Part shown: one piece after another, positions 1 to 64,000 of the stretch
Numbering within the stretch: the stretch's first letter is position 1
Layout: each line of letters opens with the position of its first letter
Virus record (IMG/VR): IMGVR_UViG_3300046681_000127
Length of the DNA stretch: 64,000 nt
Direction: 5' to 3' (one strand)
From: an uncultured virus (IMG/VR IMGVR_UViG_3300046681_000127)
Taxonomy: Duplodnaviria > Heunggongvirae > Uroviricota > Caudoviricetes
Translations under genes and position numbers: made by a program
The notes under the pieces: generated by a model
What the model saw: only the letters and a program-made list of their open reading frames with translations
What the model was told of the DNA's origin: nothing
Database searches by the model: none

Positions 1-126
1 GGTAGTTCGCGGTGCATACGGGTCCCCAAAATCGGATGATCTTAAAAGTGTAGCTCTGTGTAACTGACGCTCCGCCGCAACGGCGGGCGCCGGCGTGCCG
101 CAACGGCACCAAGGAGAGTGATCAGC

Positions 127-579
127 ATGGGTGCAGGACCCTTGCCCAAGGACCCCTCGCAGCGGCGCCGGCGCAACGCCGACACGGTGACGACGACAGT
201 CCTTCCGGCTGCCGGACCTGATGGAGAGACCCCGGGGCTTCCCGGCGGTCATGATTACGACAGTCGCACGCTGTCCTGGTACGAGACGTGGCGAACCTCG
301 CCGCAGGCTGCAACGTTCCTTATGACGGACTGGCAGCGGCTGCACATGCTCGCCGAGTTGGTCGAACAGTATTGGCAGGAGCCGCGAAAGGACCTCCTGT
401 CGGAGATCCGACTCAACGAGGCCGCTTTGGGCGGCACGGCTGCAGATCGGATCCGGATGAGGTGGGTTGTCGCCGATCCGGAGCCCGCCGCAGCTGCAAA
501 GACGCCACGGGGTGGCCGAGGCGCCACTTCCCGCCGCGATCGGATCCTGAAGGCTGTCGATGACCAGGCAGACGCCTGA
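127..579 (+). CDS. terS: Terminase small subunit
   Basis: GPLPKDPSQRRRRNA N-terminus typical of actinophage TerS; overlaps TerL; RBS AAGGAG 111-116 (alternative GTG start at 118). Confidence 0.8.
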   Translation: MGAGPLPKDPSQRRRRNADTVTTTVLPAAGPDGETPGLPGGHDYDSRTLSWYETWRTSPQAATFLMTDWQRLHMLAELVEQYWQEPRKDLLSEIRLNEAALGGTAADRIRMRWVVADPEPAAAAKTPRGGRGATSRRDRILKAVDDQADA

Positions 580-2179
580 TCCTGACCGGTTCGTCTCCCT
601 CGGCTTTACTGCGGTCGAATGGATCGAGAACTACCTGTGCCACGGTCCCGGTGACGTGCAGGGCGAAGAGTTGGTCATCGACGATGAGATGCACGCCTTC
701 ATCGTCAAGGCGTACCGACTTGACGCAACGACCGGCCGCCGGAAGGTCAACCGAGCCTTCCTGTCTCGCCCGAAGGGTCGCGCTAAGAGCGAACTCGCCG
801 GCGCGTTGGTGTGCTTCGAGGCGCTCGGGCCTTGCCGTTTCGACGGCTGGGATGCCAATGGTGAGCCGGTAGGCCGTGAGCAGGTATATCCGTTCATTCG
901 TTGCTTGGCGACGGAGGAGAACCAGTCCGGGAACACTTACGACAACGTCACGGCGATGCTGGAGCACCTTGTCGAGTACTCCGGCGACGAGTTCCCCGGC
1001 ATCGACCTGGGACGGTCGGCGCAGTCATCGAGCCGCATCTTCATCGAGGGCGGCGGGGAGATCGTTCCGTCAACGTCGAGCGGTGCTGCGAAGGACGGCG
1101 GCAAGGAGACGTTCTCGGTCTTCGATGAAACGCACCTGTATGTGCTGCCCGAGCTGAAGGCTATGCACAAGACGGTGCGCCGCAATCTGACCAAGCGGAA
1201 GCGCGCCGAGCCGTGGTCCCTGGAAACATCGACGATGTACGCGCTCGGCGAGGAGTCTGTGGCCGAGGCGACGCACGAGTACGCGAAGGCCGTGAAGGCG
1301 GGTCGAGTAAGGGACGGCGGCCTGCTTTTCGACCATCGTGAGGCCCCACACGTTGAGGACCTGCACGATGACGAGCAGCTGCTTCCGGCCCTGGAGTTCG
1401 TCTATGGCGACGCTGCGCCCTGGATGGATCTGGAGCGAATTGCTTCGGATATGCGTGAGCCGGATACGGACCCGGCGGACGCGCGCCGCTACTTCCTGAA
1501 TCAGCCAGGTACGGCCTCGGCGAAGGCCTTCGACAAGGCCCAGTGGGCGACATTGGCGAACTCCGAGTTCGTGGTGCCCGCGAAAGAGCCGATCGTCATT
1601 GGCTTCGACGGGGCGAAGTGGCGGGATGCCACGGGGTTTGTGGCCACGCACCTGGAGACCGGCTTCCAGTGGCCGCTGGGGGTTTGGGAGGCACCGCTGA
1701 ACAGGCAGGAGGCCGAGGAGTGGGAAGTCCCGGAGAGCGAGGTCAATCTGACGCTCGCCGAGGCCTTCGATACCTGGACCGTGGTGCGCGTCTACGCCGA
1801 TCCGCCCTGGTACGAGGAAACGGTCGCAGCTTGGCAGGGCAAGTACGGGGAGAAGGTCGTCTCCGAGTGGTGGACTCACCGCGACCGGGCGATGGCGTTC
1901 GCGCTTCGGGGCTACAAGACGGCGCAGACGGCCGGGGACCTAACGCACGACGGTGACGAGGCGTTCGCTCGGCACATAGCGAATGCGGTGAAGCGCAACG
2001 CGCGAGCTCGGGACGACGAGGGCAAGCCGATGTGGACGATCCAGAAGGACCGCCACGACTCGCCCCGAAAGATCGACATTGCCATGGCCGGCTGCCTCTC
2101 ATGGGAAGCCCGGCGGGACGCGATCGCCGCAGGCCAGAACAAGCCCAAGAAGAAGTCGAAGATGCTGATTCTGCGCTAG
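560..2179 (+). CDS. terL: Terminase large subunit
   Basis: Walker A-like SRPKGRAKS, Walker B SVFDETH, nuclease GFDG...DAT and KIDIAMA motifs. Confidence 0.95.
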   Translation: MTRQTPDPDRFVSLGFTAVEWIENYLCHGPGDVQGEELVIDDEMHAFIVKAYRLDATTGRRKVNRAFLSRPKGRAKSELAGALVCFEALGPCRFDGWDANGEPVGREQVYPFIRCLATEENQSGNTYDNVTAMLEHLVEYSGDEFPGIDLGRSAQSSSRIFIEGGGEIVPSTSSGAAKDGGKETFSVFDETHLYVLPELKAMHKTVRRNLTKRKRAEPWSLETSTMYALGEESVAEATHEYAKAVKAGRVRDGGLLFDHREAPHVEDLHDDEQLLPALEFVYGDAAPWMDLERIASDMREPDTDPADARRYFLNQPGTASAKAFDKAQWATLANSEFVVPAKEPIVIGFDGAKWRDATGFVATHLETGFQWPLGVWEAPLNRQEAEEWEVPESEVNLTLAEAFDTWTVVRVYADPPWYEETVAAWQGKYGEKVVSEWWTHRDRAMAFALRGYKTAQTAGDLTHDGDEAFARHIANAVKRNARARDDEGKPMWTIQKDRHDSPRKIDIAMAGCLSWEARRDAIAAGQNKPKKKSKMLILR

Positions 2180-2182
2180 GGG

Positions 2183-3625
2183 GTGCCTGTGGAGCGCTCC
2201 GAGCTGCAGTGGTTGACGCATCTGATCTCGTGCCACGACAAGGAGCTTGCCGAGCTCAAGCGCCTGAACTCGTACTACGAGGGCTCTCAGCCGCTGTCGT
2301 ACATGGCGCCGGAGCTCCAGGTGGAGTTGCAGGAGACGGTGCGGCAGGTCGTCATCAACTGGCCGCGCCTGATCGTCGATTCGATCGAGGAGAGGCTCGA
2401 TGTCGAGGGCTTCCGTTTCCCCGGCGTGGCGGATGCCGACGATGAACTGTGGCGGATCTGGCAGGCCAATGACATGGATGAGCAGTCGCAGATGGGGCAT
2501 CTGGATGCCTTGGCGATGCGGCGCTCGTACATCGTGGTGGGCGCGAATGAGGATGACGACTCGACTCCTCTGATCACCGTCGAGAGCGCCCTGGACATGT
2601 TCGCGGAGTTCGATCCTCGGACGCGTCGGGTGGCTGCGGCGGTGAAGCGCTGGCAGGAGGACGGCGAGGGTGATCGGAAGGTCGACCACGCGACGCTGTA
2701 TCTGCCGGATGTCACGGTGTGGTGGGTGAAGGAGTCGGGTCACTGGGTCGAGGACCCGGAGTACCCGCGGGATGAGCACGAGACGGGCGAGGTTCTCGTC
2801 GAGGTGCTGCCGAACCGTCCGCGCCTGAAGTGTCCGGGCGGGGTGTCGGAGCTTCAGGACGTGATCCCGCTGTCCGACGCGGCCTGCAAGATCGCCACGG
2901 ACATGATGGTCAGCGCCGAGTACCACGCGACGCCGCGAAGGGTGGCGTTCGGCTTCGGCGAGGAGGACTTCGTCGACGAGTCCGGCCGCCGGGTGTCGGC
3001 GTTCAGCCGGATCATCGGCCGGATGTGGGCGACGGAGCGCTCCAAGCAGGACGGCGCGGACGTCGTCCAGTTCCCCGAGGCGTCGCTCAGCAACTTCCAC
3101 AGCACGCTGAATCAGCTCGCCCAACTCGTCAGCTCGCTGTCGGGCCTGCCGCCGCAGTTCCTCGGCTACTCGACCCAGAACCCGGCGTCAGCCGACGCCA
3201 TCCGGTCCTCCGAGACTCGTCTGGTGAAGCGCGCGGAGCGGAAGCAACGCGCCTGGGGCGGCTCGTGGGAGCGCGTCATGCGGCTCGTCCTTCGAGTGAA
3301 GGATGGCGAGTGGGATCCGGCAGCCAGATCACTAGAGACGATCTGGCGGGACGCTTCGACCCCGACCGTGGCACAGGTCGCGGATGCCTCAGTGAAGAAG
3401 TTCCAGGCGAAGATCGTGCCCCTTCGGCAGACGCGCGAGGACCTGCGGTACACGCAGGCACAGATCGAGCGCATGGAGGAAGAGGACGAGGCCGCGGCGC
3501 AGGATGCCATGCAGCGCATCATGGCCGGCGACCTCGCGGCGCTGGATTCGGGCGTGAAGCCGCCGATGGAGCCGGTGCCGATGCCCGCTGAGCCCGTTTC
3601 GGAGCCTGAGCCGGTGGGTGGCTGA
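2183..3625 (+). CDS. Portal protein (SPP1 gp6-like)
   Basis: YYEG, NWPRLIVD..ERL, NPASADAI motifs; follows TerL. Confidence 0.92.
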   Translation: MPVERSELQWLTHLISCHDKELAELKRLNSYYEGSQPLSYMAPELQVELQETVRQVVINWPRLIVDSIEERLDVEGFRFPGVADADDELWRIWQANDMDEQSQMGHLDALAMRRSYIVVGANEDDDSTPLITVESALDMFAEFDPRTRRVAAAVKRWQEDGEGDRKVDHATLYLPDVTVWWVKESGHWVEDPEYPRDEHETGEVLVEVLPNRPRLKCPGGVSELQDVIPLSDAACKIATDMMVSAEYHATPRRVAFGFGEEDFVDESGRRVSAFSRIIGRMWATERSKQDGADVVQFPEASLSNFHSTLNQLAQLVSSLSGLPPQFLGYSTQNPASADAIRSSETRLVKRAERKQRAWGGSWERVMRLVLRVKDGEWDPAARSLETIWRDASTPTVAQVADASVKKFQAKIVPLRQTREDLRYTQAQIERMEEEDEAAAQDAMQRIMAGDLAALDSGVKPPMEPVPMPAEPVSEPEPVGG

Positions 3626-4644
3626 CATGGCCGTAGCTCACCTGACGGCCCGGGATGTGGCGCTGGCGTTCCAGGCGGCGCAGGCGCGGCGGGCCCGAGC
3701 GGCGGCCAATCGAGTGCAGGATCTGTGGCGGCAGCTGGACCCGGGTGATCTGTCGAGGTCGTGGCAGATCTGGGTGGGTCCGCAGGTCGTCAACACAGTG
3801 ACGGCGGCCCAACTGGCTTCGGCTGCGGCGGCTGACGAGTACGTGGACGCCATGGTCTCTGCCGAGGGCGCTGATCCTGATCGTGCTGGCCGGACTCGCG
3901 CGGAGGCTTTCGCCGGGGTGGCGGCGGATGGTCGGTCGTTGGATGACCTGCTGCATTTGCCGATCATCACGAGCAAGATGCGTATCGCGGGCGGTATGGA
4001 TGTCGAGGAAGCGCTGATGTCGGGGCTGCGGCAGGCGCTGATGCTGTCCTCGTCGGAGGTGACGCAGGCCGGCCGGGGTGCAGTGGGTTCGTCGATGGCT
4101 GGGCAGCGCACGATCCAGGGCTATGTGCGGGTGGTCAACCCGCCCGCCTGTAGCCGGTGCATCCTCCTGGCCGGGAAGGAGTACGGGTGGAATGCTGGCT
4201 TTCAGCGCCACCCCCGATAGTTGCGACTGCACCCACCTTCCGACGACGCTGATTGCCCGCCACCAGTACCGGAACGGGTTCCTCAACCCGGACGCGTACT
4301 TCAAGGGCTTGTCCCGGGCTGAGCAGGACCGAATCTTCACTGCGGCCGGGGCGCGGGCGATCCGCGAGGGTGGCGATATCACCGCGATCGTGAACGCCCG
4401 TCGCGGCATGTACACCACCACGACTTACGGCCGGACGGTGCGTGCGACTCGTGAGGGTACGACGCGCCGCGGCCTGTTCTACCAGGCGGAGCGGCGCCGG
4501 GCGATCGCCGCAGGGCGCATCCCGACCTCTGGGCGCGGCTTCCGTTTGATGACGCCTCGACTCCTCCCCGAGGAGATCTTCAAGCTCGCCGGGTCGCGCG
4601 ATGAAGCAATCGCCATGCTCAGGCGCTTCGGCTACCTCTACTAG
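3618..4644 (+). CDS. MuF-like minor head protein, interrupted by a frame break and TAG at 4218-4220
   Basis: ACSRC...GFQRHPR* in one frame (3618-4220) and CDCTHLP... in the +1 frame (4222-4644); together they rebuild the CxxC...HPxCxC motif. Confidence 0.7.
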
Positions 4645-4707
4645 CCGATTTTTCGACGGCCGTGCGCAAGGCGCGGTCTCTGATCCCGCAACGGGAGACA
4701 CACCACC

Positions 4708-5460
4708 ATGCACAGCATCCGTAAGAGCTGGCTGTCCGCTGCTCACGGCGCGGACTGGTTCCGGCTGGACCGTCACAACGAACCCGACCCCGCGGACCCG
4801 GCCGACCCGGATCCCGCGGACCCCAAGGGCGACCCGGACCCGGTAGATCCGGAGCCCGACGCCGATCCTGCCGACTCGGATCCCGAGCCGGACCCGGAAG
4901 GTGCCGACAAGCTGGGTGACGCCGGCAAGAAGGCCCTCGACAAGATGAAGGCCGACCGGGCCGCCGCGAGGCAGGAGGCTGCGACGGCCAAGCGCGAGGC
5001 TGCGGCGCTGGCGAAGAAGGTCGCCGAGTTCGAGGACCGCGACCGTTCCGATCTGGAGAAGGCGACGGCGAAGGCCGATCGTCTCGCCGAGCAGGCTGCG
5101 AAGGCCACGGCACGGGCTGTGGCGGCCGAGGTGCGGGCGCTGTCGACTGGGCGCTTCGAGGATCCGACTGATGCGGCGGAGACGCTGATGCGGGATCCGT
5201 CGCAGTACGTCCTCGACAGCGGCGACATCGACACTGACGCCATCCAGGCGGCCCTCGACGGCCTACTGGAGCGCAAGCCCCACTGGGCGGTGTCCGAGTC
5301 TGCCCCGGTGGAGCCCGAGAAGGCGCCCAAGCCGCGCCCGAAGGCCGACCCCGGCCAGGGCGCACGGCCGAACACTCCGCCGACCGACTTCCGCACGGCT
5401 CCGAAGGAAGACTTCCACGCCGAGCTCGCCAAGTACGGCTTCAGGCCGCGCTGGTCATGA
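4708..5460 (+). CDS. Capsid scaffolding protein
   Basis: Asp/Pro repeats, LGDAGKKAL motif, coiled coil, KPHW; upstream of capsid gene. Confidence 0.85.
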   Translation: MHSIRKSWLSAAHGADWFRLDRHNEPDPADPADPDPADPKGDPDPVDPEPDADPADSDPEPDPEGADKLGDAGKKALDKMKADRAAARQEAATAKREAAALAKKVAEFEDRDRSDLEKATAKADRLAEQAAKATARAVAAEVRALSTGRFEDPTDAAETLMRDPSQYVLDSGDIDTDAIQAALDGLLERKPHWAVSESAPVEPEKAPKPRPKADPGQGARPNTPPTDFRTAPKEDFHAELAKYGFRPRWS

Positions 5461-5645
5461 TCGAAGTCCGCGCCCGGTTGGGCGACGGGCGCACCTCGAT
5501 TGAGGTGGCCGGTCATGAGGAGCAAGTCGCCGGGGGTCTCGCCTGCGCCTACGTGACGGCCGTTACCCAAACCGCATTGCTCGGCCTTCAGGCGATTGCC
5601 GAGCAATACCCGGACCTCGTGTCCGTAGAAATCATCGAGGAGTAA
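5457..5645 (+). CDS. prp: Minimal Prp-family (ribosomal-processing) cysteine protease
   Basis: IEVAGHE...LACAYVTAV and LQAIAEQYPDLV resemble Prp GH...xCAxVS and QYP motifs; ATGA-coupled to scaffold. Confidence 0.8.
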   Translation: MIEVRARLGDGRTSIEVAGHEEQVAGGLACAYVTAVTQTALLGLQAIAEQYPDLVSVEIIEE

Positions 5646-5648
5646 ATC

Positions 5649-6989
5649 ATGACCCCAACCATGACCGCGGTCCGGCCGCGGCTCACTCTCCGGCCGCGTT
5701 CGACCCGGCCGTGGTTCCGTCTCGACCGTCACGCCGTGGGTGTGCGGTCGAATCTGCCTGCGGCGATTCAGGCGATGCTGCAGAACGGCACGCTGGACCG
5801 GGTGTTCCGGGATTCGCTGGTGCCGCAGTTCCTGTTCCCGCAGGTCGCGGACGCCGAGCCCTGGATGGGCGGCCTGGGCGACAGCAAGATCTTCACCCGC
5901 AAGGGCCTCCTGGCTCCGGCGACGACCCCGGTCACCGGCTCGGACCCGTCTGCTTCGACGTACACGATCGAGCAGTGGTCCGTGGTCATGGACCAGTACG
6001 CGAACAGCATGGACACCAACATGCTGGGCAGCTCGCTGGCGCTGGCCAGCAAGTACCTGGCGGACGTGGAGAACCTCGGCATCAACGCCGGGCAGACCAT
6101 CAACCAGGTGGCCCGCAACAAGCTGTACAAGGCGTACTCGGGCGGCCGGACCTGGTGCACCACTGCCGGGTCCTCGGACACCAGCATCATCGTGCAGTCC
6201 ACGAACGGCTTCGAGACCGTCCTGGTCAACGGTGTCCCCACGGCGGTGTCTGCGTCCAACCCGCTCACCGTCAGTATCGCGGGCACCGCAAACACGGTGA
6301 CGGGCGTCAACACCGGCACGAGCACCCTGACCCTGGGCACCGCCCGGGTCGATGTCGCGGGCGACTACGTGGTGGCCGCGAACGCGCCGACGACGATCCG
6401 CGCGACCGGCAACTCCGCCTACGACCTCAGCTCGTCCAACACGGTCACCTTCGCGAACTTCCGGTCGGCGGTCGCCCGCCTGCGGAAGATGGCCGTGCCC
6501 ACCGTGGGCGGCTACTACGTCGCGCACATCGACCCCGACACCGAGGCCGAGCTTTTCGCCGACTCCGACTTCAAGCAGGCCCTGCAGGGCCGCGTCGACA
6601 GCCCCATCTACCGCGACCTGTCGATCGGCCGGTTCGCCGGTATCGACTGGGTCCGCAACCTGGAGGCGCCGACGATCCTCGGCGGCTCGGCGGGCACCCT
6701 CACCGTGCACCGTCCGGTCGTCCTCGGCGCGAACGCCCTCATGTCCGCACCCCTCGACGGCACCGCCAACCTCCTGGCCGGGACCGGCGTGGAAGACGTG
6801 CCCGACATCCGCACCATCCCGGCCTCCCCGGGGGTCGACGTCACGCTGCTGGTGCGCCCGCCGCAGGACCGCCTGCAGCAGGTCGTCACCACCACGTGGG
6901 CGTGGACCGGTGACTTCGGTGTCCCCTCCGATGCGGGCTCCGGCGATGCGGCGCTGTTCAAGCGCGGCGTCGTCATCGAGCACGCCTGA
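5649..6989 (+). CDS. Major capsid protein
   Basis: Position, 446 aa, strongly biased codon usage, HK97-like C-terminal pattern (YVAHIDP...DRLQQ...VIEHA), downstream hairpin. Confidence 0.88.
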   Translation: MTPTMTAVRPRLTLRPRSTRPWFRLDRHAVGVRSNLPAAIQAMLQNGTLDRVFRDSLVPQFLFPQVADAEPWMGGLGDSKIFTRKGLLAPATTPVTGSDPSASTYTIEQWSVVMDQYANSMDTNMLGSSLALASKYLADVENLGINAGQTINQVARNKLYKAYSGGRTWCTTAGSSDTSIIVQSTNGFETVLVNGVPTAVSASNPLTVSIAGTANTVTGVNTGTSTLTLGTARVDVAGDYVVAANAPTTIRATGNSAYDLSSSNTVTFANFRSAVARLRKMAVPTVGGYYVAHIDPDTEAELFADSDFKQALQGRVDSPIYRDLSIGRFAGIDWVRNLEAPTILGGSAGTLTVHRPVVLGANALMSAPLDGTANLLAGTGVEDVPDIRTIPASPGVDVTLLVRPPQDRLQQVVTTTWAWTGDFGVPSDAGSGDAALFKRGVVIEHA

Positions 6990-6998
6990 CCGTCTCCT

Positions 6999-7029
6999 GC
7001 CGGCGCGGACGCATCCCGTTCGCGCCGGC
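6999..7029 (+). terminator. GC-rich stem-loop after capsid gene
   Basis: GCCGGCGCGGACG...CGTTCGCGCCGGC inverted repeat. Confidence 0.5.
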
Positions 7030-7053
7030 GACCCTTCAGGAAGGAGGAGCGAC

Positions 7054-7431
7054 ATGCGTGTGCGCATGCTGAAGGCGGCGAAGGCCTACTGGAATTACGC
7101 CGTCACGGACTTCCCGACAGGCGAGGAGTTCGACGGCGATCTGGCCCGTCACCTCGCCGCCAATACCGAGCCCGGCACCGTGGAAGTACTGGAGCCCGAC
7201 CCGGAGTCGGAACCCGAGGTCGCGGAGGAGCCGGAGGAAGCCCCGGAGTCCGAAGACGACGACCCGGAGCCGGACGGCGACCTGTTCCCCATCGACGGCA
7301 CGGCCGCCGAAGTGCTGGCCTGGGTCGGCGACGACCCGGAGCGGGCGGCTGTCGCGCTGGAAGTGGAGCGGGAGCGGGACAAGCCGCGCTCCACGCTGGT
7401 GAAGCAACTCGAAAAGCTCGCCGAGAGCTGA
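7054..7431 (+). CDS. Head-associated acidic protein
   Basis: RBS AGGAGG; C-terminal AEVLAWVG...KPRSTLV pattern seen after capsid genes. Confidence 0.7.
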   Translation: MRVRMLKAAKAYWNYAVTDFPTGEEFDGDLARHLAANTEPGTVEVLEPDPESEPEVAEEPEEAPESEDDDPEPDGDLFPIDGTAAEVLAWVGDDPERAAVALEVERERDKPRSTLVKQLEKLAES

Positions 7432-7443
7432 GGGGAGGCCGCC

Positions 7444-8079
7444 GTGGCTCTTCCCCTACTGGCGACGGTGGCCGACCTTGAGGACGCGATGCAGCGCCCG
7501 ACGGGCAGCCTGGACGTCACGCAGGCTACGTTGGCACTCCGGCGGGCCTCCGCTCGGGTCCGTCGGTACACCCGCCAGGACATCTCGTTCGTGGCCGGCG
7601 AGACCATCGAAGTCCCGGGCGGCGACAAGGCGTTGCGGACCCCGCAACGCCCCCTCGTGGTGGACGGTTCGAATCCCCTGACGGTCGTCGAGGTCGCCGA
7701 CTTCGGTGGTATCGAGTGGACTGCCGTCGAGGGCCGGGATTTCACGCGGCTCGGCTCCGAGCTGACCCGCGGATACCCCTGGTACCAGCCAACCCGCACG
7801 ATGGGCTGGCCAAGGGGCCGGGTGCTCGGCGTGTGGGCGCCGAAGGTCCGCCTGACCTACTCCCACGGCTACAGCGACATCCCGGACGACATCCTCGACG
7901 TGGTCCTGGACCTGGCAACGATGACCCTCAGCAACCCGGAGAACCTGCGGTCGGTCGCCATCGACGACTACAGCCGCACGTTCGCCTCCGAGACCATCGG
8001 CGGCGCCGCACTCACCAAGCAGCACAAGGAAGACCTGCGGCCCTACCGGGTCGCCGCGTTCAGCGTGAGGACCTCGTGA
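7444..8079 (+). CDS. Head-to-tail adaptor
   Basis: LATVADL, LTYSHGY, IDDYSRTF; position. Confidence 0.8.
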   Translation: MALPLLATVADLEDAMQRPTGSLDVTQATLALRRASARVRRYTRQDISFVAGETIEVPGGDKALRTPQRPLVVDGSNPLTVVEVADFGGIEWTAVEGRDFTRLGSELTRGYPWYQPTRTMGWPRGRVLGVWAPKVRLTYSHGYSDIPDDILDVVLDLATMTLSNPENLRSVAIDDYSRTFASETIGGAALTKQHKEDLRPYRVAAFSVRTS

Positions 8080-8489
8080 CCGCCCTGGATGCGGCCCTGG
8101 CTTCGGGCCGGCGCGAGCATGAGGCCATCATGCTCGACACGGTCCGAATCTGGCGGCCGGGCCCGGTCGTGTTCAACCGGACGACGGGCACGGAGGCGCC
8201 GGGTACTCCGGTGGAGTTGTACTCGGGCAAGGCGCGGGTGAAGCCGTTCGGGCGCTCTGCCTCCACGGGTGTCGAGGCGGGCGAGCAGCAGGTGGTGCTC
8301 CGCGAGTACGTGGTGTCGGTGCCGTTCTCGGCGCTGCCGCCGACCGGGCAGACGGTGCGACCAGGTGATCAGGTTCAGGTGACGGCGTCCGCTGACGGGC
8401 GCCTGTCGGGCCGGACGCTGTGGGTGACGGCGGAGCAGTTGAACGCGCAGGCGACGGCGTGGCGGATCAGTGCGGAGGATCGGTCATGA
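8076..8489 (+). CDS. Head-to-tail stopper (DUF6093-like)
   Basis: GRREHEAIMLDT...YSGKARVK...ATAWR; GTGA-coupled. Confidence 0.7.
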   Translation: MTALDAALASGRREHEAIMLDTVRIWRPGPVVFNRTTGTEAPGTPVELYSGKARVKPFGRSASTGVEAGEQQVVLREYVVSVPFSALPPTGQTVRPGDQVQVTASADGRLSGRTLWVTAEQLNAQATAWRISAEDRS

Positions 8490-8878
8490 GCGGTGGGGCG
8501 GACGTGTCGGGGCTGCTGTCGCTGGCTGTCGATCTGGCGGGCGCTTCGGCGGCCGTGCAGCGCGAGGCTCCAGCGGTCGTCGCCAAGGGCGCGCTGAACA
8601 TCAAGAACGACTGGCGCGCGAATGCGATCGCCACGGCGGGGCGGCACGCGCGGATCTACCCGTATAGCATCGGCTACGACCCTGTGGTTGCCGCTGCTGG
8701 TTTCGTCGAGGCGATCATCGGCCCGGACAAGGAAAAGCCCCAGGGTGCGCTGGGCAACCTGCTGGAGTACGGGTCCGTGAACAACCCGCCGCACAACGAT
8801 GGCGGCAGGGCACTGATCGCGGAGGAGCCCCGCTTCATCGCTGCGGTGGAGGCGCTCGGTTTGACGGTGCTGCGGTGA
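8486..8878 (+). CDS. HK97 gp10-like neck/tail completion protein
   Basis: LGNLLEYGS..NPPH motif. Confidence 0.75.
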   Translation: MSGGADVSGLLSLAVDLAGASAAVQREAPAVVAKGALNIKNDWRANAIATAGRHARIYPYSIGYDPVVAAAGFVEAIIGPDKEKPQGALGNLLEYGSVNNPPHNDGGRALIAEEPRFIAAVEALGLTVLR

Positions 8879-9291
8879 CGGCCCCGGCGGTCCTGCCTCA
8901 CCGGGATGCGGTGCTGGCCGCCTTGGTTGCGGCGTTGCCGTCGGGTGCGGTGGGGGTCGGCCAGGCGCCCGACGGCGCGCCGCCGGCCGGATCTGTCACC
9001 CGGTATGCGGTGCTGTATTTCGACCCGGGCCAGTCGGTGAGCGAGTCGCTGGCCGACCTGCGCACGGACTTCGCGTGCAGCTTCCAGGTGACGTGCGTGG
9101 GGCCGACGGAGGAGCAGTGCCTGTGGGTCGCCGACAAGGTCCGCGGCGCGCTGCACCTGCCGCTCACCGTCGCGGGCCGCGCGAGTTGGCGGCCGGAGGA
9201 ACTCGGCGGGCCCCCGATCCAACGCGACGACGACCTCTCGCCGCCCGTCTACTTCCTGCCGATCCAGTACCGGCTCCAGTCCACATCCTGA
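8875..9291 (+). CDS. Tail terminator protein
   Basis: YAVLY...FQVTCVG...ADKVR; position. Confidence 0.7.
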   Translation: MTAPAVLPHRDAVLAALVAALPSGAVGVGQAPDGAPPAGSVTRYAVLYFDPGQSVSESLADLRTDFACSFQVTCVGPTEEQCLWVADKVRGALHLPLTVAGRASWRPEELGGPPIQRDDDLSPPVYFLPIQYRLQSTS

Positions 9292-9301
9292 GGAGAAACC
9301 C

Positions 9302-9634
9302 ATGGCCCTCCTGGCCCAGCAGGCCGTCGCCCTGACCGGCCTCACCCCAAACTACGGCGCTGCCGCCGCGTCCACCACGGTGACGTGCGGCGAGCGGTCG
9401 TTCCTGCACGTCAAGAACGCCAACGGCTCCAGCATGACGGTGACGCTCACCGCGACGGGCAAGATCCGTGGCCAGCTCGTCGCGGACGTGGTCATCACGG
9501 TCCCGGCAACGACGGGCGACAAAATGATCGGGCCGATCACTGCCGACCTGTTCGCCTCGGCAGTTGACGGCGTGAGTGCCTCGATCACCTACTCGTCGAC
9601 CACCAGCGTCACCGTCGCCAACCTCGTCATCTGA
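9302..9634 (+). CDS. Small beta-rich structural protein
   Basis: RBS AGGAG; FLHVKN..GS..TVT. Confidence 0.65.
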   Translation: MALLAQQAVALTGLTPNYGAAAASTTVTCGERSFLHVKNANGSSMTVTLTATGKIRGQLVADVVITVPATTGDKMIGPITADLFASAVDGVSASITYSSTTSVTVANLVI

Positions 9635-9668
9635 TCCACGCCACACCCCGCCCTGCCCCGTCCTGCCC

Positions 9669-9691
9669 GCCCCGTTGATCGGGGCTTTTTT
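9669..9691 (+). terminator. Intrinsic terminator inside the late operon
   Basis: GCCCCG-TTGAT-CGGGGC followed by TTTTTT. Confidence 0.75.
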
Positions 9692-9710
9692 CATGCCCTG
9701 AGGAGGGTCC

Positions 9711-10190
9711 ATGTCCGACCTGATCAACGACGGAATGACCAAGGTGAGCTGGGTGACCAGCATCGCCAACATCAATGCCCCGACAGCGGCCGAGCTCACT
9801 GCGGGCAGCGACTTCACGACCCGCATCACCCCCGACGGCCTGAAGATCGACCCGTCCACCGCAGACGTCGACACGTCTTCGCTGGCCAGCACGTTCGACA
9901 CCAAGACCGTCGGCCGCGTCGGATTCGACACCGAGACGACCTACAAGCGCGGCACCACCACCCCCGAGGATCTGCCCTACACCACCCTCAAGTACGGCGT
10001 CTCGGGCTACCTGGCCGTCCGCCGCGGCGTCGCCTACGCCACCGCGTGGACCGCCGGGCAGAAGGCCGAGATCTACCCGATCACCTGCGGCGAGCCGCAG
10101 AACAGCAGCCCCGCCGCCAACGAAGTCATGAAGTTCGTCAGCCCGATGAAGGTCACGAGCCCGCCGGCGACCGCCGCAACGGTGGCCTGA
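9711..10190 (+). CDS. Major tail (tube) protein
   Basis: IANINAPTAAEL, GYLAVRRG motifs. Confidence 0.85.
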   Translation: MSDLINDGMTKVSWVTSIANINAPTAAELTAGSDFTTRITPDGLKIDPSTADVDTSSLASTFDTKTVGRVGFDTETTYKRGTTTPEDLPYTTLKYGVSGYLAVRRGVAYATAWTAGQKAEIYPITCGEPQNSSPAANEVMKFVSPMKVTSPPATAATVA

Positions 10191-10708
10191 TGCCCGATAT
10201 CAGCGACATCCTCAACCGGGCCAAGCCGCGCGAGACGACCCTGCCCATCTACCTCGACGGGTCCGCGGCGTCCGAGGTGGAGCAGCTGGAGCGGCAACTC
10301 GCCGGCCTGGCCGACACGTGGGCGCCGGACTCGCTGGCTGCGACCGATCCGTCGAAGGATCTGGCCCAGCAGATCCAGGCGGCCCGGACGCGGATGCAGG
10401 AGTCCGCGGTGGAGTTCCGGCTGCGGGCCCTGGGTGACAAGGTGTGGTCGGACCTGCTGGCGGCGCACCCGGCGAAGAACGCGGACGAACTGTGGGACCC
10501 GGCCACGTTCCCCAAGGCGCTGATCGCAGCGTGCTGCCTGGACCCGGTCATGACCGAGTCCGAGGTGGGGCAACTGTACGAGGTGCTGAACGAGGGGCAG
10601 CGCGGCGAGTTGTTCAGGGCCGCCTACTCGGTGAACACGGAGGCCACCTCCATCCCTTTCTCTGTGAGCGCCTCCGCGATCCTCGCGGCCCTTGGCGACG
10701 CGAAGTAG
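10190..10708 (+). CDS. Tail assembly chaperone (G)
   Basis: Between tail tube and tape measure; slippery heptamer near its end. Confidence 0.8.
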   Translation: MPDISDILNRAKPRETTLPIYLDGSAASEVEQLERQLAGLADTWAPDSLAATDPSKDLAQQIQAARTRMQESAVEFRLRALGDKVWSDLLAAHPAKNADELWDPATFPKALIAACCLDPVMTESEVGQLYEVLNEGQRGELFRAAYSVNTEATSIPFSVSASAILAALGDAK

Positions 10709-11019
10709 AAACCGCGCGGGCCCACGGCATCCCCAGATCGGTCTTCATGGGCCGCCCGTGGCCCACTCGGGGGGAGCCGCTATGGCTCAACGAGGACCGG
10801 GCCTGGGCACTGGCCCTGGCGCAGATTGAGACGGAGAACTGCCCGGACTGCGGGCGTCCCTGGTCTGAGGTCTCAGACCCGGACAACGAGTTCAAGTACC
10901 AGACCGAACTGATCCGCTGCCACGCGTGCACGACCGCCACAAAGGCCGTCTCCGCCTACCAGAACCGGGGCGGCGACAGTCGCGGCCTGCACGTCACCGT
11001 CACCAAACGCGGGGGGTAG
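10654..11019 (+). CDS. Tail assembly chaperone -1 frameshift extension (GT)
   Basis: C CCT TTC heptamer 10654-10660; -1 frame open to 11019 with two CxxC motifs. Confidence 0.75.
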   Translation, partial: PFLCERLRDPRGPWRREVETARAHGIPRSVFMGRPWPTRGEPLWLNEDRAWALALAQIETENCPDCGRPWSEVSDPDNEFKYQTELIRCHACTTATKAVSAYQNRGGDSRGLHVTVTKRGG

Positions 11020-11022
11020 TCC

Positions 11023-14000
11023 ATGGCCGATCGCACCGTCAATGTGCGGCTCCGCCTGGACTCCACCCAGTTCCAGGCGGGCAGTCGCGCCGCCGAACGC
11101 TCCACGCAGCAGATGGCCCGCACCACCCAGGCCTCAGCCCTGCAGGCATCCCGGGCAACCGAGCGTGTGGGTGCGGCGGCTGGCGCACTCCCGGCGGCGT
11201 TCCGGGCGGCCGGTGCCGCTTCCGAGCGCACCATGCAGGGCATCTCCCGGCAGGCCATGGAAAGCCGGACGGCCATGCGCTCGGCGGCGCGGTCCGTCGC
11301 CGAAGTCCAGGCCGCCATGACGGAGGCGACCGTAGCCGGGGTGACCGGCACCAACCGGCTGGCCCTGGCGAACCGGCTCGCCCTCGCCGAGGCGGCCCAA
11401 GCCTCCCGGGCAACCCAGGCGGCGGCTGCGGCGTCCCAGTCGTCCTATGCCCGCACGGCGGCCCGTGCCCGGAGCATGGGTGCCGCCGTCGTCGCGGCGT
11501 CCGGGCGGTCCGAGAAGTCACTCCGCGCCGCCCGCACTGCCTCCCTGACCCTCGTGGCCGCGTTCGGCCTCGCCGTGTACGCCAGCTCGAAGTTCGAGAA
11601 GGCGATGAGTGGGGTGAAGGCCGCCACTGCGGCCGGCGCCCGGGAGCTCAACCAACTGCGCCAGGCCGCCATCCAGGCCGGGAAGACCACCCAGTACTCA
11701 GCCACGCAGGCCGCCGAAGGGGAGACTGAACTCGCCAAGGCGGGCGTGAGTACCTCCGACATCCTGGGTGGCGCCCTGAAGGGCACGCTCAACTTGGCCT
11801 CGGCCGGGCAGATGGACGTTGCTGACTCCGCCGTCGTGGCGGCCAAGGCCATGAACAGCTTCGGCCTGCAGGGCTCTGACATGGCGCACATCGCCGACGT
11901 CATCGCCGCCGCCGCAGGCAAGTCCGCAACCGACGTGCATGGCATGAGCCTGGCCTTCGCCCAGTCCGCACTCATGGCCCACCAAACGGGCCTGACGCTG
12001 GAACAGACCGCCGGCTCGCTGGCACTGTTCGCCCAGAACGGCCTGGTGGGAAGCGACGCGGGCACGTCGCTGAAGACGATGCTCATGCGCCTCACGCCGA
12101 CTTCCAAAGAGGCTGCCGACCTCATGGACCGGCTTGGCTTCTCCGCTTACGACAGCAGCGGCAACTTTGTGGGCCTCAGCGAGACCGCGGCCCGCATGCA
12201 GCAGTCCTTCTCCAAGCTCACCCCCGAGGCCCGCAACGCCGCATTCGCCACCATCTTCGGATCCGACGCCACCCGCGCGGCGACCGTCATCTACAAGTCC
12301 GGCGCGGCCGGCATCAACACCTGGACGAAGGCCGCCAACGACCAGGGGTACGCGAGCAGGTACGCGTCCACGCAGACCGACAACCTTGTCGGCGACCTGC
12401 AGCGCCTCAAGAGCGCCCTGGAGACCGCCTTCATCGAAGGCGGCGGCGGAGCCACCAGCATGCTGCGCGGCGTCGTGCAGGCGCTGACCACGGTGATCCG
12501 TTGGTTCGGGAAACTCCCGGGCCCGGTCCAGCAGTCCGCCGTCGTCATCGCCGGCCTGGCCGGAGCGGTCGGCCTGATCGGCACATCGCTGCTACTCGTG
12601 CTGCCGCGCATCCGCACGGTACGCACTGAACTGCAGACGCTGGGCGTGACGTCGGCTCGCACCAGTGCGGCGATGGCAATGATGGGGCGCGCCACGCTGG
12701 TCGTCGCCGGCCTGACCGCGATCTCCTACGCGTCGGCCAAGTTGACCGACGTACTGAAGGACGCTCCGCCGGATGTCGCGAAGCTGACCAACTCACTGGT
12801 CGACCTGGCGCAGGGAGGCCACGTCTCCGGCGAGGCCGCGAAGGTGTTCGGGGAAAACCTCAGCGGTGTCGGCGACGCTGTCGCGCGCATCGCGCACCCG
12901 AGCGTCCTCAAGCGGGTCGACGACGTCCTGTACTCGATCACCCACCTCGGCATGAGCGACCAGGGCAACCTGGAGGAGGCCCGCAGCAAGATCTCCGGCC
13001 TCGACCAGTCCCTGGCGTCGCTGGTCCAGTCGGGCAACTCTGACGTCGCAGCGAAGGCCTTCGCGCGGATGGCGACGGAGGCCAACGCTGGCGGCACCAG
13101 CACCGAGAAGCTCAAGACGCTGCTCCCGCAGTACACCGACGCCCTGGCAGGGGTCGACACTCAAAGCAAGCTGACTGGCGACAGTCAGAAGGGTCTGACC
13201 GATTCCGCGCAGACCACCGCCGGCGCTCTGGCGGATCAGCGCACCGAGGCCGAGAAGCTGACCGATGCGCTGAAGACCCTCAACGGGGTGAACATCTCCG
13301 TCGCTGAGGCGCAGATCGGATTCCAGCAGTCCCTCGCCGATGTCCGGAACGCTGTCAAGGACAACGGCCACACCCTGGACATCCACACCGACAAGGGCCG
13401 CAAGAACAAGTCGGCATTCCTGGACGCCGCCAAGGCGGCGATGGATCACGCGCAGGCCGTGTCCGAGCAGAAGAACTCGGTGACCGCAGGCAACAAGGTG
13501 CTTGAGCAGGACATCTACGCCCTGAAGCGCACCATGCGCCAGGCCGGGTTCACCGAGGCCCAGATCAAGAGTCTGACGAAGGCCTACGCGAAGCTCCCGC
13601 CGAAGAGCGCCACACAGGTCAAGGCCGACACCGCCGCCGCACTGAAGGATCTGGACGCCGTGCAGGGCAAGGTGCGCGGCACCAAGGGCAAGACCATCGA
13701 GGTCAAAGCCCTCACGCAGGCCGGTCAGCAGGCTCTGGAAGACCTCGGCTACAAGGTCAAGCGGACCAAGGGCAAGAACGTCGTCATCACCGTCCCCACC
13801 GGCACGCAGAAGCACAACGTGGACGCGCTGGCGGCGGCGATTCGCGGGCTGCACAACAAGTCGGTCACGATCACCACGAAGCGCGTCAACTCGATCAAGA
13901 CGTACTCCGAAGCCATCACCTTGGCCAAGCAGCAGGCCAAGAACAGCGCCAACGGGAACATCTTCAGTGCCTACGCCGACGGTGGCATGCGCGAGCGGCA

Positions 14001-15504
14001 CATCGCACAGATCGCGCCCGGTGGAGCGATGCGCGTATGGGCGGAGCCGGAGACCCAGGGCGAAGGCTACGTGCCGTTCGCCCGGTCGAAGCGGCCTCGC
14101 TCGCGGAGGATCACCGAAGAGATCGTGCGCCGCCTCGGCGGAGACCCGTCCAGCATCGCCTGGTACGCCAACGGCGGCGTGCAGCGATACGCGTCCGGCG
14201 GCTTCACCTACACCCCTGGCGGCGCCCCCGTCCTCGGCGGTCCGGGCGATGCGAAGCAGCGGTACGACAAGCTCATCGAGCAGCTCAAGGAGGCGTGGAA
14301 GAAGCTCGCGGCGGCGATGGCGGAGGCGAAGAAGAAGGCCGATGCGGTCTCCGAGGCCGAGACGCACCTGCGGAAGGTGAGGTCTCATCACCACACCGAA
14401 GCGCAACTCGAAGCCGCCGAGAACAAACTGAAGAAGGCCCGCGAGGCAGAGACGAAGGCGACGAAGGCCGTCACCTCCGCGCGGTCCGGCGTCAACGCGG
14501 TCGACGCCGCACTCGGGCTGAAGAAGGGCGCCAAGACCCCCACGGGCTTCGACCTGAAGGCCTACCAGAACCAGCTCGGCAAGTCCGTGGCTGCGACGGA
14601 AAAGTGGCGCAGCAGCCTCGGCAAGATCGCCAAACGGGGAGGGTCCGAAGTCGAGGCGCTCCTGGAGGCGATGGGTGAGGACGGCTACGCCCTGGTCAAC
14701 AGCCTCGCCGGGGCATCCGAAAAGCAGTTCAACGACATCGTCAAGAAGCTGCTCCAGACGGGCGACACGGCCAAGGCCACGCTGGCCGACTTCAACAAGC
14801 AGATCAACGCCTCCACCAAGATGAACGCGCAGTTCGCGGCAGATCTGGAGAAGCTGGCCGCGATGGGCTACGGCGACCTCGCCCAGACGCTCGCAGCGCA
14901 GGGTGACGCGTCGGCACAAACCTTGGCTCACGAGGCGGCGGGCTCGTCGTCGAAGGCCGCCACGGCCAATAGCGCGGTCAAGAACAACGCGGCCACACTG
15001 ACAGGCGACGACCTCGCCAACGCCCTCACGCTGATCTCCACCCTGCGGGCAGCACCAGGCAGCGGCTACGCGGAGCTGATCGCTGCCGGGCTGGACACGG
15101 CCACCATCAAGGCCCTCGTCCCGAAAATCACCGCGCAGATCGGCGCACTGCCCGCCGAGTACAAGGACACCTTCGTGCGGCAGTGGGTACAGCAGGGCGG
15201 TGTCGCCATGGCCCGCGGCGGCATCCTGAACCGGCCCACCGCCGTGCTCGGTGGCGAGGCAGGGGTGCGGGAGTCGTGGATCCCCTGGGACGGCAGCAGC
15301 CGCTCGCGGTCCCTGATGGCCGCGACGGCTGCCGCCGCCGGCTACCAACTGGTGCCGGCCGGCCGGTTCGCCTCGGCAGGGGCGTCGGCGGCGGCGGTGG
15401 CGCGGGAGGTGTCGAAGCAGGTCACGATCCACCTGTACGGCGCCAAGCAGTCATCGGCCGAGCAGGCCGCCGATATCGCCCGTCACCTCAACTTCGTGGG
15501 ATAG
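11023..15504 (+). CDS. Tape measure protein
   Basis: 1493 aa, Ala-rich helical; TP901-type core (YSATQAA, GSDAGTSLKTML). Confidence 0.95.
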   Translation: MADRTVNVRLRLDSTQFQAGSRAAERSTQQMARTTQASALQASRATERVGAAAGALPAAFRAAGAASERTMQGISRQAMESRTAMRSAARSVAEVQAAMTEATVAGVTGTNRLALANRLALAEAAQASRATQAAAAASQSSYARTAARARSMGAAVVAASGRSEKSLRAARTASLTLVAAFGLAVYASSKFEKAMSGVKAATAAGARELNQLRQAAIQAGKTTQYSATQAAEGETELAKAGVSTSDILGGALKGTLNLASAGQMDVADSAVVAAKAMNSFGLQGSDMAHIADVIAAAAGKSATDVHGMSLAFAQSALMAHQTGLTLEQTAGSLALFAQNGLVGSDAGTSLKTMLMRLTPTSKEAADLMDRLGFSAYDSSGNFVGLSETAARMQQSFSKLTPEARNAAFATIFGSDATRAATVIYKSGAAGINTWTKAANDQGYASRYASTQTDNLVGDLQRLKSALETAFIEGGGGATSMLRGVVQALTTVIRWFGKLPGPVQQSAVVIAGLAGAVGLIGTSLLLVLPRIRTVRTELQTLGVTSARTSAAMAMMGRATLVVAGLTAISYASAKLTDVLKDAPPDVAKLTNSLVDLAQGGHVSGEAAKVFGENLSGVGDAVARIAHPSVLKRVDDVLYSITHLGMSDQGNLEEARSKISGLDQSLASLVQSGNSDVAAKAFARMATEANAGGTSTEKLKTLLPQYTDALAGVDTQSKLTGDSQKGLTDSAQTTAGALADQRTEAEKLTDALKTLNGVNISVAEAQIGFQQSLADVRNAVKDNGHTLDIHTDKGRKNKSAFLDAAKAAMDHAQAVSEQKNSVTAGNKVLEQDIYALKRTMRQAGFTEAQIKSLTKAYAKLPPKSATQVKADTAAALKDLDAVQGKVRGTKGKTIEVKALTQAGQQALEDLGYKVKRTKGKNVVITVPTGTQKHNVDALAAAIRGLHNKSVTITTKRVNSIKTYSEAITLAKQQAKNSANGNIFSAYADGGMRERHIAQIAPGGAMRVWAEPETQGEGYVPFARSKRPRSRRITEEIVRRLGGDPSSIAWYANGGVQRYASGGFTYTPGGAPVLGGPGDAKQRYDKLIEQLKEAWKKLAAAMAEAKKKADAVSEAETHLRKVRSHHHTEAQLEAAENKLKKAREAETKATKAVTSARSGVNAVDAALGLKKGAKTPTGFDLKAYQNQLGKSVAATEKWRSSLGKIAKRGGSEVEALLEAMGEDGYALVNSLAGASEKQFNDIVKKLLQTGDTAKATLADFNKQINASTKMNAQFAADLEKLAAMGYGDLAQTLAAQGDASAQTLAHEAAGSSSKAATANSAVKNNAATLTGDDLANALTLISTLRAAPGSGYAELIAAGLDTATIKALVPKITAQIGALPAEYKDTFVRQWVQQGGVAMARGGILNRPTAVLGGEAGVRESWIPWDGSSRSRSLMAATAAAAGYQLVPAGRFASAGASAAAVAREVSKQVTIHLYGAKQSSAEQAADIARHLNFVG

Positions 15505-15514
15505 GGAGCGGACG

Positions 15515-16393
15515 GTGGCGTACATCGCGGGCGCTGATCTGGATGGCCTGCAGGCCACCCTCGGGACACTGCGCTTCAACGCAGTCGACTCCGCGGGGGT
15601 GGCCTGGCGGCTGAAGGCCGAAGACGGCCTGCAAGGCTGGGACAGCCCCGAGGTGCGCGCCGAGGTCACCCAGCGCGAGGCTGATCACGGCGCATGGTCG
15701 GCGCCGGTCTACCTGAGCGAACGGGCCATCAGCCTCGCGGGCACGATCGAGGCCGGAAACCGGGCCGCCCTGGACGACGCGATGGAGCGGCTGCGGGCGG
15801 CCGTGGCACTCACCGATACGACACTGACCGTATGGGAGTCGGTGCCCAAACAGGCCACCGTCCGCCGCTCCGGGAAGCTCCTGGCGCAGTACCTGACCGA
15901 CCGTGTCGGGGCTTTCTCTGCGCTGGTGACCGCACCGGATCCACGCCGGTACGGCATCACCTTGCAGTCCGGCACGGCGAATCTGCCGTCCAGCAGCGGC
16001 GGCCTGTCGGTGCCGGCCACCATGCCGCTGACCATCGCCGCCACCGTCAACGCCGGCTCCTTCACGGCGGCCAACACCGGCACATTCGGCACCCGGCCCG
16101 TTTTCACCATCGCGGGGCCCGTCAGCAACCCCCGGATCGTGGTGGATGACGGCAGCGGCGCCGAGCCGGTCACCCTCACCTACGGTCAGGTCCTCGCGAC
16201 GGGCGAGACGCTCGTCATCGACTGCGATGCCCACACCGTGGTTCTCAACGGCACGGCCAGCCGCCGCCGCTACCTGACCGCGACCGTGTGGCCCGAATTC
16301 CCTGCCGGCAGCTCCGTGACCGTGCAGTTCCGGGCCTCCGCGTACAACGCCTCCGCACAGTTGAGCGCCCAGTGGCGCTCGGCCTGGCTCTAG
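15515..16393 (+). CDS. Distal tail protein
   Basis: Follows TMP; APDPRRYG, P.FTIAGP..NP, WRSAW. Confidence 0.8.
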   Translation: MAYIAGADLDGLQATLGTLRFNAVDSAGVAWRLKAEDGLQGWDSPEVRAEVTQREADHGAWSAPVYLSERAISLAGTIEAGNRAALDDAMERLRAAVALTDTTLTVWESVPKQATVRRSGKLLAQYLTDRVGAFSALVTAPDPRRYGITLQSGTANLPSSSGGLSVPATMPLTIAATVNAGSFTAANTGTFGTRPVFTIAGPVSNPRIVVDDGSGAEPVTLTYGQVLATGETLVIDCDAHTVVLNGTASRRRYLTATVWPEFPAGSSVTVQFRASAYNASAQLSAQWRSAWL

Positions 16394-16410
16394 ACGAAAG
16401 GGGGCTTCTG

Positions 16411-17436
16411 GTGCCCGACGTGCTGTGGACCAACAACTCGACCACCTACGACGCGCAGGAGCTGCGGCGGGCCGACGCCATGCTCGTCATGGGCAACGGC
16501 TCAGCGAGAGGCGGCCGGTCGGGCATCCGGCCCGGCGCCGGCGGCTACGGCGTCTCCGTATCCGGCACGACGATCACAGTCACCACCGGCGTGATGACCG
16601 TCGCAGGGCCGACCGGCGAAGGCATGTACCGGTGCCCTCTGGCGACGGATGCCACGCTGACCCTGACGGCCGCGCACGCCACCCTGCCGCGCATCGACCT
16701 GGTCTACCTGCGGGTGTGGGACTCCGACCTCGACGGCACCGGCCTGTACAAGTTCGAGCCGGTCTACCTGGCCGGCACTGCAGCGGCGTCGCCGGTGGCG
16801 CCCACCATCCCGGGCGGGCAGACCGGCATCGAGGTCGCGACGATCAGCGTCCCGGCGTCGGGCGGCGGCTCGCCCTCGGTGTCGCAGACGATCCGCCCGT
16901 ACACCGTGGCCCCTGGCGGGATCCTCCCGGCAAGCACCGCCCCCAGCTCCCCGTACACGGGCCAGTTCTACGACGACGGCACCTACCTGTACCGGTACAG
17001 CGGAAGCGCGTGGCGGATCGCGTCGCCGCTTCTGCCGACAGTCTCCGACCAGGTGTCCTCGCCTGGCACGTACACCGTCTCGGGGTTCACGGACTTCACA
17101 TCCGGGCAGTGGCCTCCGATCACCGTCACGGTCCCGCAGTCCGGGATCGTCGCCATCTCCATCGGCGCCGCCGTCCGCAACACCAACACCGCCACCTCCA
17201 CCGGGTGGGCGGCATTCCGGCTGTCCGGTGCCACCACCGAGGTGGGGTCGGAGAAGACGGCTGTCAGCTGCGCCGGCAGCCGCACCTACGCCACCCGCCG
17301 CGTGTTCCGCTCGGGCCTCACGCCAGGCGCCAGCCTGACGGTCACCCCGCAGTACCAGTTCTCGTCAGTGAACGCGTCCAGCACCGTCACGGGCGTGGAC
17401 AACGGGCAGCTGAGCGTCGAACCGATCCCCGGGTGA
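16411..17436 (+). CDS. Minor tail protein
   Basis: PRIDLVYLRVWD motif; beta-rich. Confidence 0.7.
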   Translation: MPDVLWTNNSTTYDAQELRRADAMLVMGNGSARGGRSGIRPGAGGYGVSVSGTTITVTTGVMTVAGPTGEGMYRCPLATDATLTLTAAHATLPRIDLVYLRVWDSDLDGTGLYKFEPVYLAGTAAASPVAPTIPGGQTGIEVATISVPASGGGSPSVSQTIRPYTVAPGGILPASTAPSSPYTGQFYDDGTYLYRYSGSAWRIASPLLPTVSDQVSSPGTYTVSGFTDFTSGQWPPITVTVPQSGIVAISIGAAVRNTNTATSTGWAAFRLSGATTEVGSEKTAVSCAGSRTYATRRVFRSGLTPGASLTVTPQYQFSSVNASSTVTGVDNGQLSVEPIPG

Positions 17437-18515
17437 GCACCACCGTTGTCCTCGCCTGGTACGGCTGTGACCTCAAAACGGGCGGCATCATCGAGGACCT
17501 GCCGTCGCTCAAGCCCACCGGCGCGTTGTCGCGCCGCCTCGGCGACAGCACCACCTTGCAGGCCGACCTGGCCCTGCCCGGCGCCTCCGCCGGGTGGGAA
17601 GCGGCCACCACGCCCGGCCAGAGCATGCTCGTAGCCGTCGACACCGCCACCGACACGCCCCTGTGGGCCGGGATGGTGCTGACACAGGACGGCGGCAGCT
17701 CCCAGACGGTGTCACTGGGAGCCGTCACCCTGGAGGCGTACTTCGACCGCCGCTACCCCGGCAACCACCTCCTCGTCGGCCAGGACCAGGCCGACGTCGT
17801 GAGCTCCCTCATCACACCCGCGCTCACCGACGGACCACCGTTCGACATCGACGCCGTAGCCACCGGCGTCACCATGGACTACACGGTGGCCGACTCCGAC
17901 GACAAGACCATCCTGTCGTGCGCGCAGGAGGTCATGTCCCTCGAAGGCGGCCCAGAGTGGGCGGTCGACGTCGCATGGAACACCGACCACACCGGATTCG
18001 TCCTTCCCGTGCGGATCGGCGCCGCCATCGGCCTGCAGACCGCATCACCAGAGGGCACGTTCGACTTTCCCGGCTGCGTCACCGAATACCACCTCGTCAC
18101 GTCCTACGAGGCGGGCAAGGGCGCCAATGCGCTGCTCGCCCGGGGCGAGGGTGAGGGAACATCCCGCCTGACCTCCCAGCTCTACACCGCCACCGACCTG
18201 ATCAGCGGCGGATGGTGCAGCTACGAGTACCGGTACACGCCCGCCACCGGCATCACCGACCCCGACCAGCTCGACGCCCACGCGATCAGTTCCCTGGCCC
18301 TCATGGCCCAGGGCGCCCGCGCCTGGTCCATCGAAGCTGTCGCCTCGCAGGCCCCGCGGCTGGGCCGCGACTTCGCGCTCGGCGACACCGTGCGCCTCGC
18401 CGTCGAACGCTCACCCCGCCACCCGGACGGCACGGACGTCACCGCCCGCTGCTGGGCGTGGGAACTGGACCCCTCGGCGGACCGCGTCCGCCCCATCCTG
18501 GTTGAGGAGAACTGA
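17433..18515 (+). CDS. Minor tail / baseplate hub-like protein
   Basis: GTGA-coupled; PLWAG, GGPEW, LGDTV. Confidence 0.7.
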   Translation: MSTTVVLAWYGCDLKTGGIIEDLPSLKPTGALSRRLGDSTTLQADLALPGASAGWEAATTPGQSMLVAVDTATDTPLWAGMVLTQDGGSSQTVSLGAVTLEAYFDRRYPGNHLLVGQDQADVVSSLITPALTDGPPFDIDAVATGVTMDYTVADSDDKTILSCAQEVMSLEGGPEWAVDVAWNTDHTGFVLPVRIGAAIGLQTASPEGTFDFPGCVTEYHLVTSYEAGKGANALLARGEGEGTSRLTSQLYTATDLISGGWCSYEYRYTPATGITDPDQLDAHAISSLALMAQGARAWSIEAVASQAPRLGRDFALGDTVRLAVERSPRHPDGTDVTARCWAWELDPSADRVRPILVEEN

Positions 18516-20210
18516 ATGCCCCGTCCCGTCGACCAGCTACCCCCGGGCGCCAACGACCTGGCGCGCAAGCTGGCCGCACTGACCGCCGAGGTCCGCGAAC
18601 TGCGGGCGGCCAGACGTCTGGCGCATTCGTCCATCGGTGACACGGGGATGAACGTGCAACCTGATGGCACCCTGAGGATCGGCGGCAGCGTCGTCATCAC
18701 CGGCGACCTGGACGTCAGTGGCGACTTCGCCGGCGGCTCCGCCGTCGACTGGGTCAACGTCCAGCACCACGGCGCGACGGGCGACGACTCCACCGACGAC
18801 CTGGCATCGATCCAGAACGCCATCGACGCCTGCCCGGAGGGCGGCGTCGTCTACTTCCCGCCGGGCCAGTACCGGATCTCCTCCGCCCTCATCCTCAAGC
18901 GGAATCGCACCTACCTGGGATCGCACTCGCCGCGCTGGCAGTACCGGGGCGGCTCCCTGTGCGCCATCAAACCGCACGCCACGTTCTTCTCGGACACCAA
19001 GCTCATCCACATCGCCGACAAGGAGATCACCGGCGAGGCGGCGGACTGCGACGGCGGCCGCATCCAGAACCTGGCCGTCCTCGGCCAGAACGTCGGCAGC
19101 GGCGTCGTCGGCGTGCTCTTCGAGGGCCTGGTGCGGGACTGGGAGATCCGGGGCGTCGACTCGTCCAACACCAGCGGCAACGGCTGGCAGACCCTCGGCT
19201 ACGCCTCCGTGGACACCACCACGCACTACCCGCGCGGCCTCGACCTGTACTCCGTCACCAGCTACTCCGCCCACAACAACGGATTCAGCTTCGCCAACCT
19301 CACCGACTCCATGATCTTCGACGCCCTCGCCGTGTCGGCGACCTCCATCGGGTACCTGATCGACAACCCCGGCGAGAGTAAATTCATCGGCTGCCGCAGC
19401 GTGTTCAACGGCTCCGACGGCTTCCGCATCTCCGGGTCGGTCTCGGTCGGCGGCGCCCAGTTCGTGGGCTGCTCCACCGACCGGAACCAGAACTACGGCG
19501 TCAAGGTCACCGCAACCGGCACCCAGCCGATCACCTTCACCGACCTCCTGAACCGCCGCGACGGCAAGAACAGCAACGCCGGCGGTGGCAGCCTCGCGGG
19601 CGTCGGAATTATCGGCACCTCCGGGAACACCGTGTGCCCGGTCGTCATCACCGGGCTCGCGCAGACCGTCGGCATCGACGACGGCGCCACCTCCACCGGC
19701 AACGACAGCCCGCAGTACGGGGTCCGGGCCGAATACGCCCAGCACGTGTCAGTGCGCGGCGCAGCCTGGGGCGTCACCTCCGCCGTCTACGACGGAGGCA
19801 ACAACACCCACCTGGACGCCAGCACGCTGTACCGGCAGAACGGCCTGGCCTCGGCGCACGCGGTCGACACCGCCGTGGTCGGCACCCAGCCCTCCCTCGC
19901 CTCGCAGTCCGGCGCCGGCACCAGCCCGCCCACACCGACGCTGTCCGCGACCGCCGATGACGCCTACGGCGTGGTGAACCTGGGCACCGGCACCAGTCCT
20001 ACCAGCGGCAGCCAGGTCACCGTCACCTTCAACCACACCAAGGCCCGCACCCCAGTCGTCACCGTCTGCGCCGCCAACGCCTCCACCAACGCACGACAGG
20101 TCGGCGTCAGCAACCTGTCCACCACCGGCTTCAACATCACATTCGGCGTCGCCGGCAGTGCCTCACAGTCCACCGGCACCTACCAAGTTGGCTACGCCGT
20201 CCACGACTAG
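18516..20210 (+). CDS. Tailspike with pectate-lyase-like beta-helix
   Basis: VNVQHHGATGD..DD..SIQNAID...VYFPPGQYRI cap motif, then N/G-rich coil repeats. Confidence 0.8.
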   Translation: MPRPVDQLPPGANDLARKLAALTAEVRELRAARRLAHSSIGDTGMNVQPDGTLRIGGSVVITGDLDVSGDFAGGSAVDWVNVQHHGATGDDSTDDLASIQNAIDACPEGGVVYFPPGQYRISSALILKRNRTYLGSHSPRWQYRGGSLCAIKPHATFFSDTKLIHIADKEITGEAADCDGGRIQNLAVLGQNVGSGVVGVLFEGLVRDWEIRGVDSSNTSGNGWQTLGYASVDTTTHYPRGLDLYSVTSYSAHNNGFSFANLTDSMIFDALAVSATSIGYLIDNPGESKFIGCRSVFNGSDGFRISGSVSVGGAQFVGCSTDRNQNYGVKVTATGTQPITFTDLLNRRDGKNSNAGGGSLAGVGIIGTSGNTVCPVVITGLAQTVGIDDGATSTGNDSPQYGVRAEYAQHVSVRGAAWGVTSAVYDGGNNTHLDASTLYRQNGLASAHAVDTAVVGTQPSLASQSGAGTSPPTPTLSATADDAYGVVNLGTGTSPTSGSQVTVTFNHTKARTPVVTVCAANASTNARQVGVSNLSTTGFNITFGVAGSASQSTGTYQVGYAVHD

Positions 20211-20253
20211 CTCCGCCACCCACCCCTCGGCCGCCCAGCCCAGGGGCTTTCGT

Positions 20254-21108
20254 ATGCCCCATCACGCCCTTCCGGAGCCACCCTTGTCCGTAATCGTCAC
20301 CCGCCATATCGAAGAGCATCCCGGCGCCGGCAGACTCGGCCGCCACGTTGAGCACGACGACCGGTCGCGCGCCTTCGCCCTGTCCGCAGACCTGTTGACG
20401 GGCTCGTACAAGACCGTCACCCACACCGTCAACGCGCCCGTGCTGGACCAGGGCGACGTTGGCGCCTGCACCGGATTCGGCACCGAGGCATGCGTCTCCG
20501 GCGATCCCTTCTACGCCGCGATCCCCACCACGGTGAAGGCCCGGCCGACCTTGAGCGCGGATGCCGACAACCAGCAGGCCCTCGCGTTGTACGGAGCGGC
20601 GACGAAGCTCGACAACATCACCGGCACTTACCCGCCCGACGACACCGGCTCGACCGGGCTCGCCGCCGCGAAGGCCGCGCAGAAGGCCGGGCTGATCTCC
20701 GGCTACCAGCACGCATTCAGCCTGGACGCCGCCCTCAAGGCCCTCGGTACGTTCCCCGTCATCACAGGCGTCGGCTGGTACGAGGGCTTCGACAACCCCG
20801 ACGCCAGCGGCCGTGTGAAGATCTCCGGCTCCGTCCGTGGCGGCCACGAGTTCTGTGTGTACGGCATCGACGCCGAGCAGCAGCTCGTCTGGGCCCGGAA
20901 CTCCTGGGGCACCTCCTGGGGAGTCAACGGCTGCTTCGCCTTCTCTTGGGACGACTGGGGGCGCCTCCTCTCCGAGCAGGGTGACGTGACGGTCTTCGTG
21001 CCGCTCACCGCTCCGGCGCCCACTCCGACACCCGCTCCCACGCCAGCTTCGGTCGACGCCGCGCTCGCCAAGGCCGCCCGCGCATGGCTCACCGCGAAGG
21101 GACTCTGA
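20254..21108 (+). CDS. Papain-like (C1) cysteine peptidase
   Basis: DQGDVGACTGF (Q, C), GGHEF (H), RNSWG (N). Confidence 0.85.
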   Translation: MPHHALPEPPLSVIVTRHIEEHPGAGRLGRHVEHDDRSRAFALSADLLTGSYKTVTHTVNAPVLDQGDVGACTGFGTEACVSGDPFYAAIPTTVKARPTLSADADNQQALALYGAATKLDNITGTYPPDDTGSTGLAAAKAAQKAGLISGYQHAFSLDAALKALGTFPVITGVGWYEGFDNPDASGRVKISGSVRGGHEFCVYGIDAEQQLVWARNSWGTSWGVNGCFAFSWDDWGRLLSEQGDVTVFVPLTAPAPTPTPAPTPASVDAALAKAARAWLTAKGL

Positions 21109-21109
21109 C

Positions 21110-21973
21110 ATGCCTGACCTGTGGATGCCCGGCGCCATCAAGGCCGACATCGGCGGCCACGCCCCGACCGATGCGAAGTACCCGGCGAAGGCGATTGCGC
21201 ATGTGACGTGGGATCGGAGCGCGTCCGCCAAGGCCCCCGTAGACCTGGTGCCGTTCGCGAACCTCAAAAGCTACTTCACCGGCGGCGGCTCTGGCGTGGC
21301 CCCCCACATTCTGTGGGACGTGTTCACCGGGACCTTCGCCCAGTTCTACCCGGCCGACTCCCGCTCCAAGTCCGTCGTGGACCTCGTCGGCGGCACCCGC
21401 ACCAACCGGGCGGGCAAGGTCGTCATCCAGATCGAGGCCCTGTTCTTCCCGTACTGCCGGGTCGACGGCAAGGTCTACCCGACACTGGCCAGCACTCCCT
21501 GTCTGGGCTGGGACAAGCTGAACGCCTGGGTGAAGTCGTGGGGCGTGCCGAACGCCTGGCCCATGGGCCTCCCGACGGACTTCACCCCGCATCGCAGCGA
21601 GCACGTCTGGGAGACCGAGGGCGGCTGGTACGGCCACTCGCAAGTCCCGGAGAACAATCATGTCGATCCGGGCTCGTGGCCAGCGTTCGTCTCGCCGCCG
21701 AAGCCTGTCGTCTCCCCGGTGAAGTACGAGCCGTTCCCCGGCGCCGCGTTCTTCCACACCGGCAAGAAGTCTCCGATCATCGCCGCGATGCACAGGCGGC
21801 TCGTCGCCGAGGGCTGCAACCACTACCAGAGCTCGGCCAATGCCGACGTCTGGGGCGCTGGTGACGACCGCAGCTATGCCGCGTGGCAGCGGAAGCTCGG
21901 GTACTCCGGCAGCGGCGCCGACGGCACCCCCGGCAAGACCTCCTGGTCAAAACTGCACGTCCCGAACGTCTGA
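21110..21973 (+). CDS. Endolysin (amidase plus peptidoglycan-binding domain)
   Basis: AH..W, GHSQVPENNHVDPG; C-terminal WQRKLG..ADGTPG..W. Confidence 0.88.
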   Translation: MPDLWMPGAIKADIGGHAPTDAKYPAKAIAHVTWDRSASAKAPVDLVPFANLKSYFTGGGSGVAPHILWDVFTGTFAQFYPADSRSKSVVDLVGGTRTNRAGKVVIQIEALFFPYCRVDGKVYPTLASTPCLGWDKLNAWVKSWGVPNAWPMGLPTDFTPHRSEHVWETEGGWYGHSQVPENNHVDPGSWPAFVSPPKPVVSPVKYEPFPGAAFFHTGKKSPIIAAMHRRLVAEGCNHYQSSANADVWGAGDDRSYAAWQRKLGYSGSGADGTPGKTSWSKLHVPNV

Positions 21974-21998
21974 TCTTTCACCGAACTGGAGTGCCATC

Positions 21999-22313
21999 AT
22001 GGGCGTCTCAACCACACAGGCCGTGATCGGCCTGCTCATCTCCACCGTCCTGCCGATCCTCGTCGGCCTCGTCACCACCAGACTCACCAGCTCCGCCCTC
22101 AAGAGCCTGCTGCTCATCGTGTTCACCGCCGCGAACGGCTTCCTCAACGAGTGGGCCGCGGCCGGCGACCACTACCAGCTCGGCGTCGGGGTCCTGTACT
22201 GGATCGTGTCCCTCGTGACCGCGATCGCCGTGCACTACGGGGCATGGCAGCCGCTCGGTGTGGCCCGCAAGGCGCAGGACTCCCTGCGCACCGCCCGCCC
22301 CTCGGGCGCCTGA
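21999..22313 (+). CDS. Holin
   Basis: Three hydrophobic segments directly after the endolysin. Confidence 0.75.
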   Translation: MGVSTTQAVIGLLISTVLPILVGLVTTRLTSSALKSLLLIVFTAANGFLNEWAAAGDHYQLGVGVLYWIVSLVTAIAVHYGAWQPLGVARKAQDSLRTARPSGA

Positions 22314-22344
22314 TCCCGCCCCATGCAAGCGGCTCGGAGAGCGT

Positions 22345-22611
22345 ATGGACGCCGCCACGGTCACGGCGATAGCCGCACTCATCGGCTCGTCGCTGGCCGG
22401 TGCCGGCGCCTTGTACGGCCACCGGGTCGCAGGGCGGTCCCAGCGGGAGGGCGGAGTCATCGGCGGCTACAACACGCTGACCAACGAGCTCCAAGAGGAG
22501 CGCAAAGAGCTGATCGCCGAGGTGCGAACCGTGCGCGCTGAACTAGCAGCTGAACGGCTGGAGTCCGCGCGCTTGCGCCTGAAGGTGGCACAGCTCGGGG
22601 GGCATCCGTGA
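22345..22611 (+). CDS. Membrane protein with coiled coil (lysis accessory)
   Basis: N-terminal transmembrane segment plus heptad region. Confidence 0.65.
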   Translation: MDAATVTAIAALIGSSLAGAGALYGHRVAGRSQREGGVIGGYNTLTNELQEERKELIAEVRTVRAELAAERLESARLRLKVAQLGGHP

Positions 22612-23321
22612 CGCGCACGGAGCGCCTGTTCGCCCGACGCCGCTCAATGCTCGCCCTGGTGGCGGTGCTGCTGTTCCTCACCGCGGCGGTGGCTCTCGGC
22701 TGGCTGAAGATACAGACCGAGTCCCACCGCGCCGACCAACTCGCTACCGAGGCGGACCTTCGCGGCAACGCCGTGTCCACGCTGGCTGGGGATGTGCGGG
22801 CACTGCGGCAGCAGGTCAAGGCCAAGGGCGACACCCCGGTCGCCCCGGACCCGACGAAGGCCGTGCCGTCGCTGTCGTCCCGGGCCGAGGTGCCGGTACC
22901 GATACCCGGGCCGCCGGGGCCACCCGGACCGGCCGGGGCTTCCGGGAAGCCAGCACCGACCATCACCCCGTCGCCCGGCGCGTCAGGGGCCCCCGGCGGT
23001 GCCGGCGTCCCAGGTTCAGCGGGCAGTCCCGGTCCGGCCGGCGCCCAGGGCGATCCCGGGCCGGCAGGGGTCGACGGCAAGGACGGATCCGACGGGACCA
23101 ACGGCTCCCCGCCCGCTGGCTGGGCGTACACAGACCCGCAGGGCGTCGAGTACGACTGCGAGCCGGTCGCCGACTTCGACCCCAACTCGCCCCGCTACAC
23201 CTGCTCGCCGACCACCCCCGCCCCGACGGATTCCCCGTCGCCGAACAAGGGCCTGCTCGGGGTGGGTGCGCTTTCCCTGACCGCCGCCTACCGCAAGTTG
23301 GGAGCGCATCGTGCCAACTGA
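22608..23321 (+). CDS. Membrane-anchored collagen-like protein
   Basis: Transmembrane segment, coiled coil, Gly-X-Y repeats. Confidence 0.75.
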   Translation: MTRTERLFARRRSMLALVAVLLFLTAAVALGWLKIQTESHRADQLATEADLRGNAVSTLAGDVRALRQQVKAKGDTPVAPDPTKAVPSLSSRAEVPVPIPGPPGPPGPAGASGKPAPTITPSPGASGAPGGAGVPGSAGSPGPAGAQGDPGPAGVDGKDGSDGTNGSPPAGWAYTDPQGVEYDCEPVADFDPNSPRYTCSPTTPAPTDSPSPNKGLLGVGALSLTAAYRKLGAHRAN

Positions 23322-23529
23322 CTCCGGCTGGCGCATCGACGTCCACGGCCCACCGTCGGAGGCGGACGTCATCCCGATCGCCGACCTGATGGAGCACGAG
23401 CCCGGCCCGGGCTGCCCGTGCGACCCGCGCTGGAGCCTCGTCGCCTGCAAGGACGGCACGGCGGCCAGCATGTTCACGCACAACGCCGTCGACCGGCGCG
23501 AGCTGGCCGAGCAGGACCACGGAGCCTGA
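23311..23529 (+). CDS. Small Cys/His protein
   Basis: EH...CPCDP...HNA.D; overlaps upstream gene. Confidence 0.6.
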   Translation: MPTDSGWRIDVHGPPSEADVIPIADLMEHEPGPGCPCDPRWSLVACKDGTAASMFTHNAVDRRELAEQDHGA

Positions 23530-23605
23530 TCACCCGCATCTACTACCGCGCTTAGTCGTTGATCCACATGACCCGACAATCGCACCGGTAGAGGGGGTGA
23601 TTCCC

Positions 23606-23656
23606 GTGCTGGACCTTCTCATCAACCTCGTGGTCACGCTCAGCGTGTACCTCTGA
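23606..23656 (+). CDS. 16-aa hydrophobic peptide MLDLLINLVVTLSVYL
   Basis: RBS GGGGGTG upstream and a strong hairpin downstream. Confidence 0.45.
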   Translation: MLDLLINLVVTLSVYL

Positions 23657-23670
23657 ACGCGCGCACCGAC

Positions 23671-23709
23671 GCCCCCGCTTCTGGCCCTTTTCGGGCTGGA
23701 GGCGGGGGC
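23671..23709. terminator. Strong stem-loop
   Basis: GCCCCCGCTTC...GAGGCGGGGGC. Confidence 0.65.
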
Positions 23710-23834
23710 ATCGTGTCGCTCTCAGGCAATTACCGCCCCTGACCAGCCAGTTCGCGTAGAATTACAGCATGAGTGAGCCCCCGGATGCGACTACATCCGA
23801 GGGCTCTAGCGATCACCTAGCTAGGAGGTGTCGC

Positions 23835-24368
23835 GTGGGTGAGCGTACCTGCTCCATGCGCGGATGTAAGATCAAAGTGGTAGCGCGAGGTTTGTGCCAG
23901 CGGCACTACCAGCGAGCGAGAGCCGCCAAGACACTGCCGCCCCAGCAGCTCGAGATCCCTTTGAAGCCGGTGCATTCGCTCACCAACATCAAGCACGGCG
24001 AACTGACCGGAGACTGCGCCGTATGTGGCCCCGAGATCCCAATCAGGGTCCGCAAAGGGCGCGGCGCAGAGTGCGGCCGAAAGTCGCGCAGAGGCAAGAA
24101 CAAGAAACCGCTCACGCCGCAGCAGCGACGCGCCTACTGGCTGATCGAGAAGTATGGGCTGACGCTTGAACGGTTCGAGGCGATGGCTGATCTTCAGGAT
24201 GGACGTTGTCTCATATGCAGATCAGTTCCAGAGCTGCTGGTCGTTGATCACTGCCATAAGACCGGGCGAGTCCGGGGGCTCCTCTGCCGCGAGTGCAACC
24301 TGGCTCTTGGCTACCTTAAAGATCGACCTGAGCGAGCCATGGCAGCGGCTGAGTATCTGACGCCATAG
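23835..24368 (+). CDS. Endonuclease VII-domain protein
   Basis: KYGLT...QDGRCLIC...VVDHCHKTGRVRGLLCRECN..LG; N-terminal ARGLC..HY; RBS AGGAGG. Confidence 0.9.
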   Translation: MGERTCSMRGCKIKVVARGLCQRHYQRARAAKTLPPQQLEIPLKPVHSLTNIKHGELTGDCAVCGPEIPIRVRKGRGAECGRKSRRGKNKKPLTPQQRRAYWLIEKYGLTLERFEAMADLQDGRCLICRSVPELLVVDHCHKTGRVRGLLCRECNLALGYLKDRPERAMAAAEYLTP

Positions 24369-24386
24369 TCGATGCCAGCGGCCCAC

Positions 24387-24408
24387 TGTCAGTGCCGGAT
24401 GCCACGCT
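24387..24408 (+). promoter_or_regulatory. RecA-NDp-like DNA-damage promoter
   Basis: TGTCAG-N10-CACGCT. Confidence 0.55.
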
Positions 24409-24414
24409 GTCCAC

Positions 24415-24683
24415 GGCTGAACGCGCAGCCGCCCACGGGCATCGCGCGGAGTGTGGCCCCACCTGGAGAGCCGGGCGGGGCCACACGGACGTGGCGGCGG
24501 TACGCTGGGCCTGCGGCATCCGGGTGTGAGGCCCGGCGCGCGTGACTCGCTCCGTTCCAGCGAGAGGTGGCCCGTCTGCCCGCAAGGGAGACGGAGGACC
24601 CCTGTGCCGCACTGGCCCGCCGACGTACCCTTGGGTGACCGCCCCGTCGGGGGGCGGCGCACCATCAAGTCCTGTCGGAGGAC
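24415..24683 (+). ncRNA. Putative structured RNA or long 5' leader
   Basis: At least seven hairpins, including a GCAA tetraloop, plus long-range pairings; no convincing ORF. Confidence 0.5.
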
Positions 24684-24686
24684 ACT

Positions 24687-25040
24687 ATGGCCCTGAGTCG
24701 TATCGCGGCGTGGCACGCCGAAGAGATCCGCAACCACGACTGGTCCGACGCCCCCTGGCGCCTCGACCGCGCCGGCCACAACCTGATCCAGGACACCAAG
24801 AGCAGCAAGGCTCTCGACGGAGACGAAACCCGCCGCGTCCGCACCAACGTCATGTGGGTGACCGCGCAAGTACTCGCCTATGCCGACCCGAACTTCGACG
24901 TCTACGAGTTCGCCGAGGCGTGCGGTGTCGAAACGAAGACTCGGAGGGGGAGCCTGGACGGCACCATCTCCGCTGGACTCCGCCGCGGCGACGACGGCCG
25001 CTACTGCCGACCCGGCACATGGGAGTACGACCCCGAGTAA
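24687..25040 (+). CDS. Hypothetical protein
   Basis: RBS GGAGG, typical codon usage, downstream hairpin. Confidence 0.75.
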   Translation: MALSRIAAWHAEEIRNHDWSDAPWRLDRAGHNLIQDTKSSKALDGDETRRVRTNVMWVTAQVLAYADPNFDVYEFAEACGVETKTRRGSLDGTISAGLRRGDDGRYCRPGTWEYDPE

Positions 25041-25129
25041 GCGGCGGGGTTGGAGTCCACCCTAGACAGGCGATACCCCCGCACGGCTCAGGCCGGCGGG
25101 GGCTTCTTGTTGTCATGGTGGGCCGGATG

Positions 25130-25270
25130 TCCTGTTCATCAATCGGTCGTTAACCCGAACCTGAACACAGGCACGCCGAACTCCCCGATCGTGCACCCCA
25201 GTTGTTCATTAACTCGTTCATCTATCTGCTACTGTTCAGATAGGTAGTGACTACGTTTGATGAATAAAGG
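25130..25270. promoter_or_regulatory. Probable res site / resolvase promoter
   Basis: AT-rich, with repeated GTTCA(T) and TGAA elements directly upstream of the resolvase. Confidence 0.5.
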
Positions 25271-25279
25271 AGGAGTTGG

Positions 25280-25918
25280 ATGGCCCTCGTTGGCCTCGTC
25301 CGAGTCAGCACCGACAAGCAGAACACCCAACGGCAGCACGATGCGCTCGACTCGATCTGCCTCAAGGTCTTCGAAGAGAAGATGAGCGGCAAGCTCCGCG
25401 CCGAAGAGCGCCCAGCCCTCATGGCCGCCATCGAGTACGTGCGCGAGGGCGACATGCTCTGCGTGCAGGAAGTCGACCGACTCGGCCGCAACCTCCTCGA
25501 AGGACTGATCGTCCTCAACGACCTCTTCGAGCGAGGCATCTCCGTCAAAGTCCTGGAAGGCATCGCGGCCGGCGAGCACATGGAGCGCTCGCTGATCCTC
25601 GACCTCGCGCTGGCTCTCGCGGAAGACCGGCGCCGGGACATCGTCAAGAAGACGAAGAGCGGCCTGGAAGCCGCCCGCAAGCGTGGCCGCATCGGAGGAC
25701 GCAAGCCCGTCATGACCGAGGCGCTCACCATTCAGGCTGCAGCCCTGCGCGCAGAGGGCTTCACCATCCGGCAGATCCAGCCGCACCTACGGATCGCGGA
25801 GGGTGCGAGCAAGGGGAAGAACCCCAGCGTGGGCGCCATCTCCCAAGCCCTTCGGGAGCACGGCGTCAAGCGCGCTGAGTCAGTCACCGTCACGACGGCA
25901 GCGGCGACTGCGAAGTGA
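25280..25918 (+). CDS. Small serine recombinase (resolvase/invertase family)
   Basis: RVST..Q...Q, DRLGRN, G..AAR.RGRIGGRK motifs. Confidence 0.92.
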   Translation: MALVGLVRVSTDKQNTQRQHDALDSICLKVFEEKMSGKLRAEERPALMAAIEYVREGDMLCVQEVDRLGRNLLEGLIVLNDLFERGISVKVLEGIAAGEHMERSLILDLALALAEDRRRDIVKKTKSGLEAARKRGRIGGRKPVMTEALTIQAAALRAEGFTIRQIQPHLRIAEGASKGKNPSVGAISQALREHGVKRAESVTVTTAAATAK

Positions 25919-25973
25919 CGAGAGGTCCGACACGGCATCCGATGACCTCGGCCTTTGATCAAGGGGGAGCCTC

Positions 25974-26294
25974 ATGAAGTCGAACCGCCCTCGGGTGCGC
26001 CTGACGGCTGGCGGCCCCGACTGGGAGACGCGGCAAGCAACCAAGAACCCGCCGCAGCGGCCCTCGAAGAAGCAGCGGGCCACGCAGAGGGCGCTGGGGG
26101 CCTACCTGTTCGCACTGGAGGATGCGTTGCGGCGCGGGGATCTGAAGGAGGCTCGGGCGATGCGCGCGGCCGCATGGGATCAGGTGGGGCTCCTGCCGCC
26201 GCATCTGACATGGGAGCAGCGGAGAACCCTAGGGAAATTCAAGGTGTTGCTGCGAGCGGCCGAACAGCAGGCCCGCCAACGTCGAGCCCGTTAG
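25974..26294 (+). CDS. Basic hypothetical protein
   Basis: RBS GGGGAG, 106 aa. Confidence 0.6.
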   Translation: MKSNRPRVRLTAGGPDWETRQATKNPPQRPSKKQRATQRALGAYLFALEDALRRGDLKEARAMRAAAWDQVGLLPPHLTWEQRRTLGKFKVLLRAAEQQARQRRAR

Positions 26295-26306
26295 CCTGCT
26301 CCACCC

Positions 26307-26696
26307 TCACGGCTCCGGTCGGCACACCCCGCAAGCCTCCGTGTCCTCGAACCGCAGCATCGTGCGTGCCTCCCGCGCGTCCGGGATGGGTGTGACGATG
26401 ACTCCGGGGCGCTGGTTGATGGACCAGCATCCGGCGACGTGGAGTTCGAGCCGTGGCTTCCCGTCGACCGGTGGCAGCCCGTTGTCGACGACGTACCGCA
26501 CCTCGGCCTGCTCCCGCTCGGTGGGCACCCCGCCGTACTCCTCCCCGTCGACCGGCGTCACGGCCCCGGCGGGTACCTCGACCGCGACCTCGTACCACCA
26601 GCCGTCGGCCCGCTGCCGTCGCGCGTGGAGCCGCCCGTTGATGACCGTGCCGTCGGGGAGGGTGACGGTGATGCGCGGGGGTGGTTGTTCGCTCAC
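26307..26696 (-). CDS. DUF6233-like protein, leaderless
   Basis: LH..GCW...CGVCRPE C-terminus; -10 TACACT 7 nt before GTG. Confidence 0.7.
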   Translation of the reverse strand: MSEQPPPRITVTLPDGTVINGRLHARRQRADGWWYEVAVEVPAGAVTPVDGEEYGGVPTEREQAEVRYVVDNGLPPVDGKPRLELHVAGCWSINQRPGVIVTPIPDAREARTMLRFEDTEACGVCRPEP

Positions 26697-26704
26697 ATGT
26701 TCGA
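26689..26704 (-). promoter_or_regulatory. LexA (SOS) box
   Basis: TCGAAC-ATGT-GAGCGA matches actinobacterial TCGAAC-N4-GNNCGA and overlaps the start codon. Confidence 0.65.
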
Positions 26705-26888
26705 GTGTAGGTCGTGGTGCGCGAGTCGCCATCGAGCGTCTCGACGGCTATTACGGAGGGGCGTCGCCACTCGCGCCATTCACCTTGCGGGGGTGGGCAG
26801 TTGTCGCACCCCGGGGACTAGACGCGATGACAACTCCCAGGATATCTTTAGATCAATAGTTATCTTTGGATCTAAGGATGGATACTCC

Positions 26889-27281
26889 ATGAGCGTTACA
26901 AGTGTGATCCCCGACCCGGAGACCTTCGAGGTCGAGACCTGGGACGAACTCCGCAAGGCCGTCGAAGACGCAGGCGGCGTCCTCCGCATCTACATGGGCC
27001 ACCTCCGGAACCTCGCCGCCGCTGGACGCCTCGGCATCAACGTCCGCAACGACATCAGCCGACGCCTCGCCGGAGCAGGTCTCGGTCACCTCCCCGCCGA
27101 ACTGCCGCCCTACCAGGAGAACGAGGTCGTCCTCTACCAGCTCGGCACCCCCGCCGCCGATGTCGTCGAGGCAGTCCGAGGTGACAACTTCTCCCGCGCC
27201 GAGAACGCCCTGCGCCGCTTGAACACCAAGGGCGACGCCGAGAAGCTCGCCGCTATCGCCGCCATCATCAACGGGGAGTGA
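26889..27281 (+). CDS. Hypothetical protein
   Basis: Good codon usage; AT-rich repeated site upstream. Confidence 0.7.
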   Translation: MSVTSVIPDPETFEVETWDELRKAVEDAGGVLRIYMGHLRNLAAAGRLGINVRNDISRRLAGAGLGHLPAELPPYQENEVVLYQLGTPAADVVEAVRGDNFSRAENALRRLNTKGDAEKLAAIAAIINGE

Positions 27282-27288
27282 GGACGCC

Positions 27289-27432
27289 GTGAAGGTCTAC
27301 ACGCTGACCATGCGCATCGAAGTCGACGACGAGGACGACCCCACCCCGCAGGACATCCGGGACGCGTTCTATGACGCGGGCGGCGACCTGCCCTTCGGGT
27401 TCGACATCACGACCATCGAGAAGGAGGGGTGA
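27289..27432 (+). CDS. 47-aa acidic protein (below the ORF-track cut-off)
   Basis: MKVYTLTMRIEVDDEDD...; RBS GAGG; coupled to next gene. Confidence 0.6.
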   Translation: MKVYTLTMRIEVDDEDDPTPQDIRDAFYDAGGDLPFGFDITTIEKEG

Positions 27433-27434
27433 CC

Positions 27435-27632
27435 ATGCCGTTCCGCATCATCCTGCGCACGATGGTCATCCCCGGCCTGCTGGGGCTCGCCGCCATGGCT
27501 GCGATCGTCATCCCGCGCGGTGGCCACGAACTCACCTGGCCCCGCCTGCTGTCCGGCTGCGCTGCCCTCGTCGTCGTTCAGGTCGGCGGCGGCTACATCG
27601 GCGGCCGGACGTCACGCCAGCCCACAGCCTGA
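27435..27632 (+). CDS. Small two-TM membrane protein
   Basis: Two hydrophobic stretches; RBS AGGAGG. Confidence 0.6.
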   Translation: MPFRIILRTMVIPGLLGLAAMAAIVIPRGGHELTWPRLLSGCAALVVVQVGGGYIGGRTSRQPTA

Positions 27633-27673
27633 CCCTGCCGCGCACCCGCCCGGCACGACACGAGGAGACCCGC

Positions 27674-28111
27674 ATGATCCCCGCATCCGACGGAAGTGCC
27701 TACATCTCCACCGGCATCACCGTCTCCTACCGCGAGATCGCTGGCCGCAAGGACGGCAAGCACCGCCCCGGATGGGGCGCCTCGCTCGACTTCCAAGACG
27801 CCGGATTCGCCGGTGATGACGACGCCGACACCGGAGCCGTCTCCACCGAGGGCGCGCTGCACACCCGCTACGCAGTGGTCGACGGCGACACCCGCACGGG
27901 GCTGTCCGCCGCCGTGGACGCCCTCATCGCCGACGCCGCCCGACTTGGCATCGAGTTCCGGAACGCGGGCGGCCCCACGCCGTACCTGTACTACAAGGGA
28001 GACGGCGAGTGGGAGGACTACCCGCCGCCGGAGGGATGGCGCGAGATCCTGGCCGCCGAGGCCGAGCGGATCGGTTGGACGTCGCCGTATCGGATCGCGT
28101 CCACTGCCTGA
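27674..28111 (+). CDS. Hypothetical protein
   Basis: RBS GAGGAG; typical codon usage. Confidence 0.7.
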   Translation: MIPASDGSAYISTGITVSYREIAGRKDGKHRPGWGASLDFQDAGFAGDDDADTGAVSTEGALHTRYAVVDGDTRTGLSAAVDALIADAARLGIEFRNAGGPTPYLYYKGDGEWEDYPPPEGWREILAAEAERIGWTSPYRIASTA

Positions 28112-28187
28112 CCGCCCCCGCGCTACGCTCGTCCCAGGCCTCGGCTCGCACCCCCGTCGAGTCGAGGCCGCCCTACGGAGGAGCCCC

Positions 28188-28358
28188 ATGGACCGCACCC
28201 AGCCGCCCGCCGCACCCCAGACCCGCCGCCGCATCCCCCTCGGCGAACTGGCCTCCCGGGGCAGCGCCGCCGCGTCACCCGCCCTGGCGCGCATCATGCC
28301 CGACGCGGCGAGTGCGGGGCGCGTGGACCGGGCGGCGTTCCAGTCGTTCAGCCGGTAG
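28188..28358 (+). CDS. FxSxx-COOH (FxsA)-like precursor peptide
   Basis: RRIPLGELA...ALARIMP...AAFQSFSR*; RBS GGAGGAG. Confidence 0.6.
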   Translation: MDRTQPPAAPQTRRRIPLGELASRGSAAASPALARIMPDAASAGRVDRAAFQSFSR

Positions 28359-28623
28359 CGGGCTCCCGCGCCGCCTGCTTCAACGCCCGCTGAAACTCGT
28401 ACCCGTCACCCTGCTCCAGCCCCGACGCGTCGAGCCCGGCCCGCAGCGCATCCGCCGCCGCATTCGTGACCGCCCACAGGTCTGCCAGGCGGGCCCGCTC
28501 CTCGTCCGACCACTCCAGTGACGGCTTGGCCACCTGCTCCTCGTAGGTGCTGATCGCCCCGAACGCGGCGGTCGCCGATCGCTGCAGGTCGGCCAGGGCG
28601 GGAGGGATCACGATGTCGCTCAT
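28348..28623 (-). CDS. Hypothetical protein, leaderless
   Basis: ATG 7 nt after -10 TACGAT. Confidence 0.7.
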   Translation of the reverse strand: MSDIVIPPALADLQRSATAAFGAISTYEEQVAKPSLEWSDEERARLADLWAVTNAAADALRAGLDASGLEQGDGYEFQRALKQAAREPATG

Positions 28624-28630
28624 GCGCGCG

Positions 28631-28678
28631 ATCGTAGGCGTTGACACTGACAGCGGCGTCGGGGCCCGCCGCTACGCT
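28631..28678. promoter_or_regulatory. Back-to-back RecA-NDp-like promoters
   Basis: Minus: TGTCAG-N10-TACGAT; plus: CGTCGG-N10-TACGCT; both 6-7 nt from an ATG. Confidence 0.65.
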
Positions 28679-28684
28679 GGACCC

Positions 28685-29023
28685 ATGCCCCAGGATGACG
28701 TGAGCGAGCTGGAAACCCTACGCGAGGCCATCCGTGACGAGCTCGGCAGCCTGTGGAGCGACCTCGGCCAAGCCCGCAGCAGCGCCATCAACGGCCAGTG
28801 GTCCATGCGCTGCGACTGGATCGTGGATCGCATCGGCAAGCTCACCCGGATCGTCGGCCCGACGCCATGGGAAGAGATCCACCTCCCGCTACTGGAGAAC
28901 GACGTCTACCAGCGCATCCACGCGGAGTTGGGAGTCGACGCTCCGGTCGACATGGAGCGAGTGACCAAGGCGCGGGCCAGCATCGACGCACGGAGTGAAC
29001 GCATGCGCGGCGCCCACCGCTGA
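28685..29023 (+). CDS. Hypothetical protein, leaderless
   Basis: ATG 6 nt after TACGCT. Confidence 0.7.
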   Translation: MPQDDVSELETLREAIRDELGSLWSDLGQARSSAINGQWSMRCDWIVDRIGKLTRIVGPTPWEEIHLPLLENDVYQRIHAELGVDAPVDMERVTKARASIDARSERMRGAHR

Positions 29024-29024
29024 A

Positions 29025-29222
29025 CTACGCCGCCCGCCCGTACCCGCCCTGCCCCTCGGCCCGCACGGCCGCCTTCCACTCCGCGAGCAGCCGCTCGTAC
29101 TCCCGGCGCTCCTCCGTGGTCAGACCGCGACCCCAGCGCGGGCGGAACAGGGCCCGGATCCGCGCGTTGACCTCGGCGGACGAGCGCGCGCCAGGAGAGG
29201 GTGCGGCGGGGGTTGGGGGCAT
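29025..29222 (-). CDS. Small hypothetical protein, leaderless
   Basis: RSSAEVNARIRAL...YERLLAEW; promoter TGTCAC-N10-TAAGCT at 29229-29250. Confidence 0.7.
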   Translation of the reverse strand: MPPTPAAPSPGARSSAEVNARIRALFRPRWGRGLTTEERREYERLLAEWKAAVRAEGQGGYGRAA

Positions 29223-29271
29223 GGATCAAGCTTAGAGGGCGGCAGTGACAGGAGCGTGAACGCGGGCGGCG

Positions 29272-29508
29272 TCAACCTCCCGCCGGCGCCACCACGAACG
29301 TGCCCTTGTTGGGCAGGGTCACCACCAGGCCGCGATCCCGCAGCTCCCGGACCGCGCGACTTGCCGTGCCCGGGGCGACACCGTACTGCGCGCCCATGTC
29401 CCGCTCATTCGGCAGGCGGGCACCTACGGGCAGCCGACCGGCACGAATCTCCGCCTCGACCTTGTCGGCGACCTGCATGTACACGTACTGCGGGATCCCC
29501 TCACTCAT
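29272..29508 (-). CDS. GntR-family wHTH regulator
   Basis: YMQVAD...G.RLP.ER.....YGVA..T..RA...L...GLV.T....GTFV. Confidence 0.9.
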   Translation of the reverse strand: MSEGIPQYVYMQVADKVEAEIRAGRLPVGARLPNERDMGAQYGVAPGTASRAVRELRDRGLVVTLPNKGTFVVAPAGG

Positions 29509-29670
29509 GATCGCAACGTAGAGCTGCACGCCGCGCCAGGCATCCGTAGGTGGCCGTATGGGGCCACATAGGGCGGCATATGGCGGTAGCGTCTGAACAG
29601 CGAAAACCCCCGGCGCCGCGCGACACGGCCACCGGGGGCGGAACCACCGACCTGATGAGAGCAGGCCAGC

Positions 29671-30105
29671 ATGGACCAGCCTACGGACGACGCCGGGCGG
29701 CGAACAGCAGCGGTCGCCGACGTAAGGACCCGCCTCCCATGGCTGCCACCCGACGCCCGCAACTCCCGACTGGTCCGCGCCGGCGAATACTGGGACGCCA
29801 TCCGCGTACCCCGCGCCGAAGGGGAGCAGGTCGCCAAACTCCTCGCCGGCGACAACGGCGCCATCATCTCCGACGGCTTCGTCCTCTACTGGCTCATCCT
29901 GCCCGGCGCCGCAACAGCCTGGGACATACCTCTCGGCCGCGGCGTCTTCGTGCGCGGCACGGGCACCTGGGTCGGCGTACCCGGGCTGCTGTGCGTCGGC
30001 ATCCCGCACTGGCGGATCCTGCCGACTCAGGTCGACGACTACCTCACCAGCGCCGGGCTGCTGTACCGGGCTCTGAGCGCGGTACTGCGGGACGGCGATG
30101 CGTAA
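29671..30105 (+). CDS. Hypothetical protein divergent from GntR
   Basis: AGEYWDAIRVP...LYWLI; typical codon usage. Confidence 0.7.
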   Translation: MDQPTDDAGRRTAAVADVRTRLPWLPPDARNSRLVRAGEYWDAIRVPRAEGEQVAKLLAGDNGAIISDGFVLYWLILPGAATAWDIPLGRGVFVRGTGTWVGVPGLLCVGIPHWRILPTQVDDYLTSAGLLYRALSAVLRDGDA

Positions 30106-30145
30106 CCCGCGACCGGCGGCTACTCCGGCGGGTCGGCGATGATGG

Positions 30146-30394
30146 TCACTCCTCGTGCGGATCTGCGAATAGCGAGCTCACCGGCACGCCGAGCGCGTCG
30201 GCGATGAGCAGCAGCTCCACCACGGTCGGGGTGCGGACGCCGGTCTCGTACCGGTTGATGGCCTTGCGCTCCAAGAACGCCCGCTCAGCTAACCGCTCCT
30301 GGCTCAGGCCGGCGCGACGGCGGAGGACGGCGATGCGGAGGCCGACTGCCCGGCGGGCGGGTTCCACCCAGTCGGGTAGCGGATCGAGGGGCAC
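30146..30394 (-). CDS. XRE-family HTH regulator
   Basis: GLSQERLAE......INRYETG...P....L..IADALGV. Confidence 0.88.
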   Translation of the reverse strand: MPLDPLPDWVEPARRAVGLRIAVLRRRAGLSQERLAERAFLERKAINRYETGVRTPTVVELLLIADALGVPVSSLFADPHEE

Positions 30395-30734
30395 TCGACA
30401 AACGCTTGACCAGCGCTGATCATTAGGCCGTACCCAATTGGGTACATCATCCGAACGGAGCGCGTCGGCGACGGTCGACAGCACTCACATCGCAGGACAG
30501 AGGAAACGATTCGCCGTGGTGCATGTATCTACCGCATCCCGGGAACGCAGCTCCTACCTGCCGCATACAGACCTCGCTCCGCGGTTACGCCACGGGGCTT
30601 GAGGTGATGCGCCTTATTCGCACAGATGTTCACCCGAACGAGTGAACCACCTTTGGCCTACGCCTGTCGTTAAGCAAGGTGGCCCAACCCCGCCAGCCGC
30701 CCGCCGGCCCCGCCTGCCCACAAGGAGAGGCTCC

Positions 30735-31037
30735 ATGAACGATGACGAAATCCTCGCGCTCTACGAGTGGGCCCCCGGCGACTGCTTCCGCTGCGCGAAG
30801 ACCGACATCGATACCGCCCTCATCGACGAGGTGCACCCGCGCATCGGCGGTACGGCAGAGTTCCGCGCCTGCCGGGGGTGCGTGCTGGCCATAGAGGATG
30901 AGCGGCGGCGCGTGGCGGCGCGCGAGCGTCAGGAGTACCAGCCGGGAAGACTGGGCTCACGATCGCGACACCGCGTCGCAGCGAGGACGCCTCACTGTCG
31001 CAAGAGCCCTGATGAGGGCCCACTCCCCGGGGAGTAG
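30735..31037 (+). CDS. Zinc-finger hypothetical protein
   Basis: CFRC...CRGC; RBS AAGGAG. Confidence 0.65.
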   Translation: MNDDEILALYEWAPGDCFRCAKTDIDTALIDEVHPRIGGTAEFRACRGCVLAIEDERRRVAARERQEYQPGRLGSRSRHRVAARTPHCRKSPDEGPLPGE

Positions 31038-31185
31038 CTGGGGAGAATTCCCGCTGGGGAGCCCTCGGGGAGGCCTATGTGCCCCCATAACAACCCACCA
31101 TGAGAACAGATGAGAACGGAAGAGAACGCAGATCAGAGGCTTGAGGAGTACGAGCCGAGACAACGCCCCTGATGCGCATGAGCCA

Positions 31186-31305
31186 GATTCCATGTACGAC
31201 GAGTACAAGGAACCCCTGTACGCCGCTCCCCCGCTGCTTCAGCGCATGGTCGCCGCGGGGCGGCTGGGCCGCAAGACGGCGCACGGCTTCTACGACTACG
31301 CATGA
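31186..31305 (+). pseudogene. 3' fragment of a 3-hydroxybutyryl/3-hydroxyacyl-CoA dehydrogenase gene
   Basis: DSMYDEYKEPLYAAPPLLQRMVAAGRLGRKTAHGFYDYA*, with the GxLGxKxxxGFY C-terminal signature. Confidence 0.85.
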
Positions 31306-31360
31306 CCTGCGAAAACGACCGCCAGCAAGATCGTAGACCGCCGGTCGCTAAGCATGAAAC

Positions 31361-31392
31361 GGGCCCGCCTCCCTTGCTCGGGAAGCGGGCCC
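31361..31392. terminator. Stem-loop between attP and integrase
   Basis: GGGCCCGCCTCCC...GGGAAGCGGGCCC. Confidence 0.6.
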
Positions 31393-31437
31393 AACTGATC
31401 TTTTCTGGCCCTGGGGAGTCCCTGGGGAGTAGGAGCC

Positions 31438-32685
31438 TCAGTCGGCACTCAGCCACGCATCCACCGCGCTCCTCCCCCGCTGCCCCCTGTCCGGCATGAA
31501 GTGCGCGTAGGTGTCGAACGTGATCTTCGGTGAGGAGTGGCCCATCCACTGTGACAGCGACACCGGATCCTCGCCAGCATGAAGCTGAACACTCGCATAG
31601 GTGTGCCGGAACCGGTGGTGCATCATCTCCCGCGACGACTCCCACCCACTCCCCTCCGCATCCTCGTCCCGCTCCGCGATGAGCCCGGCCGCAGCGAGCG
31701 CCGGCTTGAGGTTCTTCGAGTTGAACGTCGACCCGTTGACCACATTGCCGAACCACGTCGTGATGAGCAGCGGCACCGTCACCGTCGTCCGCTTGCCGTT
31801 ACCCGGGCCCCGCCACGGAAGCGTGACCGTCACCGGCGGGTACTTCTCCTTGTGCGCCAGGACCGCCTTCAGCAGGCCCGGGGACAGCGGGACGTCCCGC
31901 TCCTTGTTGCCCTTCGGGAGCTTGAAGTACGGCTTACCCGGATCCCACAGCAGTTGCCGGCGCAAGTGAATCACCGCGGTCGCCTCGTCGACGTCGTCAG
32001 GACTGAATCCGAAGGCCTCGCCCTGCCGCAGACCTGCCGCCACTCCGAGATCGACGCAGATCCGATACCACTCGGACAAGCCGGCGCGGATGGCGTGCAC
32101 TTCGTCCGCCGCCCATGCCCGCGCTTTGGTGTCGCCGCCGCCCTTCGGTCGCAGGTCCACGTTCTCGCTACAGGGGTTGCGGACGATCCGCTTGCCGACG
32201 GCCGACTTCAGGATGCCCGTGAGGTGCGCCCAGATCACTTCCATCGTGGACTCGGACAGGTTCGGCTTGTCGCGCAACGTGGCCACCCACGTCGCCAGGT
32301 GGTCCCGGTCGATGACGCCCATCGGCAGATGCCCGAGGTGCGGCAGGATGTGGTTCCTGATCTTCGACCACATGGGGCTTGCCGTGCCGACGGGGTCGCG
32401 ACGCGCCGGCCACCAGATGGTCTCGACGTACTCGCGCAGCAGGATGGAACCCTCGCGGGGGTCGATGAACTCCTGGCGCGTCATGTCGGTCTGGGCCTTG
32501 GCCAGCCATGCCTGGGCCGCCTTGAGCTTGCCGTCCTCGAAGGACCGGGCCCGCACGCCGGGGATGCCGGCGACCTTGTAGCGCTTGCCCTGCCCGTGGC
32601 GGTCGGTCTTGCGCTTCTTACCGGTGGCGGGATCCGGGCGCTTGGTCCACCAGCGATCCTCGACGTAGCCGGCCACCGTCGCCAC
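31438..32685 (-). CDS. int: Tyrosine integrase
   Basis: GLRQGE (R), PK (K), HRFRH (HxxR), MGH, Y in DTYAH. Confidence 0.95.
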   Translation of the reverse strand: MATVAGYVEDRWWTKRPDPATGKKRKTDRHGQGKRYKVAGIPGVRARSFEDGKLKAAQAWLAKAQTDMTRQEFIDPREGSILLREYVETIWWPARRDPVGTASPMWSKIRNHILPHLGHLPMGVIDRDHLATWVATLRDKPNLSESTMEVIWAHLTGILKSAVGKRIVRNPCSENVDLRPKGGGDTKARAWAADEVHAIRAGLSEWYRICVDLGVAAGLRQGEAFGFSPDDVDEATAVIHLRRQLLWDPGKPYFKLPKGNKERDVPLSPGLLKAVLAHKEKYPPVTVTLPWRGPGNGKRTTVTVPLLITTWFGNVVNGSTFNSKNLKPALAAAGLIAERDEDAEGSGWESSREMMHHRFRHTYASVQLHAGEDPVSLSQWMGHSSPKITFDTYAHFMPDRGQRGRSAVDAWLSAD

Positions 32686-32953
32686 CCCCGTTGTTCTCGT
32701 TCTCGTCTTCCGGCGTGTGGGCGCCGATGATCTGACCTCTCCACAGTTGGAACCACTGTCCTCCGGCGATCAGCTCTTCGGCGGAGGCGTTGAGGGCTGC
32801 CACGCCCACTTCCGTGAACGGGCCGGGCAGGAGGTGGTAGGTGAGGATGCCGCGCCGTTCGAGGGCGACGAGCGGTGCGTCTTCGGTGAGTTGCCGCATG
32901 CTGCCGTCTGGCATCTCGACTTCGTAGGCGAGCACGTAGCGGACTTTGAGCAT
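32618..32953 (-). CDS. Hypothetical protein (immunity/integrase operon)
   Basis: Upstream of int, same strand. Confidence 0.6.
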   Translation of the reverse strand: MLKVRYVLAYEVEMPDGSMRQLTEDAPLVALERRGILTYHLLPGPFTEVGVAALNASAEELIAGGQWFQLWRGQIIGAHTPEDENENNGGGDGGRLRRGSLVDQAPGSRHR

Positions 32954-33118
32954 GAACCTACCCCCTGCCGATCAACAACCGTCACACAAACGTGCGAGTC
33001 GTGTACATAGCGTGGTGGCGGAATGTACTCCTTGATCCACGCAATTCACAACGATTCTCACACGGGGCTTTGTGGCAAGACGTCAAGAAGTGGCAGAAGA
33101 TGCACAGTTGACGCTCAG

Positions 33119-33601
33119 CTACTCGACGTCTTCCTCTGCGGAATCGGCAGCCTCGACCATCCGACGCATCAGTCGCCGCCGCGCGGGTGACATGCCAGCA
33201 AGATGCGCGACAACGATCCGCGTGTCGTCGTCGTACCCGGCGAGCTCGGTGGCCTGGTAGTCGAGGAACTGGATCGCAGCAGCCCGCTTCACCACCGACA
33301 GGGGCTTGCGCAGTCCGGCCGCGATGGCACCGAGCCGCTCCGGAGTCGGAGCGGTCGTTCCGGCACCTGCGGCGAGCTTCTGGAAGTACGGCTTACTGAG
33401 GGTGGTGCCGGTCTCAGGGTCGATGGCGCGGTCGGCCATCTGCTGGAGCGAGACACCGTTGTCGTTGACCTCGCGGACGAGGCGGCTCAGGGCGTCGCGG
33501 TCCATGTCTCGGACCAGGTCGGGGGGCAGGTCACTGGCGGGCTGGTGGTCGCGGCCAAGATCTGGGGCCTGCATTCCGCTGTCCCTTCGCATCTCATCCA
33601 C
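33119..33601 (-). CDS. Probable immunity repressor (XRE-like)
   Basis: SLQQMADR...LSK.Y..KL....P....L.AIA.GL; divergent from early operon; start uncertain. Confidence 0.7.
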   Translation of the reverse strand: MDEMRRDSGMQAPDLGRDHQPASDLPPDLVRDMDRDALSRLVREVNDNGVSLQQMADRAIDPETGTTLSKPYFQKLAAGAGTTAPTPERLGAIAAGLRKPLSVVKRAAAIQFLDYQATELAGYDDDTRIVVAHLAGMSPARRRLMRRMVEAADSAEEDVE

Positions 33602-33817
33602 ACCGGCTGTCTCTCAGGTAGTCCGGATTGGTTACGAAAATTGCTGGTCAGAGCGTACAACCATCTTGCGATTGCGACAGATCGTCTACAGATCGATGTT
33701 ACCCAACCCTCATCACCAGCAACACGTCGGTTTCAGTCGGTCGGATCGGTAGACGAATCGGCTCCAGCATGGTTTGCTGTTCTCATCCGGAGCCGATTCG
33801 TTCTCTTGGAGATCCGC

Positions 33818-34120
33818 TTGAACGTCCGCTACACGCTCCGTGACCGGGAGCTGCTCCGCAAACTCATGGAGCATCCGGGCCGCGGCGCCCCCTACAGCAC
33901 TCGCACCCTCGCCGCGGCGGCGACGCTCAGGAATCACCACCTGGTGCACCGCCTCCTCGACGGCAAGCACCCACAAGAGACATGCGACATGGATGAAGCC
34001 CACCGCATCGCGGAGGCCCTCGGCGTAGCCGTACTCGTCCTTTTCGCGCCCCCCGCGTCTCCCAATCAGACCGATTCGGCTATGGATCAGAAACCCCCCA
34101 CCTCAAGGAGCGTCCCGTGA
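33818..34120 (+). CDS. Cro-like HTH protein
   Basis: YSTRTLA...V.RLL.G....A.RIAEALGV...LF. Confidence 0.7.
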   Translation: MNVRYTLRDRELLRKLMEHPGRGAPYSTRTLAAAATLRNHHLVHRLLDGKHPQETCDMDEAHRIAEALGVAVLVLFAPPASPNQTDSAMDQKPPTSRSVP

Positions 34121-34452
34121 ACAACCGCAAGCAGGCCATGCAGAAGCCCCCGCCCGGCATCGTCTTCATCGAGGACTACCTCAGCGAAGACGGCAAAGAA
34201 CAGATCGCCGGCATCGCCACCCGCCTCGGACTCATCCCGAGCAGCTACCGAAAGTGGCGGATGGCTGGAAAGGGTCCCCTCACCTTCATGCTCGGCAAGC
34301 GCGTCGCCGCCCGCATAGAGGACGTGGATGCCTGGGTCGCCGAGCAGTACCGCGCTGGCGTAGAGCCCAGCGAGGACGAGCGCCCGCCCGAGCCGCTGGT
34401 CCCCACCCAGCAGCGCCACGTCCGCCGCCAGCCCGTCTCCGCCGGTCGCTAG
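34117..34452 (+). CDS. Excisionase/AlpA-like HTH protein
   Basis: IATRLG...YRKWR..GKGP...GKRV......VDAW. Confidence 0.7.
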   Translation: MNNRKQAMQKPPPGIVFIEDYLSEDGKEQIAGIATRLGLIPSSYRKWRMAGKGPLTFMLGKRVAARIEDVDAWVAEQYRAGVEPSEDERPPEPLVPTQQRHVRRQPVSAGR

Positions 34453-34542
34453 ACGGCTTCGGCCCCGACCGCCGGAATCTCACCTCCGGCAGCAGGGGCC
34501 TTGCGATCCACCAACCACCTGCAAGGACAGAAAGAGGACCGC

Positions 34543-35454
34543 GTGTCCATTCTTCCATCCGACGGGATCTCCCCGTTCGACGCCACCAAGCAGACCGACC
34601 CCGAGCGCGGCGACTTCTGGTCCGCCCGCGATCTCCAGCCCGAGATGGGCTACGACCGCTGGCAGCGGTTCGAGTCGGCCATCGAGCGCGCCATCGCCGC
34701 CTGCGAGAACAGCGGCCACGACCCCAAGGAGCATTTTCGCGGCGCCGCGAAGAAGGTCGGCATCGGTTCGGGCGCTGAGCGCTCGGTCCTCGACTGGCAC
34801 TTCACCCGCTACGCGGCCTACCTCGTCGCGATGAACGGCGACCCGCGTAAGTCCGAGATCGCCGCAGCGCAGACGTACTTCGCGGTGAAGACCCACGAGG
34901 CCGAGGCCATGCAGTCCCGGCTGTTCATGGTCCCGTCAACCTTCGCCGGCGCTCTGGAACTCGCTGCCCGCCAGGCCCGGGAGCTGGAGGACGTGCGGGC
35001 TGAGAACACCGAGCTCGTGGCGACGAACCAGAAGCTGTCACCGAAGGCCCGCATTGCCGACCAGTACGGGGCGAACCCGGGGATCACGCCGACGGTGTTC
35101 CACAAGCAGCACTTCCCGCAGGTCAGCGAGCGCGGGTTCTTCGAGCACCTGTACCGCAAGGACTACCTGATCGACCAGCGCAACACCCGCTGGGACGAGC
35201 GGAAGCAGGAGTGGAAGGACGGCACGGAGCACGCGCATCCCACGGCGAAGGGCAAGCGCTACTTCTACCTCGCGCCGAAGCTCGACAAGGGCGGGGTGCG
35301 CCGTCAGCAGACGCTCGTCATCCCGGGCGAGGCTGAGCTGGACCTGGTGGCAGCACTGGAGCGTGACGGGCTGCCGTCGCGGAACCGGCCGGCGCTCCCC
35401 GGCGCGCACATCATGCAGTTCCCCACCGGTACCGGTGGGGGTGACCTCGCATGA
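34543..35454 (+). CDS. Phage antirepressor (BRO/DinD-like N-terminus, KilAC-like C-terminus)
   Basis: WSARDL...GY..W..F...I.RA, AMNGDPRK..IA.AQ.YF, P.TFA.AL. Confidence 0.85.
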   Translation: MSILPSDGISPFDATKQTDPERGDFWSARDLQPEMGYDRWQRFESAIERAIAACENSGHDPKEHFRGAAKKVGIGSGAERSVLDWHFTRYAAYLVAMNGDPRKSEIAAAQTYFAVKTHEAEAMQSRLFMVPSTFAGALELAARQARELEDVRAENTELVATNQKLSPKARIADQYGANPGITPTVFHKQHFPQVSERGFFEHLYRKDYLIDQRNTRWDERKQEWKDGTEHAHPTAKGKRYFYLAPKLDKGGVRRQQTLVIPGEAELDLVAALERDGLPSRNRPALPGAHIMQFPTGTGGGDLA

Positions 35455-35984
35455 CCACCCCCGACCTCACCCCCATCCCCCTGTCGCCGGAGCGCCTGGC
35501 GGAGATCCGCGAGCACGTGGCCGGCATCAGCAACTTCACGCTGGGGAACCTCGCCGACCGCGACCTACTGGCCGAGGTCGACCGCCTGACCGCCGAGCGG
35601 GACAAGCTGGCCCACGAGTTGGACGGCACCTCCTTGTCCCTCTGGGAGGAGGAGCAGGAGAACGCACGGCTGTTCCTGGCGTGGGGCTCGGCTCGGATGC
35701 GGGCTCGGCGCAAGAACGAGGCGCTGAAGAAGCTGCGCGAACGGGTCGCCCAGCTGGAGACCACCCACGCCCCCCGTCTCTGCACCTGTGGCCACTCGCG
35801 GCCTGCTCACACCGCACCGGAGCCGCACTCCTGCTTCGCACACGGCCAGACGTGCACCTGTCCGACCTACCGGCAGCTGCCGCCCGCTGAGGCTTGGGCG
35901 CAGCTGGATAAGAATATTCGGGCGAGCGAGGTCCATGCCGCCGAGCAGGCTGCGGCTGTCGGCGCTGAGGGCGGTGCCCGATGA
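35451..35984 (+). CDS. Hypothetical early protein with CxCGH zinc motif
   Basis: ATGA-coupled. Confidence 0.65.
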   Translation: MTTPDLTPIPLSPERLAEIREHVAGISNFTLGNLADRDLLAEVDRLTAERDKLAHELDGTSLSLWEEEQENARLFLAWGSARMRARRKNEALKKLRERVAQLETTHAPRLCTCGHSRPAHTAPEPHSCFAHGQTCTCPTYRQLPPAEAWAQLDKNIRASEVHAAEQAAAVGAEGGAR

Positions 35985-36454
35985 GCGCCAACTACCCCTC
36001 CACTGCCGAGATCCGCGCCCGCCTGGACGCGGTCCGCGTGCGGCACGCGAAGGCGACCGGTGGCCGTTGGGGCGTGGACCCCGAGGGTGCGCTCGGTCCG
36101 GACACGGTGGCCAGCGAGTGCGGCGGCTACGAGCACGTGATCGGGAACTTCTACTTCGGTGACGGCGACTCCGCCGAGGCTGACCGGGAGTTCACCCTCA
36201 ACGCGCATGCCGATGTGGCTGACCTGCTGGCTCTGCTCGACCTGTACGTCGGCCATGAGCCGACGCTCACCGAGGAGGCCCTGTACGTCCACGGGGAGAA
36301 GGTCCTCCGCAACGCCGCCGACGCCGTGGATGCGCTGCGCGAGAAGACGGACGTCAATGTCGCCACCTACCAGCGATACGACTTCCGGCAGCGCGTTGCC
36401 CTCAGTGACGCCGCAAACGAGCTCCGCCGCATTGCGAACGAGGGCGGTGCGTGA
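35981..36454 (+). CDS. Hypothetical early protein (Ead/Ea22-like)
   Basis: KATGGRW...DREF..NAH.DV..LL. Confidence 0.6.
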   Translation: MSANYPSTAEIRARLDAVRVRHAKATGGRWGVDPEGALGPDTVASECGGYEHVIGNFYFGDGDSAEADREFTLNAHADVADLLALLDLYVGHEPTLTEEALYVHGEKVLRNAADAVDALREKTDVNVATYQRYDFRQRVALSDAANELRRIANEGGA

Positions 36455-36693
36455 TGGCGACCCCGACCACTCCCCGCCCGCTCCCCGGCCTCACGGATCT
36501 GATCGCCGACCAGCGCGCCCGGCTGACCGACGAGCGCAAGCAGCAGCTTGCTGCCGACTTCGAGTCGATGCGCACCGCCCTGCTGGCCAACCACCACCCG
36601 GAGACCGCCCACGACTTCCTCGACGCGGACGCGGACACCGCCTTCCCGCTGCCGGGCGTCGCCCACCCCAAGACCGAAGAGGTGACCGCATGA
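36451..36693 (+). CDS. Hypothetical protein
   Basis: Translationally coupled chain. Confidence 0.6.
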   Translation: MMATPTTPRPLPGLTDLIADQRARLTDERKQQLAADFESMRTALLANHHPETAHDFLDADADTAFPLPGVAHPKTEEVTA

Positions 36694-37127
36694 CCGCCCG
36701 CGACGTATTGCACGCCCGCCTGTTCAAGGGCCCGAACGAGGACCGCGACGAGATGCTCGACGCCTTCCGCGCGGAGGTCATCGCTGAGCGCGACGCCGAG
36801 ACCATCGCGTGGCTGGGCAAGAAGGCCCGCGAGTACCGCTCTACCGGCCGCAAGCAGGACGCGGTGCAGGCGGACGCGATCGACACGATGGCGTCGAAGC
36901 TCAAGCGGGGTGCGGTCCGCGCCAACAGCCTGCTCGGGGTGGTCACCCGCCCCGACGTGCTGAACGAGGCCGCTGATCTGATCGAGGCCGAGCAGCACCG
37001 CCTCGACGACGCCGAGAACGCCCGACACGGCGCCCTCGGCCACGACGCCGAGTTGCAGCACGTCGCCGTACACGCCATGGGCGCCCTGCTGCGCCGCAAG
37101 GCCGAGGCCGGTGAGCCCCGTGGCTGA
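36690..37127 (+). CDS. Hypothetical protein
   Basis: Translationally coupled chain. Confidence 0.65.
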   Translation: MTARDVLHARLFKGPNEDRDEMLDAFRAEVIAERDAETIAWLGKKAREYRSTGRKQDAVQADAIDTMASKLKRGAVRANSLLGVVTRPDVLNEAADLIEAEQHRLDDAENARHGALGHDAELQHVAVHAMGALLRRKAEAGEPRG

Positions 37128-37362
37128 CACCTTCCTGTCCGGCCTGAGCGCCTTCCTGGGAGACGACCCCGACGAGGTCGCCGTGCACCACTGGTCGACC
37201 GACGGCGACGAACACGCACTGCTGCAGGTCGGCCCGCACCTGAACGTGCAGACGACGCAGGCCTCCCCGGAGACCCTGCGGAAGCTCGCCGCATGCGCCC
37301 TGGACCTCGCCGACTGGATCGAAAGCAAGAACGCGGCAGCCCGGGAGCAGGTGCGGTCATGA
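37120..37362 (+). CDS. Hypothetical protein
   Basis: Translationally coupled chain. Confidence 0.6.
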   Translation: MADTFLSGLSAFLGDDPDEVAVHHWSTDGDEHALLQVGPHLNVQTTQASPETLRKLAACALDLADWIESKNAAAREQVRS

Positions 37363-37589
37363 GCCCGCAGCACGCCGTCGCGTGGACGGTCGAGGCCGGT
37401 CTGATCAGGCCCGTCACCCGCATCACCAGGGCAGAACGGGCCCAGATCAGGCGTGCTGACGCCCGGTTCCACCGCTACCTCGACACCCAGTACGGGACCG
37501 ACGAGAAGGCGTGGCCCTGGAGCTCCCGCTACGCCTACCAGTCGACAGTCGCCGCCATCCACAACCAGCACCAGAGGAGGGCGGCATGA
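37359..37589 (+). CDS. Hypothetical protein
   Basis: ATGA overlap. Confidence 0.6.
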   Translation: MSPQHAVAWTVEAGLIRPVTRITRAERAQIRRADARFHRYLDTQYGTDEKAWPWSSRYAYQSTVAAIHNQHQRRAA

Positions 37590-37870
37590 AGACCTACGAC
37601 CGCGCGCTCACGCACTGCGCACACCTGCCGGCCGAGGGCCAGCAGCTGTACATGCTCGGCTTCAACGCCGGTCTGCGGGCCGCATCCGAGGGTGACGACA
37701 CGGACGGGTTCTTCCGGTCGCTGATCTCCGCCGATCATCTGGCGTCGGCCGCCGGGTTCCTGGAGGGCTGTGCCGCCGCGAACCTCGACGTTCCGGTGCT
37801 GCGGAAGGCCGCAGACCGGGGGCGGTGGCGGAACGACTCCCGCGCCTACCGGAAGCGGGCGGTGGCGTGA
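37586..37870 (+). CDS. Hypothetical protein
   Basis: ATGA overlap; RBS GGAGG. Confidence 0.6.
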   Translation: MKTYDRALTHCAHLPAEGQQLYMLGFNAGLRAASEGDDTDGFFRSLISADHLASAAGFLEGCAAANLDVPVLRKAADRGRWRNDSRAYRKRAVA

Positions 37871-38064
37871 CGACCGATGTTGCTCAGGCCGCGGACGCGC
37901 TGGAGCACCTGCCGGACGCGCCGCCTGAGACGCGTAACGCCGTGGGGGCCGGGCTCATCCGCGCGCTCGGCCTCGGCGGCCGCGAGCTTCCCGAACTGCC
38001 GCTGGAGGACTTCCAGTTCATGGCCGCACTCGGCCTCATCCACAACCCGCCCGAGGAGGACTGA
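37867..38064 (+). CDS. Hypothetical protein
   Basis: GTGA overlap. Confidence 0.55.
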   Translation: MTTDVAQAADALEHLPDAPPETRNAVGAGLIRALGLGGRELPELPLEDFQFMAALGLIHNPPEED

Positions 38065-38067
38065 TCC

Positions 38068-38415
38068 GTGACCACCTTCGACACCCCGAAAACCCCCGCC
38101 GCGTTCGTCGAGACCTGCCTGCGTACCTGCGTCGAGGCCGACCTGCTCGCCTCGGAGAACATCAACGACCGGTGGCTGCGCGAAGCCCACACGCACACGG
38201 CCGTGATGGCGTTCGTCGCGACAACCGCCATGGAGACCCTGCGCCACCATGCGCCCGAGGCGGCCGACGCTCTGGCCGAACACCTCGACCGTGTCATCAC
38301 CGCAGGCGACCTCGGCGGCCCCGCCTACCGAACCGCCAAGGGCCTCGCGCACGACCCCGACCAGTGGATCGCCGCCCACGAAGAGCGCGCCGCCCTACGG
38401 AAGGTGGCGTCGTGA
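38068..38415 (+). CDS. Hypothetical protein
   Basis: RBS GAGGAGG. Confidence 0.65.
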   Translation: MTTFDTPKTPAAFVETCLRTCVEADLLASENINDRWLREAHTHTAVMAFVATTAMETLRHHAPEAADALAEHLDRVITAGDLGGPAYRTAKGLAHDPDQWIAAHEERAALRKVAS

Positions 38416-38786
38416 TCCCCTACCTGCTCGCCGTGATCGCCCTGTTCGCCGCCGCGATGGTGGCCGCCGCCGTCTGGTCCGGCCAGCTCCCCTGGATGAA
38501 CGTCATCACCGGCGCGAAGCCCACCGGGCCCGCCGGGATCGTCGCCGACACCGCGCGGACCGCCCTCCCGTGGCTCGACGACCCGAAGGCCGGGGGCGCC
38601 CGCATCGCCGCTCTCGACCCGCAGGCCGCCCGCCGCGACTACGAGGCCAGCATCCGCGACAGGCACACCGAATCCCTCGCGGACTGGGAGCTCCGCCGCG
38701 CGGTTCTTGGCGCCCGCATGACCGAAGCCGACGCTGCCGCCGGCCTGCTCGACCGCACCGTTCCGCAGCCCCGCACGGAGGCATGA
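38412..38786 (+). CDS. Membrane-anchored hypothetical protein
   Basis: N-terminal transmembrane segment; GTGA overlap. Confidence 0.6.
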   Translation: MIPYLLAVIALFAAAMVAAAVWSGQLPWMNVITGAKPTGPAGIVADTARTALPWLDDPKAGGARIAALDPQAARRDYEASIRDRHTESLADWELRRAVLGARMTEADAAAGLLDRTVPQPRTEA

Positions 38787-38977
38787 CCGTGACGCTCCTT
38801 CAAATCGCCCGCCTCCGCCTCGCCCTCACCACCAGCCCGATCGGCGCCACACCGGTGGAACTCGCCGACCAGGAGACCAGCCTCGCCGACTGCCGCATCG
38901 CACTCCACGCAGCCCGAGGCATCCCTCTCCAGTACGCCGACCCCACCAGCGGGCGATTCATCAAGGAGCAGTCGTGA
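38783..38977 (+). CDS. Hypothetical protein
   Basis: ATGA overlap. Confidence 0.55.
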   Translation: MTVTLLQIARLRLALTTSPIGATPVELADQETSLADCRIALHAARGIPLQYADPTSGRFIKEQS

Positions 38978-39498
38978 CCATGACCGTCCCGTGGCGCCGC
39001 GCCAACACCCTGAAGCCCCACCCCAAGCACCGGGCCGACGACAAGATCCGCGAGATGCAGAACAACCTCGACGGAGCCGAGCACCTCATCAACGGACTCC
39101 GCGCCGACCGGGACAAGTACAAGGGCCTGTACGACGGCATCGTCGACAAGGCCAACCGGGTCGATGAAGCCGAGACCCGCGCCGCCGAGGCCGAGCGCCA
39201 GAGGGACGCCGACTACGCCGAGCTCGTCGCTCTCCGCCAGTTCAAGGCCAACGTCACCGCCGTCACCGCGCCGCCCATGGAGCGCGACACCACCGGCGAG
39301 GACACCCTCGTCACCCCGATTCCCGTACCCGAGTACGGCGACGCGGCGGCCGTCAAGGCCCTGTGGCAGTCGTCGCTGGCCGTCCTCCCGCAGGACGTCA
39401 CCCTCCCGAAGTCGGAGGGCCACCAGGCGATGGCCGATCAGTTCGACGCCGGCGCCAGGAAGGTCACCGTCTCCGGCGGGACCTGGCGCACCGCCTGA
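38974..39498 (+). CDS. Coiled-coil hypothetical protein
   Basis: GTGA overlap. Confidence 0.65.
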   Translation: MTMTVPWRRANTLKPHPKHRADDKIREMQNNLDGAEHLINGLRADRDKYKGLYDGIVDKANRVDEAETRAAEAERQRDADYAELVALRQFKANVTAVTAPPMERDTTGEDTLVTPIPVPEYGDAAAVKALWQSSLAVLPQDVTLPKSEGHQAMADQFDAGARKVTVSGGTWRTA

Positions 39499-39574
39499 AC
39501 CACCACCCGAAGCGCCGCGCCGAGGACAAGTCGGCGCGGCACCCAGACAGCATCGCACCCCAGGGAGAACCGCC

Positions 39575-40111
39575 GTGAACATCACCATCCAGGTCGACGA
39601 GATCACCCTCGACACCGTCGTCGCCGAGGTCGTCGACTTCGACGAGGACGGCGACGCAGTCGAGACCGGCCAGACCACCGTCGCCGACATGGTCGCCAAG
39701 CAGATCGTCGAACGGCTCGTCAAGAGCGACCGCTACCCGGGCCTCCGCGACCAGGTCACGCAGATCCGCAACGAGGAGATCCGGGCCGCCGTCCGTCCCG
39801 CCATCAATGAGGCCATCACCCGGCCGATCCGCAAGACCAACCACTACGGCGAGGTCACCGGCGGCGAGACGACCCTGTCCGAGCTGATCGTCGAAGAGGC
39901 CCGCAAGCAGCTCAAGGAGAACGTCGACCGGTACGACAGCAAGAAGGGCACCGTGCTGTCGCAGACCATCGCCGCCGAGGTCAGGAAGGCTTTCGGCACG
40001 GAGATCGCCGCCGCCGTACAGCAGGCCCGCGATCTGGTGATCACGCAGCTCGGCGACGAGATCGGCCAGCAGATCACCGCCACCGTCACCGCCGCGCTCG
40101 CCAAGCGCTGA
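39575..40111 (+). CDS. Hypothetical protein
   Basis: RBS GGGAG; strong codon bias. Confidence 0.7.
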   Translation: MNITIQVDEITLDTVVAEVVDFDEDGDAVETGQTTVADMVAKQIVERLVKSDRYPGLRDQVTQIRNEEIRAAVRPAINEAITRPIRKTNHYGEVTGGETTLSELIVEEARKQLKENVDRYDSKKGTVLSQTIAAEVRKAFGTEIAAAVQQARDLVITQLGDEIGQQITATVTAALAKR

Positions 40112-40264
40112 CCACCCCGACCGGCGCCTCCTGGCTCGTCCGCCAGTAGACGGCGCCACAGGCCCGGACCGACCTCCCCCCAACGGTTCCGGGCCACAGG
40201 CCCCGCTCTCCTCCTCCCCAGTGGAGAGCGGGGCCCCTACAGCCGACGCCACGAACGGAATCCC

Positions 40265-41239
40265 ATGAGCACCACCGAGCGGCCCAGCCCGCCATCACCA
40301 CTCGCGTACCCGGCCACACCGACCGGGATCCTCCTCGGCACCTTTCAACCCGGCACGCCGGAATGGGACGCCGCCCGCGGTGGCCTATGCATCACTGCCA
40401 CCGAGATCGCCGCCGTCATGGGGCTCTCACCGTGGCAGTCCAGGTTCAGCCTCTGGCACAAGAAGGCCGGCCTGCCGTCACCCCCGTTCGAACCCTCACC
40501 GGCCATGGAGTGGGGCACCCGCCTGGAGCCCGCCGTCGCAGGCAAGTTCATCGACGAACACCCCGAGTGGATCTCCGGAACCGCCGGAACCTTCCAGCAC
40601 CACGAGCGGACCTGGCAGCGCGCAACTCCCGACCAGCTTCTCTACCCGTGCGCCGCAGCCAGCGACCGGGAAGGCGCCACCGACATCGCCGGCGAGCCGA
40701 CTGCGCTGCTAGAGGTGAAGACCTCCCCGTTCGGAGACGACTGGGACAACGGCGTACCCGCCCACTACCGGGCTCAGATCCTGTGGCAGCTCGACACGCT
40801 CGGCCTCACCACCTGCCACGTCGCACTCCTGGTGTCCGGCCACGACTACCGCGAATACGTCGTCGATTACGACGCCACCGACGCCGAGTTGATGCGCAAG
40901 GCGGCCCGCGAGTTCCTCGATGACGTCGCCAACGACGTCCGGCCGCCCATCGACACTTCCGACGTCACCTACCAGACCGTCCGCCGCCAGGCCGAGGGCC
41001 GCGATGACGTTGACGTCGAAATCCCCGCCGCCATGGCCGTCCGCTACGAGGACGCCCAAGACGCCATCAAAGCGGCTGAAGCCGAACTGACCGGCGCCAA
41101 GTCCGAAGTCCTCGACGCCATCGGCAACGGCTACCGCGCCGTCGTAGGCGAACGCCGCATCGCCTACCGAACCGTCAAGCCCGACGGCACCACCAAAGCA
41201 CTCCAGCCCTACACCCGAAAGAAGGCCATCGCAGCATGA
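40265..41239 (+). CDS. YqaJ/lambda-Exo-like recombination exonuclease
   Basis: EW..AR...ITATE, WG.RLEP, ATPD, LLEVKT, Y..Q. Confidence 0.9.
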   Translation: MSTTERPSPPSPLAYPATPTGILLGTFQPGTPEWDAARGGLCITATEIAAVMGLSPWQSRFSLWHKKAGLPSPPFEPSPAMEWGTRLEPAVAGKFIDEHPEWISGTAGTFQHHERTWQRATPDQLLYPCAAASDREGATDIAGEPTALLEVKTSPFGDDWDNGVPAHYRAQILWQLDTLGLTTCHVALLVSGHDYREYVVDYDATDAELMRKAAREFLDDVANDVRPPIDTSDVTYQTVRRQAEGRDDVDVEIPAAMAVRYEDAQDAIKAAEAELTGAKSEVLDAIGNGYRAVVGERRIAYRTVKPDGTTKALQPYTRKKAIAA

Positions 41240-42087
41240 CCGAGCAGACCATCACCAACGCCGTCGCCGTCCGCGACAACAGCCCCCAGGGTCTCATCGA
41301 GCAGTACCGAGGCGACTTCTCCACCGTCCTCCCGGCCCACATCAAGGGAGACACCTGGGTCCGCCTCGCGCAGGGCTCGCTGCGCCGCGACAAAAACCTC
41401 CTGCGGGTCGCCACGCAGAACCCCGGCTCCTTCATGTCCGCACTGCTGGAATGCGCCCGCCTCGGCCACGAGCCCGGCACCAGTTCCTTCTACCTCGTGC
41501 CGTTCGGCAACGAAGTGCAGGGCATCGAAGGCTACGTCGGGAAGATCGACCGCATCTATCGGGCCGGCGCCGCCGCCACCGTCGTCGCGGAGGTCGTCTA
41601 CACCAACGACCGCTTCAGTTACAAGCCCGGCCCTGGCGCCGTCCCGGACCACGAGATCGACTGGGACTCCGAGAATCGTGGCGAACTCCGCCTGGTCTAC
41701 GCATACGCGCAGATGAAGGACGGCTCCGTCTCCCGCGTCGTCGTCATGAACAAGGCCGAAGTCGCCAAGCACATGCGCGAGTCGAAGGGCTGGGACAAGC
41801 CCACCTCGCCGTGGAAGCGCTGGACGTCCGCGATGTGGCTCAAGACCGCAACCCACGAACTGGAGAAGTGGGTTCCGTCCAGTACCGAGTACATGCGTGA
41901 GCGCCTGCGCGCGGCCCAGGAAGTCGCCGCCGAGAAGCAGGGGCAGGTCGCACAGATCGCCTCGGTCCCGGCCGCTGCTGCCCAGCCACACCCCGTCGCG
42001 GCTGCGGTCACGGATGACGTCGTCGAGGCCGAGTTCGTCGATGACGAGCCCGCTGGCTGGCCGCAGACCGCCAACGTCCCGCAGTAA
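41236..42087 (+). CDS. recT: RecT-like single-strand annealing protein
   Basis: LGHEPG...YLVPF, GYVG, AEVVY.ND.F, MWLKT. Confidence 0.9.
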   Translation: MTEQTITNAVAVRDNSPQGLIEQYRGDFSTVLPAHIKGDTWVRLAQGSLRRDKNLLRVATQNPGSFMSALLECARLGHEPGTSSFYLVPFGNEVQGIEGYVGKIDRIYRAGAAATVVAEVVYTNDRFSYKPGPGAVPDHEIDWDSENRGELRLVYAYAQMKDGSVSRVVVMNKAEVAKHMRESKGWDKPTSPWKRWTSAMWLKTATHELEKWVPSSTEYMRERLRAAQEVAAEKQGQVAQIASVPAAAAQPHPVAAAVTDDVVEAEFVDDEPAGWPQTANVPQ

Positions 42088-42160
42088 TCCCACCTTCTTG
42101 CGGGGTCGCCGCGGCCCGAACCTGCGGCGACCCCGCTCAACTTCAAGGACACCACACGCC

Positions 42161-42808
42161 ATGACCATCAACCACCGCGCCGAGGCCGAACAGCATCTCG
42201 CCACCGCGGCCCGCCACCTCACCGAACTCCCGGCCGACATGCGAATCGCCGAGGTCGCCGCCTCGATCGGGCAGGGCCACGCCGCCCTCGCCCGGAACGA
42301 CGAGCGGGCCGCCACGACCGCCGACATGCGCGACGCCCTCGCGCTGCTCCGCAAGCGGGAGTACGCGACGCGCGAGCTTGTGTCCGCGCACATTGCGCAG
42401 GCCCTCGCCAGCAGGGAGCGCGAGCGCTGGGGCGCAGGCCGCAGCCTCGCGCAGGCCCTCGACGAAGCCGACTGCAACATGGACGGGCTCATCGACAACT
42501 GGCTCACCGACGACGGATGGGACGCGCGGTCCGCCTGGAAAGTCCCGGCATCCGCTACCCGCACCGCCGCGCCCGCCGACGACCCGTGGGCGGCCACCCC
42601 CGACATCACCGCAGAGGTCCCGGGACCCGTCCGTCGAGTCCTTGCCGAATACCTGGCCGCCGCGCTCCTCAGCAAAGGGGACGCCCAGGGCGTGGGTCAG
42701 ACGATCACCTTCGCCCTGAAGCACGCGGGCGCCGACCTCACGGGCGACATCGAGAAGCGCATCACCGAACTCACCCTCGGCCGCGACCCCGCCGAGCCCC
42801 CGTTCTAG
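42161..42808 (+). CDS. Helical protein with SSB-like tail motifs
   Basis: PADDPWA internally and EPPF at the C-terminus. Confidence 0.7.
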   Translation: MTINHRAEAEQHLATAARHLTELPADMRIAEVAASIGQGHAALARNDERAATTADMRDALALLRKREYATRELVSAHIAQALASRERERWGAGRSLAQALDEADCNMDGLIDNWLTDDGWDARSAWKVPASATRTAAPADDPWAATPDITAEVPGPVRRVLAEYLAAALLSKGDAQGVGQTITFALKHAGADLTGDIEKRITELTLGRDPAEPPF

Positions 42809-42876
42809 CCACCCCGCTTCGCCGTGGCCGCGCTGACCGAAACAGCGCGGCCACGGCAGACCACCAGGAGTCTCCC

Positions 42877-43191
42877 ATGACCACCTTCCTCCGCCGACTG
42901 CTCGTAGCCCTCGCCCACGACGGGCCCGGCTACGACCCGATCCACGACGAGGCCGTCCGAATGCAGACCGCCCTCGGTCTGCTCTCCGACCGCTACCTGC
43001 AGATCGCCGACCAGGCCACCACCGACGTCGGCCGCAACCGAGCCATGCAGATCCGGCAGGCCGGCAACGACATCCGCCACGCCCTCATCAACGGCCGCAT
43101 CCCCGCCTACCTGATGACCGATGACGAGCTCGCCGAGCTTGTGGACGGCCAGGACGCCGAGCTTGTTGACCTCGCCGGGGGTGCCCGATGA
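42877..43191 (+). CDS. Hypothetical protein
   Basis: RBS AGGAG. Confidence 0.65.
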   Translation: MTTFLRRLLVALAHDGPGYDPIHDEAVRMQTALGLLSDRYLQIADQATTDVGRNRAMQIRQAGNDIRHALINGRIPAYLMTDDELAELVDGQDAELVDLAGGAR

Positions 43192-43385
43192 CCGTTCGCG
43201 AGGAGACCTTCGCCGTCTACTGCGCCGGCGAGGAGATCGACGGCATCGGCATGACCTACATCTACGCCACCACGCCGCTCGGACCCATCCGGATGACCGC
43301 CGATGAGGCCGAAGACCTCGGCCGCAAGCTCATCGCCGCCGCCGAATACGACCGCCAGCTCGACGACCAGGAGCCCACGCCATGA
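43188..43385 (+). CDS. Hypothetical protein
   Basis: ATGA overlap. Confidence 0.6.
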   Translation: MTVREETFAVYCAGEEIDGIGMTYIYATTPLGPIRMTADEAEDLGRKLIAAAEYDRQLDDQEPTP

Positions 43386-43756
43386 CGCTCACGCCCGAGC
43401 AGGCCCGCGCCGAAGCCAACGCCACCCTCGCCGCCATGTACCAGACCGTCACCGACTGGGACACCGCGCTCCTCGACCAGGCCGTCCTCGCCATCGCCTC
43501 CGACGGCCAGCCCTTCGGCATGAACGACCTGCGCACCGTCCTCCCCGAAGACGCCTGCAAGCGTGCCGGCCTGTACTTCCACAGCCTCATCGCCCTCGAA
43601 AGCCCACTCATCCTCCGCCCCGTCGGTGAAGTCCCCTCCGTCAACCCCAAGGCCCACGGCAAGAAGGTCGGCATCTACCGGCTGACCGGCGCGGGACGCA
43701 AGTTCCTTGCTGACCGGCGTGCGGGCCGCATTGAGCAGCGGAGGGCCGCGGCGTGA
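43382..43756 (+). CDS. Hypothetical protein
   Basis: ATGA overlap; S.NPKAHGK.V..Y. Confidence 0.65.
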   Translation: MTLTPEQARAEANATLAAMYQTVTDWDTALLDQAVLAIASDGQPFGMNDLRTVLPEDACKRAGLYFHSLIALESPLILRPVGEVPSVNPKAHGKKVGIYRLTGAGRKFLADRRAGRIEQRRAAA

Positions 43757-44070
43757 ACAACCTCGTGATCTGCCGCTCCTCGGATTTCCTGATGCGGCGA
43801 ATCCTCAACTGCCCGATCTGCAAGCGCCGCCGCCGCATGAGCGTCCGCGACGCCCTCTGGTACGGCGCCACGGTCACCTGCTGCGGTTGTGGCGACTCCT
43901 GGACTGACGGCGAACTCCACCCGCGCCCGTTCAAGCGCGGCTGGCGGAAGACCGCCGTCGCCCAAGCCAAGGCCGAATGGGACGCCGCAGGGCCGTTCGA
44001 CCGCGCGGAGTACGACCGGTGGTTCGAAGAGCAGCACGGCGGCACCGTCCGGACGGACGTGGCCGCATGA
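43753..44070 (+). CDS. Zinc-ribbon hypothetical protein
   Basis: CPIC...CCGCG. Confidence 0.6.
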   Translation: MNNLVICRSSDFLMRRILNCPICKRRRRMSVRDALWYGATVTCCGCGDSWTDGELHPRPFKRGWRKTAVAQAKAEWDAAGPFDRAEYDRWFEEQHGGTVRTDVAA

Positions 44071-44396
44071 GCGACTACGTCTGGTCGGCCATCTGCTTCC
44101 TCGCCTGGTTCTGCTCCAGCCCCTGGCACGTCACCGCCCTGGTCGCCGCCTGCCTCGCCGCCGGCGTGTGGCTCGGAACCAGCGACCCGCGGGACATGCG
44201 GAGCGAAGCCGCGGGCGACGCCGAGGAGAACGGGGCGCCGTGGGCGGACAACGCCGGCGGCGGGGATGGGTGGGCGGTCGACCTCGACGCACAGGCCGCC
44301 CTGTTCGCGCACATCGACGCAGCCGAACGCCTCGACCTGTGCGAGCGGCTGTGGGCGATGCCCGCCTACGACTACATCACTGAGGAGGAGCGGTGA
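44067..44396 (+). CDS. Membrane hypothetical protein
   Basis: N-terminal hydrophobic segments. Confidence 0.55.
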   Translation: MSDYVWSAICFLAWFCSSPWHVTALVAACLAAGVWLGTSDPRDMRSEAAGDAEENGAPWADNAGGGDGWAVDLDAQAALFAHIDAAERLDLCERLWAMPAYDYITEEER

Positions 44397-45247
44397 CCAC
44401 CGCCACGCGGACCGCCGAGGCGCCGCACCACAACGCCCTCACCTGCTACACCGACTACCACTGCCGGCTTCCCGGATGCGTCGACCGTTTCAATGCCCGA
44501 GCCCGAGAACGGGATCAAGCTCACAAGGTCGGCACCTACAGCGGCCTCATCGACGCCGCGCGAGCCCGACACCACATCGTCCGCCTCCAGCGCGCCGGGA
44601 TGAGCGCAGAAGCCATCGCCAAGGCAGCCGGACTGTCCCCGCACTCCATCCTCGACCTGCTGCGCCCACGCTCAACAAAAAGCCGCGGCCGGCGCCTGCG
44701 CACCACGCCAGCCACCGAAGCGAAGATCCTCGCCGTCACCCCCGGAAACCACACCGTCGGACGCATCGACGCAACTGGAACCATCCGACGCGTCCAAGCC
44801 CTCGCCACCCTCGGCTGGCCCGCCCGCAACATCGCACGCCACGCCGGACTCGCAGGCGAAAACGCCACCGACATCCTGCGACGAACCCGCGTGTACGCCG
44901 CGACCGCCAACGCCATCAAGGCCGCCTACGACGAGCTCCGCACCCTCCAGCCCGAGAAGCACGGAGTCGTCAAAGCCCAGGCCCACAAGACCAAGAACCG
45001 CGCCACCCGAGAGCGCTGGGTGCCACCCAAGTACTGGGACCTGCACCCCGGCGCCATAGACGACCCCGAGTTCGAACCGGAATACAAGAAACTCCGCGTC
45101 GAGATCATCGCGGAAGAAGCCCACTGGCTGATCACCACCTTCGGCTACGACCGCAACGAAGCCGCCGACCGCCTCGGCGTCGACCGCACCTACGTCGACC
45201 GGGCGCTGCGCGAGCACCCCCAGGGCGAGTTCGAGGCTGCCTCGTGA
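44393..45247 (+). CDS. Multi-HTH DNA-binding protein
   Basis: H....CY....CR...C, GMSAEAIA, GT.RRVQAL...GW, AADRLGV. Confidence 0.75.
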   Translation: MTTATRTAEAPHHNALTCYTDYHCRLPGCVDRFNARARERDQAHKVGTYSGLIDAARARHHIVRLQRAGMSAEAIAKAAGLSPHSILDLLRPRSTKSRGRRLRTTPATEAKILAVTPGNHTVGRIDATGTIRRVQALATLGWPARNIARHAGLAGENATDILRRTRVYAATANAIKAAYDELRTLQPEKHGVVKAQAHKTKNRATRERWVPPKYWDLHPGAIDDPEFEPEYKKLRVEIIAEEAHWLITTFGYDRNEAADRLGVDRTYVDRALREHPQGEFEAAS

Positions 45248-45519
45248 CCGGCTCCTGGCTGGACGGAGCCCGTTGCGCGACCGTCGGCCCGGCCGTCATG
45301 TTCCCCGAAGGCGTCGGATACGTCGCCCTGACCCAGACCCGCGAGGCGAAGGCCGTCTGCGCGCACTGCAGGGTCACCGCCGAATGCCTCGCCTATGCCC
45401 TCCAGCGCGAAGGCGACAGCACCCCCGCATACAGGGCCGGCGTATACGGCGGACTCGACCGACACCAGCGATACCGCATCGGCCGCGAACGTCGGCAGCA
45501 GACAGCAGGTGCCGCATGA
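45244..45519 (+). CDS. WhiB-family Fe-S transcription factor 1
   Basis: W...A.C...AKAVC..C.V...CL..AL...GVYGG. Confidence 0.88.
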   Translation: MTGSWLDGARCATVGPAVMFPEGVGYVALTQTREAKAVCAHCRVTAECLAYALQREGDSTPAYRAGVYGGLDRHQRYRIGRERRQQTAGAA

Positions 45520-45794
45520 CCGCCGACTGGCAGGCCGCCGGCCTGTGCCTGATCCCCGCCTACATTCCGCTCTTCGGCGACCAGCGCGTCCCCGGCATGT
45601 CGTGGGCCACCCGCGCCGTCGCCGCGAAAGCCGTCTGCGGAAGGTGCTCGGTCGAGGCCGTCTGCCTCGCCTGGGCGCTGGAGCAGGAAGGGACCGCGGG
45701 CGCCAACGGGAGAGCCGGGGTCCTCGGCGGGAAGAGCGCCGCAGAACGGGCCGCGATAGCGGGGGCCTCGGGCGACGAGGACGGTGCGCGGTGA
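45516..45794 (+). CDS. WhiB-family Fe-S transcription factor 2
   Basis: WQ....C...AKAVC..C.V...CL..AL...GVLGG. Confidence 0.8.
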   Translation: MTADWQAAGLCLIPAYIPLFGDQRVPGMSWATRAVAAKAVCGRCSVEAVCLAWALEQEGTAGANGRAGVLGGKSAAERAAIAGASGDEDGAR

Positions 45795-45847
45795 ACGCGG
45801 GCATGGGGACGCCCCGCCGTGAGGGCGGGGCGAAGGGGGGGCGGGGG

Positions 45848-46114
45848 TCAGGCGTCGGGGGTGGCGATCTCCGCAGCGAGCTTGTCCAGCCGCCGCTGAA
45901 CCGCGGCCTTCCTGGCGGCGACGGGATCCGGCGCGATCTTCGCAACCCACTCGCGGGTGAGGCCCGTCAGGCGGGCCAACTCGGACGGTCCCATGCCATC
46001 GGCGCGCGCCTGGACGAGAAGGTCGCGCAGCTGCGCGTTGTCGCGATCGAAGGCGTCCTTCGATCGCGCGCGCTTCTTGGCTGCGGCCTGAATCTCGGCC
46101 CGGATGTCTTCCAT
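45848..46114 (-). CDS. Small HTH regulator
   Basis: GMGPSELARLTGLTREWV. Confidence 0.75.
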   Translation of the reverse strand: MEDIRAEIQAAAKKRARSKDAFDRDNAQLRDLLVQARADGMGPSELARLTGLTREWVAKIAPDPVAARKAAVQRRLDKLAAEIATPDA

Positions 46115-46302
46115 GCAACCCATAGTGCCATGCGCGAACAGCGTTCCGCCACGTGCTCGCGATCAATACTCGCAAAGATACCCTGCGAACTGTATTCTCA
46201 TCTCAGGAGCAGCAAGACCACGGAAAAGAAGCCGCCATAAGGGCCTGGTTCCGTGCGCTCAAAAAGCCCCTGACCAGCACTATTCGAAAGAAGTACCGAC
46301 TG

Positions 46303-47100
46303 ATGGCCGTCTCCAAGCGCCTTCGTTACGAGATCCTGCGGCGGGACAATCACGCCTGCCGGTACTGCGGCGCGACCGCGCCCGACGTGAAGCTCAACGT
46401 CGACCACGTCATCCCCCAGGCGCTTGGCGGCAGCAACGCTCCGACCAACCTCGTCGCCTCGTGTGTCGACTGCAACGCCGGCAAGACCAGCAGCATGCCG
46501 AACGCGACACCCGTCGCCGATGTGGAGCAGGACGCCTTCCGCAAGGCCGCCGAGCTTAAGCAGAAGTCCACCGAAGACCGCCCCAGCCACGACCCCGAAA
46601 CCGGCATGCCAACGTGCTGGACCTTCCGCGAAGTCGAGCTCGCCCTGGTGGAGGAGGCCTGGTACTCGGCATGGACAGTCACTGACCTTGAGGGCCCGTC
46701 GCTCAGCGACTCGGAGGCGTTTTCCGAGCAGAGCACGAAGCTTGCCGAGCGCGGAGTACACATCGGCTTCATGCTGGCCGCCGCAGCGATGGCGGGATCC
46801 CAACTGCAAACGGATCTGGTCTGGGGGGTCAGCTCCAGTCCCGACCATTGGCCCGACAGGGACGCGTTTGACCTGGGATGCGATGCCATCTTCGCCTGGG
46901 AGACGGCGTGGGAACGCACGCATGGCAGTCAGCCACCCAGGCGTGAAGCGAAGCTCTTCTTCGAAGAACTGACCGCAGCCATGAAGGCTGGCCACGGTCG
47001 AATCGCACTGATGGCCGCCGCCGAGGCGACAGGCACCCAGGGAAGCTTTTACCTGGCCGAGAGCCTTCCGCAGCCGCAGCCCGTGGGCGGTGAGGTCTGA
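46303..47100 (+). CDS. HNH endonuclease with variable C-terminal domain
   Basis: RYEILRRD...CRYCG...VDHVIP...GG....NLV..C..CN.GK. Confidence 0.88.
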   Translation: MAVSKRLRYEILRRDNHACRYCGATAPDVKLNVDHVIPQALGGSNAPTNLVASCVDCNAGKTSSMPNATPVADVEQDAFRKAAELKQKSTEDRPSHDPETGMPTCWTFREVELALVEEAWYSAWTVTDLEGPSLSDSEAFSEQSTKLAERGVHIGFMLAAAAMAGSQLQTDLVWGVSSSPDHWPDRDAFDLGCDAIFAWETAWERTHGSQPPRREAKLFFEELTAAMKAGHGRIALMAAAEATGTQGSFYLAESLPQPQPVGGEV

Positions 47101-48164
47101 TGGCCCGCGGACACGGCCGGATCCTCACTTCCATCTGGGAGGACGCCGACTTCAAGGCGCTCGACCCGGCGGAGCAGCGCCTGTACCTCTTCCTGATCTC
47201 GCAGCCGAACCTGAACCACGCCGGCCTGCTGCCGATGACGCTGCGGCGCTGGGCGAGCAAGTCTCGCGGGCTGACCGTCGGCGACCTGGAGAAGACACTC
47301 GCCGTCCTCGAGGACGCCCGGTTCATCGTCACGGACATCGACAGCGAGGAGCTGTTGATCCGCACGTTCGTCCGCAACGACGGCGTGTGGCGCATGCCGA
47401 AGGTAATGGCCGCCATGGTGTCCGGCGCGGGCGAGATCTCCTCTCCGCTGCTGCGCCGGGCGCTGCTTGAGGAGATGGAGCGCATCCCGCTCGACGAGCT
47501 CAGCGACGAGCCGGGGGCGCGGGGGCCCTCGGTCCGGCAGCAGATCGTCGAGCACCTGACGAACCTTCGGCGCCTCCTGCGGGTGCCGGAACCAACCCCA
47601 CCGAACACCCCCAAAGCGATCCCCACCGACACCCGAAGCGAAGGGTTCCCGAAGGGTTCCGAAACCCTTCCCGATACCCCTGGCGAACCCACTACGCGTG
47701 CGCACGCGGCCACATCACGCGCGCATTCCCCTGCCCCTGCCCCTGCCCCTGCCCCTGCCCCTGCCCCAACCTCCGTTGTGGTTTCTGTAGGGGGGGAGAC
47801 CTCAGGTAGTAGCGCGCTTGCCGCCGAGCGGTCTGACGACCGCCCCTCCCCGATCGATGACGACGGCTTCGAACTCAACGACGGCATGCGGCGCTGGGCC
47901 GTCCGTGATGGCTACTCGCCGCTCGTCGACATCGACTACGAGACCGCCCAGTTCATCTCGCACTTCCGTGCCAACAGAACCCGTCGCCCGTCCTGGCCCG
48001 ACGAGTGGCAGAAGTGGATCCGCCGCGCCCACAAGTGGGCCGTCGAGGCACAGCAGCGGGGCGCCAGCAACGTCGTCCGCCTCCACAACCGCCCCGGTGG
48101 CGCCCGTTCCCCGGAGCCGCCCGCCGAGAAGTTCGAAGCCCTGACCCTCAAGGACGTCCTGTGA
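47100..48164 (+). CDS. Replication initiator (lambda O/DnaD-like position)
   Basis: IW.D.DF..L...Q.LY.FL.SQP...AG; internal repeats; precedes loader and helicase. Confidence 0.75.
   Translation: MARGHGRILTSIWEDADFKALDPAEQRLYLFLISQPNLNHAGLLPMTLRRWASKSRGLTVGDLEKTLAVLEDARFIVTDIDSEELLIRTFVRNDGVWRMPKVMAAMVSGAGEISSPLLRRALLEEMERIPLDELSDEPGARGPSVRQQIVEHLTNLRRLLRVPEPTPPNTPKAIPTDTRSEGFPKGSETLPDTPGEPTTRAHAATSRAHSPAPAPAPAPAPAPTSVVVSVGGETSGSSALAAERSDDRPSPIDDDGFELNDGMRRWAVRDGYSPLVDIDYETAQFISHFRANRTRRPSWPDEWQKWIRRAHKWAVEAQQRGASNVVRLHNRPGGARSPEPPAEKFEALTLKDVL
47640..47670. repeat. Iteron-like repeats (putative origin)
   Basis: GAAGGGTTCC twice plus inverted GAAACCCTTC. Confidence 0.5.
47730..47765 (+). repeat. 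(CCTGCC)6 tandem repeat encoding (PA)n
   Basis: Six perfect hexamers. Confidence 0.95.
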
Positions 48165-48751
48165 CCACCTACGACCCCTACGACGACGCCGCCGCCCGCG
48201 CCGAGGCCCGCGCCATCGCCGAGCAGGACCGGATGGAGCACCGCCTCCACCGGCTCCTGTCCCGCCGGCCGCCGATCTTCGAGGAGCCCGGCGACCTCCG
48301 CCCCGAGATCGAGAAGTGGCTTGCCGACTACCTCGCCGGCTCCCGTGGCTCGCTGATCCTGATCGGCACGATCGGCTCGGGCAAGACCTGGTCGCTGTGG
48401 AAGGCCGCCGAGACCCTGGTGCGTTCCGGCTGGCCGGGCCGTTTCGAGATCGCCGCCGCTTACGAGATCAAGGAAGCCACCGACCGGCCCGTCAACACCG
48501 CCCAGCTGCGCATTTGGCGCGAGGCCGACCTGTTCGCCATCGACGATCTCGGCGCCCAGAAGGTCTACGACTGGGACGCCGACGCCCTGGCCGCGCTGAT
48601 CGACAAGCGGTGGCAGCACAAGCGGCCGACGCTCATCGCCTCCAACGAGGACCAGCTCAAAGAGATCGTCGGCGCCCGTGCGGCATCCCGCCTTGTCGAC
48701 GGCGCCACCCTCATCCGCTTCACCGGAAACGACCGCAGGAGGAACCCGTGA
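48161..48751 (+). CDS. DnaC/IstB-like AAA+ helicase loader
   Basis: G.IGSGKT, AIDDLG, TLIASN, SRL, G.DRR. Confidence 0.88.
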   Translation: MTTYDPYDDAAARAEARAIAEQDRMEHRLHRLLSRRPPIFEEPGDLRPEIEKWLADYLAGSRGSLILIGTIGSGKTWSLWKAAETLVRSGWPGRFEIAAAYEIKEATDRPVNTAQLRIWREADLFAIDDLGAQKVYDWDADALAALIDKRWQHKRPTLIASNEDQLKEIVGARAASRLVDGATLIRFTGNDRRRNP

Positions 48752-50091
48752 CCGAGATCGACGACATGGAGCGCACCCCGCCCAACGACCTGGGTGCCGA
48801 GCAGGCCGTCCTCGGCGCCATGGTCTCGTCCCGCAATGCCATCGCCGACGTGGTCGAGGTGCTGCGCAATAGCGGCGACTTCTACCGGCCGGCGCACCAG
48901 GAGATCTACGAAGCAATCGTTGACATGTACGGCCGGAACAAGCCGGTCGACCCCGTCACTCTCGCCGACGAACTGCGGGAGTTGGGCGGCCTGGTCCGCG
49001 TCGGGGGCGCCCCGTACCTGCACACGCTGGTCAACGCGGTGCCGACGGCGGCGAACGGCGAGTACTACGCCGAGATCGTCAAGGACTGCGCGATCCTCCG
49101 CCACCTACTGGAGGCCGCCGACAGCATCAGGCAGTCAGTGTTCGACGCCAAGGGCCAGGCCGCCGGCCTGGTCGACGAGGCCCAAGCCGTCATCTCCGCA
49201 GTCCTGGACGACGGGGAGACTCAGCAGGGCACCCACATCGGCGACGACACCGAGGAATACCTCGACCGCCTCGAAACCCTCCAGCGGGAAGGCCGGTCCA
49301 TCGGAATCCCCACAGGGTTCATGGACCTCGACGACCTCACCGGCGGCCTCTTCCCCGGCCAGGTCATCATCATTGCCGCGCGCCCGGCCATCGGGAAAAG
49401 CACCCTAGCCGTGGATTTTCTCCGCTCCTGCTCGATCACCCACGGCCTGCCCAGCGTCATGTTCTCGCTGGAGATGGGCCGCGACGAGATCAAGCACCGG
49501 CTCTTCTCCGCGCACGGACGCATCGCGCTTCACCACATGCGCATGCAGGGCGGCATGACCAAGGAGGACTGGGCGCGGTTTGCGGCGCTCCTGCCGCGGG
49601 TGAACGGGGCGCCGCTGTACATCGACGCCGAGCCCAACCAGACCCTTGCTCGTATCCGGGCTCGCTGCCGGACCCTCCAGCAGTCCGTCGGCCTGCGGCT
49701 GGTCGTCATCGACTACCTCCAGCTCATGCAGTCCGGGGGCTCCCGCCGTAGCGAGAACCGGCAGCAGGAAGTCTCCGACATGTCCCGCAACATCAAGCTC
49801 CTCGCCAAGGAGCTGCAGGTGCCTGTGGTGGTGCTCTCGCAGTTGAACCGCGGCCCCGAGCAGCGCTCCGACAAGAAGCCGATGATGAGCGATCTTCGCG
49901 AGAGCGGTTCGCTGGAGCAGGACGCCGACATTGTGATCCTGCTGCACCGCGACGACGCCTACGACAAGGATTCCCCGCGCGCAGGCGAGGCCGATCTGAT
50001 CATTGCCAAGCACCGCAACGGCGCCACGCCGACCATCACGGTCGCTTTCCAGGGGCACTACAGCCGCTTCGTTGACATGGCGCAGACGTGA
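48748..50091 (+). CDS. dnaB: Replicative DNA helicase
   Basis: AEQAVLG, ARPAIGKS, DYLQL, SQLNR, SDLRESGSLEQDAD. Confidence 0.97.
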   Translation: MTEIDDMERTPPNDLGAEQAVLGAMVSSRNAIADVVEVLRNSGDFYRPAHQEIYEAIVDMYGRNKPVDPVTLADELRELGGLVRVGGAPYLHTLVNAVPTAANGEYYAEIVKDCAILRHLLEAADSIRQSVFDAKGQAAGLVDEAQAVISAVLDDGETQQGTHIGDDTEEYLDRLETLQREGRSIGIPTGFMDLDDLTGGLFPGQVIIIAARPAIGKSTLAVDFLRSCSITHGLPSVMFSLEMGRDEIKHRLFSAHGRIALHHMRMQGGMTKEDWARFAALLPRVNGAPLYIDAEPNQTLARIRARCRTLQQSVGLRLVVIDYLQLMQSGGSRRSENRQQEVSDMSRNIKLLAKELQVPVVVLSQLNRGPEQRSDKKPMMSDLRESGSLEQDADIVILLHRDDAYDKDSPRAGEADLIIAKHRNGATPTITVAFQGHYSRFVDMAQT

Positions 50092-50348
50092 ACGCGGGCC
50101 CGAGCCCCGACGACATGGCGGCCATCACCGAACAGGGCGACCTCGTCGAATACCTGCTCTCGCTCACCGGGGCCGCCCGGAAGCGGGTCAAGGAGCCGGT
50201 CCGCGACGGGGGAGTCAAGGCCGCCGACTTCGGCCCTCTCCACCGGCCCGGGGCGTGGCCGGCTGGCACCCGCCCTGCTGGCGCGAACACCTGTGACCCC
50301 GACTGCGGATGCGCGCTCAACAAGCTGCCCGCACGGGAGACGTCATGA
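50088..50348 (+). CDS. Hypothetical protein
   Basis: GTGA overlap; RPGAWPAG. Confidence 0.6.
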   Translation: MNAGPSPDDMAAITEQGDLVEYLLSLTGAARKRVKEPVRDGGVKAADFGPLHRPGAWPAGTRPAGANTCDPDCGCALNKLPARETS

Positions 50349-50572
50349 ACGACGGATGCCCGAACTGCCTCACCCGCGACATACCGCCGGCTGCGACCGC
50401 CCGCCGCGGTGACCGCCTGGTCGACGGCTACCGCTGCCCCGACTGCGGCCACCAGTGGGCGACCACCCGCGACCTGACCTCGTACCCGCCCCACCCCCCG
50501 CACCTCACCGTGCGACGGGCCCCCGACCAGGGCGTTTGTCAGCCCGCACGCGACGCCAGGAAGGCCAGCTGA
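50345..50572 (+). CDS. Small zinc-ribbon protein
   Basis: CPNC...YRCPDCGHQW. Confidence 0.65.
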   Translation: MNDGCPNCLTRDIPPAATARRGDRLVDGYRCPDCGHQWATTRDLTSYPPHPPHLTVRRAPDQGVCQPARDARKAS

Positions 50573-51168
50573 TGACCCGCTACGACAACGACGCCCTGAC
50601 CGTTATGGACCTGCCTGAGCGTCTCCGTGAGCGCGTTCTGGTCGTTGCATCCGGGTGCTGGGAGTGGCAAGGCTGGCGAAATAGCGCCAACTACGGATAC
50701 CTCAGCGTCGACAGCCGGGACCAGTGCGTCCACCGGGTCGCCTATGAGGCACTGGTCGGTCCGATACCGAACGGTCTCGAGCTCGACCACCTTTGCGTGA
50801 ACCCGCCGTGCCTGAATCCGGCACACCTCGAGCCCGTCACGCACGCCGAGAACCAGCGCCGTATCGCGGATCGGCAGACCGGGTGCCGACGCGCTGACCA
50901 CGACTGGACCGATCCGAACAACGTGCGCTCCCGCCCGAACGGATCCCGGTACTGCGCGGTCTGTGAGCGAGAGGCGCAGCGGCGTCGGCATAGCGAGAAG
51001 ACCGGCAAGCCCTATCAGGGGCCGATGGCCGAGCGGACCCACTGTCCGCAGGGCCATCTCTACGACGAAGCCAACACCTACCGCCACAACGGGCGCCGTA
51101 GCTGCCGTGCGTGCATGCAGCAGCGGAGCGTCGCCCGTCGGACCACCAAGACCCAAGGGAGCAACTGA
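50572..51168 (+). CDS. HNH homing endonuclease
   Basis: CWEWQG...YG...HRVAY...LDHLC.NP.CLNPAHLE.VT..EN; THCPQGH. Confidence 0.92.
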   Translation: MTRYDNDALTVMDLPERLRERVLVVASGCWEWQGWRNSANYGYLSVDSRDQCVHRVAYEALVGPIPNGLELDHLCVNPPCLNPAHLEPVTHAENQRRIADRQTGCRRADHDWTDPNNVRSRPNGSRYCAVCEREAQRRRHSEKTGKPYQGPMAERTHCPQGHLYDEANTYRHNGRRSCRACMQQRSVARRTTKTQGSN

Positions 51169-51170
51169 TC

Positions 51171-52973
51171 ATGTACCGCAACGATGGCGACGCTTTGTCT
51201 GTTATGGACTGGTTCTGTGGTGCGGGCGGCAGCTCGCAGGGCATGCACTCCATCCCGGGCGTCCGGGTGGAGCGTGCCGCGAACCACTGGGCCCGCGCGA
51301 TCGAGTCGCACGCCGCGAACTTTCCCGAGGTCGACCACTACCGCGGCGACATCCGCGAAGCACCGGTCGAGAAGTGGCCCGTCACCGACATCTTCTGGGC
51401 CAGCCCCGAGTGCCCGCAGTGGTCGAACGCCCGAGGCAAGAAGCGTGACTTCGCCAACTCGCTGCAGGACGACCTGTTCGGCGAGACGGCCCCGTCGGAG
51501 GAGGTCGAGCGGTCCCGGGCGCTGATGGAGGAAGTGCCGCTGTACCTGCGCGGCGTCCAGGAGCGCGGCGGCCTGGTGAAGGCAGGCGTCGTCGAGAACG
51601 TCGTGGACGTGCGGGCGTGGGATCAGTGGGACCGGTGGATCGGGGAGATCAAGAAGCTCGGCTATCTGACCCGGGTCATCGCCCTGAATTCGATGCACGC
51701 CGACCCGCGCGCGGTCCACCGTGCGCCTCAGAGTCGCGATCGCCTTTACGTGGCGTACTGGCACGGATCGCTGGGCCGGACCCCGGACTGGAACAAGTGG
51801 CTTCGGCCGCGCGCCTGGTGCACGGGCTGCGAGGAGTGGGTCCAGGCTGTCCAGGCGTTCAAGGACCCGGCCCGCGACATGGGCCGCTACCGGCAGCAGT
51901 ACGTGTACCGCTGCCCGCAGGTGAAGTGCCGCAATCAGGTGGTCGAGCCCGAGACATTGCCGGCGGCCGTGGCGATCGACTGGAGCCTGCCGGGCCAGCG
52001 GATCGGGGATCGGGCCAAGCCGCTCGCCGACAAGACGCTCGCCAGGATCCAGGCCGGGCTGAAGAAATTCGCGCGGCCGATCAGCCTGGAGGCCGCGGGC
52101 AACACGTTCGAGCGGCGCCCCGGTGTCCGCACCTGGCCGATCGACGCCCCGCTGACGACGCAGACCACGACGGCGACCAAGGCGATGGCCTACGAGCCAT
52201 TCATGGTCCCCGCCGGCGGAACCTGGCGCGAGGCCCCGAGCCCCGTCTCGGAGCCGATGCCGACGAGGACGACGCGGGAGAACGACGGCATAGCGATCCC
52301 CCCGCTACTGATCCCCGTCGAGGGCCGTGACGGCAAGGAGCCCGCGTCGGCGAACGTGCCGCTGCGCACCCAGACTGCCCGCAACGAGACCGGCCTCGCC
52401 TGGCTGCCGTTCGTCGCCGAACTGCGCGGCGGCGGATCGGTCGCCCGGTCCGTGGGCGATGCCCTCGCCACGGTCACCGCGTCCGGCAATCACCACGGGC
52501 TCGTCATGCCGGACACGGCCGCCATGGTCATGCGCAACAACTCGGCGCGCGGCGACTCCGGATACCTGAGCACCCCGGTCGACGAGCCGCTGCGATCCCT
52601 GACCACGGCCGGCCATCAGTCGCTGGTCACCTGGGAACACCTGCTCGTCCCGTACTACGGCACCGGCACCGCGAAGACCGTTGCCGAACCCATCGGCGCA
52701 CTGACGACCCGCGACCGGTACGCCCTGGTCAAGGGCGACGTCGACATCAACGACGTGCTGTTCCGGATGCTCGAACCGCACGAGATCGGCCGGGCGATGA
52801 GCTTCGCCGACCAGTACATCGTGATCGGGTCAAAGCGGGAGAAAGTACGCCAATATGGCAACGCCGTTACCCCGAACGCCGCCGAGGTCATCGTCTGCGC
52901 CCTCGTCGAAGCCGTGGCCGGCGAGGAGATCGACCGGTACGCGCCGGCCCCGGCGCTGAGCGCCGCCGCCTGA
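51171..52973 (+). CDS. C5 DNA cytosine methyltransferase
   Basis: DWFCGAGG, SPEC, ENV, PQSRDR, QYGNAV. Confidence 0.95.
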   Translation: MYRNDGDALSVMDWFCGAGGSSQGMHSIPGVRVERAANHWARAIESHAANFPEVDHYRGDIREAPVEKWPVTDIFWASPECPQWSNARGKKRDFANSLQDDLFGETAPSEEVERSRALMEEVPLYLRGVQERGGLVKAGVVENVVDVRAWDQWDRWIGEIKKLGYLTRVIALNSMHADPRAVHRAPQSRDRLYVAYWHGSLGRTPDWNKWLRPRAWCTGCEEWVQAVQAFKDPARDMGRYRQQYVYRCPQVKCRNQVVEPETLPAAVAIDWSLPGQRIGDRAKPLADKTLARIQAGLKKFARPISLEAAGNTFERRPGVRTWPIDAPLTTQTTTATKAMAYEPFMVPAGGTWREAPSPVSEPMPTRTTRENDGIAIPPLLIPVEGRDGKEPASANVPLRTQTARNETGLAWLPFVAELRGGGSVARSVGDALATVTASGNHHGLVMPDTAAMVMRNNSARGDSGYLSTPVDEPLRSLTTAGHQSLVTWEHLLVPYYGTGTAKTVAEPIGALTTRDRYALVKGDVDINDVLFRMLEPHEIGRAMSFADQYIVIGSKREKVRQYGNAVTPNAAEVIVCALVEAVAGEEIDRYAPAPALSAAA

Positions 52974-53036
52974 CTCCCTCCCATCCAGACACCCCCGCCC
53001 GCCATCCCGCCACCGGACCCGACGGAAGGACCGACC

Positions 53037-53324
53037 GTGACCGCCAGCAACGCCGACTGGGACGACCTGATGAAGTCCCTGGGCCTGGCTCCCTCTGCGT
53101 CCGCCAAGCGCGAGACCACGCCGGAAGAGCGCGCTGCGAACACCGCGCGCTGCCGGGAGCAGCGCCGCCGGCGTGCCGAGCGCGGCCTGTCTCCGGATGA
53201 CCCGCGGCACGGGAAGGCCAGCACGTACACGAACTGGAACTGCCGCTGCCCGCGTTGCACGGCCGCCAATACCGAGGCCTGCGTGAAGGCTTCCCGCGAC
53301 CGCCGCAAGTCGGTAGCCGTATGA
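53037..53324 (+). CDS. Zinc-binding hypothetical protein
   Basis: HG...Y....CRC..C. Confidence 0.65.
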   Translation: MTASNADWDDLMKSLGLAPSASAKRETTPEERAANTARCREQRRRRAERGLSPDDPRHGKASTYTNWNCRCPRCTAANTEACVKASRDRRKSVAV

Positions 53325-54217
53325 CCGCGCCCCGGTTCTACCTCGGCACGCATCACCCGCACTGGCTGCGCCTGGAGCGGTTCCGTGACGTGCCGCTGTT
53401 CATTTCCCGCAATCGACTGGCCGGCTACAAGACGTTCCCGCGCGCCCTGGGCCGGTGGGCTCTGGACTCGGGGGGCTTCACGGAACTCAAGGATCACGGC
53501 GACTGGCGGCTCACCGCCGCCGAGTACGTCGCCGTGGTCCGGCGGATCGTCGACGGCGTGGGCCGCATGCCCGACTTCGTGGCGCCGATGGACTGGATGT
53601 GCGAACCCTGGGTGATCTTCGGGAAGAACAGGCACCTTGAACCCGGCAATCCCACCCGCTTCCACGGCACCCGTGAAGCCCGCGGCCTCAGCCCGGACGA
53701 CCCCGAGCAGGACCTGGACACGGCGGTGCGGTTCCACCAGGAGCGCACCATGGAGAACTACCTCGAACTCCTGGTCCTGGCCCCGGAGATCCCGTGGATA
53801 CCGGTCCTGCAGGGCTGGACGCTCGACCACTACCTGGACTGCGCCGCCATGTATGCCGCGGCCGGCGTCGACCTGGCTGCCGCGGCCACGGTCGGCCTCG
53901 GCTCGGTGTGCCGCCGACAGGCCACCGCAGAGATCGACGAAATCGTCTCGACGTTCCGTACCCGCGGCTTGAGCCTTCACGGCTTCGGGGTGAAAACCCA
54001 GGGCCTCGCCGACTACGGCCCCGACCTGGCATCCGCAGACTCCATGGCCTGGTCCATGGACGCGCGCCGCCGCCCGCCGCTGCCCGGTCACACGCACAAG
54101 AACTGCGCGAACTGCGAGGACTGGGCCCTCGCCTGGTACCAGCGCATCACCAGCAAGCCGCCCCGGCCGCCGCGGAGTCGGCAGATGTCGTTCGCCGACC
54201 TGGATGCCGCCGCGTGA
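53321..54217 (+). CDS. TGT-fold (DpdA-like) transglycosylase
   Basis: LDSGGF, DWMCE, PVLQG, GLGS, HGFG.K, SADS..W, HKNCANC. Confidence 0.75.
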   Translation: MTAPRFYLGTHHPHWLRLERFRDVPLFISRNRLAGYKTFPRALGRWALDSGGFTELKDHGDWRLTAAEYVAVVRRIVDGVGRMPDFVAPMDWMCEPWVIFGKNRHLEPGNPTRFHGTREARGLSPDDPEQDLDTAVRFHQERTMENYLELLVLAPEIPWIPVLQGWTLDHYLDCAAMYAAAGVDLAAAATVGLGSVCRRQATAEIDEIVSTFRTRGLSLHGFGVKTQGLADYGPDLASADSMAWSMDARRRPPLPGHTHKNCANCEDWALAWYQRITSKPPRPPRSRQMSFADLDAAA

Positions 54218-54255
54218 CCCGCCTGACCCCCGCCCACCGAGACCGGAGTGACCTG

Positions 54256-54642
54256 ATGTCCGAACCCAGCAAGCCCGCCCGCATCCAACGCCGCCGCACC
54301 AAGGGCTGGAAGCGCCCGCTCAGCGCCGTGATCGTCGACCGCACCAGCCGCTGGGGCAACCCGTTCGTCGTCGGCATCGACGCGGACGACGCCGCCCAAG
54401 CCACCGCCCTGTACCGCGAGTGGCTGGAGAACAATCCCTACGAGGTCCACCCGCCGAACTGCACTCCGGGATACCGGCGGAAGATGGACGACCGCCGCGA
54501 CTGGATCATCACGCACGCCGCCGAGCTCGCAGGCCGGGACCTCGCCTGCTGGTGCCCGCTGCCCGTCGAGGGCGAGCCGGATCACTGCCACGGCAGCGTG
54601 CTGCTGGAGCTGGCCAACGCGGTTGCGGGGGCGCAGCGATGA
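54256..54642 (+). CDS. DUF4326-like protein
   Basis: RIQRRRTKGW...RWGNPF...L.GRDLACWCP...CH..VL. Confidence 0.85.
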   Translation: MSEPSKPARIQRRRTKGWKRPLSAVIVDRTSRWGNPFVVGIDADDAAQATALYREWLENNPYEVHPPNCTPGYRRKMDDRRDWIITHAAELAGRDLACWCPLPVEGEPDHCHGSVLLELANAVAGAQR

Positions 54643-55748
54643 CCAACGAGCTGCCCGCCGTCTCGTCGTCTGCGCCCGCCGACCGGGCAGCGCTGCGTCA
54701 GCAGATCATCGACGGGCTGTACGAGGCCCGCCGCCCCGGCCTCGGCGGCATGACCGAGGCCGAAGCGGTCGCGCACATGGCCGACGCGGTACTGGCCGCG
54801 CTGCCCGCGCCTGCCGAGACCGAGTTGCGGAAGGAGCTGGCCGCTTCGGAGCGCATCCGTGAGAACGCTGACTTCCACCTCGGCCAGGAGATGTCCCGCC
54901 GTCAGCTGGCCGAGAAGGAGACCGGCCGTCTGTGTGCCGTCGTGGCCCGACTGAGGCAGATGACCGACTACTGGGAGCAGCAGCTGCCCGACGTGATCAG
55001 GACTCCGGCGGTCGTGTCCGCGATCCGCGCCGCACTGGAGGCCGCCGAAGACGTGGGCCGCATGGCCGATGAGACGCCGCAGCCCGTCGACCTGGCCGCC
55101 GCCCAGGACCCGACGCCTCTCCGCTGGGGCCTGAACGACGTCCTGTGGGGCGACGACGACACCGTGACCGTCCTCCTGTCCGGGCCTGCCGGTGAGCCGT
55201 ACTGGCTGGCACTGGACCCGGAGCGGGCGGGCGTGCTGCGGGAGGACCTGGCCGGGCCGGATGGGGTGGTGGCCGTGGACCGGGCCGCCGTCTACCGGGA
55301 GGTCGCCGAGGTGGCGGAGTCCTTCGACATCGACGCGAGCCCTCAAGCGGTCGCCGCCGCACTGCGCCGTCTGGCCGACGAGTCCCCGGCTGTGGACGTG
55401 GACGAGATGGCTGCCAGTCTCGCCCGCGACGGCTTCGGCGCCGACGAGATCGCCGTCATGCTGGCCGACAAGCGCCTGCCGATGGACCCCGTGCACATCC
55501 TCGGCATCGGAGCCCCGGCCGTCGTGGCGCAGCAGCCGCAGGAGGCCGACGGGGACCGCATCGTCGCCTACCAGTCACCCGGCGGCACCGCCCTGTTCTG
55601 CACCCGCCACCGGGACGAACTCAGCCCCTACTGGCCCCCGGTCTTCTCGGAAGACCTGCCCGACGGCGGGATCTGCGCGCATTCGACCTGCGGCGCGGAC
55701 TTGCTGATCCCGCAGCAGCCTGAGGCCGCTGAGGGGGCGCAGCAGTGA
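54639..55748 (+). CDS. Mosaic hypothetical protein
   Basis: ATGA overlap; chain of short modules. Confidence 0.65.
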   Translation: MTNELPAVSSSAPADRAALRQQIIDGLYEARRPGLGGMTEAEAVAHMADAVLAALPAPAETELRKELAASERIRENADFHLGQEMSRRQLAEKETGRLCAVVARLRQMTDYWEQQLPDVIRTPAVVSAIRAALEAAEDVGRMADETPQPVDLAAAQDPTPLRWGLNDVLWGDDDTVTVLLSGPAGEPYWLALDPERAGVLREDLAGPDGVVAVDRAAVYREVAEVAESFDIDASPQAVAAALRRLADESPAVDVDEMAASLARDGFGADEIAVMLADKRLPMDPVHILGIGAPAVVAQQPQEADGDRIVAYQSPGGTALFCTRHRDELSPYWPPVFSEDLPDGGICAHSTCGADLLIPQQPEAAEGAQQ

Positions 55749-56008
55749 GCGCCGAGACACCGACCGCCGTGCTGAGGCGGGCCGCCTCCGACCTCCGTGG
55801 CGACACGACCGACCCCCTCGCCCGGCCTCTCGCGGACTGGCTGGACTCCACGGCGGCCACGGTCGACGCGGTCACCCGCAAGTACGCGGACGCCGCTCCG
55901 GCTGACGCGCACTGGCTCGCCCCGGCCCTCGCGGTGGCCCGCGCCGTACTCGGCGAGGACGCCCCCACTGCCCCGTCGGACGTTGAGCCACGGCAGGACG
56001 CCCAGTGA
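55745..56008 (+). CDS. Hypothetical protein
   Basis: LADWL...ALAVARA. Confidence 0.65.
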   Translation: MSAETPTAVLRRAASDLRGDTTDPLARPLADWLDSTAATVDAVTRKYADAAPADAHWLAPALAVARAVLGEDAPTAPSDVEPRQDAQ

Positions 56009-56496
56009 CCGCGACCGCGAACCTGGCGCCGCCTCACCCGGACGCCCCGCCCCCGCTGCTCACCGCCCGCCAGCTCGCCGTGCTCCGCCTCACCGCGAAC
56101 GGCCACACGATCCGCTCCGCCGCCCGGGTGCTGGGCAAGTCGGAGCATGCGGTGGCCGATCTGATGCATCGGGTGCATGAGCGGCTGGGTGTGCGGTCGT
56201 CGGCGCACGCGGTGGCGGTGGCGTTGCGGCTTGGGCTGATCGGGCTGGACGAGATCCGGGTGCCGGAGCGCCAGGGCGGGGCTGTGGGGCTCTCTGGCGG
56301 TGCGGGAGCGCCTGGGCCCCGTCGGGACGCTGCGGGGCGCTCTGGTGACGACGAGGTGAGCTTCAACGGGGCCGGGAGGGCGTCGCCCGCCGGGCGTTCC
56401 GGTGACTCACCCGCTAGCGAGGCTGAGAACGCGCTCAGTGGCCCCTCTCGCGCCCGAACAGCCTCCGCGCGTCCCTCGCTTCGCCCGAGCCCCTGA
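56005..56496 (+). CDS. LuxR-type HTH regulator
   Basis: LTARQLAVL...ANG....A..LG.S...V......LGV.S.AHAVA.A...GLI. Confidence 0.8.
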   Translation: MTATANLAPPHPDAPPPLLTARQLAVLRLTANGHTIRSAARVLGKSEHAVADLMHRVHERLGVRSSAHAVAVALRLGLIGLDEIRVPERQGGAVGLSGGAGAPGPRRDAAGRSGDDEVSFNGAGRASPAGRSGDSPASEAENALSGPSRARTASARPSLRPSP

Positions 56497-56553
56497 CGCG
56501 CAGCGAGGCGTACAGCCCCGCGCCACGACCATAGCTGACCGAAAGGACCTGAA

Positions 56554-56847
56554 ATGACCGACAAGCCCAACCCCTACGCCGACGGCGTCTGCCCCCACGG
56601 CGAGAACCGCGCCAAAGGCTCCGGCTGCATCAAGCCCAACGGGCATGCCGGCGCCCACTGCGTCGTCCCCGGAGAGCCCGACGAAGACGACCTGTGCACC
56701 TCCGAATTCCCGGGCGACGACCTCCACGCGGGCCAGCTCTGCGACCAGTTCGCCGGGCACGACGGCGACCACGCGGCCGTCGCCGAACTCTCCGGGACCG
56801 GCTACGAGCGGCACCTCACCTGGGCCGCCACCCCGGACCAGCCGTGA
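56554..56847 (+). CDS. Cys/His repeat protein
   Basis: Two C...C....GH.G.H units; RBS AAGGA. Confidence 0.65.
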   Translation: MTDKPNPYADGVCPHGENRAKGSGCIKPNGHAGAHCVVPGEPDEDDLCTSEFPGDDLHAGQLCDQFAGHDGDHAAVAELSGTGYERHLTWAATPDQP

Positions 56848-56981
56848 CCTGGCCCCATCTCGCCCTGTCCGTCCTCGCCGCCGCCTGCGCCATCGCGGGC
56901 TGGCGGCGGGGGGAACGCCTGTAACCCCGGGCCTGTGCCCGGCTCCTCGACACACCCGACACCACCCGGAAGGACCCCGCC

Positions 56982-57371
56982 ATGTCGTACCCCGAACTGC
57001 TCAGCCCCGAAGAGAAGCTCGCCCACGCCAAGGAGCGCCTCAACATCCCGGAGATCGTCGTCCTGTGCGGCAGCACCGCGTTCATGGATGAGTTCACGGA
57101 GGCCAACGTCCAGCAGACCGCGCTCGGCCGGATCGTGCTGTCCGTCGGCTGCGACATGAAGTCCCCGCACCCGCTGTGGGCCGACCCGGTCGACGCCGAG
57201 GCGTTGAAGGTCCGGTTGGACGGGCTGCACAAGGCGAAGATCCGCCTCGCTGACCGGGTGCTCGTCGTCGGCACGCGCATCGGCGACTCGACCCGCTCCG
57301 AGATCGCCTACGCCCGAGGGCTGGGCCTGCCCGTCGAGTTCGTGCACCCCGAGGTTGACCCCGCCGCCTGA
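56982..57371 (+). CDS. Nucleoside 2-deoxyribosyltransferase-like protein
   Basis: VVLCGS..F...H..KI..AD.V.V....G.ST..EI.YA. Confidence 0.6.
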   Translation: MSYPELLSPEEKLAHAKERLNIPEIVVLCGSTAFMDEFTEANVQQTALGRIVLSVGCDMKSPHPLWADPVDAEALKVRLDGLHKAKIRLADRVLVVGTRIGDSTRSEIAYARGLGLPVEFVHPEVDPAA

Positions 57372-57427
57372 CCCCACCTGTTGCCCGGCCGGGACGACCG
57401 GCCGGGCCCAACCGAAAGGCCGACGCC

Positions 57428-58261
57428 ATGACCGACCCGACCGCCCCCGACGCCGCCCTGTTCGTCCTCTGGCTCGACGCCTCCGACGGCTCCATCGCCA
57501 CCTGCGACGGCATCCGCTGGCCCGACGGCACCGCCACCGTCCACCACAGGCACTTCGCTGGCATGACCAGCACGCACGCCAGCCCCGAGGCCGCCGCGTG
57601 GGCTGCTCACGGCAAGCAGGCGCGCATCGTGTGGCCCGACGCTTCGGAGCGCCCCGAACCCGCCCCGGCCTGTGATCACCGCTGCACCTGCGGCCACGAC
57701 CAGCAGGACCACAGCGCCCGCTACTGCGGCCGGTGCGCCGACCCGTGCAACTCCAGCGGGCACTACCCCGACGACTGCGACGCCCGGACAACTGCGGACA
57801 ACCCGGCGGCCAGCAATAACGAGACCCCGGCCATCTGCGAGCTTCCCCACCTCACGATCGACGAGGAAGACGACTGCCAACGGCGACGGGTCACGGGCGG
57901 CGACACCGAACTCCAGCAAGCCCGGGAGACGAACCGCCGCCTCAACCTCCGCTGCCAGGAAACCGAAAGCGCCCTCGCCACGATCAAACGCTCCGTCGGC
58001 GAATGGGAGCTCACCGAGCGCAGCACCTACGTGCCCCTGCGCACCATCGCCGCCATCGGCAAGGCCGTCGGCCGCGACATCACAAACGCGCGCTGGCTGC
58101 TGCACTACCAGCGCGTCGAGACTGCTGAGGCCGCCATCACCCGCATCCGCCAGCTCGCCGACCGGTGGGAGAACGCGCTGACGCCCGACCGGCGATACGC
58201 CGAAGCCCTCCGCGCCGCCCTCGACGGCCCGGCAGACACCACCCCGCCGGCCACCCCGTGA
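57428..58261 (+). CDS. Mosaic hypothetical protein
   Basis: GIRWPDGT, CTCGH, AEAAITRIR modules. Confidence 0.65.
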   Translation: MTDPTAPDAALFVLWLDASDGSIATCDGIRWPDGTATVHHRHFAGMTSTHASPEAAAWAAHGKQARIVWPDASERPEPAPACDHRCTCGHDQQDHSARYCGRCADPCNSSGHYPDDCDARTTADNPAASNNETPAICELPHLTIDEEDDCQRRRVTGGDTELQQARETNRRLNLRCQETESALATIKRSVGEWELTERSTYVPLRTIAAIGKAVGRDITNARWLLHYQRVETAEAAITRIRQLADRWENALTPDRRYAEALRAALDGPADTTPPATP

Positions 58262-58434
58262 CCGCCCGCCACGCCGTCACGTTCGCCGCCTGGTTCCTGC
58301 TGGCCGCCGCGCCCGCCGCGCTGTGGCTGCTGGCTGCCGTGGTGGCTGACGCTCACTGTCGGCCTCGCCGTGTTCGCGGCGGTCGAGGTCGGCGGGCGGG
58401 CGCGGGTGCGGGGGCGGGGCGGGAGGTGAACGGG

Positions 58435-58671
58435 TCAGTCTTCGTCCGGCATCCAGCCGGGGTCGGACCAGGGCCCGACTGGCGGCCTCTCGGGCGGCTT
58501 GGCTCCCGGCCTGCGCATGTACCAGCGGATGAACTCTCGGATCACCTTGGCGCGGGGGCTGCGGCCAGTTGGGTGGACAGCCTTGGTCGCCTTCAGGAAA
58601 GGGAGCCATTCGCTCATGGGTGCGCGGAATTTGTGCAGGGGGTCGTAGTCGTCCGGGGCGCTGGGGGTCAT
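58435..58671 (-). CDS. Ribbon-helix-helix-like regulator, leaderless
   Basis: HKFRAP..EW..F...R.KVIREFIRWY.RRPGAK.P.RP; -10 TACCCT 6 nt upstream. Confidence 0.7.
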   Translation of the reverse strand: MTPSAPDDYDPLHKFRAPMSEWLPFLKATKAVHPTGRSPRAKVIREFIRWYMRRPGAKPPERPPVGPWSDPGWMPDED

Positions 58672-58690
58672 GTCGCGAGGGTAATGGCAC

Positions 58691-58791
58691 GTGGCCACAA
58701 AGAGCAAGATCGCTCCGCCGTTTTCGTGGCCACAGAATCTTTGCATAGTCGCTTGCTTTGTGGCCACAAAGGGCACTAGGTTTGTGGCCAC
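58691..58791. promoter_or_regulatory. Four GTGGCCAC palindromic operators over divergent promoters
   Basis: Copies at 58691, 58726, 58760, 58784; TTGCTT-N18-TAGGTT. Confidence 0.8.
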
Positions 58792-58818
58792 AAGGAACGA
58801 ACGGCGAGGGAGACCGAA

Positions 58819-59145
58819 ATGAACGCTCAGCAGGCCAAGGCCAAGCAGTCCGAGGCCATCGCGCGCCAGTCTCTCCGAGCCCAGACCGACCAGATGATCG
58901 TCGAGACCTGGATGGCCACCAACGACCAGCCCGCGACCCGCGAGGTGACCATCCTTCGCGGCTGGCTGCTGGACGAGTTGGCGATCCGCATGGGCAAGGT
59001 CGACGTGTGGGTCGACCTGTACCCCGCCCTGTCCGACGAGCGGCTCGACGCGGACAGTGACCGATTCGGGCGCTGGCTGGAGGACGAGTCCACTGCCCCG
59101 AAGGGCGACGACCCCGTCAGCCCGGCCCGCTACCTCCTGCTCTAA
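58819..59145 (+). CDS. Hypothetical protein
   Basis: RBS GGGAG. Confidence 0.7.
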   Translation: MNAQQAKAKQSEAIARQSLRAQTDQMIVETWMATNDQPATREVTILRGWLLDELAIRMGKVDVWVDLYPALSDERLDADSDRFGRWLEDESTAPKGDDPVSPARYLLL

Positions 59146-59208
59146 CAACCCCCACCCCTGCCCGTCCTTCGCGGCCGGGTGACGTCCCAGCCCGAGGAGG
59201 GCCCGCAC

Positions 59209-59517
59209 ATGGACCGCATCAAGGCCCTGTACGCCATCGCCGACCTGATGGAGCAGCACGAGCACCGCACCGGGTGCAGCGTCACCGAGTCCGCCGGGCG
59301 CGCCGTGGCCGCCACGGTGGTCATCGGCCCCGGCTTCGAGGACCGCTTCGCCAACCTGTGGGAGACCGAGGGCCCCGCCGTCGCGAACGCCACGGCCGCC
59401 GACAACATGCGGCTCCTCGGCGACCTGATCGGCCTGCTGTACCCCGGCCTCGTCAACCCGGCGCTCACCGCCGCCGAGGTGCGGGCCACCGCCGACCGGC
59501 AAGGAGCGACGCTGTGA
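59209..59517 (+). CDS. Hypothetical protein
   Basis: RBS GAGGAGG. Confidence 0.65.
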   Translation: MDRIKALYAIADLMEQHEHRTGCSVTESAGRAVAATVVIGPGFEDRFANLWETEGPAVANATAADNMRLLGDLIGLLYPGLVNPALTAAEVRATADRQGATL

Positions 59518-60035
59518 CCGACAGCCCCGAGCAGCGACGTGCAGCCCAGCTCCAGCAGCGGGCCGACGAGCTCAAAGCCCGTTCCGAGCAGATGGCCGAG
59601 CGAGCGTTCGGCATGTACGGCCGTTTCGCCGGCGGCCAGCCGCTCCTCGTCGGCCACCACTCGTACCGCAGTGCCCGCCGAGACAAGAACCGCGCCGACG
59701 CCGCTTCCGATCGTGCCGTCGACGCCTACAAGGCGGCTGAGCGTGCTCAGACGGAGGCGAAGTGGGCAAAGGCGAAGGCGGACGCGCGGGCCGAGATTGC
59801 CGACACCGTCGCTACCCGGTCCCGGCCGTGGGACCCCACCGACTTCCAGGTCGGCGACATCGTCACCGTCCGGGTCTTCGAAACCAGCACCAGCACCTAC
59901 CGGGTCAAGCGCGTCAACAAGAAGACGCTCACTCTCGATGGCGGTGGGGGTGGCTGGGACGACCCGAAGCGCGAGTACGACCGCGTCCTGTCCCGCACCC
60001 GCGACGGCGTGACCGTCACCAATCCCGACGACTGA
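59514..60035 (+). CDS. DUF3560-like protein
   Basis: GQPLLVGHHS..S.RR; V.RVNKKT. Confidence 0.8.
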   Translation: MTDSPEQRRAAQLQQRADELKARSEQMAERAFGMYGRFAGGQPLLVGHHSYRSARRDKNRADAASDRAVDAYKAAERAQTEAKWAKAKADARAEIADTVATRSRPWDPTDFQVGDIVTVRVFETSTSTYRVKRVNKKTLTLDGGGGGWDDPKREYDRVLSRTRDGVTVTNPDD

Positions 60036-60063
60036 CAGCACCGCTTTGACCGAAGGAGCACCC

Positions 60064-60492
60064 GTGATCCACACCGACCGCCTCGACCACATCGCCACCC
60101 ACGGCACCGGCCGCCTGCCCCGTCGTATCCGGTTCACCGACGACGCAGTGATCTCCGTGCACGCCGGATACGGGGCCTACTGCACCCCCCGGCCCCGCGA
60201 CCGCATGGTCCACGAAGGTGGCATGGGCACCGCGCCCGCCGACTACCCCGGCCCTTACGCCGCACTGGAGGTGTTTCTCGTCGAGCCCCTGGCGGTGTCC
60301 GCCGACTGGGCGCAGTACAGCGCCGATGAGGATCCGACTGTCGGCCTTTTCGCGGCCGTGCCCGTGGATCTGGTGCGTGCCCTGGTTGTCGAGCACGGCG
60401 GCGAGCACATCGCGCAGGACTCTGGCGACGACGCAATGAAGGCCCTCGCCGAGGGCATGGCGGGCGACGTGCTCGGATGGAGCGCGCCGTGA
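60064..60492 (+). CDS. Hypothetical protein
   Basis: ISVHAG...YC.PR...VPV..V..LV.EHGG. Confidence 0.65.
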   Translation: MIHTDRLDHIATHGTGRLPRRIRFTDDAVISVHAGYGAYCTPRPRDRMVHEGGMGTAPADYPGPYAALEVFLVEPLAVSADWAQYSADEDPTVGLFAAVPVDLVRALVVEHGGEHIAQDSGDDAMKALAEGMAGDVLGWSAP

Positions 60493-60731
60493 CCACCCCC
60501 CTGTCCCGCGCCGAGCAGGCCGTGACTGAAGCGCGGGACGAGCTGATCGGGTTCGCCCTCGCCGCCCCTCCGAACGAACCTGGCTTCTCGGGAGCCGAGC
60601 GCCGAGCCGCCGCCCTCGCGGCCGCCGTGCGTCGCCATGCACTGCACGAGGCGGCCGACCTGATGGACGCCCACTACACCCACACCGGCGCCGACGCCCT
60701 GCGCCTGAAAGCCGAGGAGATCAGCCTGTGA
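60489..60731 (+). CDS. Hypothetical protein
   Basis: GTGA overlap. Confidence 0.6.
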   Translation: MTTPLSRAEQAVTEARDELIGFALAAPPNEPGFSGAERRAAALAAAVRRHALHEAADLMDAHYTHTGADALRLKAEEISL

Positions 60732-60964
60732 GGGATATCGCCGCCATTCGCGCGGACATCGCGTTCGCCATCACTAGCCCGCGCCATCAGACCGGCGAGG
60801 CGATCACCGCCGCACTGGACGAGTTCGAGCAGGCCGTAGAGGCCCGCTGCGCCGGACTTGCCCCCGCCGACGCCTGCCAGTTCCACGGCCCGACCGGCAG
60901 CCCGTGCGACTGCGGGCACGATCCGACGGCCGACTGTCACCCCGGCGCGGGGAGGGCCCGGTGA
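60728..60964 (+). CDS. Hypothetical protein
   Basis: GTGA overlap. Confidence 0.55.
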   Translation: MRDIAAIRADIAFAITSPRHQTGEAITAALDEFEQAVEARCAGLAPADACQFHGPTGSPCDCGHDPTADCHPGAGRAR

Positions 60965-61224
60965 CCGCCCGCCCGCTGCTCTGCACGCGCTGCCACTCGC
61001 CCGTCGCGGTCGCCGAGGACGCCCGGAGTCTCATCGACTGGGGGCCAGCGGTAGTTGACGCCGACGGGGTCGTGCGCCCGCAATACCCGGACCCCGCCGA
61101 CGACTACCAGTCGATCACCTACGACGTGGACCACGGCCGCGCCCGCGCCGTCTGCAGCAACCCCAAGTGCGGCCATCAGTGGACGCTACGCCGCCGCTTC
61201 GACCCCGAGAGGCAGGCCCCGTGA
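60961..61224 (+). CDS. Zinc-ribbon hypothetical protein
   Basis: CTRC...CSNPKCGHQW. Confidence 0.6.
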   Translation: MTARPLLCTRCHSPVAVAEDARSLIDWGPAVVDADGVVRPQYPDPADDYQSITYDVDHGRARAVCSNPKCGHQWTLRRRFDPERQAP

Positions 61225-61382
61225 CCGCGCGCGACCTCTGCCTCGCCACCCGCACCGAGGACGGCCGCACCCTCATCTGCTGGAAGTCGCCGAGCCACGT
61301 CGACAGCAAGAGCGCCATCAACCGCGAGCACTACGACCCCAGCGCCGAGAAGCGGTGGAGCGACGACGAGGAGAAGCCGTGA
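61221..61382 (+). CDS. Small hypothetical protein
   Basis: GTGA overlaps at both ends. Confidence 0.55.
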   Translation: MTARDLCLATRTEDGRTLICWKSPSHVDSKSAINREHYDPSAEKRWSDDEEKP

Positions 61383-61600
61383 CCACCCGCACCCCGGCCG
61401 AGGCCATCGCCGCCGTCCACCGCCACGGGCCGGCCATCACGGCGGAGCAGCGGGACGCCGCGCTGGAGCTGCTTCGGGACCTGCTTGCCGCCGCAGCCCA
61501 ACACGGCGTGGGGCTCGGGGACTTCGATTATGTGTGCGACCTGCCCGCGGCGTGCGTGGACGTTGTCGTCGCCAAGACCCGCCACCCGAAGACTTCCTGA
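61379..61600 (+). CDS. Hypothetical protein
   Basis: GTGA overlap. Confidence 0.6.
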   Translation: MTTRTPAEAIAAVHRHGPAITAEQRDAALELLRDLLAAAAQHGVGLGDFDYVCDLPAACVDVVVAKTRHPKTS

Positions 61601-61652
61601 CCCCGACCGGGGTCAGGCTCAACCAGCACATCCAGAAATGAGACCCACACAC

Positions 61653-61814
61653 GTGTCCAGCAAGCAGCTCGCCATGACCGGCACCGGCACCCTCACCATC
61701 GGCGGTGTCGCCCTCGCCGGCCCCTGGATCCTCGCCGCATCCATAGCCCTCGTGGCTCTCGGCGCGATCCTCGTCCGCGTGGCGTTCCGTCGTCGCAAGG
61801 CGGCCCACCAGTGA
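61653..61814 (+). CDS. Minimal LAxTG sorting-signal membrane peptide
   Basis: KQLAMTG, hydrophobic stretch, RRRK; GTGA-coupled to GT2 (alternative ATG 61638). Confidence 0.65.
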   Translation: MSSKQLAMTGTGTLTIGGVALAGPWILAASIALVALGAILVRVAFRRRKAAHQ

Positions 61815-63376
61815 CCGCCCCGCTCGCGGTCGCGGCCCGCACCAGACCCCGCGTCATCCTCACCGGCGGCCTCATCCTCACCGCCCTCGCCGTATGGGCC
61901 GCCCACCACACCGTGGAAACCCTGGCGATAGCCAACGGCGCACCCTCCGGCCGGCTCACCCTCGTGTACGCGGCGACGTTCGTATTCCTCGCGTTCCAGG
62001 CCGTGCTGTACCACTGCGAGCGCCCTAAGCGGTGCACGCCCCGGCAGGGCCGCCAGTTGGATGCGATGCGCGCCGAAGTGCTGGTGCCCGTCTACCAGGA
62101 GGACGTCGGCTACCTGCGTGCCACTCTCGCCTCACTACTGGCCCAGACTCGGCTGCCGGATGCGGTGCATGTCGTGGACGACGGCTCGACCATCGACTAC
62201 GCGGAGGTGCGGGCCTGGTTCGAGCAGGCAGCAGCAGCGGCCGGTGTGGAGGTGACGTGGCAGCGGCAGGCCAACGCCGGGAAGCGCCACGCCCAGGGTG
62301 CTGGGGTGCGGGTCTCGCCGAACGCCCGCGTGTACATCACCGTCGACTCCGACGCAGACCTGGACCCGCGCGCCATCGAGGAATTGCTGATCCCACTCGT
62401 CGACCCGCGGGTGCAGTCCGTCGCCGGGATCGTCCTCGCCGCGAACAACCGCGGCCCCGCCCGCCCTGACTTCGTGCGGCCGGAAGGTAGTCCGACCCGC
62501 AAGGCCCGGCGCGAGGCGAAGTGGGCGCACCGCCGGCGGCTCGCCGACTGGCGCGGCTCACAACTGCTGTGCCGCATCACGGATCTGTACTACGTCACCG
62601 GGCAACTCACCGACCGTTCCGCCCTGTCGGCAGCGGGTAGCGTGCTGGTCAACTCGGGGGTGCTGGCCGCCTACCGGGCGGAGATCATCCGCGACAACCT
62701 CGACGGCTACCTGTCCGAGACGATCGCCGGCCGCCCGGTCACGTTCTCCGATGACAGCATGCTCACCCTGTACGCGCTGCTTCGCGGCAAGACTGTCCAG
62801 CAGCCGTCAGCGGTCGTCTACACGGCAATGCCCGAGCGGGTCGATCACGCGGTCCGGCAGTACCTGCGATGGATGCGTGGATCAACGATCCGTAGCCTGT
62901 GGCGTCTGCGTTATCTCGAGCCGGCCCGGGTCGCGTACTGGCTGCACCTGATGCGGTGGATGCAGATGGCCGTCGCCACCGTCGTATTCGCCTACCTGTT
63001 CATCGCCCAGCCCGCCGTCGGCCACGCCCCGCCGTGGACCGTCGCCCTCGCCCCGATCCTCATCGGCTACGCGCAAGGCCTCCGCTACCTGACCGTCCGC
63101 CGCCCCGATGAGACGCTCCGATCCCAGCTCGCTACATGGGCCCTCGCCCCGCTGGCCGTGCTGTGGGCGTGGACGGTACTGCGGTCGGTCCGCTGGTACG
63201 CCATGGCGACCTGCCTCAAGACCGGCTGGGGCACCCGCCAGAACGGCGCGGAGGTGTCCCTCGCGCCCGCCATCCCCATCCCGCGCCCGGACGCCGTCAC
63301 GGCCCCGCTGAAGCTCCTGGACCCGCTGACGGACACCACGCTGGAGATGCGGCTCGACGGCCGCGGCGCCGCGTAG
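61811..63376 (+). CDS. Processive GT2 glycosyltransferase (hyaluronan synthase/NodC-like)
   Basis: DDGS, GKR, TVDSD, SG....YR, SDD..LT, QYLRW, WGTR; N- and C-terminal TMs. Confidence 0.9.
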   Translation: MTAPLAVAARTRPRVILTGGLILTALAVWAAHHTVETLAIANGAPSGRLTLVYAATFVFLAFQAVLYHCERPKRCTPRQGRQLDAMRAEVLVPVYQEDVGYLRATLASLLAQTRLPDAVHVVDDGSTIDYAEVRAWFEQAAAAAGVEVTWQRQANAGKRHAQGAGVRVSPNARVYITVDSDADLDPRAIEELLIPLVDPRVQSVAGIVLAANNRGPARPDFVRPEGSPTRKARREAKWAHRRRLADWRGSQLLCRITDLYYVTGQLTDRSALSAAGSVLVNSGVLAAYRAEIIRDNLDGYLSETIAGRPVTFSDDSMLTLYALLRGKTVQQPSAVVYTAMPERVDHAVRQYLRWMRGSTIRSLWRLRYLEPARVAYWLHLMRWMQMAVATVVFAYLFIAQPAVGHAPPWTVALAPILIGYAQGLRYLTVRRPDETLRSQLATWALAPLAVLWAWTVLRSVRWYAMATCLKTGWGTRQNGAEVSLAPAIPIPRPDAVTAPLKLLDPLTDTTLEMRLDGRGAA

Positions 63377-63389
63377 CGACACTGGACCC

Positions 63390-63614
63390 ATGCCTGCCGA
63401 CGATTCGCCCCTGTGGAGTCTCCCGAACGAGACTCCGCGGGGGCGCCCGCTTGTCACCTGCGCCCTGTGCAGTGAGCCTCTGGAGGCGTCGGAGTCCCGC
63501 CGCTGGAAACTCGGACCGCGCTGCCGGCGGAAGCTCGGGCTGATGTCCGGGCCGGGCGTCGGACGGTTCGAGGTGCCGCAGGACGGGCTGTTCGGCGCTA
63601 TACTGGACGAGTAA
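63390..63614 (+). CDS. DUF6011-like zinc protein
   Basis: C..C..PL...ES.....GP.C..K. Confidence 0.7.
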   Translation: MPADDSPLWSLPNETPRGRPLVTCALCSEPLEASESRRWKLGPRCRRKLGLMSGPGVGRFEVPQDGLFGAILDE

Positions 63615-63721
63615 GCCCCGGATCACAGTCACTGCGCGAGCACACTGCCCGGGGCAGTGCCATTTTTTGAGCATGACGAAGCCCCCGAGTCCAGGGACCG
63701 GGGGCTGACTGTTGCGCGCGA

Positions 63722-63988
63722 CTACTCGCCAGGCGTCGGCTTCCGCGCGAGCCACCGCTGGATCCAGGCGACGGGCCGCTCATGCCACCGGGCCGCCACG
63801 ATCCCCAGCGCCACGTCGGTGACGGCCATGGCGGCCACGCTCCGGTCGGTCGCCGCGTAGACCAGGCAGCAGGCGATGGTGGCCAGCGGGATGACGGCAG
63901 CCGCGTACAGGGTGAGGGCGATGCGGAACGGGAGGAGACCCTGGGCGGGCTGGTCGCTCACGACGCCTCCTGCTGACTGGCCCGCCAC
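63722..63988 (-). CDS. Small membrane protein (start uncertain, window edge)
   Basis: Two hydrophobic segments. Confidence 0.45.
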   Translation of the reverse strand: MAGQSAGGVVSDQPAQGLLPFRIALTLYAAAVIPLATIACCLVYAATDRSVAAMAVTDVALGIVAARWHERPVAWIQRWLARKPTPGE

Positions 63989-64000
63989 ACCTGCACCGCC

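Follow-up and report, generated by a model that had tools for sequence, protein, structure and literature searches.

The closest described system is that of Staphylococcus aureus, where the cysteine protease Prp is a host enzyme of 106 aa, encoded between rplU and rpmA in the rplU-prp-rpmA operon, with the extended L27 as its essential substrate. The same enzyme trims the scaffold and coat proteins of phage 80alpha, the only documented case of phage proteins trimmed by a Prp; PMC5744158 describes the phage as viable without scaffold cleavage and cleavage of the coat as dispensable. In the account given by the review PMC9405229, the catalytic His packs against the P1 ring of the substrate, whose P4 and P6 residues lie at the dimer interface (section 3.4.1), Asp31 is needed for activity and holds the P3 Gln, and Asp62-Gly65 is a region that rearranges when the substrate binds. 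In the literature searched, whose scope left out Wall et al. 2015 and 2017, we found no paper on a phage-encoded or shortened Prp. The "alternate protease" (Rrp) of a 2026 preprint is an Ntn hydrolase and no Prp. According to PMC12324487, E. coli lacks a Prp.

We analysed a 64,000-nt stretch of DNA from an uncultured virus of the Caudoviricetes, a phage of Streptomyces type (the stretch is hereafter the window), in which the scaffold and coat genes flank a short gene. Our main reading, to which we give a probability of about 0.7, is that its product, a phage-encoded mini-protease of the Prp lineage (mini-Prp), trims the leaders of both proteins at W-F-x-L-x-R-H, and that enzyme and tags make up a closed phage-borne pair. 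The features of the head module are:

2183-3625, + strand: portal protein, giving the head module context (PF05133, E 2e-58; phrog_104)
3618-4644, + strand: VG15/MuF-like head gene, in two frames (3618-4220 and 4078-4644; PF25310; phrog_1522, positions 23-346 of 591)
4708-5460, + strand: scaffolding protein, 250 aa (phrog_4708 "head scaffolding protein", E 3.2e-24; PF06810, E 3.5e-5)
4756-4776, + strand: scaffold tag WFRLDRH, scaffold residues 17-23, predicted P7-P1 with a predicted cut after His23
5457-5645, + strand: mini-Prp, 62 aa (PF04327, E 1.3e-4)
5511-5516 (G19-H20) and 5544-5546 (C30), + strand: predicted catalytic dyad of the mini-Prp, by homology with Prp
5649-6989, + strand: major capsid (coat) protein, 446 aa (phrog_1357 "major head protein", E 1.9e-20)
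5712-5732, + strand: coat tag WFRLDRH, coat residues 22-28, predicted P7-P1 with a predicted cut after His28

The ATG of the mini-Prp overlaps the stop codon of the scaffold gene (ATGA), and its final codons, GAG GAG, are 6 nt 5' of the coat ATG, the position expected of a ribosome-binding site. The scaffold begins with MHSIRKSWLSAAHGADWFRLDRH↓NEPDP (↓, predicted cut), which gives a predicted leader of residues 1-23 and a predicted mature start NEPDPADP..., and the coat begins with MTPTMTAVRPRLTLRPRSTRPWFRLDRH↓AVGVRSN, with residues 1-28 as predicted leader and AVGVRSNLPAAIQ... as predicted mature start. A first-pass annotation of this DNA had reported an identical 7-aa motif on the two proteins and a 62-aa ORF with the His/Cys pattern of Prp between their genes; the ORFs, the motif positions and the G19-H20 and C30 residues were all verified. 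The leaders had been called otherwise unrelated, and the scaffold and coat residues around the motif indeed show no relation. The remark that the two tags use different synonymous codons is true of only two of the seven codons (cgg/cgt and ctg/ctc), 19 of the 21 nt being identical. A six-frame scan of the whole window with the pattern W-x0-1-F-x-[LIA]-x-R-[HF] detected no sites beyond these two tags, and the shuffled window contains a mean of 0.07 such sites (30 mononucleotide shuffles).

By profile comparison, the 62-aa ORF is a true homologue of Prp, which we take to be MEROPS family C108. The Pfam model Peptidase_Prp (PF04327) matches it with 22.5 bits, below the curated cut-off of 27, but the same model matches all 30 aligned relatives at E <= 0.01 (best 5.3e-9) and is precomputed on 76 of 81 database homologues of 58-73 aa. 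Alignment of the mini-Prp profile with 11 operon Prps (rplU-prp-rpmA) using hhalign gave a probability of 99.4% and an E of 5e-21, with the common stretch ...VCAAVSAITQTALLGL, so that the HMM search proposed as a check in the first-pass annotation came out in favour of homology. The GH..C dyad is kept in each of 131 mini-Prp loci, with G19, H20 and C30 invariant, and a stricter pattern with G[DE]G upstream is found in 105 of them. The position of S. aureus Ser38 is occupied by Thr34 in the mini-Prp and by Ser or Thr in its relatives. His and Cys are 10 residues apart, compared with 12 in operon Prps; the 2-residue gap falls at "eD" in the alignment, and a counterpart of Asp31 (S. aureus numbering) is absent from the shortened loop in the profile alignment with operon Prps. 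An AF2 model predicts a strand-strand-helix-strand arrangement and is small and moderately confident (pLDDT 70.8). With this model, Foldseek found no match in PDB at E <= 0.001; in a wide VIA-align search the highest Z was 4.3, and none of the best 50 matches listed was a Prp. Given the size and confidence of the model, these searches speak neither for nor against a Prp fold.

The mini-Prp had been described as a Prp of about half the usual size; the size of 62 aa holds, but the profile matches speak for an internal deletion instead of a simple half. The mini-Prp profile matches the Prps in PDB in two stretches (for 2g0i, query 14-38 with residues 49-75 and query 39-61 with residues 122-144), and such a two-stretch match recurs in 15 of 16 full-length Prps, leaving Prp residues of about 55 to 78 unmatched. 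The C-terminus of the Prp of phage PLgT-1, IAEQYPEHVMVEE, resembles that of the mini-Prp, IAEQYPDLVSVEIIEE. From these alignments, the mini-Prp appears to fuse the catalytic N-terminal part to the end of the C-terminal helix and the final strand, about 40 residues in between being absent. The 62-aa protein does not have the complete Prp fold (about 100-115 residues): the strands and the first part of a helix that separate helix 1 from the C-terminal strand in Prp are not present, and the deleted segment covers the Asp62-Gly65 region of S. aureus Prp. We also considered a C-terminal truncation, as hhalign places the last strand of the mini-Prp on the third Prp strand. HMMER, in contrast, puts its C-terminal third on the Prp C-terminus in those 15 of 16 cases, and together with the IAEQYP match this makes truncation the less likely origin.

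The gene is under purifying selection, with a median dN/dS of 0.24 and none of 2611 pairs above 1, and the protein is 62-65 aa long in all 105 measurable loci. It was found in Streptomyces, Kitasatospora, Nonomuraea, Microbispora, Glycomyces and others. When the DNA of the region was compared with 50,697 phage records, Streptomyces phage Kromp was the sole match, and Kromp was also the one accepted match when the phage records were searched with the protein; two Latilactobacillus matches in that protein search were weak and partial and were disregarded. Independent mini-Prps with the same architecture as the actinobacterial ones are encoded on low-GC phage contigs, and at E <= 0.001 the mini-Prp clusters comprise 666 representatives. 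As judged from these sequences, mini-Prps are confined neither to this phage nor to Actinobacteria.

Gene and tags occur together. We surveyed the 131 mini-Prp loci with scaffold and coat frames anchored by homology and found F-x-L-x-R-[HF] in the coat leader of 124 of 129 assessable loci, in the scaffold leader of 97 of 100, and in both leaders of 91 of 98; these loci are not independent, many being near-identical, and they hold 74 distinct motif strings for the coat and 92 for the scaffold. At least six of the eight leaders that miss the motif carry Ile or Ala at P4 (the other two are those of loci L064 and L072), and P1 is Phe instead of His in 7 of the 92 distinct scaffold leaders. The leaders are 13-28 residues long, and their length N-terminal to the motif varies while the spacing after it is fixed. 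The coat homologues of Ralstonia and Komagataeibacter phages (30-32% identity) come with neither a Prp gene nor leaders. They align from residue 34 of the window coat, their own Met lying 3 residues earlier, and leaderless coat relatives begin about at the predicted cleavage point (3-4 residues further in for the coat). In Ralstonia phage Raharianne the scaffold, too, has no leader, and it starts with MADPDPNPNP. In Streptomyces phage Rowa, which has the VG15-like gene, the mini-Prp and the leaders are both absent. A survey of this kind had been suggested in the first-pass annotation, and its outcome is that motif and mini-Prp stand together in about 130 loci and are jointly missing in the leaderless coat relatives.

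The tag is likely a diverged form of the Firmicute Prp site. Leaders of Firmicute phages with their own Prp read LKLNLQLF↓AGG, KLKFNLQRF↓AGD, HFNLQLF↓DDG and FFNLQLF↓DTD, and on all five low-GC contigs a mini-Prp of 62-63 aa is followed by the leader FNIQRF↓SEGG, MNLQRF↓NGTG or MDLQLF↓AEGD. Because the actinobacterial motif aligns in register with the Firmicute site (F-N-L-Q-F/R-F↓A), the cut is predicted to fall after His. The new specificity claimed earlier would thus be new in the sequence of the motif, which has diverged, but comparison of the leaders relates it to the Firmicute site in the same register.

We inspected five host genomes reached via prophage loci. In all five, the sole PF04327 match is the prophage copy and L27 is short, starting with MAHKKG, which agrees with the earlier statement that Streptomyces L27 is not known to carry the extension. 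Because the host has neither a Prp nor an extended L27, protease and tags would form a closed phage-borne pair. The name "ribosomal-processing cysteine protease Prp", which NCBI gives to about ten actinobacterial entries, is probably a misnomer, because the copy in the prophage head module is the only Prp homologue in the five host genomes.

We propose that the phage supplies its own small cysteine endopeptidase, in which the N-terminal beta-hairpin, the Gly-His catalytic loop and the Cys-bearing helix would be retained and would run directly into the end of the second helix and then the final strand. The predicted substrates are the scaffolding and major capsid proteins, both made with a dispensable leader at the N-terminus that ends in W-F-x-L-x-R-H. 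The enzyme would recognise P6 and P4 by their hydrophobic residues and P1 by its ring, in the manner of S. aureus Prp on L/F-N-L-Q-F/H-F, and a cut after His would yield a mature coat beginning with AVGVRSN and a mature scaffold beginning with NEPDP. On the precedent of 80alpha, trimming of the leaders, if it occurs, may matter little.

Three other explanations were weighed against leader trimming by the mini-Prp. The mini-Prp might bind the shared leaders without cutting them, as an assembly chaperone that co-ordinates the folding of scaffold and coat, the leaders staying in place or being lost in another way. The review PMC9405229 discusses Prp as a chaperone (heading 3.3.2), and PMC5744158 suggests that the N-terminal sequence of the 80alpha scaffold, and not its cleavage, is necessary for assembly; the lack of about 40 residues and of an Asp31 counterpart would also suit a binder. 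A mere binder, however, would have no need of a Gly-His and Cys that are invariant in 131 of 131 loci or of the Ser/Thr kept at the Ser38 position, and homologues that begin about where the leaders end (3-4 residues further in for the coat) are expected if leaders are removed. We therefore regard binding without cleavage as unlikely. More improbable still is an inactive remnant of a full-length phage Prp, with the shared motif as a leftover: at about 56-60% of the size of operon Prps (104-111 aa) and with a Pfam score under the cut-off, the ORF could pass for decayed, but its fixed length, its low dN/dS, its spread over actinobacterial genera and the independent low-GC forms of the same architecture make this reading the least credible of the three.

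Between these two in likelihood, and improbable in our view, is removal of the leaders by another protease, either the VG15/MuF-like product or a host enzyme, with an unrelated role for the mini-Prp. Searches of nine large ORFs of the head module (560 to 8079) with Pfam and PHROGs detected no S78, ClpP or T4-type protease. The earlier view that an HK97-type prohead protease is lacking holds for the ORFs scanned over this range, though 3618-4644 matches phrog_1522 and phrog_193, both named "head maturation protease", and its counterpart in Kromp, gene 4, is labelled "capsid maturation protease". Such labels are inconsistent across 93 phage records ("MuF-like minor capsid protein", "hypothetical protein" and "protease"). 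No protease domain is detectable in the VG15-like gene, whose sole Pfam match is VG15 and which has no PDB sequence match; it covers only the stated part of the PHROG profile and is split over two reading frames in the window. With the gene present in Rowa without any leader and the labels varying, we judged it not to be the leader protease, and hosts without a Prp speak against a host enzyme of that family.

Leader trimming by the mini-Prp thus remains our preferred reading, and a stronger form of it seems to us an even bet: the 62-residue chain would be a fully competent, sequence-specific cysteine endopeptidase, probably at work as a dimer or a larger assembly, phages would have reduced Prp to its core on repeated occasions, and the actinobacterial branch would have been retuned to W-F-x-L-x-R-H↓D/A/N in Prp-less hosts, making protease and tag an orthogonal pair. 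The Asp62-Gly65 region and the Asp31 counterpart are missing, and therefore a lone 62-residue chain may not form a competent pocket. If active, the protein would show how small the catalytic core of a Prp can be, and would offer a very small protease for the specific removal of tags at a site of seven residues; to our knowledge, it would rank among the smallest protease subunits. With phage enzyme and tags in a host that has neither a Prp nor an extended L27, the system would be closed, and leader trimming in head assembly could therefore be studied with an essential ribosomal function untouched.

Among phages, a close counterpart is gene 6 (MH744420) of Kromp, a phage that can be grown on S. 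lividans; it is a mini-Prp orthologue of 62 aa with 69% identity, the same gene order and a tag on gp5 and gp7. In Kromp the scaffold tag reads WFQLTRH and the coat tag WFRLDRH, and the pattern has survived sequence divergence; the predicted leader of the Kromp coat is residues 1-19, with DIRTTLPAAIR as the predicted mature start. In databases the mini-Prp gene already has the label "protease" or "Prp"; for gene 6 the label is "protease" only, and its record gives neither a substrate nor a motif nor any evidence. Lactococcus phage PLgT-1 (Orf27, "peptidase"), TP712 and Acutalibacter phage Fontainebleau ("peptidase") likewise carry a Prp in the head module, with scaffold and coat leaders ending in the site. 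Their Prps, however, have 95-98 aa with the middle segment and their leaders are the classical NLQ(L/R)F, and the mini-Prp differs in both respects; we assume that their hosts have their own Prp and a long L27. In HK97-type maturation, a phage serine protease enclosed in the prohead takes off the delta domain, a long scaffolding domain, and degrades scaffold. The likeness to HK97 is a phage-encoded head-module protease predicted to trim the coat N-terminus, but the HK97-type family is unrelated to Prp, and here the leader is only 13-28 residues and the scaffold has a separate gene. With S. aureus Prp and 80alpha, the locus shares the His-Cys dyad in a G-H...C-x-x-x-S context (Thr34 at the Ser38 position), a short N-terminal tag common to scaffold and coat, and a site that is hydrophobic at P6, has Leu at P4 and carries a ring at P1. 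It differs in that the enzyme is phage-encoded, internally deleted and placed between the scaffold and coat genes, not between rplU and rpmA, in a His-Cys loop two residues shorter that lacks the Asp31 equivalent, and in a tag whose P7 is Trp, P2 Arg, P1 His and P1' mostly Asp. With cleavage as predicted, it would be a self-contained phage form of a trimming system otherwise known from a host enzyme, in the case of S. aureus and 80alpha.

The phage head module occupies positions 560-8079 of the window, with every gene on the + strand and a 62-aa ORF, here called mini-Prp, lying between the scaffold and coat genes:

560-2179, + strand, large terminase
2183-3625, + strand, SPP1-type portal
3618-4220 and 4078-4644, + strand, VG15/MuF-like gene in two frames
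4708-5460, + strand, scaffolding protein
5457-5645, + strand, 62-aa ORF (mini-Prp) with a Peptidase_Prp match
5649-6989, + strand, major capsid protein (coat)
7054-7431, + strand, small ORF
7444-8079, + strand, head-tail adaptor

The closest isolated phage, Streptomyces phage Kromp (68% nucleotide identity across the region), has the same head gene order, and its gene 6 is annotated as 'protease'. Outside the head module we detected the phage replication genes YqaJ recombinase, WhiB, DnaB and C5 methylase; no tRNA genes were found in the window. A family-2 glycosyltransferase is encoded close to the window end (61811-63376), and a large ORF that follows the tape measure gene (18516-20210), probably a tail fibre or depolymerase, includes a pectate-lyase-like domain.

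The first-pass annotation had read the 62-aa ORF as a Prp, and profile searches bear this out. Pfam Peptidase_Prp matches it with E 1.3e-4 and 22.5 bits, below the 27-bit cut-off. A word-index search returned 81 homologues of 58-73 aa, 76 of which carry a precomputed PF04327 annotation, and all 30 aligned mini-Prp members matched PF04327 individually, with G19, H20 and C30 invariant. As reference we used 11 Prps encoded in Bacillota rplU-prp-rpmA operons, where the downstream L27 has an N-terminal extension such as MFIRLQLFAHKKG in at least nine of the 11. Profile-profile comparison of these operon Prps with mini-Prp gave a 99.4% match (E 5e-21), and both profiles share VCAAVSAITQTALLGL nearly letter for letter. 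The mini-Prp gene is under selection, being 62-65 codons long in all 105 measurable loci (exactly 62 in 90); in 2611 pairwise comparisons among 73 distinct genes of 62 codons, dN/dS has a median of 0.24 and never exceeds 1. Its final codons, GAG GAG (then TAA), lie 6 nt ahead of the coat ATG (5631-5651), at the expected position of the coat ribosome-binding site, which may be one reason why the acidic C-terminus of mini-Prp is conserved.

The protein is short, as had been noted, but not a Prp cut to half the usual size: judged by its two-stretch matches it is an internally deleted Prp. Residues 14-38 and 39-61 of the mini-Prp profile align with residues 49-75 and 122-144 of Streptococcus mutans Prp (2g0i), and S. 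aureus Prp (4peo) is likewise matched in two stretches. With hmmsearch, 15 of 16 full-length Prps gave two stretches (residues about 1-55 and about 76-104), and in the representative search matches of 100-120 aa typically showed two stretches and those of 58-76 aa one. The C-terminus of the phage PLgT-1 Prp (IAEQYPEHVMVEE) is nearly that of mini-Prp (IAEQYPDLVSVEIIEE). An AF2 model (pLDDT 70.8) places strands at 2-8, 13-17 and 55-61 and a helix at 27-50. Used as a structure query, it gave no Foldseek match in the PDB at E <= 0.001, and a wider search by structural alignment reached a best Z of 4.3, with no Prp among the 50 matches listed.

The heptapeptide WFRLDRH was confirmed as identical in the two proteins (residues 17-23 of the scaffold, 22-28 of the coat), and its flanks are unrelated. 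The added claim that it is encoded by different synonymous codons holds for two of the seven codons, the other five being the same. A six-frame scan of the whole window found the tag pattern at these two sites only, and shuffled copies of the window contained 0.07 sites on average. In Kromp the scaffold tag is WFQLTRH and the coat tag WFRLDRH, and relatives carry many further combinations; this variety rules out a translated DNA repeat as the origin of the tag.

We surveyed 131 loci with reading frames anchored by homology: 80 from viral contigs (the best 80 of 97), 49 from actinobacterial genomes (Streptomyces, Kitasatospora, Nonomuraea, Microbispora, Actinoallomurus, Glycomyces, Phytomonospora, Kribbella, Catenulispora and others), Kromp and the window. 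The motif accompanies mini-Prp in most of them: F-x-L-x-R-[HF] occurs in 124 of the 129 coat leaders that could be assessed, in 97 of 100 such scaffold leaders, and in both together in 91 of 98 loci. The scaffold count leaves out 31 loci whose N-terminus was not anchored by tblastn, many of which visibly have the motif. Many loci are near-identical, the distinct motif strings numbering 74 for coat and 92 for scaffold. Of the eight pattern misses, six (those other than loci L064 and L072) were inspected, and their P4 residue is Ile or Ala (FRIDRH, FQADRH, FSITRH). The tag consensus, W(P7)-F(P6)-x-L(P4)-x-R(P2)-H(P1), precedes Asp, Ala or Asn, with Phe replacing His at P1 in 7 of 92 scaffold strings. 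Ahead of the motif the leader can be anything between about 6 and about 24 residues long; the distance separating the tag His from the conserved LPAAI in the coat N-arm does not vary.

In Nonomuraea/Microbispora-type loci (L079, L081, L111, L115, L117, L119, L129 and similar ones) scaffold tags end in Phe (WLFDLARF/DED, RFDLARF/DED; a slash marks the predicted or known cut) and coat tags in His (WAFQLDRH or WAFDLGRH), so that a single enzyme would accept both at P1. Loci L053, L056 and L108 have two tandem tags on the coat leader (MTLTARRSWFRLDRH/DGLRTLIPSP...ARPWFDLGRH/DVRSTLPAAI), which would be two serial predicted cut sites.

The VG15/MuF-like gene of the window (3618-4644) needs a +1 shift at 4200-4235, between the conserved RHP and CDC, and so do those of loci L002, L030, L031, L055, L078, L092 and L126 at the same spot. 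A script detected this in 6 of 116 assessable loci, the gene being in frame in 110; L030 and L031 were added by eye. Frame A of the window reads CAC CCC CGA TAG, and a +1 slip on CCC_C yields HP followed by DSCDC. The shifted genes have CCC_C, then zero-frame CGA, then TAG or TTA (CGA TTA TTA in L078), with inserts of 4, 7 or 10 nt, each giving +1. At so high a GC content, CGA and TTA are typically rare as codons. Possible explanations for the shift are a programmed +1 frameshift, decay or a sequencing error.

The sole other coat homologues in phage records (30-32% identity) are in four records from three Ralstonia phages plus two Komagataeibacter phages, and align from window coat residue 34. 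These phages lack a Prp gene between portal and coat. Their coats begin MPISNFPAAL or MAIANFPASL, facing window coat residues 31-40, and a Ralstonia phage scaffold begins MADPDPNPNP, facing NEPDPADP after the window scaffold motif. The leaderless proteins thus start at about the predicted cleavage points, and since these phages have none of the three, both leaders and mini-Prp come or go as a set. A gene of the type labelled 'capsid maturation protease' might be held responsible instead; Streptomyces phage Rowa has a VG15-like gene (42% identical) but neither mini-Prp nor a leader on scaffold or coat, so the tags follow mini-Prp and not that gene. In all five host genomes examined with such prophages the sole PF04327 match is the prophage copy, and L27 starts MAHKKG; four of these L27 genes have a stop codon one or two codons before that start. 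Ten actinobacterial entries of 62-73 aa from the homologue search (P0019, P0026, P0031, P0032, P0037, P0050, P0053-P0055 and P0071) bear the NCBI name 'ribosomal-processing cysteine protease Prp', which probably misstates their substrate because the five hosts have an unextended L27 and their sole Prp homologue in a prophage head module.

Known Prp sites are KLNLQFF/A in L27 and KFNLQFF/A and KLNLQHF/A in 80alpha (PMC9405229, Table 1). Two Firmicute phages with their own full-length Prp have similar leaders, PLgT-1 (LKLNLQLF/AGG, KLKFNLQRF/AGD) and Fontainebleau (HFNLQLF/DDG, FFNLQLF/DTD). Using other mini-Prp queries, we found five low-GC IMG/VR contigs (L158-L162, 46-53% GC), all with a mini-Prp of 62-63 aa and, downstream of it, one or more leaders (on two downstream ORFs in four of five), so the shortened form is not confined to actinophages. 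Their mini-Prps have the full-length catalytic loop (GHSNYAEHGKDIVC) and in all five the leaders follow the classical N(I/L)Q(R/L)F form (FNIQRF/SEGG, MNLQRF/NGTG and MDLQLF/AEGD among them); gene order in L161 is portal, MuF-like, mini-Prp, scaffold, coat. F-x-L-x-R-H aligns with F-N-L-Q-R-F with P6, P4 and P1 conserved in the same register. This register fits the observed His/Phe exchange at P1 and the starts of leaderless homologues, and the cut is therefore expected after His, a placement of the exact bond that such comparisons make fairly probable.

Overall, the sequence evidence points, with a probability of roughly 0.7, to mini-Prp as the enzyme and the tagged scaffold and coat as its predicted substrates. 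Scaffold and coat would be synthesised with N-terminal leaders and mini-Prp translated between them from the same message; mini-Prp, probably as an oligomer, would bind W-F-x-L-x-R-H and cut after His, giving a coat starting AVGVRSN and a scaffold starting NEPDP. Phage-borne full-length Prps with classical tags are already in sequence records, and existing labels include 'protease' for the Kromp orthologue and NCBI's Prp for prophage copies. In the literature searched we found no published account of the shortened architecture, its spread, the altered tag W-F-x-L-x-R-H or hosts lacking the Prp system, with the limit that Wall et al. 2015, 2017 may mention phage homologues. The spread comprises 666 cluster representatives at E <= 0.001, and many of the best 150 hits are about 60-75 aa long.

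For 80alpha it is known that the host Prp trims a tag common to scaffold and coat, and PMC5744158 suggests that the scaffold leader is needed there and cleavage is not. Set against S. aureus Prp (PMC9405229, section 3.4.1), mini-Prp keeps the equivalents of Gly21-His22, Gly29, Cys34 and Ser38 (Thr34 in the window), whereas its catalytic loop is two residues shorter, lacks the Asp31 equivalent, and the Asp62-Gly65 region falls within the deleted segment. Relative to Firmicute sites, where P2 Arg is already present, the actinobacterial tag gains Trp at P7 and His at P1 and loses P3 Gln. Glu21, directly after the catalytic His, is near-invariant in mini-Prps; its partner might, speculatively, be the P2 Arg, which is invariant. 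P3 Gln is held by Asp31 in S. aureus Prp (PMC9405229), and both are absent from the actinobacterial system.
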